Shown in pieces: positions 1-24,756 of a DNA stretch of 24,756 nucleotides (position 1 is the first letter of the stretch; each line of letters starts with the position of its first letter). Below the pieces are notes generated by a model. That model saw only the letters and a program-made list of their open reading frames with translations. It had not been told where the DNA came from and did not search any database. Source of the DNA: Nanobdellota archaeon (GTDB lineage Archaea > Nanobdellota > Nanobdellia > Woesearchaeales > DATDXC01); assembly GCA_043826105.1 (NCBI GenBank), contig JBDRQV010000077.1, positions 1 to 24,756 on the forward strand. Direction: 5' to 3'. The position numbers were made by a program, and so were the translations under genes.

Positions 1-1
1 C

Positions 2-127
2 GATTATGATCTTTACAAAAAAACTTACAGATTGACAGATAAATTCAACAAAGATATGCTTAGAATAGGATTAATGTGGTTGCAAGAATTTAGAAAAAAC
101 CCCCATGAAATAAAGAAGAATGCTTAA
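2..127 (+). CDS. 3' end of a CDS running in from the left edge (DYDLYKKTYRLTDKFNKDMLRIGLMWLQEFRKNPHEIKKNA*), function unknown
   Basis: Hand translation: open frame from base 2 to TAA at 125-127, followed immediately by a GC-rich hairpin. Confidence 0.6.
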   Translation, partial: DYDLYKKTYRLTDKFNKDMLRIGLMWLQEFRKNPHEIKKNA

Positions 128-129
128 CC

Positions 130-423
130 GGTCCCCTGAGAACCTTCTTCTTGAAAACCACCCCCCACAATCAAGATTTCAGGGGACCATTCCTTTCCTT
201 TAGGGAAAAAGAGGTGAACGAAACAAAGCCTTGCTTTGTTTCGAGATCACATGAACTGGAGAGCGAATTTGCTCCAGTTCAATTTCATACTTGAAATGTC
301 AGAAATCGAATATTTCTGATCATGCTCAAAAATATGTCTGTTAAGGACATATTTTAGACAGGCGAAAACCGGAGCGTAAAGCTTCGATATCACTGGGCTG
401 GAGAGCGAATTTGCTCCAGCCCA
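130..423. repeat. Array of about nine tandem palindromes/hairpins (REP/BIME-like element or structured ncRNA)
   Basis: Stems read directly: 130-139/179-188, 219-229/233-243, 252-261/272-281, 282-287/292-297, 299-306/312-319, 329-338/346-355, 370-375/381-386 (one G-U), 394-403/414-423; degenerate stem ~192-214. The 22-nt core CTGGAGAGCGAATTTGCTCCAG occurs at 256-277 and 398-419. Confidence 0.85.
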
Positions 424-438
424 TTCTCACTATCAAAA

Positions 439-546
439 ATGAAGCAATTTAATAAATTAGGGATTGTAATACTAACAGTGATAGTTAGCCTGATCTTAAA
501 AAATTATGATTATCTATTCAATACAATGGCAGTAGTCCTGGATTAG
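439..546 (+). CDS. Possible 35-aa single-TM peptide (MKQFNKLGIVILTVIVSLILKNYDYLFNTMAVVLD)
   Basis: Hand translation ATG 439 to TAG 546; basic N-terminus followed by a hydrophobic run. Below the ORF-track cutoff and may be spurious. Confidence 0.3.
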   Translation: MKQFNKLGIVILTVIVSLILKNYDYLFNTMAVVLD

Positions 547-581
547 AAAGTTTTTTATTCTGATATGATTCCATTCTAAAA

Positions 582-1109
582 ATGGCAAAACTCACTGAAA
601 AAAAAGCTATTGAACTATTAAAAAAATACTCTAAAGACAAAAAGTCTTTTGATATAGTGCTGGCACATTCTAAAACAGTACAAAAGACTGCATTAGAGAT
701 CGCAGAAGATATACCCTCTATAGATACAGAATATATAATGATGGGCAGCCTGCTGCATGACATCGGAAGATTTGATACATGGCCAAATAATAATGAGAAA
801 CACGGGATAAAAGGTGCAGAGATCTTAAGGAATGAAAACCTTCCAGAATTTGCAAGATTAGCAGAAAGGCATTTAGGAGCAGGCATATCTAAAGAAGATA
901 TACTAGAACAAGGTTTAGATTTGCCTTTAAAAGACTACCTCCCCATAACAAAAGAAGAAAAGATTATCACTCATGCAGACAATCTGACAGAAGGAGCCAA
1001 AAGAATCTCTTTAAAAGAGACAATAGCAAGGTTTGAGAAAGAGCTAGGAAAAAAAGCAGCAAATAAGGTAAAGAGATTAGCAGAAGAAGTAGAAAATATG
1101 AAAAAATAA
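582..1109 (+). CDS. HD-domain metal-dependent phosphohydrolase (HDIG, archaeal TIGR00295-like)
   Basis: H...LLHDIGR, HGIKGAEIL, ERHLGAGI, HADN motifs. Confidence 0.88.
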   Translation: MAKLTEKKAIELLKKYSKDKKSFDIVLAHSKTVQKTALEIAEDIPSIDTEYIMMGSLLHDIGRFDTWPNNNEKHGIKGAEILRNENLPEFARLAERHLGAGISKEDILEQGLDLPLKDYLPITKEEKIITHADNLTEGAKRISLKETIARFEKELGKKAANKVKRLAEEVENMKK

Positions 1110-1148
1110 ATCGTTTTGCCAATAAATCTATTTTCAATCATAACAAAA

Positions 1149-1185
1149 TTTATAAACCAAATCAAATAAATCAGATAAAGGTGAT
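1149..1185 (+). promoter_or_regulatory. TATA box (TTTATAAA 1149-1156) and Shine-Dalgarno AGGTGAT (1179-1185) for the 1191 gene
   Basis: A-rich BRE-like stretch before the TATA; GGTGAT ends 5 nt before ATG 1191. Confidence 0.65.
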
Positions 1186-1190
1186 AAAAC

Positions 1191-1448
1191 ATGCCAGAAG
1201 ATGAGATTGAAGGAGATGATGATATTTATTCAGAAGATGTTAGGGAAGACCTAGTGGATAGTGGTGCTATGAGTCCAGAAGAAGCGGGTTTTATGGCAGG
1301 CGCACACGACGACGGTCAGGGAGCCAAATGCAGAAAATGCGGCAGGCCTCTATCAGACGACTTTATCGAAAGAAGAGGAGATGACAGCGAAATATATCGA
1401 TTCTGTTCTGACGAATGCTGTGAAGAATATTTTAATAAGAAAGATTAA
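1191..1448 (+). CDS. Small acidic protein with C-terminal Zn finger (CxxC...FCSxxCC; TRASH/MYM-like)
   Basis: CRKCGRPL and FCSDECCEEY motifs; strongly D/E-rich N-terminal half; strong SD. Confidence 0.75.
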   Translation: MPEDEIEGDDDIYSEDVREDLVDSGAMSPEEAGFMAGAHDDGQGAKCRKCGRPLSDDFIERRGDDSEIYRFCSDECCEEYFNKKD

Positions 1449-1475
1449 TAAATATTGAGTTCAATAAATGCCTAT

Positions 1476-2342
1476 ATGCAGAAAAAAGGGCAGGTTGTCG
1501 CAGTATTCGCTATTGTTGGGATATTATTAGTATTCATATTTGCTATTATCCTCCAATTAAGGTTAGACTTGGTAGAATATAACTTAGAAAGATCAAAAAT
1601 AAGCATATCTTCTACACAGCACGACTTGATTTTCTTAAACACCTATTTTGAGGATTGTCTGGAGCAAGTAAGTAAAAAAGCAATCTTATTGACTGCCCAC
1701 CAAGGAGGATATATCGATACATCAGATGATATGATCCATGGAGATTATGGTGAAAGTGAATACATACAAGAAGACGGTTATAATCTGCCTTATTATTTAA
1801 ATGGGTCAGAAAAATACACAATTCCTTTAGATGAGATCGAGGAGAAAATTGCCAGATACGCAGTAGTTGAATTTGAAAGATGTATCAACAAAAGTATTCT
1901 GAAAAACCTAGGCTTTGATGTTGAACTGCCTTCTGTTGATTATGCAGCTGCTATGTTCAATTTTAATGTTTTAGATGTGAACAGTAATGTAACTATAAAT
2001 CAGGACGACATAAGAGTACACATAGACTATCCTATTAATATATCTAAAGGAAAATCAAAGATAACCATGGATAAATTTTCTGTAGAGATCCCATCAAGAT
2101 TAAGCAATATCTCACACATTGTACTTCCCATATTGAGGAGCATCGTATTAGACTACCCGGATCCCACAATAAATGATTATTTCTGTAAGAATGTAACTTA
2201 TCTAGAGAATAGTATTTATGCTGGGCTGATAAATATCTCAGCAATACATGAGGTAGGTAAGGAATACAAGATAAAATTTATTGGAGAAGAGCCAATATTG
2301 CAGTTTGCTGTAAAGAACGTCAACATAACTTGTACTGATTAA
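1476..2342 (+). CDS. Surface glycoprotein with class III (archaeal pilin-like) signal peptide
   Basis: MQKKGQ followed by a hydrophobic helix (ATG 1476 preferred over TTG 1455); 8 N-X-S/T sequons; QGGY motif; 4 Cys. Confidence 0.75.
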   Translation: MQKKGQVVAVFAIVGILLVFIFAIILQLRLDLVEYNLERSKISISSTQHDLIFLNTYFEDCLEQVSKKAILLTAHQGGYIDTSDDMIHGDYGESEYIQEDGYNLPYYLNGSEKYTIPLDEIEEKIARYAVVEFERCINKSILKNLGFDVELPSVDYAAAMFNFNVLDVNSNVTINQDDIRVHIDYPINISKGKSKITMDKFSVEIPSRLSNISHIVLPILRSIVLDYPDPTINDYFCKNVTYLENSIYAGLINISAIHEVGKEYKIKFIGEEPILQFAVKNVNITCTD

Positions 2343-2343
2343 G

Positions 2344-2490
2344 ATGCAGGAAGAATTTGAAAAACTAAAAAAGAAGATTAAAGAAAAATTTGAACAGACA
2401 TTTGAAGTAGATGGCGGAGACATACCTGTTCATGAAAGATACGTCAAAGATGAAGACATAAGGACTTTAAAGAAAAAGAAGAGATTATAA
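2344..2490 (+). CDS. 48-aa charged hypothetical protein (MQEEFEKLKKKIKEKFEQTFEVDGGDIPVHERYVKDEDIRTLKKKKRL)
   Basis: Hand translation; starts 1 nt after the upstream stop, fills the gap exactly, and its TAA overlaps the rsmI stop in the palindrome TTATAA (2485-2490). Confidence 0.55.
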   Translation: MQEEFEKLKKKIKEKFEQTFEVDGGDIPVHERYVKDEDIRTLKKKKRL

Positions 2491-3147
2491 TTTGTTGATA
2501 ACTATCGTGATTTCACCTTTAACAGTCCTGTCTTTTAATCTGGAATAGACATCTTTTGCCTTTCCTCTTATGAACTCTTCAAACTTTTTAGTCATCTCTC
2601 TCGCAACGCATATCTCTCTTTCAGGCATCATTTCAGACATCAATTTTAATGTCTTGATTATCCTGTATGGGCTTTCATATATGATTGCTGTCTTATTTTC
2701 TATAGACTTAAAAAGATCCATCTTAGCTTTCTCTTTCTTAGGTAAAAATCCATAGAATACAAACGAATCTGTTGCAAATCCAGACGCAATAAGGCCAGTT
2801 ATAGCAGCCGTAGCTCCTGGTACAGGAACAATCTCGATATCATTCTTTATCGCTTCCCTTATCAGGTAAAATCCAGGATCTGAGATGCCTGGTGTTCCAG
2901 AATCAGAGATAATTGAAATCTTTTTATTTTCCTTCAGATGGTCGAGAATATGGACTGTCTTTTTTTCTTTATTGAAATCATTGAACGATACTACTCTTTT
3001 GCCTATTATGCCATAATGGTTTAACAAGACAGAACTCCTCCTTGTATCTTCAGCTAAGATGATATCAGATTCTTTCAGAACATCTAATGCTCTTAATGTT
3101 ATATCTTTTAGATTTCCGATCGGAGTAGAAACAATATATAATGGCAT
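2485..3147 (-). CDS. rsmI: 16S rRNA (cytidine(1402)-2'-O)-methyltransferase
   Basis: LYIVSTPIGNLKDITLRA, AEDTR, SDSGTPGISDPG, VPGATA, YESPYR, REMTKKFEE, KGEITIVI motifs. Confidence 0.95.
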   Translation of the reverse strand: MPLYIVSTPIGNLKDITLRALDVLKESDIILAEDTRRSSVLLNHYGIIGKRVVSFNDFNKEKKTVHILDHLKENKKISIISDSGTPGISDPGFYLIREAIKNDIEIVPVPGATAAITGLIASGFATDSFVFYGFLPKKEKAKMDLFKSIENKTAIIYESPYRIIKTLKLMSEMMPEREICVAREMTKKFEEFIRGKAKDVYSRLKDRTVKGEITIVINKL

Positions 3148-3148
3148 T

Positions 3149-4912
3149 TTAATCTAGCACAGCCTTTATCCTTCTTACGCCAGCAGCAACACTCTCTTCT
3201 TTCTTTATCTTAAAGTGGCCCAATTCTTTGGTATTATCCACATGCGGTCCGCCGCATATTTCGATAGACTTATCCCCTATAGAATAAACAAATACCTTAT
3301 CACCATACTTATGCTCAAACACACCCTGTGCTCCTTTTTTCTTTGCTTCTTCAACAGTCATCTCTTTACACTGGACAGGCAATTCTTCTTTAATCCTTTG
3401 GTTCACCCATTCTTCAACTTTATCTAATTCATCCCTCTCCACTTTTCTGTCAAAATTAAAGTCAAATCTCAATCGTTCAGCAGTTATATTAGATCCTTTT
3501 TGAAATATGTCTGGCTTTCCTAAAACCTCTCTCAATGCTTGGTTCAATAGATGAGTCGCAGTATGTAATCTCTTTGTTTCCTCTCCAGAATCTGCCAAAC
3601 CACCTTTAAATTTCTTTTCAGCACCTATTCTGCTCAACTCTTGGTGTTTTTTAAATTCTTCTTCAAAACCCCTGACATCAACAGATATTCCTTTCTCATC
3701 AGCTAATTCTTTAGTTACTTCTATTGGAAAACCAAAACTTTGAAACAGCAAAAATGCCTCTTTTGCAGATATTTTTTTATCAGTAGCCATAACCTCAAAC
3801 TTTCTTAATCCTTTTTCTAATGTGTTTCTGAACTTTTCATCTTCTTTTTTTAACTCATCTAAAATAAACTCCTTATTTTTCTTAAGTTCACTATATTCTT
3901 CACCATGTATCTTAACAACAATCTTAGCAAGTTCAGTCAAAAACTCTTTATCAATGCCGAGTAGATTTCCATGTCTGATACATCTTCTGATAAATCTTCT
4001 TAATATATATCCTTGATCTAGATTAGAAGGAACAATTCCTAGATCATCTCCTAATATAAAAGTAGATGCACGAATGTGATCTGTTATGATCCTGATAGAC
4101 TGTTCTTGTTTCTCATCAGCATTAGTAATTTTAGCCAATTCCTTTATTTTCTCGATTATAGGTTTAAAAGTTTCAATTTCATAAACATTTTTCTTTCCTG
4201 CTAACATAGCTATTGTTCTTTCAACACCCATTCCAGTATCAACATTCTGCTGTTTTAATTTCTCAAACTTTCCATCTGCAACTTTATTATATTCTAAGAA
4301 AACATCATTCCATATCTCAAAATACTTACCGCAACCACATCCAGGAATGCATCCATCAGAGCATTTTTCAATTCCAGTATCGATAAACATTTCAGTACAA
4401 GGTCCGCATGGTCCGGTTGTACCGGCAGGACCCCACCAATTATCTTCTTTTGGTAAAAAATAAATTCGTTCTTCAGGAATACCCAATGATCTCCAGATAG
4501 AGGCAGACTCATCATCTTTAGGGGCATCATGATCCCCTTCAAATACAGTAACAGATAACTTATCAGAATCAAACCCTAAAACCTTTGTCAAAAATTCAAA
4601 ACTCCACTCGATAGCTTCTTTTTTAAAATAATCTCCTAGTGACCAATTTCCAAGCATCTCAAAAAAAGTTAAGTGGGATGGATCTCCAACATTATCAATA
4701 TCCACAGTCCTTATACATTTTTGGACATCAGCCAATCTTTTTCCCTGCGGATGTGGCTGGCCCATCAAAAACGGAACTAATGGGTGCATACCTGCTGTAG
4801 TGAACAATACAGTCGGATCATGCTCAGGTATAAGTGATGCAGATGGTATTATAGCATGCTGTTTCTTTTTAAAAAATTCAAGATACTTTCTTTTAAGTTC
4901 TTTTGAGTCCAT
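3149..4912 (-). CDS. alaS: Alanine--tRNA ligase, short form lacking the C-Ala domain
   Basis: LFTTAGMHPL, QKCIR, TFFEMLGNWSLGDYFK, GPCGPCTE, DTGMGVER, DHIRA, GYILRR; editing motifs HTATH and CGGPH; ends at GVRRIKAV. Confidence 0.97.
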   Translation of the reverse strand: MDSKELKRKYLEFFKKKQHAIIPSASLIPEHDPTVLFTTAGMHPLVPFLMGQPHPQGKRLADVQKCIRTVDIDNVGDPSHLTFFEMLGNWSLGDYFKKEAIEWSFEFLTKVLGFDSDKLSVTVFEGDHDAPKDDESASIWRSLGIPEERIYFLPKEDNWWGPAGTTGPCGPCTEMFIDTGIEKCSDGCIPGCGCGKYFEIWNDVFLEYNKVADGKFEKLKQQNVDTGMGVERTIAMLAGKKNVYEIETFKPIIEKIKELAKITNADEKQEQSIRIITDHIRASTFILGDDLGIVPSNLDQGYILRRFIRRCIRHGNLLGIDKEFLTELAKIVVKIHGEEYSELKKNKEFILDELKKEDEKFRNTLEKGLRKFEVMATDKKISAKEAFLLFQSFGFPIEVTKELADEKGISVDVRGFEEEFKKHQELSRIGAEKKFKGGLADSGEETKRLHTATHLLNQALREVLGKPDIFQKGSNITAERLRFDFNFDRKVERDELDKVEEWVNQRIKEELPVQCKEMTVEEAKKKGAQGVFEHKYGDKVFVYSIGDKSIEICGGPHVDNTKELGHFKIKKEESVAAGVRRIKAVLD

Positions 4913-4934
4913 AACAAAATAGATTTCTGCCCGA

Positions 4935-4949
4935 TTTTTAAAGTTTTTG
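4935..4949 (-). promoter_or_regulatory. BRE/TATA promoter of alaS (CAAAAAC TTTAAAAA); probable leaderless mRNA
   Basis: TATA ends 23 nt upstream of ATG 4912; no SD. Confidence 0.55.
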
Positions 4950-5007
4950 ATTAATAGCTCGTATAATATCCAAAGATTTATATATTTCTTAAATTATAAT
5001 TATAAAA

Positions 5008-5631
5008 ATGATATTCTTTAAGAAACGTAAGTTAAAAAATAAGTTAACTACTCAGCTAAATTTGATTGAATCAGAAAGAGATAGGATTATAGGCCTTACC
5101 CAAAGATAGAATACCCTTCGTTATGATAGGGATTATCGTAATAAACTTCTTTTAACAGACTATAGTGCCCATAAAAAAATCGATAGTTTTAAGGAAATGG
5201 GTGAGGTAGCTGTTCAATTAAGAACATTACTAAAAGAGATACTATCAGATGAAGTCGTAACTAACCACATAATTGATAAATATAAAGTGACTGATCTTTT
5301 TATATATCATATAGGGACAGGAGTGATAAGCAGAGATATACATGATTTGCGAAAACAATTAATGAAGGACCAACAATTAGAAATAGAGCTAAAAAGATCA
5401 GAGGTAAGTATTCTAAATATACTAAAATTAGCTATTAAAAACACTATTAAATTTCAACGTAGATGTTTTGAGATAAAACAAGATGATAGAAATAACGAGT
5501 TTAGAGCATGGGTTGCTTTTTTATATCATGCACTACAATGTATAGATAGGGAGCTAGCTAATATATATAGTAAACAATATCAAGAAATTAACGATATCAA
5601 AAAACAATTAAAAGAGCTAGATAAAAAATAA
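5008..5631 (+). pseudogene. AT-rich hypothetical ORF of 207 codons interrupted by a single in-frame TAG (5107-5109); the 144-aa downstream part starts at ATG 5197
   Basis: ATG 5008 is in frame with ATG 5197 (63 codons apart) with only one stop between; TATA-like sequences lie upstream of 5008. Confidence 0.55.
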
Positions 5632-5674
5632 ATTATTGTATCAGTTTTATAATCTCAATTTTTCTTCTTTAGCT

Positions 5675-6040
5675 CTATTTTCCGCCATGTACATAATAAA
5701 TATAGAAATTAAGCGAGAACAACCACCATGCTATCAATATGGTATATGTGATGTAGACACTACCAATCAAAGCATGAAACAACCCATAAGAAGCTAATAA
5801 TACAAATATAAAGAACCTCAATTGAGGATGAAGTATTATATGCGTAAAATTATCGAACTTATACTTCTTTTTTGTCTTAAACTGATGATATGACAATACA
5901 GCAGTGTACAATATCCAAAAACACAGTCCAAAAAAGATAAACACCTCATGTACAAACATCCTGCCGACAATGCTCAGAAATATCACAATACTTATCAATA
6001 TCATATACTCTTTTGGATGTTTTTCTGGCAAATACACCAT
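5675..6040 (-). CDS. Small multi-pass membrane protein (about 4 TM), unknown function
   Basis: Hydrophobic segments separated by a KTKKKYK loop; TATA-like sequence ~23 nt upstream. Confidence 0.75.
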   Translation of the reverse strand: MVYLPEKHPKEYMILISIVIFLSIVGRMFVHEVFIFFGLCFWILYTAVLSYHQFKTKKKYKFDNFTHIILHPQLRFFIFVLLASYGLFHALIGSVYITYTILIAWWLFSLNFYIYYVHGGK

Positions 6041-6112
6041 AATTCCATATCAAACAAAGAAGTATTTATATTTATCGATATATTTTAAAATAAGATGACA
6101 TTAATCTTAAAA

Positions 6113-7015
6113 ATGGATTTCAAAAACAAGATCATGTTAGCACCTTTAGCAGGCGTAAACAACATTGCATTTAGAAAGCTCTGCACAGACTTTGGAGCAG
6201 ACATAGTGTATTCCCAGATGATAGCTTCTAAAGCATTTATCAAAGGAAATATCAAGATGGCAGATTTCTACGATGAAAAAAATGTCATAGCTCAGTTTTT
6301 CGGAAATGACCCAAAAGAACTTACAAAATGTGCAACACAGATACAAGATAAAGTCCAGGCAATAGACATCAATATGGGATGTCCTCACTCAGATGTTGTT
6401 CAGGCCAAATGCGGATCCTACCTGATGAAATATCCTAAAAAGATTGAGGCAATTGTAAAAGAACTTGTAAAAAACCTTAAGATACCATTGACTGTAAAGA
6501 TAAGGGCAGGCTTTGACAAAGAACATATAAATGCAGTAAAGATAGCTAAGATCTGCGAAAAGCAAGGGGCAGCTGCAATCGCAGTGCATGGCAGGCCAAG
6601 AACCGTAAGCTATAAGCAGCCAGTTGACTATAATATAATAAAACAAGTTAAAGATGCAGTAACCATTCCAGTTATAGGTAACGGAGATATTTTTGAAGGA
6701 AAAGATGCAGAGATCATGTATGAAGATACAGGATGTGATTCTGTTATGGTCGCAAGAGGAGCAATAGGCAGACCATGGATATTCAAAGAGATAAAAGATT
6801 ATTTTAAAGGCAATCGATCAAAAGAGATAGATGTTAAGAAAGTATTTGATAAATATCTGAAATATTGTAAAAAATATAATGTAGAATTCTTAGACGTAAA
6901 AGTTCATGCCCAATGGATGACCAAAGGACTGATGGGCGGCAGAGAGATAAGGAATAGCATAAATTCTTCAAAAGACATCGATGGATTAAAGGAAATATAC
7001 TCTTCAATCCAATAA
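6113..7015 (+). CDS. dus: tRNA-dihydrouridine synthase (DusB/NifR3-like)
   Basis: LAPLAG, QFFG, DINMGCP (catalytic Cys), TVKIRAG, AVHGR, IGNGDI, VMVARGAIGRPW. ATG 6113 preferred; ATG 6095 is the alternative. Confidence 0.93.
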   Translation: MDFKNKIMLAPLAGVNNIAFRKLCTDFGADIVYSQMIASKAFIKGNIKMADFYDEKNVIAQFFGNDPKELTKCATQIQDKVQAIDINMGCPHSDVVQAKCGSYLMKYPKKIEAIVKELVKNLKIPLTVKIRAGFDKEHINAVKIAKICEKQGAAAIAVHGRPRTVSYKQPVDYNIIKQVKDAVTIPVIGNGDIFEGKDAEIMYEDTGCDSVMVARGAIGRPWIFKEIKDYFKGNRSKEIDVKKVFDKYLKYCKKYNVEFLDVKVHAQWMTKGLMGGREIRNSINSSKDIDGLKEIYSSIQ

Positions 7016-7055
7016 AATCGATAATTTTTTATATGGTCGTATCTAAAATCATATT

Positions 7056-7475
7056 ATGGAGCTTATATATAATCAATTATTTAAATTATTGGCAGCTGTT
7101 CTCCTAAGCAGTTTTATAGGTCTTGAAAGAGAACTAAAACACAAGCCCGCAGGTGTCAAGACCCATGTTCTTGTTTGCGTAGGTGCTACGCTTGTGACCC
7201 TATTGGCTGTCAATCCTATTGTTGGAGAAGTGCCAAGAATAATGGCAGCAATAATCACAGGTATGGGGTTTATAGGGGCAGGTGCAATAATAGCTCATGG
7301 CTCAGAACATGTTCGTGGCCTTACAACAGCAGCTTCGTTGTGGATTGTAGCTAGCCTAGGGATAGCGATAGGACTCGGTTTCTACATTCTGGGAGTTATC
7401 ACCGCGATAATAATACTTGTAACATTGTATTTCGGTGAAATAATCGAAAAGAGATTAGCTAAAAGATACCCTTAA
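7056..7475 (+). CDS. MgtC/SapB family membrane protein (N-terminal TM domain only)
   Basis: IGLERE, PAGVKTH, IITGMGFIGAGAII, GLTTAASLW motifs. Confidence 0.92.
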   Translation: MELIYNQLFKLLAAVLLSSFIGLERELKHKPAGVKTHVLVCVGATLVTLLAVNPIVGEVPRIMAAIITGMGFIGAGAIIAHGSEHVRGLTTAASLWIVASLGIAIGLGFYILGVITAIIILVTLYFGEIIEKRLAKRYP

Positions 7476-7496
7476 TATAATATTTGCAATATACTA

Positions 7497-8243
7497 TCAG
7501 AATAATTTCTCCAGAATATCTAATGTATATAGTATAGCGGCATGTGTCTGCTGTTTTGTAGGTTTGAACGCTTCCTTCTTTGTATGCACTGAAAATATCC
7601 TAACCTGGTTCAATAGATGTACCTGATTTGTCAGTGCAGGATCTAATGCAACATTCTTGTCTTTAAGTTTGGCAATTATGTTTCCCAAGCCTATCCCCGG
7701 GCTCTTCTCCAATAGGTCATTGTTAGTAGATTCATAATATTTTCTATGCAGCGCTGTCTCTAATAATCTACCGCATAAGATGATAGAGCTCCTATAACAT
7801 TCATTATTAAAGCATTTATTCAGCTCTATCAGGTCAGCCTTGATCTCAGATTTTATCTCTGCAGGCACATTAGCCCTAAGGATAAATGTCTGTACGATCG
7901 CTTCTTTAGGATAGTTCAGCTGCTTAGTCAAATCAATAAGTTTAGCAGTTACCTTGTTAAGTTGATTCAGATCTTTTACATCTAATTCAGGTATTGACTC
8001 TAAGATACTAGTCACAACAGGTTCATTCCTGTGGTCAAACTTAAGCAAAGCAGGCAGCTGCAATGAATCTGACTTTACCATCTTAAGGTTAGACTTAAGA
8101 TTATTGGAATAATATATCTTCTGTTTTTCAGAAAAATCATAGATCGCTTTCTCTTCATCCAGTTTTTTATTCGGATCCAGGTTGTTTTTGATAGCTAAAG
8201 AGATAGCGTTCTGCAGATTCACCAGATTTTTTTGTAATGTCAT
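7497..8243 (-). CDS. DUF4145 (HEPN-like) domain protein
   Basis: C-terminal CYRSSIILCGRLLETAL helix and R-x4-H (RIFSVH, 7584-7601); starts 1 nt after the nreA stop. Confidence 0.7.
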   Translation of the reverse strand: MTLQKNLVNLQNAISLAIKNNLDPNKKLDEEKAIYDFSEKQKIYYSNNLKSNLKMVKSDSLQLPALLKFDHRNEPVVTSILESIPELDVKDLNQLNKVTAKLIDLTKQLNYPKEAIVQTFILRANVPAEIKSEIKADLIELNKCFNNECYRSSIILCGRLLETALHRKYYESTNNDLLEKSPGIGLGNIIAKLKDKNVALDPALTNQVHLLNQVRIFSVHTKKEAFKPTKQQTHAAILYTLDILEKLF

Positions 8244-8244
8244 T

Positions 8245-9480
8245 TTATATAAAGTTAGTCAACTTTTGTTGTACTCTTAGATTTTTGAGTAAGATGCTTT
8301 CTTTTAATAAATTTTCTACATTATAGTTAAATTTCTTTCTGACTAACTCTCTGACATACTTCAACATAAGGTCTTTTGAGCCAAATTCTAATGGCCGAGT
8401 ATTCATGGTTTTTCTTACAGCTTCCCTTACAACCCATACTCCTAATGGAACAGCATATTCTCCAGTAATAAATCGTAACACCAGTACAGCAGCTTGTCTT
8501 TTCATATCATGCAATCTCTCGATGATCGGCAGCCTGGAAGCATAATAACCTCCCCCACAATTAGATGCATAGGTCTTTCTTCCATCATATCCTTCATAAT
8601 CAGTCATATATTTATAATCGCTACTGACATTCCATTCAGCTTTAGGGGCATATGTCTCAAACAATTCATAAGACCAAACATCAGGCATTAACAGCACAAT
8701 AAAATAATTTCCAAGATAATTTCCAAAATAAACCTTATAGTCAGAAGAAGGATAATCCTTGATCTTTTTATTGAGGTCTTTAGCTATCATATCATCAGTA
8801 GCAGTTATACTCCATCTGGTCGGAACCAGTTTTCTGTCTTTTTTCATCCCGATTGTTCCGACACTTAATATCTTAGTCAAGAAATTCTCAGAAAATCCAT
8901 GATTATATAGGTAATTTATCGCATCATTTGCTTTTAGGTCAGAATCTGAAAAAACTTTCTCAACTTTATATTCTATCTTTGGATTAGAGGTTACATTGAC
9001 TTGCTTTAATCTGGCATTTGGGCCAGTAGGTGCAAGATAACTGTCAGTATTCAACTTAAAATATGGCCTATCTTCTAGACTGATCTCAACATCAACAGGT
9101 TTAGAGGCTAAACCGACCTCTTGAGCCACTTCTAGCATCTTACTTGTTTGCCTTACATTCATCTTAAACCTGGAATTTATCAATGCAGACCTATAATCTA
9201 TTATTTGCGGGATTTGAAATTCTTTAGCAGCCCAATAATTAGGTGCATCATAAAGCCATGCATCTTCTCTTTGTTCAGGAGGGCTTAATATGCCTACATT
9301 AAGGTTTGGATAGGAGTTATGCCCTACAAAAGGGGCAGGAGAGCTCCCAGAGAAATTATCGCTTGGAAGACTATTTTTGACTCTGATGCCAGCATTTGCT
9401 TTGGCAGTTATAGGGCAGAAAGTCCTTCCACAATTCTTCATAGGATTAGATCCTTTACACTTAAGACAAGGAATGTTCAT
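8245..9480 (-). CDS. nreA: Nre family archaeal DNA repair protein (DUF650/DUF651) with C-terminal PIP box
   Basis: N-terminal CxxC...CG...CP Zn site, PFVGHNSYP, LVPTRWSITATD, GGYYASRL, PLGVWVVRE, terminal QQKLTNFI. ATG 9480 preferred over 9519. Confidence 0.9.
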   Translation of the reverse strand: MNIPCLKCKGSNPMKNCGRTFCPITAKANAGIRVKNSLPSDNFSGSSPAPFVGHNSYPNLNVGILSPPEQREDAWLYDAPNYWAAKEFQIPQIIDYRSALINSRFKMNVRQTSKMLEVAQEVGLASKPVDVEISLEDRPYFKLNTDSYLAPTGPNARLKQVNVTSNPKIEYKVEKVFSDSDLKANDAINYLYNHGFSENFLTKILSVGTIGMKKDRKLVPTRWSITATDDMIAKDLNKKIKDYPSSDYKVYFGNYLGNYFIVLLMPDVWSYELFETYAPKAEWNVSSDYKYMTDYEGYDGRKTYASNCGGGYYASRLPIIERLHDMKRQAAVLVLRFITGEYAVPLGVWVVREAVRKTMNTRPLEFGSKDLMLKYVRELVRKKFNYNVENLLKESILLKNLRVQQKLTNFI

Positions 9481-9552
9481 AAAAAGGGGTAGGGCAAATA
9501 AGGTTAAATAGTTTTCCAAAGTTTTTTAAATGGTTGGGTATTTAGGTAGATT

Positions 9553-10581
9553 ATGCCCCTAACAGAACATCAAGTGAAAGAGATAAAGGAAGAGCTTGAT
9601 AATTGTAAGAATCCACTGTACTTCTTCCATGATGATCCAGACGGATTATCATCATTTTTACTATTATATCGATATAAACAGGAAGGCAATGGAGTTATTG
9701 TAAAAAGAGCGACCCCTACTGTCGACGAGCAGTTTGTAAGGAAAGTAAATGAATATAACCCAGATAAGATATTTATCCTGGACATAGCAGTTGTCGACCA
9801 AAATTTTGTAGATAATGTTAAGGTCCCTATAATTTGGATAGACCATCACGAACCGTTAAAGCTGGACAATATTAAGATATTCAATCCAAGGTTAAATGAT
9901 AAGTCAGACGGAACACCTGTCACATATCTTTGCCATCAGGTTGTCCAGCAGGACCTCTGGATAGCTGCCGTAGGGTGCATAGGTGACTGGTTTTTACCTG
10001 ACTTTATCGATGAGTTTAATGAACAATATCCAGATTTAGTAAAAATTGAATCTAAAGATCCCGGAGATATACTATTTAACACAAAGCTAGGCACACTAGC
10101 AAGGATATTCTCATTTATTTTAAAAGGAAACACTAGTGATGTTAAAAGATGCTACAAGACCCTTACAAGAATAAAAGACCCATACGAGATTCTTGAACAA
10201 AAGAGCCCACAAGGCAGATTTGTATATAAAAAATTTACAAAGATAAATAAGGAATACACTGAGCTCATAGAGGAAGCAAAAAAACAGAAAAAAGATGATG
10301 GGATATTGATTTATATATATCCGAAAGATAAGATGAGTTTTAGTGGAGATCTGGCAAATGAGTTATTGCATAAATTTCCAGATAAGCTTATCATAGTTGG
10401 TAGAGAAAAAGATAATGAGATCAAGATGAGTCTCCGCTATTGCAGGCCTATAATAAAAATACTTAAAAATGCTTTAAAAGAATTAGAAGGAGGCGGTGGC
10501 GGCCACGAATATGCTTGCGGGGCTAATATAAAGACCAAAGATTTTGATAAATTTATCGATAACATTAAGAAAAATTTATAA
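9553..10581 (+). CDS. DHH family phosphoesterase with DHHA1 domain (RecJ/NrnA-like)
   Basis: HDDPDG, ILDIA, IDHH, GDW, SLR and GGGGGHEYACG motifs. Confidence 0.88.
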   Translation: MPLTEHQVKEIKEELDNCKNPLYFFHDDPDGLSSFLLLYRYKQEGNGVIVKRATPTVDEQFVRKVNEYNPDKIFILDIAVVDQNFVDNVKVPIIWIDHHEPLKLDNIKIFNPRLNDKSDGTPVTYLCHQVVQQDLWIAAVGCIGDWFLPDFIDEFNEQYPDLVKIESKDPGDILFNTKLGTLARIFSFILKGNTSDVKRCYKTLTRIKDPYEILEQKSPQGRFVYKKFTKINKEYTELIEEAKKQKKDDGILIYIYPKDKMSFSGDLANELLHKFPDKLIIVGREKDNEIKMSLRYCRPIIKILKNALKELEGGGGGHEYACGANIKTKDFDKFIDNIKKNL

Positions 10582-10582
10582 A
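10575..10582 (+). promoter_or_regulatory. TATA box (TTTATAAA) for tRNA-Gly, overlapping the DHH stop codon
   Basis: Preceded by AAGAAAAA (BRE-like); ~30 nt upstream of the mature tRNA 5' end. Confidence 0.55.
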
Positions 10583-10612
10583 CCATCTATCAATTCTAGA
10601 GAACACTTTAAT

Positions 10613-10684
10613 GCGTCGGTGGTCTAATGGCTATGATAGCGGCCTTCCAAGCCGTTTATCCGGGTTCAAATCCCGGCCGACGCA
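10613..10684 (+). tRNA. tRNA-Gly (anticodon TCC), no intron, CCA not encoded
   Basis: Acceptor GCGTCGG/CCGACGC, anticodon arm GCGGC-CTTCCAA-GCCGT (TCC at 10646-10648), T arm CCGGG-TTCAAAT-CCCGG, discriminator A. Confidence 0.97.
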
Positions 10685-10713
10685 TCGTTTATATAAACTA
10701 GCGAGGAGAGAAA

Positions 10714-11016
10714 ATGAGACAAGAGAATAGTGGAAGTGGAAACCGTGGAGGTTCCAACAGAAGGTATGGTGGCGGAGGATTTAATAGAGGAGGCAGCCGT
10801 GAAGGTGGCTTTGATAGAGGAGGCAGCCGTGAAGGTGGCTTTAATAGAGGAGGATTTAATAGGGGCGGATTTAACCAAGGTCCAAGAGAGATGCATAAAG
10901 CTATTTGTGCAGATTGCAATCAAGAATGCGAAGTTCCTTTTAAACCAACAGAAGGCAAACCAGTATATTGCAGAGATTGTTTTCAGAAACACAAACCAAA
11001 AAGATTTAATGATTAA
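10714..11016 (+). CDS. CxxC-x17-CxxC Zn-ribbon protein with N-terminal RGG-rich tail (putative nucleic-acid binding)
   Basis: REMHKAICADC-17aa-CRDCF signature; GGFNRGG repeats. Confidence 0.9.
   Translation: MRQENSGSGNRGGSNRRYGGGGFNRGGSREGGFDRGGSREGGFNRGGFNRGGFNQGPREMHKAICADCNQECEVPFKPTEGKPVYCRDCFQKHKPKRFND
10781..10875 (+). repeat. Coding tandem repeats: 30-nt unit x2 followed by 15-nt units, encoding (GGF[N/D]RGGSRE)2(GGFNR)2GGFNQ
   Basis: TTAATAGAGGAGGCAGCCGTGAAGGTGGCT (10781-10810) and TTGATAGAGGAGGCAGCCGTGAAGGTGGCT (10811-10840) differ by 1 nt. Confidence 0.9.
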
Positions 11017-11246
11017 TTTCATTATGATGCATCATGTGAACATAACTTAGTTTGTTTTGGTTATTGCAGCTGATGCATATTTTAATTCTATCTTATATTT
11101 TATATAGTCAGAGCTATATTCATCTCAATAACTTAAACGATTTTTGGTTAAACTTTACCCGATCTATTGCTGGTTTTTAATTAATTTTTAGTTATGCTGC
11201 AACATTTCATTAAATTTATATACTTCTGCTGCCTGATCAATATAAA

Positions 11247-11897
11247 TTGAAGAAAAATATTATCAGATACTCTAAAAAGATTTATTTTAATGGTCTTCTT
11301 GTCTCAATTTTCAAGAAGATCATACCATTGATACTGATTTTTTTCAATACTAATATCAAAAAAGTGGAAGGCCAGATTCCTCAAAAAGGCCCGCTATTGA
11401 TAGTAGCGCACCATGAAGAGTTGACTGATCAATTTATATTAGGGCTGCCGATTAAACGAAGGCTATTCTGGATTGCAGACACAACCTCTCCACATCATCC
11501 GGGCAGCTTGGCAGATGCAAAATTTGTTAAATGGCTTTTATTAAGATTTGGTGCAATCCCTATTGATAAGAAGAGGCCTGAAAGAAATTATCATCTTTTT
11601 GATTACTTATTATACCTATTGGATAAAGGTGAATCGATAGTATTCTTTCCAGAAGAGTATTTGAGGTCAGAGAGAGATGGAAAAAGGTTTGGTTCATTTA
11701 AAGATGGGGTGATAAGTTTGGCTCTTGATTATAGAGAAAGATTTAAAAAAGATATTCCCATATACCCTGTAGGGTTAAAATATCTAAAAAAGAATGGATT
11801 GACAGAATCATATATCCGGATAGGTGATAAGATAATCATAAATAACAAGCAGGACCGGAAAAAAGTTTTTAACAAAGTGATCGAATTATCATCTTAA
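11247..11897 (+). CDS. Lysophospholipid/1-acylglycerol-3-phosphate acyltransferase family (PlsC-like)
   Basis: Block I HX4D (AHHEELTD), GAIPIDK, block III FFPE..RS, block IV PIYPVGL; TTG start. Confidence 0.8.
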   Translation: MKKNIIRYSKKIYFNGLLVSIFKKIIPLILIFFNTNIKKVEGQIPQKGPLLIVAHHEELTDQFILGLPIKRRLFWIADTTSPHHPGSLADAKFVKWLLLRFGAIPIDKKRPERNYHLFDYLLYLLDKGESIVFFPEEYLRSERDGKRFGSFKDGVISLALDYRERFKKDIPIYPVGLKYLKKNGLTESYIRIGDKIIINNKQDRKKVFNKVIELSS

Positions 11898-11899
11898 AA

Positions 11900-12964
11900 A
11901 TGGCAAAAATAATCTACGGAGTAGCAGGAGAAGGCATGGGTCATGCTACGAGGAGCTGGGTTATAATCAAGGAACTCATGAAAAAGCACGAAGTATGGGC
12001 GGTCTGTGGAGATAGTGCTTATGATTTTTTATCCAAGAAAATAAAAAACATCTTGAAGATAGATGCACTCAGGATAATGTACATTAGAAATAAGGTATCC
12101 AATATCAAGACTATGATCTATAATCTGAAAACTATGATAAAAGGCAGGAAAATATCCCTGGAAAAAGTCAATGATCTTGTTGCAGATTTTAAGCCAGATC
12201 TGGTGATATCAGATTTTGAATATTTTTCATCATTGATTGCAAAAAAGAATAATCTGCCTCTTGTAGTCATAGACAATAACCACATATCCAATAAAGCCAA
12301 GGTGACAGTTCCTAAACTTTATTTTAAAGATTATCTGGTGAGCAAGATGATAGCAAATATAATAGCAAGAAAGGCAAAATATTTTCTGATCACAACATTT
12401 TTCTACCCTAAGATAAAAGAGAAGAATGTATCCTTCTACCCGCCGATATTGAGAGATAAGATAATCAAGCTAAAGCCATCTGTTAAAGATTATATATTGG
12501 TCTATCAGACTTCTAAATCATACACTAAGCTTATACCAACATTGAAGAAGATAGATGAGAAATTTATAGCATATTCCATAAGGGATGACGGCATTGAAGA
12601 AAATATAACCTTTAAGAAATTTGGAGAGGAAGAATTTTTTAATGACTTGAAGGATTGTAAAGCAGTAATATCTAATGGAGGTTATTCTCTGATGGGTGAA
12701 GCATTGTACTTAGATAAGCCTATCTTATCTATACCTATAGGGGGACAGTTTGAGCAGATATTAAATGCACTATACCTCAAGAAATTGGGATATGGGCTTT
12801 TCTCCAAGAGGATAAGCAAGAAAATTGTGGAGAAATTTCTATCTGATCTTGATCATTATCGTGCAAACATAAAAAAACACAAGAAAGAGGATAATTCCAG
12901 ACTATTCAAGAAGATAGAATCCATAATCCAAGAATTAGAACCCCATGAGGCCGCAGCATCTTGA
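11900..12964 (+). CDS. MJ1255/VC2487-family GT-B glycosyltransferase
   Basis: YGVAGEGMGHATRS, ISDFE, NGGYSLMGEA, PIGGQFEQILNA motifs; 2 nt after the acyltransferase stop. Confidence 0.88.
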   Translation: MAKIIYGVAGEGMGHATRSWVIIKELMKKHEVWAVCGDSAYDFLSKKIKNILKIDALRIMYIRNKVSNIKTMIYNLKTMIKGRKISLEKVNDLVADFKPDLVISDFEYFSSLIAKKNNLPLVVIDNNHISNKAKVTVPKLYFKDYLVSKMIANIIARKAKYFLITTFFYPKIKEKNVSFYPPILRDKIIKLKPSVKDYILVYQTSKSYTKLIPTLKKIDEKFIAYSIRDDGIEENITFKKFGEEEFFNDLKDCKAVISNGGYSLMGEALYLDKPILSIPIGGQFEQILNALYLKKLGYGLFSKRISKKIVEKFLSDLDHYRANIKKHKKEDNSRLFKKIESIIQELEPHEAAAS

Positions 12965-14113
12965 GCACTGAGGCAACAATCCTTTTTTATCTATAAGCAA
13001 TTTTCTGAATTTAACAAACTCTTTATCATTCCATATTTCCAATAATGGTTTTTCAGTTATATTGCCTACCTTCACATCTATAAAATCCCTGCATGTAGTG
13101 ACATCACCATTAGGCATCACATCGACCATGATGAAAGGCGCAACGCATTTGTCATATCCAAACATTTTAGACGGTTCGAGATAATACTTAGCGATATCCT
13201 TATCTTTTATATCAGGTATTATAAGATAATCAAAACTCCACTTTTTCTTTCTTATGCTAGATATGGATTTCTGGAATAGATTAGCATCTTCTTCGCTAAA
13301 TTCAGTAGCATACGATTTCCATGTAAATGGAGTTATCCCTAGGTTCTCTTCAAATATTTTAGTTTGAGCTTTACCTATGGCCTCTGATGTAAACCATGAT
13401 AGATATAGTACAACAATATCCGGCTTTATCTGTTCACCCATTATCCCGAATGTCTCTTCAAGATAAGGGGCATTTACTTTCGAGATAGTTGTAGATGTCA
13501 TCACAAAAGGCTTGACACTCTTATATTTTCTTTTCATCTCATTTATCTTATTCAGGCCATTGACAGCAGTCCTATAAGCACCTTTTAAATTTCTGCATTT
13601 ATCATGTATCTCTTCAGGACCGTCAAAAGAGACCAATACCATATCCCATTTATTCTTTACCATCTCTTCAGCGTATTTTTCCAGCAGCACACCATTGGTA
13701 ACAACAGATAATATGCACCCCTTTTCTTTTATATAATTCATCAATTCGATAAAATTAGGATATAAGAAAGGCTCACCGCCTGTGACATAAAATATAGGTT
13801 TATACCGGGCAACATCATCCACTAATTTTTTATATGTCTCCAATGATAATGTATTTAACAGGTGTTCAGAACCTTCTTTATTCATATACCCATGCTTCCC
13901 ATACTGGCCGCAGACAGCACATCTATGGTTGCATGCATTAGTTATCCTTAAGCTGATCTGCATAGGAGGCTTCAATGCTTTTCCAGAGCCATTTTTATAG
14001 TCAGAATTAGCTCCGATATGTTTTCTGGCCAAACCTTTGGCTAAGTTAATCGTAAGGTCAGGTGCCTGAAAAATCGCCTTAAAAAATAATTTTGTCGGGA
14101 GTCTGCTTCTCAT
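12935..14113 (-). CDS. Radical SAM protein with C-terminal SPASM-type domain, substrate unknown
   Basis: CNHRCAVC, TGGEPFL, TNG, SFDG, CVAPF...GDVTTC...GNI...EIWN...CSRCC. ATG 14113 follows GAGATGAT (SD-like); 14122 is the alternative. Confidence 0.88.
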   Translation of the reverse strand: MRSRLPTKLFFKAIFQAPDLTINLAKGLARKHIGANSDYKNGSGKALKPPMQISLRITNACNHRCAVCGQYGKHGYMNKEGSEHLLNTLSLETYKKLVDDVARYKPIFYVTGGEPFLYPNFIELMNYIKEKGCILSVVTNGVLLEKYAEEMVKNKWDMVLVSFDGPEEIHDKCRNLKGAYRTAVNGLNKINEMKRKYKSVKPFVMTSTTISKVNAPYLEETFGIMGEQIKPDIVVLYLSWFTSEAIGKAQTKIFEENLGITPFTWKSYATEFSEEDANLFQKSISSIRKKKWSFDYLIIPDIKDKDIAKYYLEPSKMFGYDKCVAPFIMVDVMPNGDVTTCRDFIDVKVGNITEKPLLEIWNDKEFVKFRKLLIDKKGLLPQCSRCCGLMGF

Positions 14114-14128
14114 TTTTATCATCTCATT

Positions 14129-17100
14129 TTATATTTTTAAACTAACTACTTTGCTCATGCCATGCTCATTCATAGATATCCCATAAAGTGTTTCTGCTTC
14201 AGATATGACAGAATCATTATGCGATATCATGATATATTGTGCTTTATCAGAATATTTAGCGACCAATTTTGCCAATTTTGCAGAATTGTGCTTGTCAAGA
14301 GCAGCATCAACTTCATCAAGTATATAGAATGAAGCAGGCTCATGTTCCTGTATAGCAAATATAAACGCTAATGCAGTCATTGTTTTTTCTCCACCAGACA
14401 GGCTCCTTATGTCCAAAAACTTAGTTCCTGTTATCTTAACCTTGATCTTCAAACCGCCATCGAATGGATTTTCCGGGTTTTCCAGCTCTAAAAATGCATC
14501 TCCTTTGCTCGATAGGGCAGAAAATGCCCTCTTGAAATGCTCAGTTATCACATTATAATGTTCCATAAATAATTCTTTCTTCTTTCCTTCGATCTCATCC
14601 ATTAATTTAACAACATCAATCCTTTCATTAGCAAGGCTGTCTTTCTTTTCTAATAAAGAGTTATATTCCTTTTCAACTTCATCGTAAATCTCTAAAGCCC
14701 TCATATTGACAAATCCTATCTCCTGCTTCATCTTTTCAAATTTGCCTATCTCATATTTTAATTGATCTTCATTCTTCTCAGTATCAAGCTTTACTCCCTC
14801 ATATTGCTGGAATTCTTGCCTTATGGCAGATAATTGCGCCCAAATTTCAGAATTTTTTAATGAAAGTGTATTATGTTTTATCTCGATCTGTACACTTTCT
14901 TCCCTCTTCTTATTTACATCTACCTCATTGTCTTGTATCTCTTTATTAAGGGCAGATTGTTTTGAAAATAATTCTTTGAATTTAGCATAGAATACTTTGG
15001 CTTGCTCTTCTTTTTCTTTCAATAGCTCCTGGCTGGATTTGGTTTCCTTCAATAATTTATTATTCTCTTCTTTAAATTCAGCTTCATCTTTAGCTAATTG
15101 TTTTAATATTGATTCTATCCTTTCTCTTTCTGGTTTGTGCAATGTATCTGATCTGACATCTATATTCTTAAGTTCTGATCTTAACTCAATGATCTCTTCG
15201 TTTGTCTGTCTTAGTTTCTCTTCAAATGTGCTTATCTCAGCTAACAATGCAGGATCCCTCAATTGGGTTATATTGGATTTTATCTGCTGTTTTCTTATCT
15301 TTAGGCCGGCGAATTCTTTGTTTATCTCAGTTATTTGGTTGACAGTATCATTGATAGATTTATCAGAAGCGATCTGTTGTAATCTCAATTCTTCTTTCTT
15401 ATTCTTGGTGATTTCAAGGTCGGTAGGCTCCAGATGGAGGCTTTTCTCTGTCCTTATTATCTCTCCTTCCAGGGCTGCCTTTGTCTGTCTTAATCCATTT
15501 ATCATCTCTTCATTATCAGCCCTTTTTTGTTCCATGCCATGGATGCTATTCTCAAGTTCAGCAATCTCTGATTTGCAGTTATCTATATCTTTACTTAGTT
15601 CCTTTTCCTTAAAGCCCATACCTTTTCTTCGTTTGTCCCTGAATCCGCCCTGCATAGCCCCGCTTAATTCTAACAAATCTCCGTCTAAGGTGACCATCTT
15701 TGACTTGCCAACACCCAGGCGTCTGGCAGAGTCTATATTATCTACTATTATAGTATTGGCAAAGATATATTCAAATGCCTTTTTGAATTTAGGTTCAAAT
15801 TCCACAAGGTCGATAGCCATGCCGTGGGATCCGTTTGATTGGCTTAAATTCTTTATTTGTGCTTCAGTTTTCTTAGAGCTTATCTTTGATAATGGGAGGA
15901 AAGTAGCTATCCCTAATTTATTCTGTTTTAGATATTTTATACAATCTGCAGCTATCTTATCATCTTCAACAACAATACTTTTGATCCTGGGGCCAGAAGC
16001 TATCTCTAACGCCAAAGCAAATTTTGAGTTAACATTTCCAAGTTCTGCAACAGTTCCATATATGCCTGGTTTTTTCAAGGACATAACTTTCTTAATTGCT
16101 ATATCTCCTAAAGAAGCTTCTCTGATGCTTACGTTTCTTGTCTCTAAAGCAGCGAGCTGTTCGTTGAACCTGTTCAGTCTATCTTTAGATGAGCCTATTT
16201 GTGCAGCAAATGAAGAATCTTCATTCAACCGTTTATTAAGCTCTAAAGTAGTCTTTTTGAATTGATCCCTCTTATGTTTAAGGTCATCAACTTCTTCCTG
16301 GTGTTCCTTCTCTATCTCAGCAACTTTTTTTATCTGTTCATCAATTGTGTTTATTTGATGCTGCAAAGAATCTTTTTCTCTGATAAGATTATGTTGTTTT
16401 TCCCTTAAGGTTTGGATCTGTTTCTGTAATTCATCTGATTTCTTATCAATTTCATCTATCTCTTTATCCAGGTCAGAAAGATTATCCAGCTTATTTTTCT
16501 CTCTAAAAGCCTGTACTTTCTTATTTAGGGTTTCTTTCTCTTTCTCTTTTTCAGCAACAGTCTTTTGTAATTTTTCTTTATCTTCAAGCAAACTTCCTAT
16601 CTTCCCTTCTGTTTCTTTTATAGTATTGCTTAAGTCCTCTTTTCTCTTTGTTATCTTGACCATCTCACTTTTTATGGTGTCTAATCTGTAATTCTTTCTG
16701 GCCAGGTCTATCTTCAATATTTCGACCTCTCTATTCAGGTTGACCTGTTCTACTTCACCCTTTTCTTCGATCTCTTTGGTTATGGAAATTACTTCTTTTT
16801 TCTTGATTTCACTTTCTTCCCTTAGTTTTCTTATCTTTTCGCTTGCTTTATCTAGATCTTGTTTTGTTTTCTGTAGTTTTTCTTCAAGATCTTTATGTTC
16901 AGCTTCTTTTTTATCTATCTGGAACTTTAACAGAGAAGCCCTGTACATAGTTATCTTTTCATTCATATCTTTAAATTTTAAAGCCTGATCCCTGTCTTTT
17001 TTCAGATCTTTTAGATAAGTGTTTCTCTCTTTGAGGACCAGATCTGCATCATTCAGCTTTTTTTCAACTTTATCAAGTTCAAGCAGCGCCTTATGTTTTT

Positions 17101-17620
17101 TTTCTTCATAGACCCCTATACCTGCGATATCCTCTATCAACATCCTTCTTTCAACAGGCGGCATCTCTACAAATCTGACTATATCTCCCTGTAATATGAT
17201 GTTATATCCATCAGGATTTATTTTTGCAATATTCAATAGATCTAGCACTTGTTCTCTTGTCCTGACATTATCATTTATCTTATATATGCTTTGGCCAGTT
17301 TCTCTGACTATCCTTGTAACTTTGACCTCTTCATCTTCTGTAGGGAATATCTTACTGGTATTGTCGAAATAAATGCTTACTTCACCATGTTTCGCAGGCT
17401 TTTTGGTCTTTCCACCATTATATATAAGATTAGATGACTTCTCAGCTCTCATCGATTTAGCAGAACTTTTGCCTAAAACAAAACAAAGGCTGTCTAGGAC
17501 ATTTGATTTACCAGAACCATTAGGTCCAAGAATTACACTAAACTTAGGTCCGAATAACAATTCTGTATGCTTTGCAAAGCTTTTAAAGCCATGCATAACC
17601 ATTCTATTTATTTTAGTCAT
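14129..17620 (-). CDS. smc: Chromosome segregation protein SMC
   Basis: GFKSF, Walker A GPNGSGKSN, Q-loop LQGD, long coiled coils, hinge (GIYG...VVEDD...TLDG), LSGGEK, Walker B ILDEVDAALD, ISHN. Confidence 0.97.
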   Translation of the reverse strand: MTKINRMVMHGFKSFAKHTELLFGPKFSVILGPNGSGKSNVLDSLCFVLGKSSAKSMRAEKSSNLIYNGGKTKKPAKHGEVSIYFDNTSKIFPTEDEEVKVTRIVRETGQSIYKINDNVRTREQVLDLLNIAKINPDGYNIILQGDIVRFVEMPPVERRMLIEDIAGIGVYEEKKHKALLELDKVEKKLNDADLVLKERNTYLKDLKKDRDQALKFKDMNEKITMYRASLLKFQIDKKEAEHKDLEEKLQKTKQDLDKASEKIRKLREESEIKKKEVISITKEIEEKGEVEQVNLNREVEILKIDLARKNYRLDTIKSEMVKITKRKEDLSNTIKETEGKIGSLLEDKEKLQKTVAEKEKEKETLNKKVQAFREKNKLDNLSDLDKEIDEIDKKSDELQKQIQTLREKQHNLIREKDSLQHQINTIDEQIKKVAEIEKEHQEEVDDLKHKRDQFKKTTLELNKRLNEDSSFAAQIGSSKDRLNRFNEQLAALETRNVSIREASLGDIAIKKVMSLKKPGIYGTVAELGNVNSKFALALEIASGPRIKSIVVEDDKIAADCIKYLKQNKLGIATFLPLSKISSKKTEAQIKNLSQSNGSHGMAIDLVEFEPKFKKAFEYIFANTIIVDNIDSARRLGVGKSKMVTLDGDLLELSGAMQGGFRDKRRKGMGFKEKELSKDIDNCKSEIAELENSIHGMEQKRADNEEMINGLRQTKAALEGEIIRTEKSLHLEPTDLEITKNKKEELRLQQIASDKSINDTVNQITEINKEFAGLKIRKQQIKSNITQLRDPALLAEISTFEEKLRQTNEEIIELRSELKNIDVRSDTLHKPERERIESILKQLAKDEAEFKEENNKLLKETKSSQELLKEKEEQAKVFYAKFKELFSKQSALNKEIQDNEVDVNKKREESVQIEIKHNTLSLKNSEIWAQLSAIRQEFQQYEGVKLDTEKNEDQLKYEIGKFEKMKQEIGFVNMRALEIYDEVEKEYNSLLEKKDSLANERIDVVKLMDEIEGKKKELFMEHYNVITEHFKRAFSALSSKGDAFLELENPENPFDGGLKIKVKITGTKFLDIRSLSGGEKTMTALAFIFAIQEHEPASFYILDEVDAALDKHNSAKLAKLVAKYSDKAQYIMISHNDSVISEAETLYGISMNEHGMSKVVSLKI

Positions 17621-17828
17621 GAGATAAATACCCTTTTATTTTAATTTTGATATTGAATTAATAAAGGTTTTGATTTATATTTTCATATTTTTATCACTAA
17701 ACTACGATTATTTCTGCTTTTTTCAGATCAGCAAGAATTCACCGTCGATACAGATTATGCTCCAGTCTAAAATAAAACTTAAATAATTGTCTTACTATAT
17801 GGCTACATATTCCATACTTTTTGAATTA

Positions 17829-18482
17829 TCAGAAATCCTCTAATCTTTTCTGATTTTTCATATTCTCATATTTTTTATAAGATGACCAGGAATGCCTGAA
17901 TATCTCGGGATATTTTTCCCAATTTTCCTTAAGAAATCTTTGTGTTATCTCATTAGAAGGATACCCCGGTCCACAATTGCCATATTTATTCTGGATCTTC
18001 TCTATCTCTCTGTCCCTGACTACTTTCGCAAGGATGGAAGCAGCCCCAACATATACTCTTTCCAGGTCAGCTTTATGCATGCATTCCAACTCAACCTTCT
18101 TGTTTTTCAATAGGTTCATCAAGTAATCTGAATAAGCTTTGCAATTATTAGAGGGACTGTCTACAGTGACCATATCAGGCTTTAGCTTGTTTATTATCTC
18201 AGCTGATTTGTGGGCTTCTAACCAATTCAGGTTCAGCTCTTCTGACTCAAGAGCCTTATCTATCTCAGCAGGTTCAGTTATGATTATCTCAAATGCTTTG
18301 ACAATTTTCTTGATCTTATCAAACATATATTCTCTTTTTTCTTTGCTAAGCAGTTTAGAATCCGTCACACCCATAGCTTCTAATTTAGGCAGGTCTTTCT
18401 TATCGATCAATATGCCTGCCATTACCATGGGACCTATCACAGGGCCTCTTCCAGCTTCATCAATACCGCATATCAATGTCAT
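17829..18482 (-). CDS. rnhB: Ribonuclease HII (archaeal type) with C-terminal PIP box
   Basis: GIDEAGRGPVIGPMV, DSK, VDS, HKAD, AASILAKV, GPGYPS; terminal QKRLEDF. Confidence 0.96.
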   Translation of the reverse strand: MTLICGIDEAGRGPVIGPMVMAGILIDKKDLPKLEAMGVTDSKLLSKEKREYMFDKIKKIVKAFEIIITEPAEIDKALESEELNLNWLEAHKSAEIINKLKPDMVTVDSPSNNCKAYSDYLMNLLKNKKVELECMHKADLERVYVGAASILAKVVRDREIEKIQNKYGNCGPGYPSNEITQRFLKENWEKYPEIFRHSWSSYKKYENMKNQKRLEDF

Positions 18483-18500
18483 AATCAGAAATAAACAGCT

Positions 18501-19406
18501 TTATTTTAAATATTTATCGAACCATTCGATGGAAATCGCCATAGCTTCTTCTTCTGTTTCAACATCTTTTGTCCCATTCTTCAGCTCAAAATCATGGCCC
18601 AAATATCCATATGTGATAAATTTATAATTTTTTCCATACTTGATCAACTGATTTTCTAAGTCAATTGCATATTCATACGGCATTAGGTTATCTATCTTTC
18701 CATGGAATATCAACAACGGAGCATTTATTTTCTCAACACAATAGATTGCGGATCTTTTTAACAGTTGGTTGTCCAGCTCATTTTCAGGCATTGGCTTTTT
18801 GACTGCTGAGACCCATGGCATTACCGGATCATCAGCTCCTTTAATATTCTCAAATCTTTTTTTGATATCTGTTGCTCCCCAAAACTCAATGCCTACCTTA
18901 AAATCTTGGCTTAGTTCCATGGCCTGCACAGTTATAGCCCCACCATGGCTAAATCCCATAACTCCAATCCGGTCTTTATCAACTTTGTTGAAATTCTTTC
19001 CACATTCCAGCAGATTCAATACATCTGTGGTTTCTCCTAAAGCAACTTCAATCTGTCCCTCAGAGCCGCCCTCTCCTCTGTACTGTGAAGCTAAGACAAC
19101 ATACCCGTTATTTGCCAGCTCCCTTATCCAATTCATCTCTTCAATACCAGCCCTTCCGCCATGATTGAATATGATCAAAGGCAAATCATCAACAATCCTT
19201 GGGTCTGCCATAATCCCATTTATCTTTAATTTTCCACTATAATATTCAATATTGCTTATGGTAATGTTTTCATCTTCTTCAATCACATCAATCACATTGA
19301 AGTCTGAACAAGAATAATCTTTTTTTTGTATAGCACACTCTTCAACAGTCGTGCAGGAAGTTATAAAAATTATCAAAATCAGTAAAAATATGCCTCTTTT
19401 TTCCAT
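18501..19406 (-). CDS. S9/prolyl-oligopeptidase-like alpha/beta hydrolase, predicted lipoprotein
   Basis: Lipobox-like IITSC after a hydrophobic stretch; HGG, YRGEGGSEG, nucleophile GFSHGG, HGKID, GHDF. Confidence 0.85.
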   Translation of the reverse strand: MEKRGIFLLILIIFITSCTTVEECAIQKKDYSCSDFNVIDVIEEDENITISNIEYYSGKLKINGIMADPRIVDDLPLIIFNHGGRAGIEEMNWIRELANNGYVVLASQYRGEGGSEGQIEVALGETTDVLNLLECGKNFNKVDKDRIGVMGFSHGGAITVQAMELSQDFKVGIEFWGATDIKKRFENIKGADDPVMPWVSAVKKPMPENELDNQLLKRSAIYCVEKINAPLLIFHGKIDNLMPYEYAIDLENQLIKYGKNYKFITYGYLGHDFELKNGTKDVETEEEAMAISIEWFDKYLK

Positions 19407-19456
19407 TATCTCTATTTTTTTACTAATTAAATATATAAAAGTTTTGGAATCTATAT

Positions 19457-20050
19457 CTAAAACTCATCCAATCTTATATCCTTCCTAAATTTTTCTTTCT
19501 CGACCTTTAAGCTGCCCCAGTTATGAAACTTTTTAGGGATATTCTTTAAGAAATACTTCTTATTCTTCCTTTCTTTGATAAACTGTGAATCATAATAGCC
19601 TTCCCAGACAGAATCTTCATCAAATTCTGTCAGATCAGACAATATTGAGTTTTCAGGCATTATCTTCTCAAATTCAGGGAGCAGCTCATCAATTTTCTTA
19701 TCATAAATAACCAGATCAGTTGTCTTAGATATGACAAACGTTCCTCTTTTAGATTCGACCATTATGGTAAACATCGGAAACCTAGATAAAAACCATCTAG
19801 CTACCAGATCTTCAACAAAATGTTCAGGATCAATTGAGCAGTAAACAATAGAGTGCTTGCTTATCTTCATACGGCAGAATGCTCTTGACCTTTGGTAACA
19901 TCCAGCTACCTGCCTGTTCCAGTTATACACCCTTCTGGCTTCAGGTGTAGCTAAATTCTCGACAAAAACAACATCCTGCTTTCTGACTATATCATAAACT
20001 TTCTTGTCAAAATTCTTATGCCGGTTTGCCAAATTAAATTCTTTATGCAT
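19457..20050 (-). CDS. DUF4130 / TIGR03915-type putative DNA metabolism protein
   Basis: AFCRM...IDPEH...WFLSRFP and WEGYYDSQFIKERKN...IPKKF match the DUF4130 pattern; 8-nt overlap with the upstream rSAM. Confidence 0.8.
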   Translation of the reverse strand: MHKEFNLANRHKNFDKKVYDIVRKQDVVFVENLATPEARRVYNWNRQVAGCYQRSRAFCRMKISKHSIVYCSIDPEHFVEDLVARWFLSRFPMFTIMVESKRGTFVISKTTDLVIYDKKIDELLPEFEKIMPENSILSDLTEFDEDSVWEGYYDSQFIKERKNKKYFLKNIPKKFHNWGSLKVEKEKFRKDIRLDEF

Positions 20051-21167
20051 ATTCCATCAGCATTTTCTGTCTTTTTCCATCTAGTCTTATAAATGGCAAA
20101 GCCCTCTTAAGGACTATCCCCATATTTTTCAATTGATCCTTCTTGATAATCTTAATACTATTTTTCTGCATATCTAATATGCGATGCGCAGAAGTAGGAC
20201 CGATTCCAGGAACCCTTATCAATTCATTCCATGATGCTTCATTCAGATCAACACCACCATCAAAAAAATTTCGGGCCAAAGCAATTTTTGGGTCGATATT
20301 AGGGAGCATTTCATCTTCCATTATCTCTTTAAACTCTTTTAATGGGATATGGTACTTGCGTAGCATAAAATCAATATTATACAGATGATGTTCTCTCAAT
20401 AGGCCAATCTTTCGCTTACTTTCAAAAGGAGTCTTTGGAACAGGTACAAAAGCAGAATAATATCCTCTTTTAAGATTTATATTTTTATACTCCCAATCGA
20501 TCATCTTTAATATTTCCATATCAGTTTCGTCAGAACCTCCGACCACAAGTTGAGTTGTCTGGCCAGAGTGCAGATTCATCCTTTTTAACCATGCCTGTCT
20601 GCGTAATATGTCTATCTTATAATCTTTTACAGACGAAATCTCTGACATCCTTGATTTATTCGGAGCTTCCAGATTTATAGACATCCTGTCTGCAAACTCT
20701 GATGACTGCTTTATCAGCTCATAAGATGTACCCGGCAACACCTTAAAATGGATATACCCCTGAAATTTATACTTATTACGGATTAGATTACAGGCTTCAA
20801 TCATCCTCTCAGTAGTTGTATCGGGATTATTCTCAACTCCCGAACTTATAAACAATCCTTCTACATAATTTCTAACATAAAGGTTCATAAACACTTTGGC
20901 AAATTCTTCAGGCTCAAACCTCGTCGGTTTTTTATTACATCCTGCAGAATTAGCACAATATTTACAATCAAATGAACATGCATTAGAATATAATGTCTTC
21001 CATAAAGAGATGCATTGGCCATCCTCTGTAAACGAATGACAGATCCCACAACCAGCAGCATTACCTATCCTATCTGTGCCGCTAACTTTCCTGTTAGACG
21101 CAGAACTAGCGCAAGTGTCCCATTTAGCAGATTCACCTAAGATTTTAACTTTCTCTAACGGATCCAT
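20043..21167 (-). CDS. Putative DNA modification/repair radical SAM protein with helix-hairpin-helix (TIGR03916-type)
   Basis: AKWDTCASS, GICHSFTEDGQCISL, CSFDCKYC, YVEGLFISS, YIHFK, SINLE, QTTQLVVG, YYSAFVP, REHHLY, DPK, HhH LIRVPGIG. Confidence 0.92.
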   Translation of the reverse strand: MDPLEKVKILGESAKWDTCASSASNRKVSGTDRIGNAAGCGICHSFTEDGQCISLWKTLYSNACSFDCKYCANSAGCNKKPTRFEPEEFAKVFMNLYVRNYVEGLFISSGVENNPDTTTERMIEACNLIRNKYKFQGYIHFKVLPGTSYELIKQSSEFADRMSINLEAPNKSRMSEISSVKDYKIDILRRQAWLKRMNLHSGQTTQLVVGGSDETDMEILKMIDWEYKNINLKRGYYSAFVPVPKTPFESKRKIGLLREHHLYNIDFMLRKYHIPLKEFKEIMEDEMLPNIDPKIALARNFFDGGVDLNEASWNELIRVPGIGPTSAHRILDMQKNSIKIIKKDQLKNMGIVLKRALPFIRLDGKRQKMLMEYA

Positions 21168-21918
21168 TTTTTAATGTCTGTTTTTTTAATTCACTATAAG
21201 CATAATCAGCGATTTTCTTAAGATTAAACACATCATCCTCATTATATTCCACTAATAGGTTTAAATAATAATCATCTCCAGAACCTTTGAACATCTTCCA
21301 TAACAACAAAGGATCACCATTGTATATCTTCTCAATAATCTTATTCCTTTCTATACCTAATCTCTTTTCAATCATCTTTAATCCGCCTTTCAATCCGATC
21401 CTGGAACAAGCAACCCTTAGGTCAAAGTTAGGGACATTAGGCAACACATCAGGATATCTTTTTTTAATAAATGGGACATCAAAAGTTGCGCCATTAAAAG
21501 TGATGATCAGGTTATATCTGCTCAATTCCTCTCTTAACGATCCATAATCCATATTGATGCTCTTTATCATCGTCTTAGTATTTAACCCATCAAACAATCC
21601 GATCAATGTGATATCATCATAACTGCCAACTCCAGTTGTTTCAATATCTAAGAATACTGCCTGATCTTTAAAAAAATCATAGATCCTCCATGTCTCAGAT
21701 TGTGGTAATCTTTCTAAGAAATATCTGCTATTAAAACTATAGAGTGCACTTTGTGCATCTGCTAATTGTCTGTCATAATACTTTTTTCTATGATCTGAAA
21801 TGCCTCTTATCTTCTTAGCCTTTAAGAAATCATCCCAATTGGTTATGCCCTGGCTCCATATACTTTGTTCTGTTCTATATTTTACCCTTTTCAAAAAAAT
21901 GAAGCTTTGTTCGATCAT
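21145..21918 (-). CDS. RNase H-like DEDD 3'-5' exonuclease (YprB/RNase_H_2 family)
   Basis: FLDIETTG, FNGATFDVP, FDL, GGLKMIE, YNEDDV; 23-nt overlap with the rSAM start. Confidence 0.88.
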   Translation of the reverse strand: MIEQSFIFLKRVKYRTEQSIWSQGITNWDDFLKAKKIRGISDHRKKYYDRQLADAQSALYSFNSRYFLERLPQSETWRIYDFFKDQAVFLDIETTGVGSYDDITLIGLFDGLNTKTMIKSINMDYGSLREELSRYNLIITFNGATFDVPFIKKRYPDVLPNVPNFDLRVACSRIGLKGGLKMIEKRLGIERNKIIEKIYNGDPLLLWKMFKGSGDDYYLNLLVEYNEDDVFNLKKIADYAYSELKKQTLKNGSVRES

Positions 21919-21930
21919 CTGATTGCTCAG

Positions 21931-21980
21931 TTAACTATAATTTACCATGTTTAACCATATTTAACTATCTTTTCGATAGT
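21931..21980. promoter_or_regulatory. Candidate operator/promoter: four 10-bp tandem imperfect repeats plus a 6-5-6 inverted repeat upstream of the exonuclease-rSAM operon
   Basis: TTAACTATAA/TTTACCATGT/TTAACCATAT/TTAACTATCT (21931-21970); ACTATC-N5-GATAGT (21964-21980). Confidence 0.55.
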
Positions 21981-22103
21981 CTCCCTATTTAAATACGCTA
22001 CGCATATCTGTCCAGTGTCCAGTGCTTACTAGATTATTGATGATTAGGGCCTAAAAACTATAAATTTGCAGGAATAAGCCTTGTCTAGTGGTTTGATAAA
22101 AAA

Positions 22104-22111
22104 ATATATAA
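22104..22111 (+). promoter_or_regulatory. TATA box (TATATAAA) for the 22137 gene, probably leaderless
   Basis: A-rich BRE-like stretch upstream; ATG ~26 nt downstream. Confidence 0.5.
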
Positions 22112-22136
22112 ATAAAACAGCATTACCTTTATTAAA

Positions 22137-23387
22137 ATGTTCAGCTTTATTCGAAATCTATTCAAACAACCAGAACCAGATACAAGCTCTTTAAATCTAT
22201 CTGATCTTAAGGAATTCTTCAACCAACAATCGAGGGATTATACTAAAGATTTAAACGAAAATATTGAAAAATTGAAAGGTAAGATAGCCCTGGAGATACA
22301 TAATACAAGACAAAACTTAAAAGTTCTTAAAAACGCAGAGTTAAGGAACCAGAATGTGCCTATAAAAGCAAGACAATTTTTAGATGGCAATAGGGAATCT
22401 TATGTGAGGACAGTAAATAATCTGATCGAAAATATCTCTTTAGGCAATAGCTATGATTCATTATTCTCATTTTCAATCGATTTTGACCAAAAACTAGAAG
22501 ACTTTGCAAAATCAACAACCAAACCGTATAAGATTCTTCAGGAATTTCTTGCTCATGAATCAAGAGAGATAGCATTGAACATAAAAAATCTGGATTCTTT
22601 TTCAAAAGAACTAAAAAAAGCGATAGAAGAAAAAAATCTAGGCAAACTTAAGAAATTAAAAGATAATATACTAAGTATAGATAGTATAAAAGAAAGAAAA
22701 AATAGCTTATTGAAGGAATTAGCAGAAAAACAAAAGCTAAAAAAAGAAAAGCTAGAATTAAAAGAAAAACTGGTCAATCTTCATGAAGAGATAAAATCAA
22801 GCAACGAATATACAGATATGTTGTCATTGAAAGAGCTTAAGAAAAGGACAGCGATACAACTTGATAATATAGAGAGCAACCTATTTCATTCATTCTCAGT
22901 TATCAACGCTGCGTTAAGGAAATATGCAAGGATAACTCTAAAAGATGTAGATTTATTGGAAAACTACATAGACGATCCTGTCAATATGTTGTTAAAGGAC
23001 GAAGACCTGAACATTCTTGAGTTGTTGGAAGGAACAAGGAAAAACATACTCAACAACAGCATTGAATTAAAAGATAAGAAAAAAGACAAGACATTGGATG
23101 AGATAAACAAGCTGAACGAAGAATTTTTCAAAAGTTTCAAGGCAAGCTATTCCAATACTAAACAAAAGATGGCAGAATTAGATGAAAAGATATCCAATAA
23201 CAACTCTAAGGCAAAATTAGCAGAATTAAACGAAAAACTTGAAAATGTTATCCTTTCATTGCAGAATCTGGATGGTGCTATATCATCCCTAGAGCAAGAA
23301 TCTAAAAAGATAAATATTGAAAATATGAAGATAGAATTAGAAAATCAGATAAAAGATGTTTTTGGACTGGGCATATCTATTCACTAG
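22137..23387 (+). CDS. Coiled-coil-rich hypothetical protein
   Basis: 416 aa, K/E/L heptad-rich, no recognisable catalytic motif. Confidence 0.8.
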   Translation: MFSFIRNLFKQPEPDTSSLNLSDLKEFFNQQSRDYTKDLNENIEKLKGKIALEIHNTRQNLKVLKNAELRNQNVPIKARQFLDGNRESYVRTVNNLIENISLGNSYDSLFSFSIDFDQKLEDFAKSTTKPYKILQEFLAHESREIALNIKNLDSFSKELKKAIEEKNLGKLKKLKDNILSIDSIKERKNSLLKELAEKQKLKKEKLELKEKLVNLHEEIKSSNEYTDMLSLKELKKRTAIQLDNIESNLFHSFSVINAALRKYARITLKDVDLLENYIDDPVNMLLKDEDLNILELLEGTRKNILNNSIELKDKKKDKTLDEINKLNEEFFKSFKASYSNTKQKMAELDEKISNNNSKAKLAELNEKLENVILSLQNLDGAISSLEQESKKINIENMKIELENQIKDVFGLGISIH

Positions 23388-24588
23388 CCCCATAATCCTT
23401 ATTGCCTTTCAATGCTTCTAAAGCTTCTAAAGTTCCTTTAGTATATAGCTTGATAGATGCTCCTCCTCCTGTTGAAACAACACCCTTTAATCCATGATAA
23501 GCCTCTAAAGTTTCTCCTCCACCCATTATCACATAGGCATCCTGTAAAATTTCAGCGATCTTCTTTACAGACTTATCAAAACCACAATCAAAAATACCAG
23601 TAGGTCCAAATATGATGGCAATCTCAGCTTTTTTTATCTTTTCAGCCATACCCTCATCAATAATGATGTCAGTTATCATATGGTCTTTTGGCACACCATC
23701 TTCAATACTCACTTCCTTGCTTCCTTTAACATCATAAACTGATTTAGCCACAACAACATTTTCAGCTAAAATTAGATTAAGGCAGGCATCAGCAACCTCT
23801 TTGCCCTTTTTAGAATAATCCTTGCCATCATCTACAGTTAATGAATTTCCGGTCTCATATCCCTGTCCTTTGCGTATGGTATTATATACTGTTCCACCAA
23901 CAAGTATATTATCTACAGATTTGGAAAATTTAGAAACAGCCTTTAACTTCTCCTTGATCTTCTTTCCACCAACGATCAATAATTTAGAGCCTGTCTTTTT
24001 CCTAGCATCATTCCATAAGTCAAGCTCTTTTTTCATCAAAAAGCCTATCCCTACTGGCTTTCCATCGTCTATCATCTTCAATGCACAGGCTGCAATAGAT
24101 GCCTGCCATCTATGCGCAGCTCCGAAACAATCGTTAACATACACATCCCCCAGTTTGGCTAATGAATCAGCAAAATTAGCATCATTTGCCTGTTCTTCTT
24201 TATACAGCCTTAAGTTCTCTAACATCAATACTTCGCCATCTTGCAGTTCGTCTACCATGACTTCAACTTCTTCACCGATAGAATCAGGAGCTAACTTTAC
24301 TTCTTTACCAAGTAACCTGCTTAGATGCTCAGCAACAGGTTTAAATGTGTTTTTCTCCTTTACAACTTTGATATCTATACCTTCTTCCAGCTCTTCTTGC
24401 GGTCTTCCCAAATGAGCCATAATGATCAATTTTCCGCCCTTTTTTATGATATATTCAATAGTAGGCATAGAAGCTTTTATCCTTGTATCATCTTTTATTT
24501 TTCCATCTTTCACAGGAACATTAAATTCAACTCTTAACAGGACTCTCTTTCCAGCAAGGTCTAACTCTTCAACTGACTTTATATCCAT
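23377..24588 (-). CDS. pgk: Phosphoglycerate kinase (divergent, bacterial-like N-domain)
   Basis: RVLLRVEFNVP, DDTRI, HLGRP, LENLR, ND.FG.AHR, GGK, GGGET, STGGGAS. ATG 24588 follows SD GGGGTGAT (24600-24593). Confidence 0.93.
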   Translation of the reverse strand: MDIKSVEELDLAGKRVLLRVEFNVPVKDGKIKDDTRIKASMPTIEYIIKKGGKLIIMAHLGRPQEELEEGIDIKVVKEKNTFKPVAEHLSRLLGKEVKLAPDSIGEEVEVMVDELQDGEVLMLENLRLYKEEQANDANFADSLAKLGDVYVNDCFGAAHRWQASIAACALKMIDDGKPVGIGFLMKKELDLWNDARKKTGSKLLIVGGKKIKEKLKAVSKFSKSVDNILVGGTVYNTIRKGQGYETGNSLTVDDGKDYSKKGKEVADACLNLILAENVVVAKSVYDVKGSKEVSIEDGVPKDHMITDIIIDEGMAEKIKKAEIAIIFGPTGIFDCGFDKSVKKIAEILQDAYVIMGGGETLEAYHGLKGVVSTGGGASIKLYTKGTLEALEALKGNKDYGASE

Positions 24589-24648
24589 CCAAATCACCCC
24601 ATTAGAATAATCTTTCTATAATTTATATATAAACATTATTATGCTGAG

Positions 24649-24756
24649 TTATATAAGTCTGAATTTCTCTAATATCCTGCCAAGGATTTTTTTCTTTATA
24701 TGTATTGCATCATAAGGGCAGATCTCATGGCAGCAGAAACACATTATACAATTATC
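24649..24756 (-). CDS. 3' end of a 4Fe-4S dicluster protein running in from the right edge (possibly DUF362-type)
   Basis: Hand translation DNCIMCFCCHEICPYDAIHIKKKILGRILEKFRLI*; CxxCxxCxxxCP ferredoxin motif. Confidence 0.8.
   Translation of the reverse strand, partial: DNCIMCFCCHEICPYDAIHIKKKILGRILEKFRLI

What the first reader, a model, noticed from the sequence alone, without database searches (positions are those of the whole stretch)
130..423. About nine back-to-back hairpins in 300 bp of non-coding DNA
Seen: nearly every base from 130 to 423 falls in a stem-loop. These include an 11-bp perfect stem (219-243), 10-bp stems (252-281, 329-355, 394-423) and a long interrupted hairpin with a C-rich loop (130-188). 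This is far more structure than a terminator needs and is noticeably GC-richer than other intergenic DNA here. Inference: a modular REP/BIME-like or MITE-type element mobilised in trans (for example by a Y1/RAYT HUH transposase), or an undescribed highly structured ncRNA.
Basis: partly seen in the sequence, partly recalled or inferred. Interest (0 to 1): 0.65.

Follow-up and report, generated by a model that had tools for sequence, protein, structure and literature searches.

The report
Conserved archaeal RNA hairpins plus mobile palindrome
The hairpin-dense stretch is real and has two parts: an undescribed, conserved structured RNA of Woesearchaeota-type archaea, and inside it one copy of a tiny palindromic jumping element that elsewhere sits in frame inside housekeeping genes.

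Summary
Window 130-423 folds far better than shuffles (z = -10.1 on +, -6.2 on -). Its GC is 0.43, against 0.17-0.32 for nine of ten other intergenic stretches.

It is not one element.

(A) 130-296 and 362-430 are single-copy and syntenic.
- Hairpin 130-188 carries a near-invariant loop (UUCUU..AACCACCCC). It belongs to a family found in 65 of 151 genomes of the order, with at most two hits per genome.
- All 9 stem pairs covary. 17 G.U cells place the RNA on the + strand.
- 35 of 55 copies lie directly 3' of a conserved 138-aa winged-helix-like gene. Eight or nine others have their own TTTATATA box.
- A sister hairpin with the same loop follows ftsZ.
- No Rfam family matches.

(B) 297-360 is an inserted copy of a 52-110 nt double-hairpin dyad element.
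- It occurs in 68 of 151 genomes, with up to 25 or more hits each, and is absent at this spot in four sister genera.
- In five genes it is an exact 54-nt in-frame insertion, always in the same orientation and phase.
- There is no target duplication and no convincing link to Y1/RAYT transposases.

No transcription data were available. The scan had noted only this same window before.

The parts
2..127 (+). 3' end (last 41 codons) of a conserved about 138-aa winged-helix-like gene ('wHTH-138'). It is cut by the contig end.
   Evidence: tblastn and tblastx to full-length orthologues in relatives. The family has more than 4000 clusters, all 'hypothetical', in Woesearchaeota/Nanoarchaeota. Its fold is nearest the AF_0843 family and wHTH regulators. 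No Pfam or NCBIfam match.
130..188 (+). Hairpin 1, the core of RNA family A. A 10-12 bp G+C-rich lower stem and a 6-bp upper stem present a loop with CUUCUUCUU and AAACCACCCCCCAC.
   Evidence: Fold. CM R2 hits 65 of 151 genomes of the order, 1-2 per genome. On 54 sequences, 93.8% of cells pair, 9 of 9 pairs have double-sided changes, and there are 17 G.U cells. The loop is invariant in the family.
189..217 (+). Hairpin 2 (190-195/202-207) and the conserved purine box GGGAAAAAGAGGTGA (203-217). The box contains a Shine-Dalgarno-like GAGGUGA.
   Evidence: The box lies 12-46 nt after hairpin 1 in 18 of 55 homologues, the 'long form'. No conserved ORF follows it (read).
219..251 (+). Hairpin 3 (219-243, 11 bp) and the linker AGATCACA.
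   Evidence: Compensatory changes among five family members. The ATCAC-like linker recurs before each beta hairpin.
252..296 (+). Beta hairpin copy 1 (252-281, apical loop AGCGAATTTG at 262-271) and its trailing sequence. That sequence includes a small hairpin (282-297) whose last base belongs to element B.
   Evidence: The same 10-nt loop sits on different, complementary stems in the window (twice), in G004 (twice), in G138 and in G054. One U.G closing pair is compatible only with the + strand.
297..360 (.). Element B, a mobile double-hairpin dyad. It runs TGTC, then hairpin 299-306/312-319 (loop CGAAT), then the TCATGC centre, then hairpin 326-338/346-358, and ends in GACA.
   Evidence: It is multi-copy across the order. 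CM R1 hits 68 of 151 genomes, with up to 25 or more hits each. 97.8% of cells pair, and every change is Watson-Crick to Watson-Crick. It is absent from the syntenic site in four sister genera.
361..430 (+). A diverged tandem duplicate of 219-296: hairpin 370-386, ATATCAC, beta hairpin copy 2 (394-423, same AGCGAATTTG loop), and TTCTCAC.
   Evidence: 68% identity to 219-296. It shares an identical 22-nt core, and its outer stem is fully compensated (AAC/GTT versus GGG/CCC). R2 gives a second hit at 325-441.
582..1109 (+). Downstream HD-domain gene (TIGR00295 family). It is the conserved right-hand neighbour of the RNA.
   Evidence: Pfam HD 1e-15 and TIGR00295 1.4e-39. It is found downstream on the same strand in at least 12 of 55 loci.

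Best explanation
The block is a composite of two unrelated things.

(A) A conserved structured RNA on the + strand.
- Its core is hairpin 130-188. A G+C-rich stem that is free to covary displays a fixed C/U-rich loop (UUCUU..AACCACCCC).
- In this lineage the RNA is the 'long form'. Hairpin 1 is not followed by a U-run. It runs on into hairpin 2, a GGGAAAAAGAGGUGA box, hairpin 3, and one or more beta hairpins with the fixed loop AGCGAAUUUG.
- One hairpin-3 plus beta unit has been tandemly duplicated (219-296 and 361-430).
- The RNA is made either as the 3' part of the wHTH-138 transcript or, in other genomes, from its own TATA box.
- I infer that the fixed loops are recognition surfaces for a protein or a complementary RNA, and that the stems only present them. 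A sister hairpin with the same loop sits behind ftsZ, so the most likely role is post-transcriptional control or 3'-end marking of a very small gene set. This step is inference.

(B) A 64-nt copy of a miniature palindromic mobile element inserted between the two duplicated units (297-360).
- The element is two inverted hairpin units sharing a GCATGC centre.
- It inserts without target-site duplication.
- In one orientation and phase it is stop-free and encodes a hydrophilic 18-aa peptide. That explains why it survives inside genes.

Shown: structure, conservation, copy numbers, insertion polymorphisms.
Inferred: transcription, the loop-binding partner, and the enzyme that moves B.
For: For A:
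- Synteny and conservation of 128-290 in all four same-family genomes.
- R2 hits 65 of 151 genomes, never more than 2 per genome.
- Stem covariation: 9 of 9 pairs, 52 double-changed cells, 0 of 500 shuffles as good, and slid controls at 36-64% paired against 93.8%.
- 17 G.U cells fix the strand.
- 35 of 55 copies lie 2-72 nt after the wHTH-138 stop, plus one tandem copy at 144 nt.
- 8-9 of the 15 copies without that gene have a perfect TTTATATA box 32-70 nt upstream. None of the other 40 does.
- The same loop on an unrelated stem follows ftsZ. The strict motif is in 18 of 30 genomes, and variants are visible in most of the rest.
- Hairpin terminators are not enriched in this genome (14 found against 10.2 +/- 3.5 expected).
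- SRP RNA and RNase P RNA map elsewhere.
- No Rfam match.

For B:
- Copies share about 35 nt at 85-95% identity across families, while their flanks are unrelated.
- Covariation in both hairpins.
- Census.
- An exact 54-nt, 18-aa insertion in the own-genome Lhr helicase is absent from all 11 orthologues. Removing it restores the orthologous codons.
- The same 54 nt, orientation and phase occur in ribosomal protein L3, an S27a-like protein, an NAD epimerase and DUF371. The segment is missing from homologues of the last two.
Against: - There is no transcript evidence. The three metatranscriptomes of the source study do not contain this organism.
- The function of the loops is unknown. A simple search for complementary targets in the genome was uninformative.
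- 26 of 55 homologues are hairpin 1 plus a T-run. That is also what a plain terminator would look like.
- The covariation alignment was built by choosing the best 9-bp register for each sequence, which favours pairing.
- The genomes are related, so counts are not independent.
- No enzyme for B was identified. A weak positive trend with Y1 transposases (odds ratio 1.83) is not excluded.
- Hit counts for B are capped at 28 scored candidates and count both strands.
Confidence: 0.7

Rival explanations
1. The whole 130-423 block is a modular REP/BIME or MITE array mobilised in trans by a Y1/RAYT transposase.
For: The hairpins are back-to-back near-perfect palindromes. One module, 297-360, really is a dispersed repeat. 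Y1_Tnp genes exist in 55 of 151 genomes of the order. A preprint reports RAYT as the only transposase KO with strict hits in Nanobdellota (10.64898/2026.05.13.725050).
Against: - 130-296 and 361-430 are single-copy in this genome. They are held in the same gene context across the order.
- The own assembly has no Y1_Tnp hit.
- 10 of 20 genomes rich in B lack Y1_Tnp, and the association is weak (p = 0.09).
- The Y1 genes of G005 and G079 are not flanked by B.
- B lacks the GTAG/CGTC tag of REP superfamilies (definition in PMC3733652; sequence).
Confidence: 0.04
2. Hairpin 1 is simply the intrinsic terminator of the wHTH-138 gene, and the other hairpins are lineage-specific junk. On this reading the loop conservation has no function of its own.
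For: It starts 2-72 nt after the stop codon in 35 of 55 cases. A T5+ run follows within 40 nt in 26 of 55. The stem is G+C-rich.
Against: - The loop is nearly invariant (AACCACCCC) while the stem is free to change.
- The same loop recurs on an unrelated stem behind ftsZ.
- 8-9 stand-alone copies have their own strong TATA box.
- In the window and 17 other long forms, no U-run follows hairpin 1.
- Hairpin terminators are not a general feature of this genome.
- From established knowledge, archaeal termination needs oligo-U and not a hairpin.
Confidence: 0.12
3. The long form is a 5' leader or riboswitch-like regulator of the downstream HD-domain (TIGR00295) gene. The GAGGUGA box and the AUCAC/UCUCAC motifs would act as sequester and anti-sequester elements.
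For: The HD gene lies downstream on the same strand in at least 12 loci from different families. The box is Shine-Dalgarno-like, and AUCAC resembles the 16S 3' end GGAUCACCUCCU. The modular hairpins have fixed loops, as aptamers do.
Against: - The distance to the HD start varies from 30 to 390 nt.
- In the window the HD start codon at 582 has no SD, and a TATA-like run sits just upstream, which fits a separate leaderless transcript.
- Many homologues are followed by other genes or stand alone.
- The ftsZ-type copy is not upstream of an HD gene.
Confidence: 0.12
4. The palindromes act at the DNA level, as operator sites for the neighbouring winged-helix protein or as origin-recognition boxes of a replication origin.
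For: The neighbouring gene has a DNA-binding-type fold. The stems are nearly perfect, so both strands fold. The repeated CTCCAG..TTCA motif is faintly reminiscent of ORB elements. That last point is from memory and is only a lead.
Against: - 17 G.U cells in hairpin 1 and a U.G pair in the beta hairpin would be mismatches on the other strand.
- The stems covary while the loops are fixed, which is the opposite of a duplex half-site pattern.
- No Orc1/Cdc6 gene was found among the 13 window ORFs scanned.
Confidence: 0.05

Closest known systems
Rickettsia palindromic elements (RPEs) and other intragenic MITEs (review: PMC10969869)
   Same: Element B is a short, multi-copy palindromic element. It is found both between genes and as in-frame insertions in unrelated housekeeping genes, where it adds a conserved hydrophilic peptide.
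   Different: - B is 54 nt in genes, against about 100-150 bp for RPEs.
- The host is a DPANN archaeon.
- All five clear cases share one orientation and one phase.
- B has no sequence relation to RPEs, and no partner transposase is known.
- The 2024 review's list of archaeal MITE hosts names no DPANN lineage.
REP doublets (REPINs/BIMEs) with RAYT transposases
   Same: B consists of two similar hairpin units in inverted orientation. They can also refold into one long hairpin. There is no target duplication, and copy number is high and patchy.
   Different: - B has no GTAG/CGTC tag.
- There is no RAYT association.
- Sequence is conserved at 85-95% across many families of an order, whereas REPs are usually species-specific. 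That last contrast is from general knowledge.
Bacterial C-rich-loop sRNAs (RsaE/RoxS type) and 3'-UTR-derived sRNAs
   Same: Hairpin 1 displays a fixed C-rich loop on a variable stem. It sits at the 3' end of a gene or has its own promoter, and is often followed by a U-run.
   Different: It is archaeal. No target or chaperone is known, and pairing to SD-like sequences is only a conjecture. The comparison rests on general knowledge of those bacterial RNAs and was not tested here.
Rfam 15 families, including archaeal SRP RNA, RNase P RNA, H/ACA and C/D sRNAs
   Same: A G+C-rich structured RNA island in an A+T-rich archaeal genome.
   Different: - No family reaches even E = 0.1 on the window or on 20 homologous loci.
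- SRP RNA and RNase P RNA are found elsewhere in the genome.
- There is no ACA box, no C/D boxes, and no tandem G.A motif.

Membership tests
REP/BIME with RAYT (REPtron) | Many dispersed copies of the palindrome in the same genome | tested here: not met
   For 130-296 and 361-430 there is only one copy in the assembly. Only 297-360 has other copies: 3 in this genome and up to 25 or more hits in relatives.
REP/BIME with RAYT (REPtron) | Conserved GTAG or CGTC tetranucleotide at one end of the palindrome (PMC3733652) | tested here: not met
   Units of element B are flanked by TG...GCA. No GTAG or CGTC is present.
REP/BIME with RAYT (REPtron) | Co-occurrence with, and flanking of, a Y1/RAYT gene | tested here: not met
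   - Y1_Tnp is absent from G013, G076 and G054 and from 10 of 20 high-copy genomes.
- Odds ratio 1.83, p = 0.09 over 151 genomes.
- The Y1 genes of G005 and G079 are not flanked by B.
MITE (non-autonomous DDE-type element) | Terminal inverted repeats | tested here: met
   The ends are TGTCAGAAA... and ...TTTYTGACA.
MITE (non-autonomous DDE-type element) | Target-site duplication | tested here: not met
   In the Lhr helicase, removing exactly 54 nt restores the orthologous reading T-E-E-I-K-D with no duplicated bases.
MITE (non-autonomous DDE-type element) | A full-length IS with the same ends in the same or related genomes | tested here: inconclusive
   None was seen in the loci fetched, and there was no match in IMG/VR. 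Whole genomes of relatives could not be scanned for distant end pairs.
RPE-like in-frame palindromic element (functional class) | Insertion inside ORFs that keeps the frame and adds a conserved peptide | tested here: met
   - Five genes carry 54 nt in the same orientation and phase, encoding the peptide (V/M)SETQSVSEHAQKSSISD.
- The segment is absent from orthologues or homologues of three of them.
IS200/IS605-derived PATE | Hairpin ends, no target duplication, and a TnpA (Y1) or TnpB partner | tested here: inconclusive
   Hairpins and the lack of duplication are met. Y1 is absent from half of the high-copy genomes, and no TnpB hit passes the cut-off in five rich genomes.
Intrinsic (hairpin plus U-run) terminator | A stem-loop immediately followed by a U-run | tested here: not met
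   In the window the tail after 188 has no T5 run. A T5 run is present in 26 of 55 homologues.
Any Rfam 15 family | Covariance-model score at or near the gathering threshold | tested here: not met
   The best hit is 23.5 bits against a threshold of 100. Nothing was found on 20 homologous loci.
Archaeal H/ACA or C/D guide RNA / k-turn RNA | ACA box 3' of a hairpin with a two-sided pocket; or C (RUGAUGA) and D (CUGA) boxes with tandem G.A pairs | tested here: not met
   Read directly from the sequence. Hairpin 1 is followed by AUU, and its internal loop is one-sided. No paired GA/GA motif occurs in the beta hairpin.
Replication origin (ORB repeats beside orc1/cdc6) | An adjacent Orc1/Cdc6 gene and an A+T-rich unwinding element | tested here: not met
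   No Orc1/Cdc6 domain was found in the 13 window ORFs scanned. The region is G+C-rich, not A+T-rich.

The most novel reading that the evidence does not exclude
The fixed loop is one base away from the 16S rRNA 3' end: A(A/U)CACCCCC against AUCACCUCC. It marks a tiny post-transcriptional regulon in Woesearchaeales, consisting of ftsZ and the universally conserved wHTH-138 gene. The hairpin would act as an anti-Shine-Dalgarno mimic or as the docking site of a dedicated RNA-binding protein, possibly wHTH-138 itself, and would couple expression of a cell-division gene and its partner. Independently, element B would be the first archaeal counterpart of Rickettsia palindromic elements. It moves by an unknown route that leaves no target duplication, and it adds peptide segments even to ribosomal proteins.
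Probability: 0.2. Interest if true: 0.8.

Novelty: new variant of a known kind. Interest (0 to 1): 0.66.

Why it matters
DPANN archaea are uncultured and have tiny genomes, and almost nothing is known about their non-coding RNAs or their mobile DNA.

RNA family A:
- The hairpin family has a fixed loop, a stem that is free to vary, and at most two detected copies per genome. One copy sits behind a universally conserved unknown gene and the other behind ftsZ.
- This gives a concrete, testable handle on post-transcriptional control in these organisms. It also gives a first clue to the role of a protein family with thousands of members and no annotation.

Element B:
- It shows that genomes this reduced still tolerate a selfish palindrome, even inside ribosomal protein genes.
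- The survivors share one orientation and one reading phase.
- This parallels Rickettsia, another reduced-genome lineage. It offers a system for asking how such elements move without a recognisable transposase and how they seed new protein segments.

Annotation:
- Both features are likely to be mis-called as small ORFs, terminators or gene-length variation.

Tried and rejected
- **Rfam.** Searches at gathering and permissive thresholds, on the window and on 20 homologous loci, found nothing.
- **SRP RNA and RNase P RNA.** Both identities are rejected because both RNAs map to other contigs.
- **Exact-pattern scans.** Scans of genome and metagenome collections with the loop plus 3' arm returned only the four known relatives and G+C-rich chance hits.
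- **Trans targets.** I searched for sequences complementary to the loop in the own genome and in five relatives. There was no conserved target, and the extra hits were further hairpins of the same family.
- **RNA-seq.** Three metatranscriptomes from the source study hold no contigs of this organism, so this says nothing about transcription.
- **Literature.** A search by sequence words found nothing relevant. A MITE survey notes a high MITE density in one Woesearchaeota genome but does not describe this element (PMC11602168).
- **IMG/VR.** A scan for element B gave no match.
- **TnpB.** No hit passes the cut-off in five B-rich genomes.
- **Small conserved ORF after the GAGGUGA box.** None was found on reading.
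- **Hammerhead or other self-cleaving ribozyme for B.** The GUC and CUGA words are present, but the CUGANGA core is not (CUGAGCA/CUGAUCA). I rejected this by reading, from memory of the consensus.
- **Intron-like removal of B from mRNAs.** This is unlikely, because all intragenic copies are exactly 54 nt and stop-free, while intergenic copies vary from 51 to 108 nt.
- **CM-fitted alignment A3.** It was out of register, so I replaced it with an end-anchored alignment.
- **First helicase query.** It was out of frame and was corrected.

Full report

Yes. The window is a whole contig (C77) of a 1.46-Mb, 61%-complete metagenome-assembled genome. The genome comes from groundwater. It belongs to the Nanoarchaeota/Nanobdellota, Woesearchaeota in NCBI names (record titles).

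As RNA, 120-440 folds to -120.3 kcal/mol on the + strand, against -71.2 +/- 4.9 for dinucleotide shuffles (z = -10.1). The - strand gives z = -6.2.

GC is 0.43, against 0.17-0.32 in nine of ten other intergenic stretches. The exception holds a tRNA.

**2. The block is not one thing.**

A DNA search in the own genome finds the region only once. In relatives it splits.
- Positions 125-263 match one syntenic place in each of the four genomes of the same family.
- Positions about 291-333 match many places in many families of the order.

In the sister genera, alignment of the intergenic regions shows the left part conserved. It lies between the same upstream gene and the same HD-domain gene. The multi-copy part is missing there.

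**3. RNA family A (130-296 and 361-430).**

*Conservation in the family.* The five family members share several features:
- an invariant loop AAACCACCCCCCACAAT on a 10-bp stem;
- a second hairpin;
- an invariant GGGAAAAAGAGGTGA box;
- a third hairpin with compensatory changes;
- a fourth hairpin with compensatory changes.

*Spread across the order.* A covariance model of this region (R2) finds 65 of 151 genomes sampled across the order, with one or two hits each.

*Covariation of hairpin 1.* I used an end-anchored alignment of 54 hairpin-1 sequences. The result:
- The 9-bp lower stem is paired in 93.8% of cells.
- All nine pairs show changes on both sides (52 cells).
- No shuffle reaches these values.
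- Sliding the partner by 1-3 columns drops pairing to 36-64%.
- Seventeen cells are G.U. These would be A.C on the other strand, so the structure belongs to the + strand, the strand of the flanking genes.

Caveat: I chose the register for each sequence by maximising pairing, and the genomes are related.

*The loop.* It is the most conserved part, with consensus YUUCUU, 2-5 nt, then AACCACCCC.

*Not a known RNA.* Rfam 15 has no matching family for the window or for 20 homologous loci. SRP RNA and RNase P RNA are elsewhere.

**4. Context of family A.**

- In 35 of 55 cases the hairpin lies 3' of a 138-aa gene, 2-72 nt after its stop in 34 of them and 144 nt in one tandem copy. The protein is 65-85% identical across families. 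It has more than 4000 database clusters, all unnamed. It has no Pfam or NCBIfam model. Its predicted winged-helix-like fold is nearest the AF_0843 family.
- Of the 15 hairpins without that gene upstream, 8-9 have a perfect TTTATATA box, usually ACATTTATATACTAG, 32-70 nt upstream. None of the other 40 has one. In those genomes the hairpin looks like a small gene of its own.
- Two architectures exist. In the short form (26 of 55), a T5+ run follows within 40 nt. In the long form (18 of 55, including the window), the GAGGTGA box and more hairpins follow and no T-run does.
- The beta hairpin's 10-nt loop AGCGAATTTG recurs on different complementary stems. It occurs twice in the window, twice in G004, and once each in G138 and G054, which are other families.
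- In the window, 361-430 is a 68%-identical tandem duplicate of 219-296. Its 22-nt core is identical and its outer stem is fully compensated.
- The HD gene is the downstream neighbour in at least 12 loci.

**5. A sister hairpin behind ftsZ.**

Pattern hits for the loop led to a second hairpin type. Its stem is GCCUUCAUUU/AAAUGAAGGC and its loop is A(A/U)CACCCCCAA. A small G+C hairpin and a U-run usually follow it. It lies directly 3' of ftsZ.

I fetched the ftsZ 3' flank from 30 genomes of 30 families. The strict motif is present in 18, and obvious variants are visible in most of the rest.

So the same loop is presented by two unrelated stems behind two different conserved genes. R2 never found more than two copies per genome.

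The 16S rRNA 3' end in these genomes is the canonical GGAUCACCUCCU. The ftsZ-type loop AUCACCCCC differs from it by one base. This is an observation, not a demonstrated mechanism.

Hairpin-type terminators are not enriched in the window, so these hairpins are not part of a general termination style.

**6. Element B (297-360).**

*Anatomy.* Twenty copies from seven genomes, viewed with flanks, give the layout:
- TGTC;
- hairpin TCAGAAAT / loop (often CGAAG) / ATTTCTGA;
- centre GCATGC;
- a second hairpin TCARAAA...TTTYTGA whose distal part varies from 4 to about 60 nt;
- then CA.

The second unit is the inverted copy of the first, so the element is a dyad and matches on both strands.

*Covariation.* Both helices covary: 97.8% of cells pair and five pairs have double changes. 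Every change is Watson-Crick to Watson-Crick with no G.U intermediate. That pattern is what a DNA-level palindrome, or an element read on both strands, would give.

*Census.* A model (R1) finds it in 68 of 151 genomes. The distribution is patchy, from 1 to 25 or more hits. The own genome has three copies.

**7. B is mobile and survives inside genes.**

- The copy on contig C79 lies inside an Lhr-type helicase gene. Aligned with 11 orthologues, the own protein has exactly 18 extra residues, and these are the 54-nt element. Deleting them restores the orthologous T-E-E-I-K-D with no duplicated bases.
- Copies in ribosomal protein L3 (G005), an S27a-like protein (G054), an NAD-dependent epimerase (G013) and DUF371 (G079) are also 54 nt. 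They share the same orientation and the same phase, with the element starting at codon position 2. They encode (V/M)SETQSVSEHAQKSSISD-like peptides.
- Homologues in the own genome lack the segment in the epimerase and in DUF371.
- Of the six orientation/phase combinations, three are stop-free. The one observed gives the most hydrophilic peptide (read). The regularity is therefore best explained by selection after insertion.
- Intergenic copies vary in length.

**8. What moves B?**

This is unknown.
- Y1_Tnp genes occur in 55 of 151 genomes, but 10 of the 20 genomes with the most B hits have none. These include G076 and G151 at 100% completeness and G024 at 99%.
- The 2x2 table (30/38/25/58) gives an odds ratio of 1.83, p = 0.09.
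- Two Y1 genes inspected are flanked by other hairpins, not by B.
- No TnpB hit passes the cut-off.
- No copy is present in IMG/VR.
- The lack of target duplication and the hairpin ends resemble single-strand (HUH-type) transposition. That is resemblance only.

**9. Comparison with the known.**

*Element B.* It works like Rickettsia palindromic elements and REP doublets.
- It fails the defining REP/RAYT features, both the tag and the RAYT link.
- It fails the MITE feature of target duplication.
- A 2024 review lists archaeal MITEs only from Sulfolobus, Halobacterium, Haloquadratum, Desulfurococcus and a few others. It treats frequent in-frame insertion as a Rickettsia speciality (PMC10969869).
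- A large survey noted a very high MITE density in one Woesearchaeota genome without describing the elements (PMC11602168).

*Family A.* It resembles C-rich-loop sRNAs and 3'-UTR-derived sRNAs of bacteria in layout only. It is not in Rfam.

**10. Verdict.**

- I am confident that the region is composite, that hairpin 1 belongs to a conserved covarying family, and that 297-360 is an inserted mobile palindrome.
- I am much less sure what the RNA does. My best guess is a loop-presenting RNA element that acts post-transcriptionally on, or together with, the wHTH-138 and ftsZ transcripts.
- No expression data could be obtained.

Noticed in passing
L127:395-470 (G003), L128, L126, and L133-L160 downstream of ftsZ: In most genomes of the order examined, ftsZ is followed by a hairpin with stem GCCUUCAUUU/AAAUGAAGGC and loop A(A/U)CACCCCCAA, then a small G+C hairpin and a U-run. 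The loop matches that of window hairpin 130-188 and is one base away from the 16S 3' end.
   Followed up: partly
L052:616-669 (G005), L054:2899-2952 (G054), L051:3046-3099 (G013), L058:3056-3109 (G079), L002:1501-1554 (own contig C79): Element B sits in frame inside ribosomal protein L3, an S27a-like protein, an NAD-dependent epimerase, DUF371 and an Lhr helicase. It is always 54 nt, in the same orientation and phase, and adds an 18-aa SETQSVSEHAQKSSISD-like segment.
   Followed up: yes
L021:137-241 (G013:C2): Two copies of element B lie head to tail, sharing the junction GA(T/C)A-TGTC.
   Followed up: no
L081, L087, L095, L075, L105 (G007, G136, G070, G071, G025): Hairpin 1 of RNA family A occurs as two tandem copies 90-200 nt apart in several genomes.
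   Followed up: no
L009:1646-2062:- (P0001); window 2-127: The 138-aa winged-helix-like protein upstream of the RNA is 65-85% identical across families and has more than 4000 database clusters. It has no name, Pfam or NCBIfam model.
   Followed up: partly
L063, L072, L079, L083, L088, L096, L103, L107 (32-70 nt upstream of the hairpin): A near-identical promoter-like box, ACATTTATATACTAG, precedes stand-alone copies of the hairpin RNA. It may be the strong stable-RNA promoter consensus of this order.
   Followed up: partly
window 10769-10873: There are three to four tandem 30-nt repeats (GTGGCGGAGGATTTAATAGAGGAGGCAGCC-like) just after the tRNA at 10613-10684, inside overlapping ORFs 10714-11050. 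They possibly encode a Gly/Arg-rich repeat.
   Followed up: no
order-wide: Y1 (IS200/RAYT-type) transposase genes are present in 55 of 151 genomes sampled from the order, with up to 7 per genome. In G005 the gene is flanked by hairpins unrelated to element B.
   Followed up: partly

What the first reader, a model, noticed from the sequence alone, without database searches (positions are those of the whole stretch)
19457..21918. Archaeal exonuclease-radical SAM/HhH-DUF4130 operon: the UdgX-linked repair module with an exonuclease in place of the glycosylase
Seen: three same-strand genes with 23-nt and 8-nt overlaps (translational coupling), encoding a DEDD RNase H-like exonuclease, a CxxxCxxC radical SAM with a C-terminal HhH DNA-binding motif, and DUF4130. 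Established: the TIGR03916 rSAM and TIGR03915/DUF4130 pair is functionally uncharacterised and in bacteria is typically linked to a TIGR03914/UdgX uracil-DNA glycosylase, which forms covalent DNA adducts. No UDG gene lies next to this operon. Inference: this is a distinct archaeal variant, in which radical chemistry on a damaged or modified base is followed by exonucleolytic processing. It could be an undescribed repair or anti-viral DNA-modification pathway in a reduced-genome archaeon.
Basis: partly seen in the sequence, partly recalled or inferred. Interest (0 to 1): 0.8.

Follow-up and report, generated by a model that had tools for sequence, protein, structure and literature searches.

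The report
Repair exonuclease fused into radical-SAM operon
In one branch of tiny groundwater archaea, a widespread but uncharacterised two-gene radical-SAM "DNA repair" module sits directly behind a common 3'-5' exonuclease gene and shares its promoter; this exonuclease does not replace a uracil glycosylase, but the two units carry the same DNA-repair-type promoter box even in relatives where they lie apart.

Summary
Three minus-strand genes (21918-19457) overlap by 23 and 8 nt. They encode a PF13482 DEDD exonuclease, a TIGR03916 radical SAM protein with a C-terminal HhH domain, and a short DUF4130 protein.

- Lack of a UDG is normal. Every DPANN locus examined has no adjacent UDG, and two Bacteroidota plasmids also lack it.
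- The exonuclease is a widespread gene of its own. It occurs in 194 of 401 genomes of the phylum, against 44 for the radical SAM gene.
- The exonuclease stays intact where the radical SAM gene is decayed (G215) or not found (G274).
- In at least 22 of the 27 genomes that hold both genes, they are not adjacent.
- The three-gene block is confined to one Woesearchaeota-like subclade, where it persists in differing flanks.

New here: a stereotyped promoter module, CACTGGACA (often tandem), then about 13 nt, then a TATA box. It precedes the exonuclease gene whether linked or not, and precedes the radical SAM gene where no exonuclease is adjacent. In this genome it also precedes radA and a XerA-like recombinase gene. 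The linked clade carries one copy, before the exonuclease gene.

The operon therefore looks like two co-regulated repair units merged into one. The chemistry remains unknown. Earlier notes of this scan reported the radical SAM/DUF4130 pair and this box on other DNA.

The parts
21988..22023 (-). Promoter module: tandem ACTGGACA-CTGGACA boxes (22023-22008), a 12-nt spacer GATATGCGTAGC-G, and the TATA box TATTTAAA (21995-21988).
   Evidence: The tandem pattern occurs once in the window, against 0.07 expected by chance. The strict module occurs 5 times in the genome, against 0.07 in shuffles. The same module precedes exonuclease and radical SAM genes in relatives.
21919..21987 (-). 69-nt stretch between the TATA box and the exonuclease ATG. 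Relatives have 20-27 nt here.
   Evidence: Sequence read, compared with relatives' promoters.
21145..21918 (-). DEDDy 3'-5' exonuclease, 257 aa. It has an N-terminal helical domain (residues 1-86) followed by a PolB-proofreading-like exonuclease core.
   Evidence: PF13482 at 1.1e-28. D91, E93, D147, Y225 and D229 are invariant. The best PDB sequence hit is MrfB 8UN9, E = 1.2e-3. The AF2 model has pLDDT 92.8, and its best folds are archaeal PolB exonuclease domains and RNase D.
20043..21167 (-). [quoted passage not shown] It overlaps the exonuclease gene by 23 nt.
   Evidence: C64-x3-C68-x2-C71 and C19 are invariant. The AF2 model has pLDDT 85.9 and shows a generic radical SAM barrel nearest HydE, BioB, LipA and ThiH.
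19457..20050 (-). Short-form DUF4130 partner, 197 aa. It lacks the N-terminal ~95 positions of the bacterial TIGR03915 model. It overlaps the radical SAM gene by 8 nt.
   Evidence: It is adjacent to the radical SAM gene in all 11 intact DUF4130-bearing genomes of the phylum sample; DUF4130 was found nowhere away from a radical SAM gene except as the short DUF4130-like genes beside the exonuclease gene in G012 and G290.
19407..19456 (-). 50-nt gap with its own TATA-like TTTTATATATTT before the next gene (an alpha/beta hydrolase, 19406-18501). This is the probable 3' boundary of the operon.
   Evidence: Sequence read. The hydrolase and RNase HII neighbours are not conserved in any related locus.

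Best explanation
The radical SAM + DUF4130 pair is the ordinary UDG-less form of the widespread, biochemically uncharacterised TIGR03916/TIGR03915 DNA repair or modification module. The exonuclease is a separate DEDDy 3'-5' DNA exonuclease of the YprB/MrfB family (PF13482). It is common in Woesearchaeota-like archaea, usually as a gene on its own. Across this order both units sit behind the same promoter module: a CACTGGACA box, single or tandem, about 13 nt before the TATA box and about 50-58 nt before the ATG. In this genome the module also precedes radA and a XerA-like recombinase gene. Elsewhere it precedes DinD-like and helicase genes. In one subclade the radical SAM pair came to lie directly behind the exonuclease gene. 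There the radical SAM gene has no box of its own, and the block is transcribed from the exonuclease promoter as one translationally coupled operon. Inferred mechanism, not shown: an unknown regulator switches the operon on with other recombination and repair genes. The HhH-bearing radical SAM enzyme, with DUF4130 as its nucleic-acid-presenting partner, performs 5'-deoxyadenosyl-radical chemistry on a DNA lesion. The exonuclease trims damaged or nicked strands 3'-5', as MrfB does, either on the same lesions or in parallel.
For: Families, overlaps and intact active sites.
The three-gene block recurs in G035 and G074 and on metagenome contigs L065, L067/68, L069/70 and L071, with unrelated flanks. 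G215 keeps the same exonuclease/radical SAM junction but with the radical SAM gene decayed.
Six linked radical SAM sequences form a clade (SH-aLRT 97) inside the DUF4130-linked clade (99).
The 23-nt overlap is also kept in G215 and L068.
Promoter module: 36 matches in 262 kb of related loci against 2.0 in shuffles. Nearly all lie before exonuclease genes, radical SAM genes or their operon leaders.
Linked loci carry the box only before the exonuclease gene.
The own genome holds 5 strict modules against 0.07 expected, including one before orf103-radA and one before a XerA-like gene.
Relatives carry it before Bro-N/DinD-like, helicase and integrase-radical SAM units.
In bacteria the pair belongs to DNA-damage regulons (PMC12392091; PMC3765255).
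A DUF4130/radical SAM complex has been predicted by others (bioRxiv 10.64898/2026.08.19.745780).
Against: No expression data exist: the metatranscriptome runs of the same study hold none of the sequence. The regulator and the inducing signal are unknown, and 'DNA damage' is inferred from regulon membership only. In this window the ATG lies 69 nt after the TATA box, against about 23 nt in relatives, so the promoter architecture is atypical here. Two linked loci (L069, L071) showed no box within 330 nt. The substrate and chemistry of the radical SAM enzyme are unknown. The fold search gives only generic radical SAM neighbours.
Confidence: 0.6

Rival explanations
1. Dedicated three-enzyme pathway. 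The exonuclease is the obligatory downstream nuclease of the radical SAM/DUF4130 reaction and functionally replaces UdgX. Radical chemistry on a damaged or modified base is followed by exonucleolytic removal.
For: The trio persists in different genomic contexts, and the 23-nt overlap is conserved. In family f13 (G012, G290) an intact 139-146-aa DUF4130-like gene lies directly upstream of the exonuclease gene; in G290 the two overlap by 4 nt. No radical SAM gene was found in those genomes. This is a second, independently arranged DUF4130-exonuclease pairing. Nine of the 11 genomes with a DUF4130-linked radical SAM gene also have the exonuclease.
Against: The exonuclease is in 194 of 401 genomes and the radical SAM gene in 44. 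The exonuclease occurs in 61% of genomes with the radical SAM gene and 47% of those without. The genes are unlinked in at least 22 of 27 genomes that hold both. The exonuclease survives loss or decay of the radical SAM gene (G215, G274). Linked and unlinked exonucleases interleave on the tree. The UDG is optional in bacteria too, so nothing needs replacing.
Confidence: 0.2
2. Adjacency without functional meaning. A two-gene cassette happened to insert downstream of a housekeeping exonuclease gene in one lineage, and the arrangement has simply not yet been broken up.
For: The distribution is narrow, 4 of 44 sampled genomes with the radical SAM gene. Insertions are tolerated inside the block: small ORFs, a LAGLIDADG gene and a CxxCxxCC gene. 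The module is decayed in the nearest relative, G215.
Against: Flanks are reshuffled while the block persists at exonuclease identities down to about 48%. Both units carry the same operator-like box when apart, so they are co-regulated whether or not they are adjacent.
Confidence: 0.15
3. Anti-viral DNA-modification or defence system.
For: Radical SAM enzymes and nucleases occur in defence systems, and the locus sits in a variable genome. A Bro-N/DinD-like gene shares the promoter box.
Against: No significant PADLOC hit for any of the three proteins. There are no neighbouring defence genes. The box is shared with radA and xerA-like genes. The pair is chromosomal and appears vertically inherited within clades.
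Confidence: 0.05

Closest known systems
TIGR03916 / TIGR03915 (PF13566 DUF4130) 'putative DNA modification/repair radical SAM' gene pair of bacteria, with or without a fused TIGR03914/UdgX domain
   Same: The radical SAM protein scores above the curated cut-off. It has CxxxCxxC and a C-terminal HhH domain. A DUF4130 gene is translationally coupled immediately downstream. The module sits in a repair-type regulon, as in Acinetobacter and in SOS regulons.
   Different: DUF4130 is a short form of 197 aa that lacks the N-terminal ~95 model positions and falls below the TIGR03915 cut-off. There is no UDG domain or gene. The operon is archaeal, under a TATA-linked CTGGACA box instead of a LexA or DdaA site. 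An exonuclease gene leads the operon.
MrfB (YprB) of Bacillus subtilis, the mitomycin-C repair 3'-5' exonuclease (PDB 8UN9; PMC11194089)
   Same: Same Pfam family (PF13482). It is the best PDB sequence hit, with aligned ExoI (DxE), ExoII (NGxxFD) and ExoIII motifs. It plays a DNA-repair role and carries an extra non-catalytic domain.
   Different: MrfB is DEDDh with a C-terminal TPR domain and works with the helicase MrfA. The window protein is DEDDy (Y225), has an N-terminal helical domain, has no TPR domain, and has no adjacent MrfA-like helicase.
Proofreading 3'-5' exonuclease domain of archaeal family-B DNA polymerases
   Same: Best structural matches of the AF2 model (Foldseek E = 3.6e-4, about 200 aligned residues). 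It shares the DEDDy active site.
   Different: The window protein is a stand-alone 257-aa protein with no polymerase domain.
Lineage-specific third genes of the radical SAM/DUF4130 operon
   Same: A conserved core pair that has picked up one extra operon member in one lineage.
   Different: Here the extra gene is a nuclease that also exists independently and brings the promoter.

Membership tests
TIGR03916 (rSAM_link_UDG) | Whole-protein score above NCBIfam's curated cut-off | tested here: met
   356.7 bits against 343.5; 353.4 bits in the genome search.
TIGR03916 (rSAM_link_UDG) | Radical SAM CxxxCxxC cluster motif plus a C-terminal helix-hairpin-helix domain | tested here: met
   C64, C68 and C71 are invariant in 36 of 36 and 64 of 64 sequences. 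HHH_3 scores 9.1e-9 at residues 305-348.
TIGR03916 (rSAM_link_UDG) | Genomic linkage to a family-4/UdgX-type UDG (the 'link_UDG' in the model's name) | tested here: not met
   No PF03167 hit in the window or in the 60.9%-complete assembly. None is adjacent in any DPANN locus. The linkage is optional in bacteria as well.
TIGR03915 / PF13566 DUF4130 | Pfam DUF4130 domain above the gathering score, encoded next to the radical SAM gene | tested here: met
   69.1 bits against 27, model positions 6-142 of 146. The gene overlaps the radical SAM gene by 8 nt.
TIGR03915 / PF13566 DUF4130 | Full-length TIGR03915 architecture (243 positions) above the NCBIfam cut-off | tested here: not met
   65.1 bits against 112.25, covering positions 96-236 only. 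It aligns to residues 105-246 of a 254-aa Parabacteroides protein.
PF13482 RNase_H_2 (YprB/MrfB-like DEDD exonucleases) | Pfam score above cut-off and a complete set of DEDD catalytic residues | tested here: met
   100.6 bits against 22. D91, E93, D147 and D229 plus Y225 are invariant.
MrfB proper (MrfAB mitomycin repair pair) | DEDDh histidine, C-terminal TPR domain and a partner MrfA (YprA) helicase gene | tested here: not met
   Tyr stands at the His position (alignment). There is no TPR hit and no helicase gene in the operon.
Known anti-phage defence systems (PADLOC) | A significant match of any component to a defence-system model | tested here: not met
   Only E = 0.0035 and 0.0064 fragments.
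Spore photoproduct lyase (SplB)-like DNA repair radical SAM | Closest fold or sequence similarity to SPL | tested here: not met
   No SPL entry among 55 Foldseek hits with E <= 0.001. The top hits are HydE, BioB, LipA and ThiH. The PDB sequence search found only a ComEA-like HhH match.

The most novel reading that the evidence does not exclude
DUF4130 is an adaptor that couples a lesion-specific enzyme to strand processing. In bacteria it is fused to a UdgX-type lesion binder. In Woesearchaeota-like archaea it works with the PolB-like exonuclease, either together with the radical SAM enzyme (this operon) or alone as a further-shortened form (the DUF4130-like/exonuclease operon of G012 and G290). 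The operon would then encode a complete, undescribed radical-based lesion-excision pathway under an archaeal SOS-like regulator.
Probability: 0.2. Interest if true: 0.75.

Novelty: new variant of a known kind. Interest (0 to 1): 0.45.

Why it matters
The radical SAM/DUF4130 pair is one of the most widespread DNA-damage-linked gene pairs with no known reaction. This locus adds two usable handles. First, there is a natural operon fusion with a DEDDy 3'-5' exonuclease, and a separate DUF4130-like/exonuclease pair. Both point to substrates with 3' ends or strand processing. Second, there is a sharply defined promoter box shared with radA, XerA-like, DinD-like and helicase genes. That box outlines a candidate DNA-repair regulon in DPANN archaea, where I know of none described (own knowledge; a library search for the box sequence found nothing relevant). 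It does not reveal a new class of repair system, and the 'UDG replaced by an exonuclease' idea should be dropped.

Tried and rejected
- Complex prediction of the exonuclease against radical SAM + DUF4130: score 0.00, no support and no verdict. It is not evidence either way.
- PADLOC scan: nothing significant.
- SplB-like assignment of the radical SAM protein: not borne out by the fold search or the PDB sequence search.
- PDB sequence search for DUF4130: only chance hits.
- A conserved third neighbour in exonuclease-less archaeal loci: none found. The neighbours are a serpin, MatE, MFS, a GTPase, a kinase, a HerA-like protein, DUF192 and Bro-N.
- Conserved synteny around the exonuclease gene: none.
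- Further short DUF4130-like genes beside other exonuclease genes, searched with a custom HMM: none in the 30 sampled exonuclease loci.
- UDG presence as a correlate of linkage: not informative. UDG was not found in G215, G074 or G298 and was found in G035 and G203.
- Transcript evidence: the RNA runs of the source study hold none of the sequence, so no reads were laid.
- Literature: no paper in the library links UdgX with radical SAM or describes the CTGGACA box in archaea.
Full report
WHAT IS THERE

The window is contig C77 of a 1.46-Mb assembly in 239 contigs, 60.9% complete. The source is a groundwater metagenome. The closest radical SAM homologues carry the names Candidatus Woesearchaeota or Nanoarchaeota.

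Three minus-strand ORFs lie at 21918-21145, 21167-20043 and 20050-19457. They overlap by 23 and 8 nt.
- ORF 1 (257 aa) is PF13482 RNase_H_2, 1.1e-28.
- ORF 2 (374 aa) passes the curated TIGR03916 cut-off, 356.7 against 343.5 bits. It also has Radical_SAM and a C-terminal HHH_3 domain.
- ORF 3 (197 aa) is PF13566 DUF4130, 5.5e-19. It reaches only 65 of the 112 bits needed for TIGR03915, because it lacks the first ~95 model positions.

The start codons match the conserved N-termini of homologues.

THE PROTEINS

Exonuclease. D91 and E93 (LDIE), N142-G143-x3-D147 and Y225-N-E-x-D229 are invariant in 34 relatives. That makes it an intact DEDDy enzyme.
- Its only significant PDB sequence match is MrfB, the B. 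subtilis mitomycin-repair 3'-5' exonuclease (8UN9, E = 1.2e-3). The three Exo motifs align, and Tyr stands where MrfB has His (PMC11194089).
- The AF2 model has pLDDT 92.8. It matches the proofreading domains of archaeal family-B polymerases and RNase D best.
- An 86-residue helical N-terminal domain is conserved in the family.

Radical SAM protein. C64-x3-C68-x2-C71 and C19 are invariant, and C77 is nearly so.
- The AF2 model has pLDDT 85.9. It is a generic radical SAM barrel nearest HydE, BioB, LipA and ThiH.
- Spore photoproduct lyase is not among the 55 significant hits. The 'SplB-like' label used in PMC3765255 gives no mechanistic guidance here.

State of knowledge. No paper in the library assigns a reaction to this pair.
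- A 2026 preprint predicts a confident DUF4130/radical SAM complex and proposes that DUF4130 binds nucleic acid.
- In Acinetobacter both genes belong to the DdaA DNA-damage regulon.

IS THE EXONUCLEASE PART OF THE MODULE?

I sampled 401 genomes of the phylum.
- TIGR03916 is present in 44.
- DUF4130 is present in 14.
- A homologue of this exonuclease is present in 194.
- The exonuclease occurs in 27 of the 44 genomes with the radical SAM gene (61%) and in 167 of the 357 without it (47%).

The exonuclease and radical SAM genes are adjacent only in this genome, in G215 (same family) and in G035 and G074 (one genus). In at least 22 of the 27 genomes that hold both, they lie on other contigs or far apart.

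The radical SAM tree has three groups:
- a clade with no DUF4130 in the genome;
- a DUF4130-linked clade (SH-aLRT 99);
- inside that, a clade of six exonuclease-linked sequences (97).

Metagenome contigs carrying radical SAM proteins 68-82% identical to this one show the same order, exonuclease then radical SAM then DUF4130, but in unrelated flanks. The flanks are P5CR and a Na/Ca exchanger; a Big_7 protein and TrmB-EndoIII-Lhr; PIN and OmdA. A 66%-identical Woesearchaeal locus and an Altiarchaeales locus have only the pair.

On the exonuclease tree, linked and unlinked genes interleave. The exonuclease of G274, where no radical SAM gene was found, nests within the linked G035/G074 group (SH-aLRT 99).

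In G215 the exonuclease gene is intact and keeps the 23-nt overlap. The radical SAM gene there is cut to 174 residues, an unrelated 251-aa ORF follows, and only a 60-residue DUF4130 remnant is left.

The exonuclease is therefore an independent gene that does not need the module. The linkage is a derived, clade-restricted state that is nevertheless maintained.

IS AN EXONUCLEASE STANDING IN FOR A GLYCOSYLASE?

No.
- None of the DPANN loci has an adjacent UDG. Their other neighbours are unrelated genes.
- On bacterial plasmids I saw both known forms. Phaeobacter and Paracoccus have the radical SAM gene plus a 479-491-aa 'UdgX family' fusion. Parabacteroides and Chondrinema have the radical SAM gene plus a stand-alone TIGR03915 protein and no UDG.
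- UDG genes are sporadic in the lineage and do not track the linkage.

WHAT DOES CONNECT THEM

At 22023-21988 (minus strand) lies ACTGGACACTGGACA-GATATGCGTAGCG-TATTTAAA. The tandem pattern occurs once in the window, against 0.07 expected.

In the fetched loci the module is CACTGGACA (single or tandem), about 13 nt often containing CGYGTGAG, a TATA box, and then about 23 nt to the ATG.
- It precedes 24 of 34 exonuclease genes, linked or not.
- It precedes about 18 of 27 radical SAM genes that have no exonuclease beside them. In most it lies directly upstream, with the box 50-58 nt before the ATG. In three it lies before an upstream co-directional gene.
- There are 36 matches in 262 kb, against 2.0 +/- 1.5 in dinucleotide shuffles.
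- In linked loci the radical SAM gene has no box of its own. The only copy lies before the exonuclease gene.

In this genome the strict module occurs five times, against 0.07 in shuffles:
- before this operon;
- before orf103-radA (C62);
- before a XerA-like tyrosine recombinase gene (C186);
- at two further sites (C231, C82).

In relatives it also precedes Bro-N/DinD-like genes, a DEAD-box helicase gene, an Lhr helicase gene and an integrase-radical SAM unit.

This is the best evidence that the exonuclease and the radical SAM pair answer to the same regulator. It is also why I read the operon as a merger of two units of one repair-type regulon.

A SECOND HINT

In G012 and G290 (family f13) no radical SAM gene was found. 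There an intact 139-146-aa protein lies directly upstream of the exonuclease gene.
- It is homologous to the first ~105 residues of this DUF4130 (E = 4e-13).
- The two copies are 41% identical to each other.
- In G290 it overlaps the exonuclease gene by 4 nt. In G012 the same box precedes it.

This keeps alive a direct DUF4130-exonuclease relationship. I give that reading about 0.2.

MECHANISM AND ODDS

Shown:
- gene content, intact active sites and overlaps;
- clade-restricted but maintained linkage;
- a shared promoter module.

Inferred:
- co-transcription from the box/TATA promoter (about 0.85);
- a role in a DNA-damage-type response (about 0.6);
- radical chemistry on a DNA lesion presented by DUF4130, with the exonuclease trimming 3' ends either on the same intermediates (about 0.2-0.3) or in parallel.

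The complex prediction gave no support and no verdict. There are no expression data.

VERDICT

This is a real, lineage-specific variant of a known but uncharacterised module. The shared promoter box and the DUF4130-exonuclease pairing are the useful leads.

Noticed in passing
Own genome outside the window: C62:806-833(+), C186:7612-7639(-), C231:4238-4275(+), C82:1221-1250(-): Four further copies of the CACTGGACA-N13-TATTTAAA promoter module. They lie before orf103-radA, before a XerA-like tyrosine recombinase gene, before a 76-aa ORF, and before about 830 nt with no ORF of 60 aa or more (possibly an RNA or small ORFs). Together with the exonuclease operon they outline a small candidate repair regulon.
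   Followed up: partly
L087:2898-3317(-) with exonuclease gene 1804-2595(-); L088:2155-2595(-) with exonuclease gene 1385-2158(-): In G012 and G290 a further-shortened DUF4130-like protein (139-146 aa; the two are 41% identical) sits directly upstream of the exonuclease gene. No TIGR03916 radical SAM gene was found in those genomes. In G012 the CACTGGACA box precedes it.
   Followed up: partly
L078:5402-7761 (G215, same family as the window genome): Decaying copy of the operon. The exonuclease gene is intact, the radical SAM gene is truncated to 174 aa, an unrelated 251-aa ORF is in place of the rest, and a 60-residue DUF4130 remnant remains.
   Followed up: yes
L012:2657-3067(+), L010:1090-1512(-), L069:7098-7433(+): A small CxxCxxCC (PF03692) zinc/iron-chelating protein recurs inside or just after the exonuclease-linked operons. 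The PF03692 assignment was tested for L012 and is precomputed for L069; L010 is placed with L012 by sequence clustering only. It is absent from the window's operon.
   Followed up: no
L069:5147-6328(+); L007:2616-3629(+): Selfish or nuclease genes are inserted between the radical SAM and DUF4130 genes: a LAGLIDADG endonuclease in one contig and a YhcG/DUF1016 PDDEXK nuclease in another. The pair tolerates separation.
   Followed up: no
L074 (G203:C1:461678-465130): In G203 a family UDG gene (PF03167, 1.6e-37) lies about 850 bp from the unlinked exonuclease gene, convergent to it. This may be coincidence.
   Followed up: no
window 22137-23387 (+): The divergent 416-aa ORF has no Pfam or NCBIfam family. 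It belongs to a conserved archaeal hypothetical family of about 426 aa, seen in Nanobdellota, Nitrososphaerota and Methanobacteriota clusters. One related cluster is auto-named SbcC-like.
   Followed up: partly
window 21919-21987 (-): The exonuclease ATG lies 69 nt after the TATA box, against 20-27 nt in relatives. The extra stretch is the 10-bp TTAAC-type repeat array flagged in another first-stage note. It may be an added leader or a second control element.
   Followed up: no
L037, L040, L065 upstream of the exonuclease genes: In these loci the box and TATA lie 100-290 nt before the exonuclease ATG. An A-rich run plus GGCCGC follows in L037 and L040; in L065 the run ends in GGTGGC instead. 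This could be a small ORF or a leader RNA between promoter and gene.
   Followed up: no
Own genome C171:7738-8187 (L001): A second, very divergent PF13482 paralogue (126.8 bits) exists in the same genome. It sits on a long branch outside the exonuclease family studied here.
   Followed up: partly
window 17829-18482 (-) and 14129-17620 (-): RNase HII and SMC genes follow on the same strand after an alpha/beta hydrolase gene. These neighbours are not conserved next to the operon in any relative.
   Followed up: yes

What the first reader, a model, noticed from the sequence alone, without database searches (positions are those of the whole stretch)
19457..20069. PIP-box-like C-termini on both the repair radical SAM and DUF4130 suggest recruitment to PCNA
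Seen: the rSAM ends in QKMLMEYA (Q-x-x-L-x-x-Y; 20043-20069) and DUF4130 ends in DIRLDEF (x-x-x-L-x-x-F; 19457-19480). The same window has two internal positive controls, NreA (QQKLTNFI) and RNase HII (QKRLEDF). Established: archaeal PCNA partners carry C-terminal QxxLxxF/Y motifs, and Nre and RNase HII bind PCNA this way. Inference: the module works on the sliding clamp, i.e. at replication forks or repair patches. From memory and unverified, bacterial homologs often end in QLxLF beta-clamp motifs; if so, the clamp-binding motif was swapped on transfer between domains.
Basis: partly seen in the sequence, partly recalled or inferred. Interest (0 to 1): 0.7.

Follow-up and report, generated by a model that had tools for sequence, protein, structure and literature searches.

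The report
Clamp-binding tail on a radical SAM repair enzyme
An uncharacterised DNA-repair radical SAM enzyme of this archaeon ends in a strongly conserved PCNA-docking (PIP-box) motif where its bacterial relatives carry the beta-clamp motif QLSLF, so the enzyme family probably works tethered to the sliding clamp in both domains, although binding itself was not shown.

Summary
The TIGR03916 radical SAM/HhH protein (20043-21167, minus strand) ends QKMLMEYA. Its translationally coupled DUF4130 partner (19457-20050, minus strand) ends DIRLDEF. NreA and RNase HII in the same window end in PIP boxes.

The radical SAM motif is not chance. In 138 distinct archaeal tails, Q is kept in 137, L/I/M/V in 138 and F/Y/W in 128 of 135. 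The positions in between vary freely, and the chain ends 0-2 residues after the aromatic. That matches RNase HII, a proven PCNA client, in the same phylum (25/29, against 133/148).

Of 88 bacterial homologues, 70 end in Q[LM]xL[FL], the beta-clamp motif, after a linker of about 25 residues. No archaeal homologue does. A tree separates the two domains cleanly.

The DUF4130 tail lacks the Q and is not significant in a single sequence. However, an L-x-x-F/Y/W tail is kept in 95 of 103 archaeal-type cluster representatives and is mostly missing from bacterial-type ones.

Physical binding is untested, and the one complex prediction gave no verdict. I found no paper linking this family to clamps. 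The closest precedent is NucS/EndoMS. I class this as a new member of a known kind, of moderately high interest.

The parts
20043..21167 (-). [quoted passage not shown]
   Evidence: NCBIfam TIGR03916 scores 356.7 bits against a cut-off of 343.5. Pfam gives Radical_SAM and HHH_3. The AF2 model has mean pLDDT 87.
20049..20069 (-). C-terminal PIP box QKMLMEY (Q367, L370, Y373), followed by A374 and the stop
   Evidence: Coordinates checked. In 138 distinct archaeal tails, Q is kept in 137, L/I/M/V in 138 and F/Y/W in 128 of 135, with variable positions between. Q367 is invariant in alignment A3.
20955..20978 (-). CxxxCxxC [4Fe-4S]/SAM cluster motif (C64, C68, C71)
   Evidence: Translation. These cysteines are invariant in alignments A1 and A3.
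20124..20255 (-). Helix-hairpin-helix DNA-binding domain (residues 305-348)
   Evidence: Pfam HHH_3, E 9e-9, residues 305-348.
19457..20050 (-). DUF4130 partner protein, 197 aa, short archaeal type. Its start codon overlaps the radical SAM stop by 8 nt (ATGCATAA).
   Evidence: Pfam PF13566, E 5.5e-19. TIGR03915 scores only 65 bits against a cut-off of 112. Overlap checked.
19460..19480 (-). C-terminal PIP-like tail DIRLDEF (no Q; L194 and F197)
   Evidence: All 22 aligned archaeal homologues keep L/I and F/Y/W here. 95 of 103 archaeal-type cluster representatives keep an [LIMV]xx[FYW] tail. In the AF2 model the tail is coil with pLDDT about 56.
21145..21918 (-). RNase H-like exonuclease (PF13482), first gene of the apparent operon; it overlaps the radical SAM start by 23 nt and has no PIP-like end
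   Evidence: Pfam RNase_H_2, E 1e-28. It is linked to the radical SAM gene only in the two closest relatives, L006 and L008.
8248..8271 (-). PIP box of NreA (QQKLTNFI), internal positive control
   Evidence: NreA's dependence on its PIP motif is reviewed in PMC4929162.
17832..17852 (-). PIP box of RNase HII (QKRLEDF), internal positive control
   Evidence: 25 of 29 RNase HII proteins of the same phylum keep it. Structures of the archaeal RNase HII-PCNA complex are in PMC3089482.

Best explanation
**Shown.** The TIGR03916 radical SAM/HhH enzyme carries a short linear clamp-binding motif at its C-terminus, and the motif is matched to the host's sliding clamp. Archaeal proteins, including this one, have a PIP box: G-x-x-Q-x-x-[LIMV]-x-x-[FYW] placed directly after the HhH domain. 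Bacterial proteins have a linker of about 25 residues and then QLSLF.

**Inferred mechanism.**
- The Q/L/aromatic triad docks into the hydrophobic pocket of one subunit of the homotrimeric PCNA (gene on contig C22 of this genome).
- This holds the enzyme, with its HhH DNA-binding domain and [4Fe-4S]/SAM active site, on clamp-loaded DNA at replication forks or repair patches.
- There it would act on a DNA lesion or base by radical chemistry.
- The co-translated DUF4130 subunit is a likely nucleic-acid-binding partner. Its own conserved archaeal-only tail (x-x-x-[LI]-x-x-[FYW], mostly N/D in place of Q) may occupy a second PCNA subunit. That second step is much less certain (about 0.5).
- The chemical reaction and the substrate remain unknown.
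For: 1. **Signature of a short linear motif.** Three positions are almost invariant across 138 distinct archaeal tails: Q 137/138, L/I/M/V 138/138, F/Y/W 128/135. The intervening positions have 2.3-3.6 bits of entropy. 121 of 138 chains end 0-2 residues after the aromatic.
2. **Same conservation as a proven client.** RNase HII in the same phylum keeps its motif in 25/29. Its consensus KQKKLGEF closely resembles the radical SAM consensus KRQKxLxEF.
3. **Enrichment in this genome.** C-terminal strict motifs are about fourfold enriched, and PolB, RNase HII and NreA are among the 12 carriers.
4. **Domain-matched counterpart.**
   - 70 of 88 bacterial homologues end in Q[LM]xL[FL].
   - 91 of 120 Oscillospiraceae homologues keep QL[SCT]LF.
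   - 0 of 148 archaeal proteins have the strict bacterial motif.
   - The archaeal and bacterial proteins fall on either side of starred branches (98/98) in the tree.
5. **Independence from neighbouring genes.** The motif persists in a stand-alone archaeal subgroup with no DUF4130 gene nearby (17/18). DUF4130 was not found in 4 of 5 such genomes. So it is neither a partner-binding tail nor a by-product of gene overlap.
6. **Context.**
   - In another archaeon the gene pair lies directly behind the PolB gene on the same strand (L191).
   - The bacterial module belongs to DNA-damage regulons (PMC3765255; PMC12392091).
7. **Precedent.** NucS/EndoMS has a PIP motif in archaea and a beta-clamp motif in Actinobacteria, both C-terminal and functional (PMC6159515).
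Against: - No binding evidence exists. The single complex prediction (PCNA plus residues 340-374) scored 0.30 against a mark of 0.32 and gives no verdict either way.
- Only one aromatic residue is present. The textbook motif QxxhxxAA has two, though RNase HII here also has one.
- The motif follows the folded domain by only 3 residues. In the AF2 monomer model it has fairly high confidence (pLDDT 74-86) and a short helix. It could therefore pack against the enzyme itself.
- G4 and L10 of the tail align with G and L of the proteobacterial linker, so part of the pattern may be structural.
- The DUF4130 tail lacks Q in 149 of 150 representatives.
Confidence: 0.78

Rival explanations
1. The conserved C-terminal residues are a structural element of the enzyme: a capping helix on the HhH domain, or part of the heterodimer interface with DUF4130. 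On this view the likeness to a PIP box is coincidental.
For: - The tail starts 3 residues after the conserved domain.
- AF2 gives it pLDDT 74-86 and a short helix at residues 370-373.
- The G and L positions align with the proteobacterial linker.
- An AF3 study predicts a large radical SAM-DUF4130 interface in a bacterial pair (10.64898/2026.08.19.745780).
Against: - The stand-alone archaeal subgroup without DUF4130 keeps the motif in 17 of 18.
- F, Y and W interchange freely and the intervening residues are unconstrained. That is typical of a docking motif, not of a packed helix.
- Bacterial proteins replace it with the cognate beta-clamp motif at the end of a linker. A purely structural role does not explain that.
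Confidence: 0.12
2. Only the radical SAM subunit is a clamp client. The DUF4130 tail (L-x-x-F without Q) serves another purpose, for instance binding back to the radical SAM subunit or to DNA, or stabilising the small archaeal version of the domain.
For: - The loose motif is at chance level in this proteome: 64 observed against 60.6 expected.
- Q at the canonical position occurs in 1 of 150 representatives.
- Bacterial DUF4130 and UdgX-type partners carry no beta-clamp motif. So two clamp motifs per module is not the ancestral design.
Against: - The tail is an archaeal-only extension of about 23 residues after the conserved PKKF/Y end of the domain.
- It keeps [LI]-x-x-[FYW], often followed by a second hydrophobic or aromatic residue and by basic residues, in 95 of 103 archaeal-type representatives.
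- It is predicted to be coil with low confidence.
- It occurs together with PIP-bearing radical SAM partners.
Confidence: 0.45
3. The motifs are chance, or an artefact of the 8-nt gene overlap constraining the last codons.
For: The last three codons of the radical SAM gene overlap the DUF4130 start. A single Q-x-x-L-x-x-Y can arise by chance: about 3 per 1296 ORFs are expected.
Against: - Conservation holds across 148 homologues down to 53% identity.
- The motif is present where no gene overlaps.
- The Q and L lie outside the overlap.
Confidence: 0.02

Closest known systems
NucS/EndoMS mismatch endonuclease
   Same: One repair-enzyme family carries a C-terminal PIP motif in Archaea and a C-terminal beta-clamp-binding motif in Bacteria (Actinobacteria). 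In both cases the motif is needed for clamp activation (PMC6159515; PMC4929162).
   Different: NucS is a RecB-like nuclease with a known substrate. Here the enzyme is a radical SAM/HhH protein of unknown reaction. The bacterial side is very broad (Proteobacteria, Bacteroidota, Bacillota, Gemmatimonadota), the archaeal side is patchy, and no binding has been measured.
Archaeal RNase HII and NreA (C-terminal PIP-box clients of PCNA)
   Same: They share the motif form and position, Qxx[LIM]xx[FY] at or within 1-2 residues of the C-end. Conservation in this phylum is similar: 25/29 for RNase HII against 133/148. Both are encoded in this same window.
   Different: For those proteins PCNA binding is shown experimentally or genetically (PMC3089482, PMC4929162). 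For the radical SAM enzyme it is inferred. The radical SAM tail has almost no linker to its domain.
Bacterial TIGR03916 radical SAM + TIGR03915/UdgX module (DNA-damage-inducible)
   Same: The radical SAM/HhH core is orthologous (35-40% identity, TIGR03916 over cut-off). The gene order is the same, with an adjacent DUF4130-containing partner.
   Different: - Bacterial proteins end in QLSLF after a linker of about 25 residues. Archaeal ones end in a PIP box.
- The bacterial partner is longer and is often fused to a UdgX-type uracil-DNA-glycosylase domain. The archaeal partner is a 200-aa DUF4130 with its own L-x-x-F tail.
- In this genome an RNase H-like exonuclease gene is added upstream.
Spore photoproduct lyase (SplB)
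   Same: It is a radical SAM enzyme acting directly on DNA damage. The literature calls the TIGR03916 family 'SplB-like' (PMC3765255).
   Different: - The structure search finds only generic radical SAM folds (BioB, HydE, LIAS) with TM about 0.45.
- No SPL family model matched in NCBIfam.
- SPL is not known to me to carry a clamp motif (from memory, not tested).

Membership tests
PIP-box PCNA client (radical SAM tail) | Sequence motif Q-x-x-[LIM]-x-x-[FY]-[FY] | tested here: inconclusive
   Q, L and the first aromatic are present and conserved: 137/138, 138/138 and 128/135. The second aromatic is absent (A374; that position is variable). The proven clients RNase HII and PolB of this genome also have only one aromatic.
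PIP-box PCNA client (radical SAM tail) | Located at a terminus or in an exposed flexible segment | tested here: met
   The motif sits at the extreme C-terminus, with 0-2 residues after the aromatic in 121 of 138 tails. Flexibility is not settled, because the AF2 pLDDT is 74-86.
PIP-box PCNA client (radical SAM tail) | Physical, motif-dependent binding to PCNA | not testable with these tools
   The only complex prediction gave no verdict. ITC or pull-down is needed.
PIP-box PCNA client (DUF4130 tail) | Sequence motif Q-x-x-[LIM]-x-x-[FY]-[FY] | tested here: not met
   There is no Q. This protein has D at that position, most relatives have N, and Q occurs in 1 of 150 representatives. Only [LI]-x-x-[FYW] is conserved. 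The tail may still work like a Q-less PIP variant, but it is not a canonical member.
Bacterial beta-clamp-binding motif (bacterial homologues) | Pentapeptide QL[SD]LF-like at or near the C-terminus | tested here: met
   70 of 88 homologues have Q[LM]xL[FL] within 3 residues of the end, and most others carry degenerate variants. 91 of 120 Oscillospiraceae homologues have QL[SCT]LF 34 residues before the end. Binding to DnaN was not tested.
TIGR03916 (DNA modification/repair radical SAM) | Score over the curated cut-off; CxxxCxxC cluster motif; C-terminal HhH domain | tested here: met
   356.7 bits against 343.5. C64, C68 and C71 are invariant. HHH_3 has E 9e-9.
TIGR03915 (putative DNA repair protein, DUF4130) | Score over the curated cut-off of the equivalog model | tested here: not met
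   65.1 bits against 112.25, and only profile positions 96-236 are matched. The Pfam DUF4130 domain itself is met, with 69.1 bits against 27. This is a shortened archaeal version.

The most novel reading that the evidence does not exclude
TIGR03916/DUF4130 would be a clamp-coupled radical repair system common to Bacteria and Archaea. The enzyme rides on the sliding clamp and reverses or processes a replication-blocking DNA lesion by radical SAM chemistry at the fork. In archaea the heterodimer would use two PIP-type tails to occupy two subunits of the PCNA ring. That would make it the first radical SAM enzyme known to be a sliding-clamp client, and it would give a handle on the unknown substrate of a very widespread DNA-damage-inducible gene pair.
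Probability: 0.3. Interest if true: 0.8.

Novelty: new member of a known kind. Interest (0 to 1): 0.66.

Why it matters
The TIGR03916/DUF4130 (UdgX-linked) gene pair is very widespread. More than 7,600 clusters at 90% identity matched in one search. It is induced by DNA damage in bacteria, yet its reaction and substrate are unknown.

A conserved clamp-binding motif matched to each domain's clamp says where the enzyme works: on clamp-loaded DNA at forks or repair patches. This makes its function directly testable by peptide binding, tail-deletion phenotypes and assays on PCNA- or beta-clamp-loaded substrates.

It also adds a clear second case, after NucS/EndoMS, of a repair enzyme whose clamp motif differs between Bacteria and Archaea. 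And it extends the known archaeal PCNA interactome to a radical SAM enzyme.

Tried and rejected
- **Complex prediction.** PCNA (alignment A2) plus radical SAM residues 340-374 scored 0.30 against a mark of 0.32. Controls were not run and there is no verdict. It is neither support nor counter-evidence.
- **Structure search.** Foldseek of the AF2 radical SAM model against the PDB gave only generic radical SAM folds and no solved relative.
- **Genome scan for relatives.** The search for related loci on genome contigs with a mixed alignment returned only close relatives of the first (alphaproteobacterial) sequence. Bacterial phylum diversity therefore rests on 8 plasmid or chromid records and one Bacillota-centred protein search.
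- **NreB link.** I tested whether the stand-alone archaeal radical SAM genes sit next to NreB, as the 'SplB-like' genes discussed in PMC4929162 do. No Nre homologue was found in the 30 loci.
- **Upstream exonuclease.** I tested whether the RNase H-like exonuclease is a general part of the module. It is present only in the two closest relatives.
- **Gene-overlap artefact.** Rejected, because the motif is conserved where no downstream gene overlaps.
- **Literature.** Searches for TIGR03916/DUF4130, radical SAM with clamp-binding motif or QLSLF, radical SAM with PIP-box and PCNA, and UdgX with radical SAM found no paper linking the family to clamps. The library does not cover subscription journals.

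Full report
**What is there.**
The window is contig C77 of a 35% GC Woesearchaeota-type (DPANN) genome. The nearest named homologues are 'Candidatus Woesearchaeota' and 'Nanoarchaeota'.

Three overlapping genes lie on the minus strand:
- an RNase H-like exonuclease (21145-21918, PF13482);
- a radical SAM/HhH protein of 374 aa (20043-21167);
- a 197-aa DUF4130 protein (19457-20050).

The radical SAM protein scores 356.7 bits on TIGR03916 against a cut-off of 343.5. It has a CxxxCxxC motif at C64/C68/C71 and an HHH_3 domain at residues 305-348. The DUF4130 protein matches PF13566 at E 5.5e-19 but falls below the TIGR03915 cut-off. The DUF4130 start codon overlaps the radical SAM stop by 8 nt (ATGCATAA), which suggests coupled translation.

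**The observation.**
The radical SAM protein ends ...GKRQKMLMEYA and DUF4130 ends ...RKDIRLDEF.

I called a crude ORF set of the whole genome (1296 ORFs) and asked how often such ends occur.
- The strict pattern Qxx[LIMV]xx[FYW] within 3 residues of the end occurs 12 times. Random internal windows give 3.0 +/- 1.8. The 12 include PolB, RNase HII and NreA.
- The loose pattern [LIMV]xx[FYW], which is all that DUF4130 satisfies, occurs 64 times against 60.6 +/- 7.3 expected.

The radical SAM tail therefore stands out on its own, and the DUF4130 tail does not.

**Conservation in archaea.**
- TIGR03916 homologues occur in 53 of 401 sampled genomes of the phylum; about 44 of these are strong matches.
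- Of 120 database homologues (53-85% identity), 107 end in the strict pattern within 4 residues of the end. These include proteins named from Altiarchaeota, Aenigmatarchaeota and Micrarchaeota.
- Pooled with 28 genomic loci, the figure is 133 of 148.

I anchored 138 distinct tails on the conserved PF[ILV] that ends the domain. The profile is as follows:

| Position after anchor | Residue | Count |
|---|---|---|
| 4 | G | 133/138 |
| 7 | Q | 137/138 |
| 10 | L/I/M/V | 138/138 |
| 13 | F/Y/W | 128/135 |

All other positions carry 2.3-3.6 bits of entropy, and 121 of 138 chains stop 0-2 residues after the aromatic. This is the signature of a short linear docking motif.

As a yardstick, RNase HII of the same phylum, a client with crystal structures on PCNA (PMC3089482), keeps the same pattern in 25 of 29. 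Its consensus KQKKLGEF is almost the same as the radical SAM consensus.

**Two archaeal subgroups.**
Eleven loci, this one included, have DUF4130 immediately downstream. Nineteen others score 240-300 bits on TIGR03916 and have no DUF4130 nearby. PF13566 was not found in 4 of 5 such genomes. The PIP pattern is kept in both subgroups, 10/11 and 17/18. This rules out the gene overlap as the cause. It also argues against the tail being a DUF4130-binding element.

**Bacteria.**
This is correct.
- Eight diverse plasmid or chromid-borne homologues:
  - GQLSLF: Chondrinema, Bacteroidota.
  - EQLSLF and SQLSLF: Leisingera and Azospirillum.
  - EQLSLL: Cupriavidus and Agrobacterium.
  - PQLSLGF: Acinetobacter.
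  - The motif internally near the end: Subdoligranulum (EQLSLF plus 35 aa) and Gemmatirosa (SQLSLW).
- Of 88 complete bacterial proteins, 80 of which are proteobacterial genome loci, 70 have Q[LM]xL[FL] within 3 residues of the end. Most of the rest have degenerate versions.
- In 120 Oscillospiraceae-type proteins, QL[SCT]LF is kept in 91, always 34 residues before the end.
- No archaeal protein has the strict bacterial motif (0/148). Three of 88 bacterial proteins match the PIP pattern.

The common domain ends at the same point in both domains. Bacteria then have a linker, 25 residues in most proteobacteria, before the motif. Archaea have three residues.

In a maximum-likelihood tree of 56 sequences, 34 archaeal and 20 bacterial proteins lie on either side of starred branches (98 and 98). 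Two long rows are unplaced. The motif type therefore changes once on the tree. The tree is unrooted, so the direction of transfer is open. The broad bacterial and patchy archaeal distribution, with no match in four archaeal control genomes, hints at a bacterial origin.

**The DUF4130 tail.**
All 22 aligned archaeal partners keep [LI] and [FYW] three residues apart at the end. The Q position is usually N; here it is D.

A full profile search of 1.8 billion cluster representatives returned 150 relatives. Of the 103 short, archaeal-type ones that could be anchored on the PKKF/Y end of the domain, 95 have an [LIMV]xx[FYW] motif in a tail of about 23 residues. It is often followed by a second hydrophobic residue and by basic residues. 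Q occupies the canonical position in only 1 of 150.

The longer 'PKKYW.W' type, like the bacterial proteins of Chondrinema and Acinetobacter, mostly stops soon after the domain without such a motif. Three representatives whose origin I checked are archaeal by gene context:
- L190 has DUF835.
- L191 has PolB, the radical SAM gene and DUF4130 on one strand.
- L192 has an Sm protein, an archaeal SAM synthetase and Kae1-Bud32.

The two loci that carry a radical SAM partner gene (L191, L192) encode one that ends in a PIP pattern. AF2 models the window's DUF4130 tail as coil with pLDDT about 56.

So the tail is a real, archaeal-specific conserved element that resembles a Q-less PIP variant. It fails the canonical definition, and I give PCNA binding about even odds.

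**Structure and binding.**
The AF2 model of the radical SAM protein is confident (pLDDT 87). The tail has pLDDT 74-86 and a short helix at residues 370-373. That fits the 3-10 turn of a PIP box, but also a helix packed on the enzyme. Foldseek finds only generic radical SAM folds.

The genome has one PCNA gene (C22, 248 aa). I do not count it either way.

**What is known.**
I found no paper linking TIGR03916 or DUF4130 to sliding clamps.
- A 2026 preprint predicts a radical SAM-DUF4130 heterodimer and nucleic-acid binding (10.64898/2026.08.19.745780).
- A 2013 comparative analysis and a 2025 study place the bacterial pair in DNA-damage regulons (PMC3765255 and PMC12392091).
- The 2016 review of archaeal PCNA clients does not list this family (PMC4929162).
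- The closest precedent is NucS/EndoMS, which has a PIP in archaea and a beta-clamp motif in Actinobacteria, both C-terminal and functional (PMC6159515).

**Verdict.**
It is plausible but unproven for DUF4130 (about 0.5). This is a new member of a known kind, a clamp client with domain-matched motifs, rather than a new principle. Still, it gives the first concrete mechanistic handle on a very widespread, uncharacterised DNA-damage-response enzyme.

Noticed in passing
L013-L031 (loci of the genome search): A second archaeal subgroup of TIGR03916-like radical SAM/HhH proteins scores 240-300 bits, below the family cut-off. It stands alone, without a DUF4130 gene nearby, yet keeps the PIP tail. 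PF13566 was not found in 4 of 5 such genomes.
   Followed up: partly
L191:442-4843: In another (high-GC) archaeal contig the radical SAM and DUF4130 genes lie directly behind a family B DNA polymerase gene on the same strand. The polymerase's exonuclease part also hits PF13482, the family of the stand-alone exonuclease that heads the operon in this window.
   Followed up: no
P0293-P0412 (Oscillospiraceae homologues): In this Bacillota clade the QLSLF motif is internal. It is followed by a conserved 34-residue extension ending ...EEAVxCLxxxM, of unknown role.
   Followed up: no
window 10714-11016 (+): A 100-aa ORF has an N-terminal run of RGG/FNRGG repeats and a C-terminal CxxC...CxxC zinc-ribbon-like end. 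Two other long ORFs overlap it in other frames because of the repeat.
   Followed up: no
window 3149-4912 (-): The alanyl-tRNA synthetase gene is only 587 aa, which is short for the family. It looks as if the C-terminal domain is missing or encoded elsewhere.
   Followed up: no
G000:C70:3447-3833 and G000:C232:8128-9390: Two proteins without Pfam matches also end in strict C-terminal PIP patterns. One is 128 aa, lies next to PolB and ends QQLIERYLLG. The other is 420 aa and ends KQLSLSNF. They are candidate further PCNA clients of this genome.
   Followed up: partly
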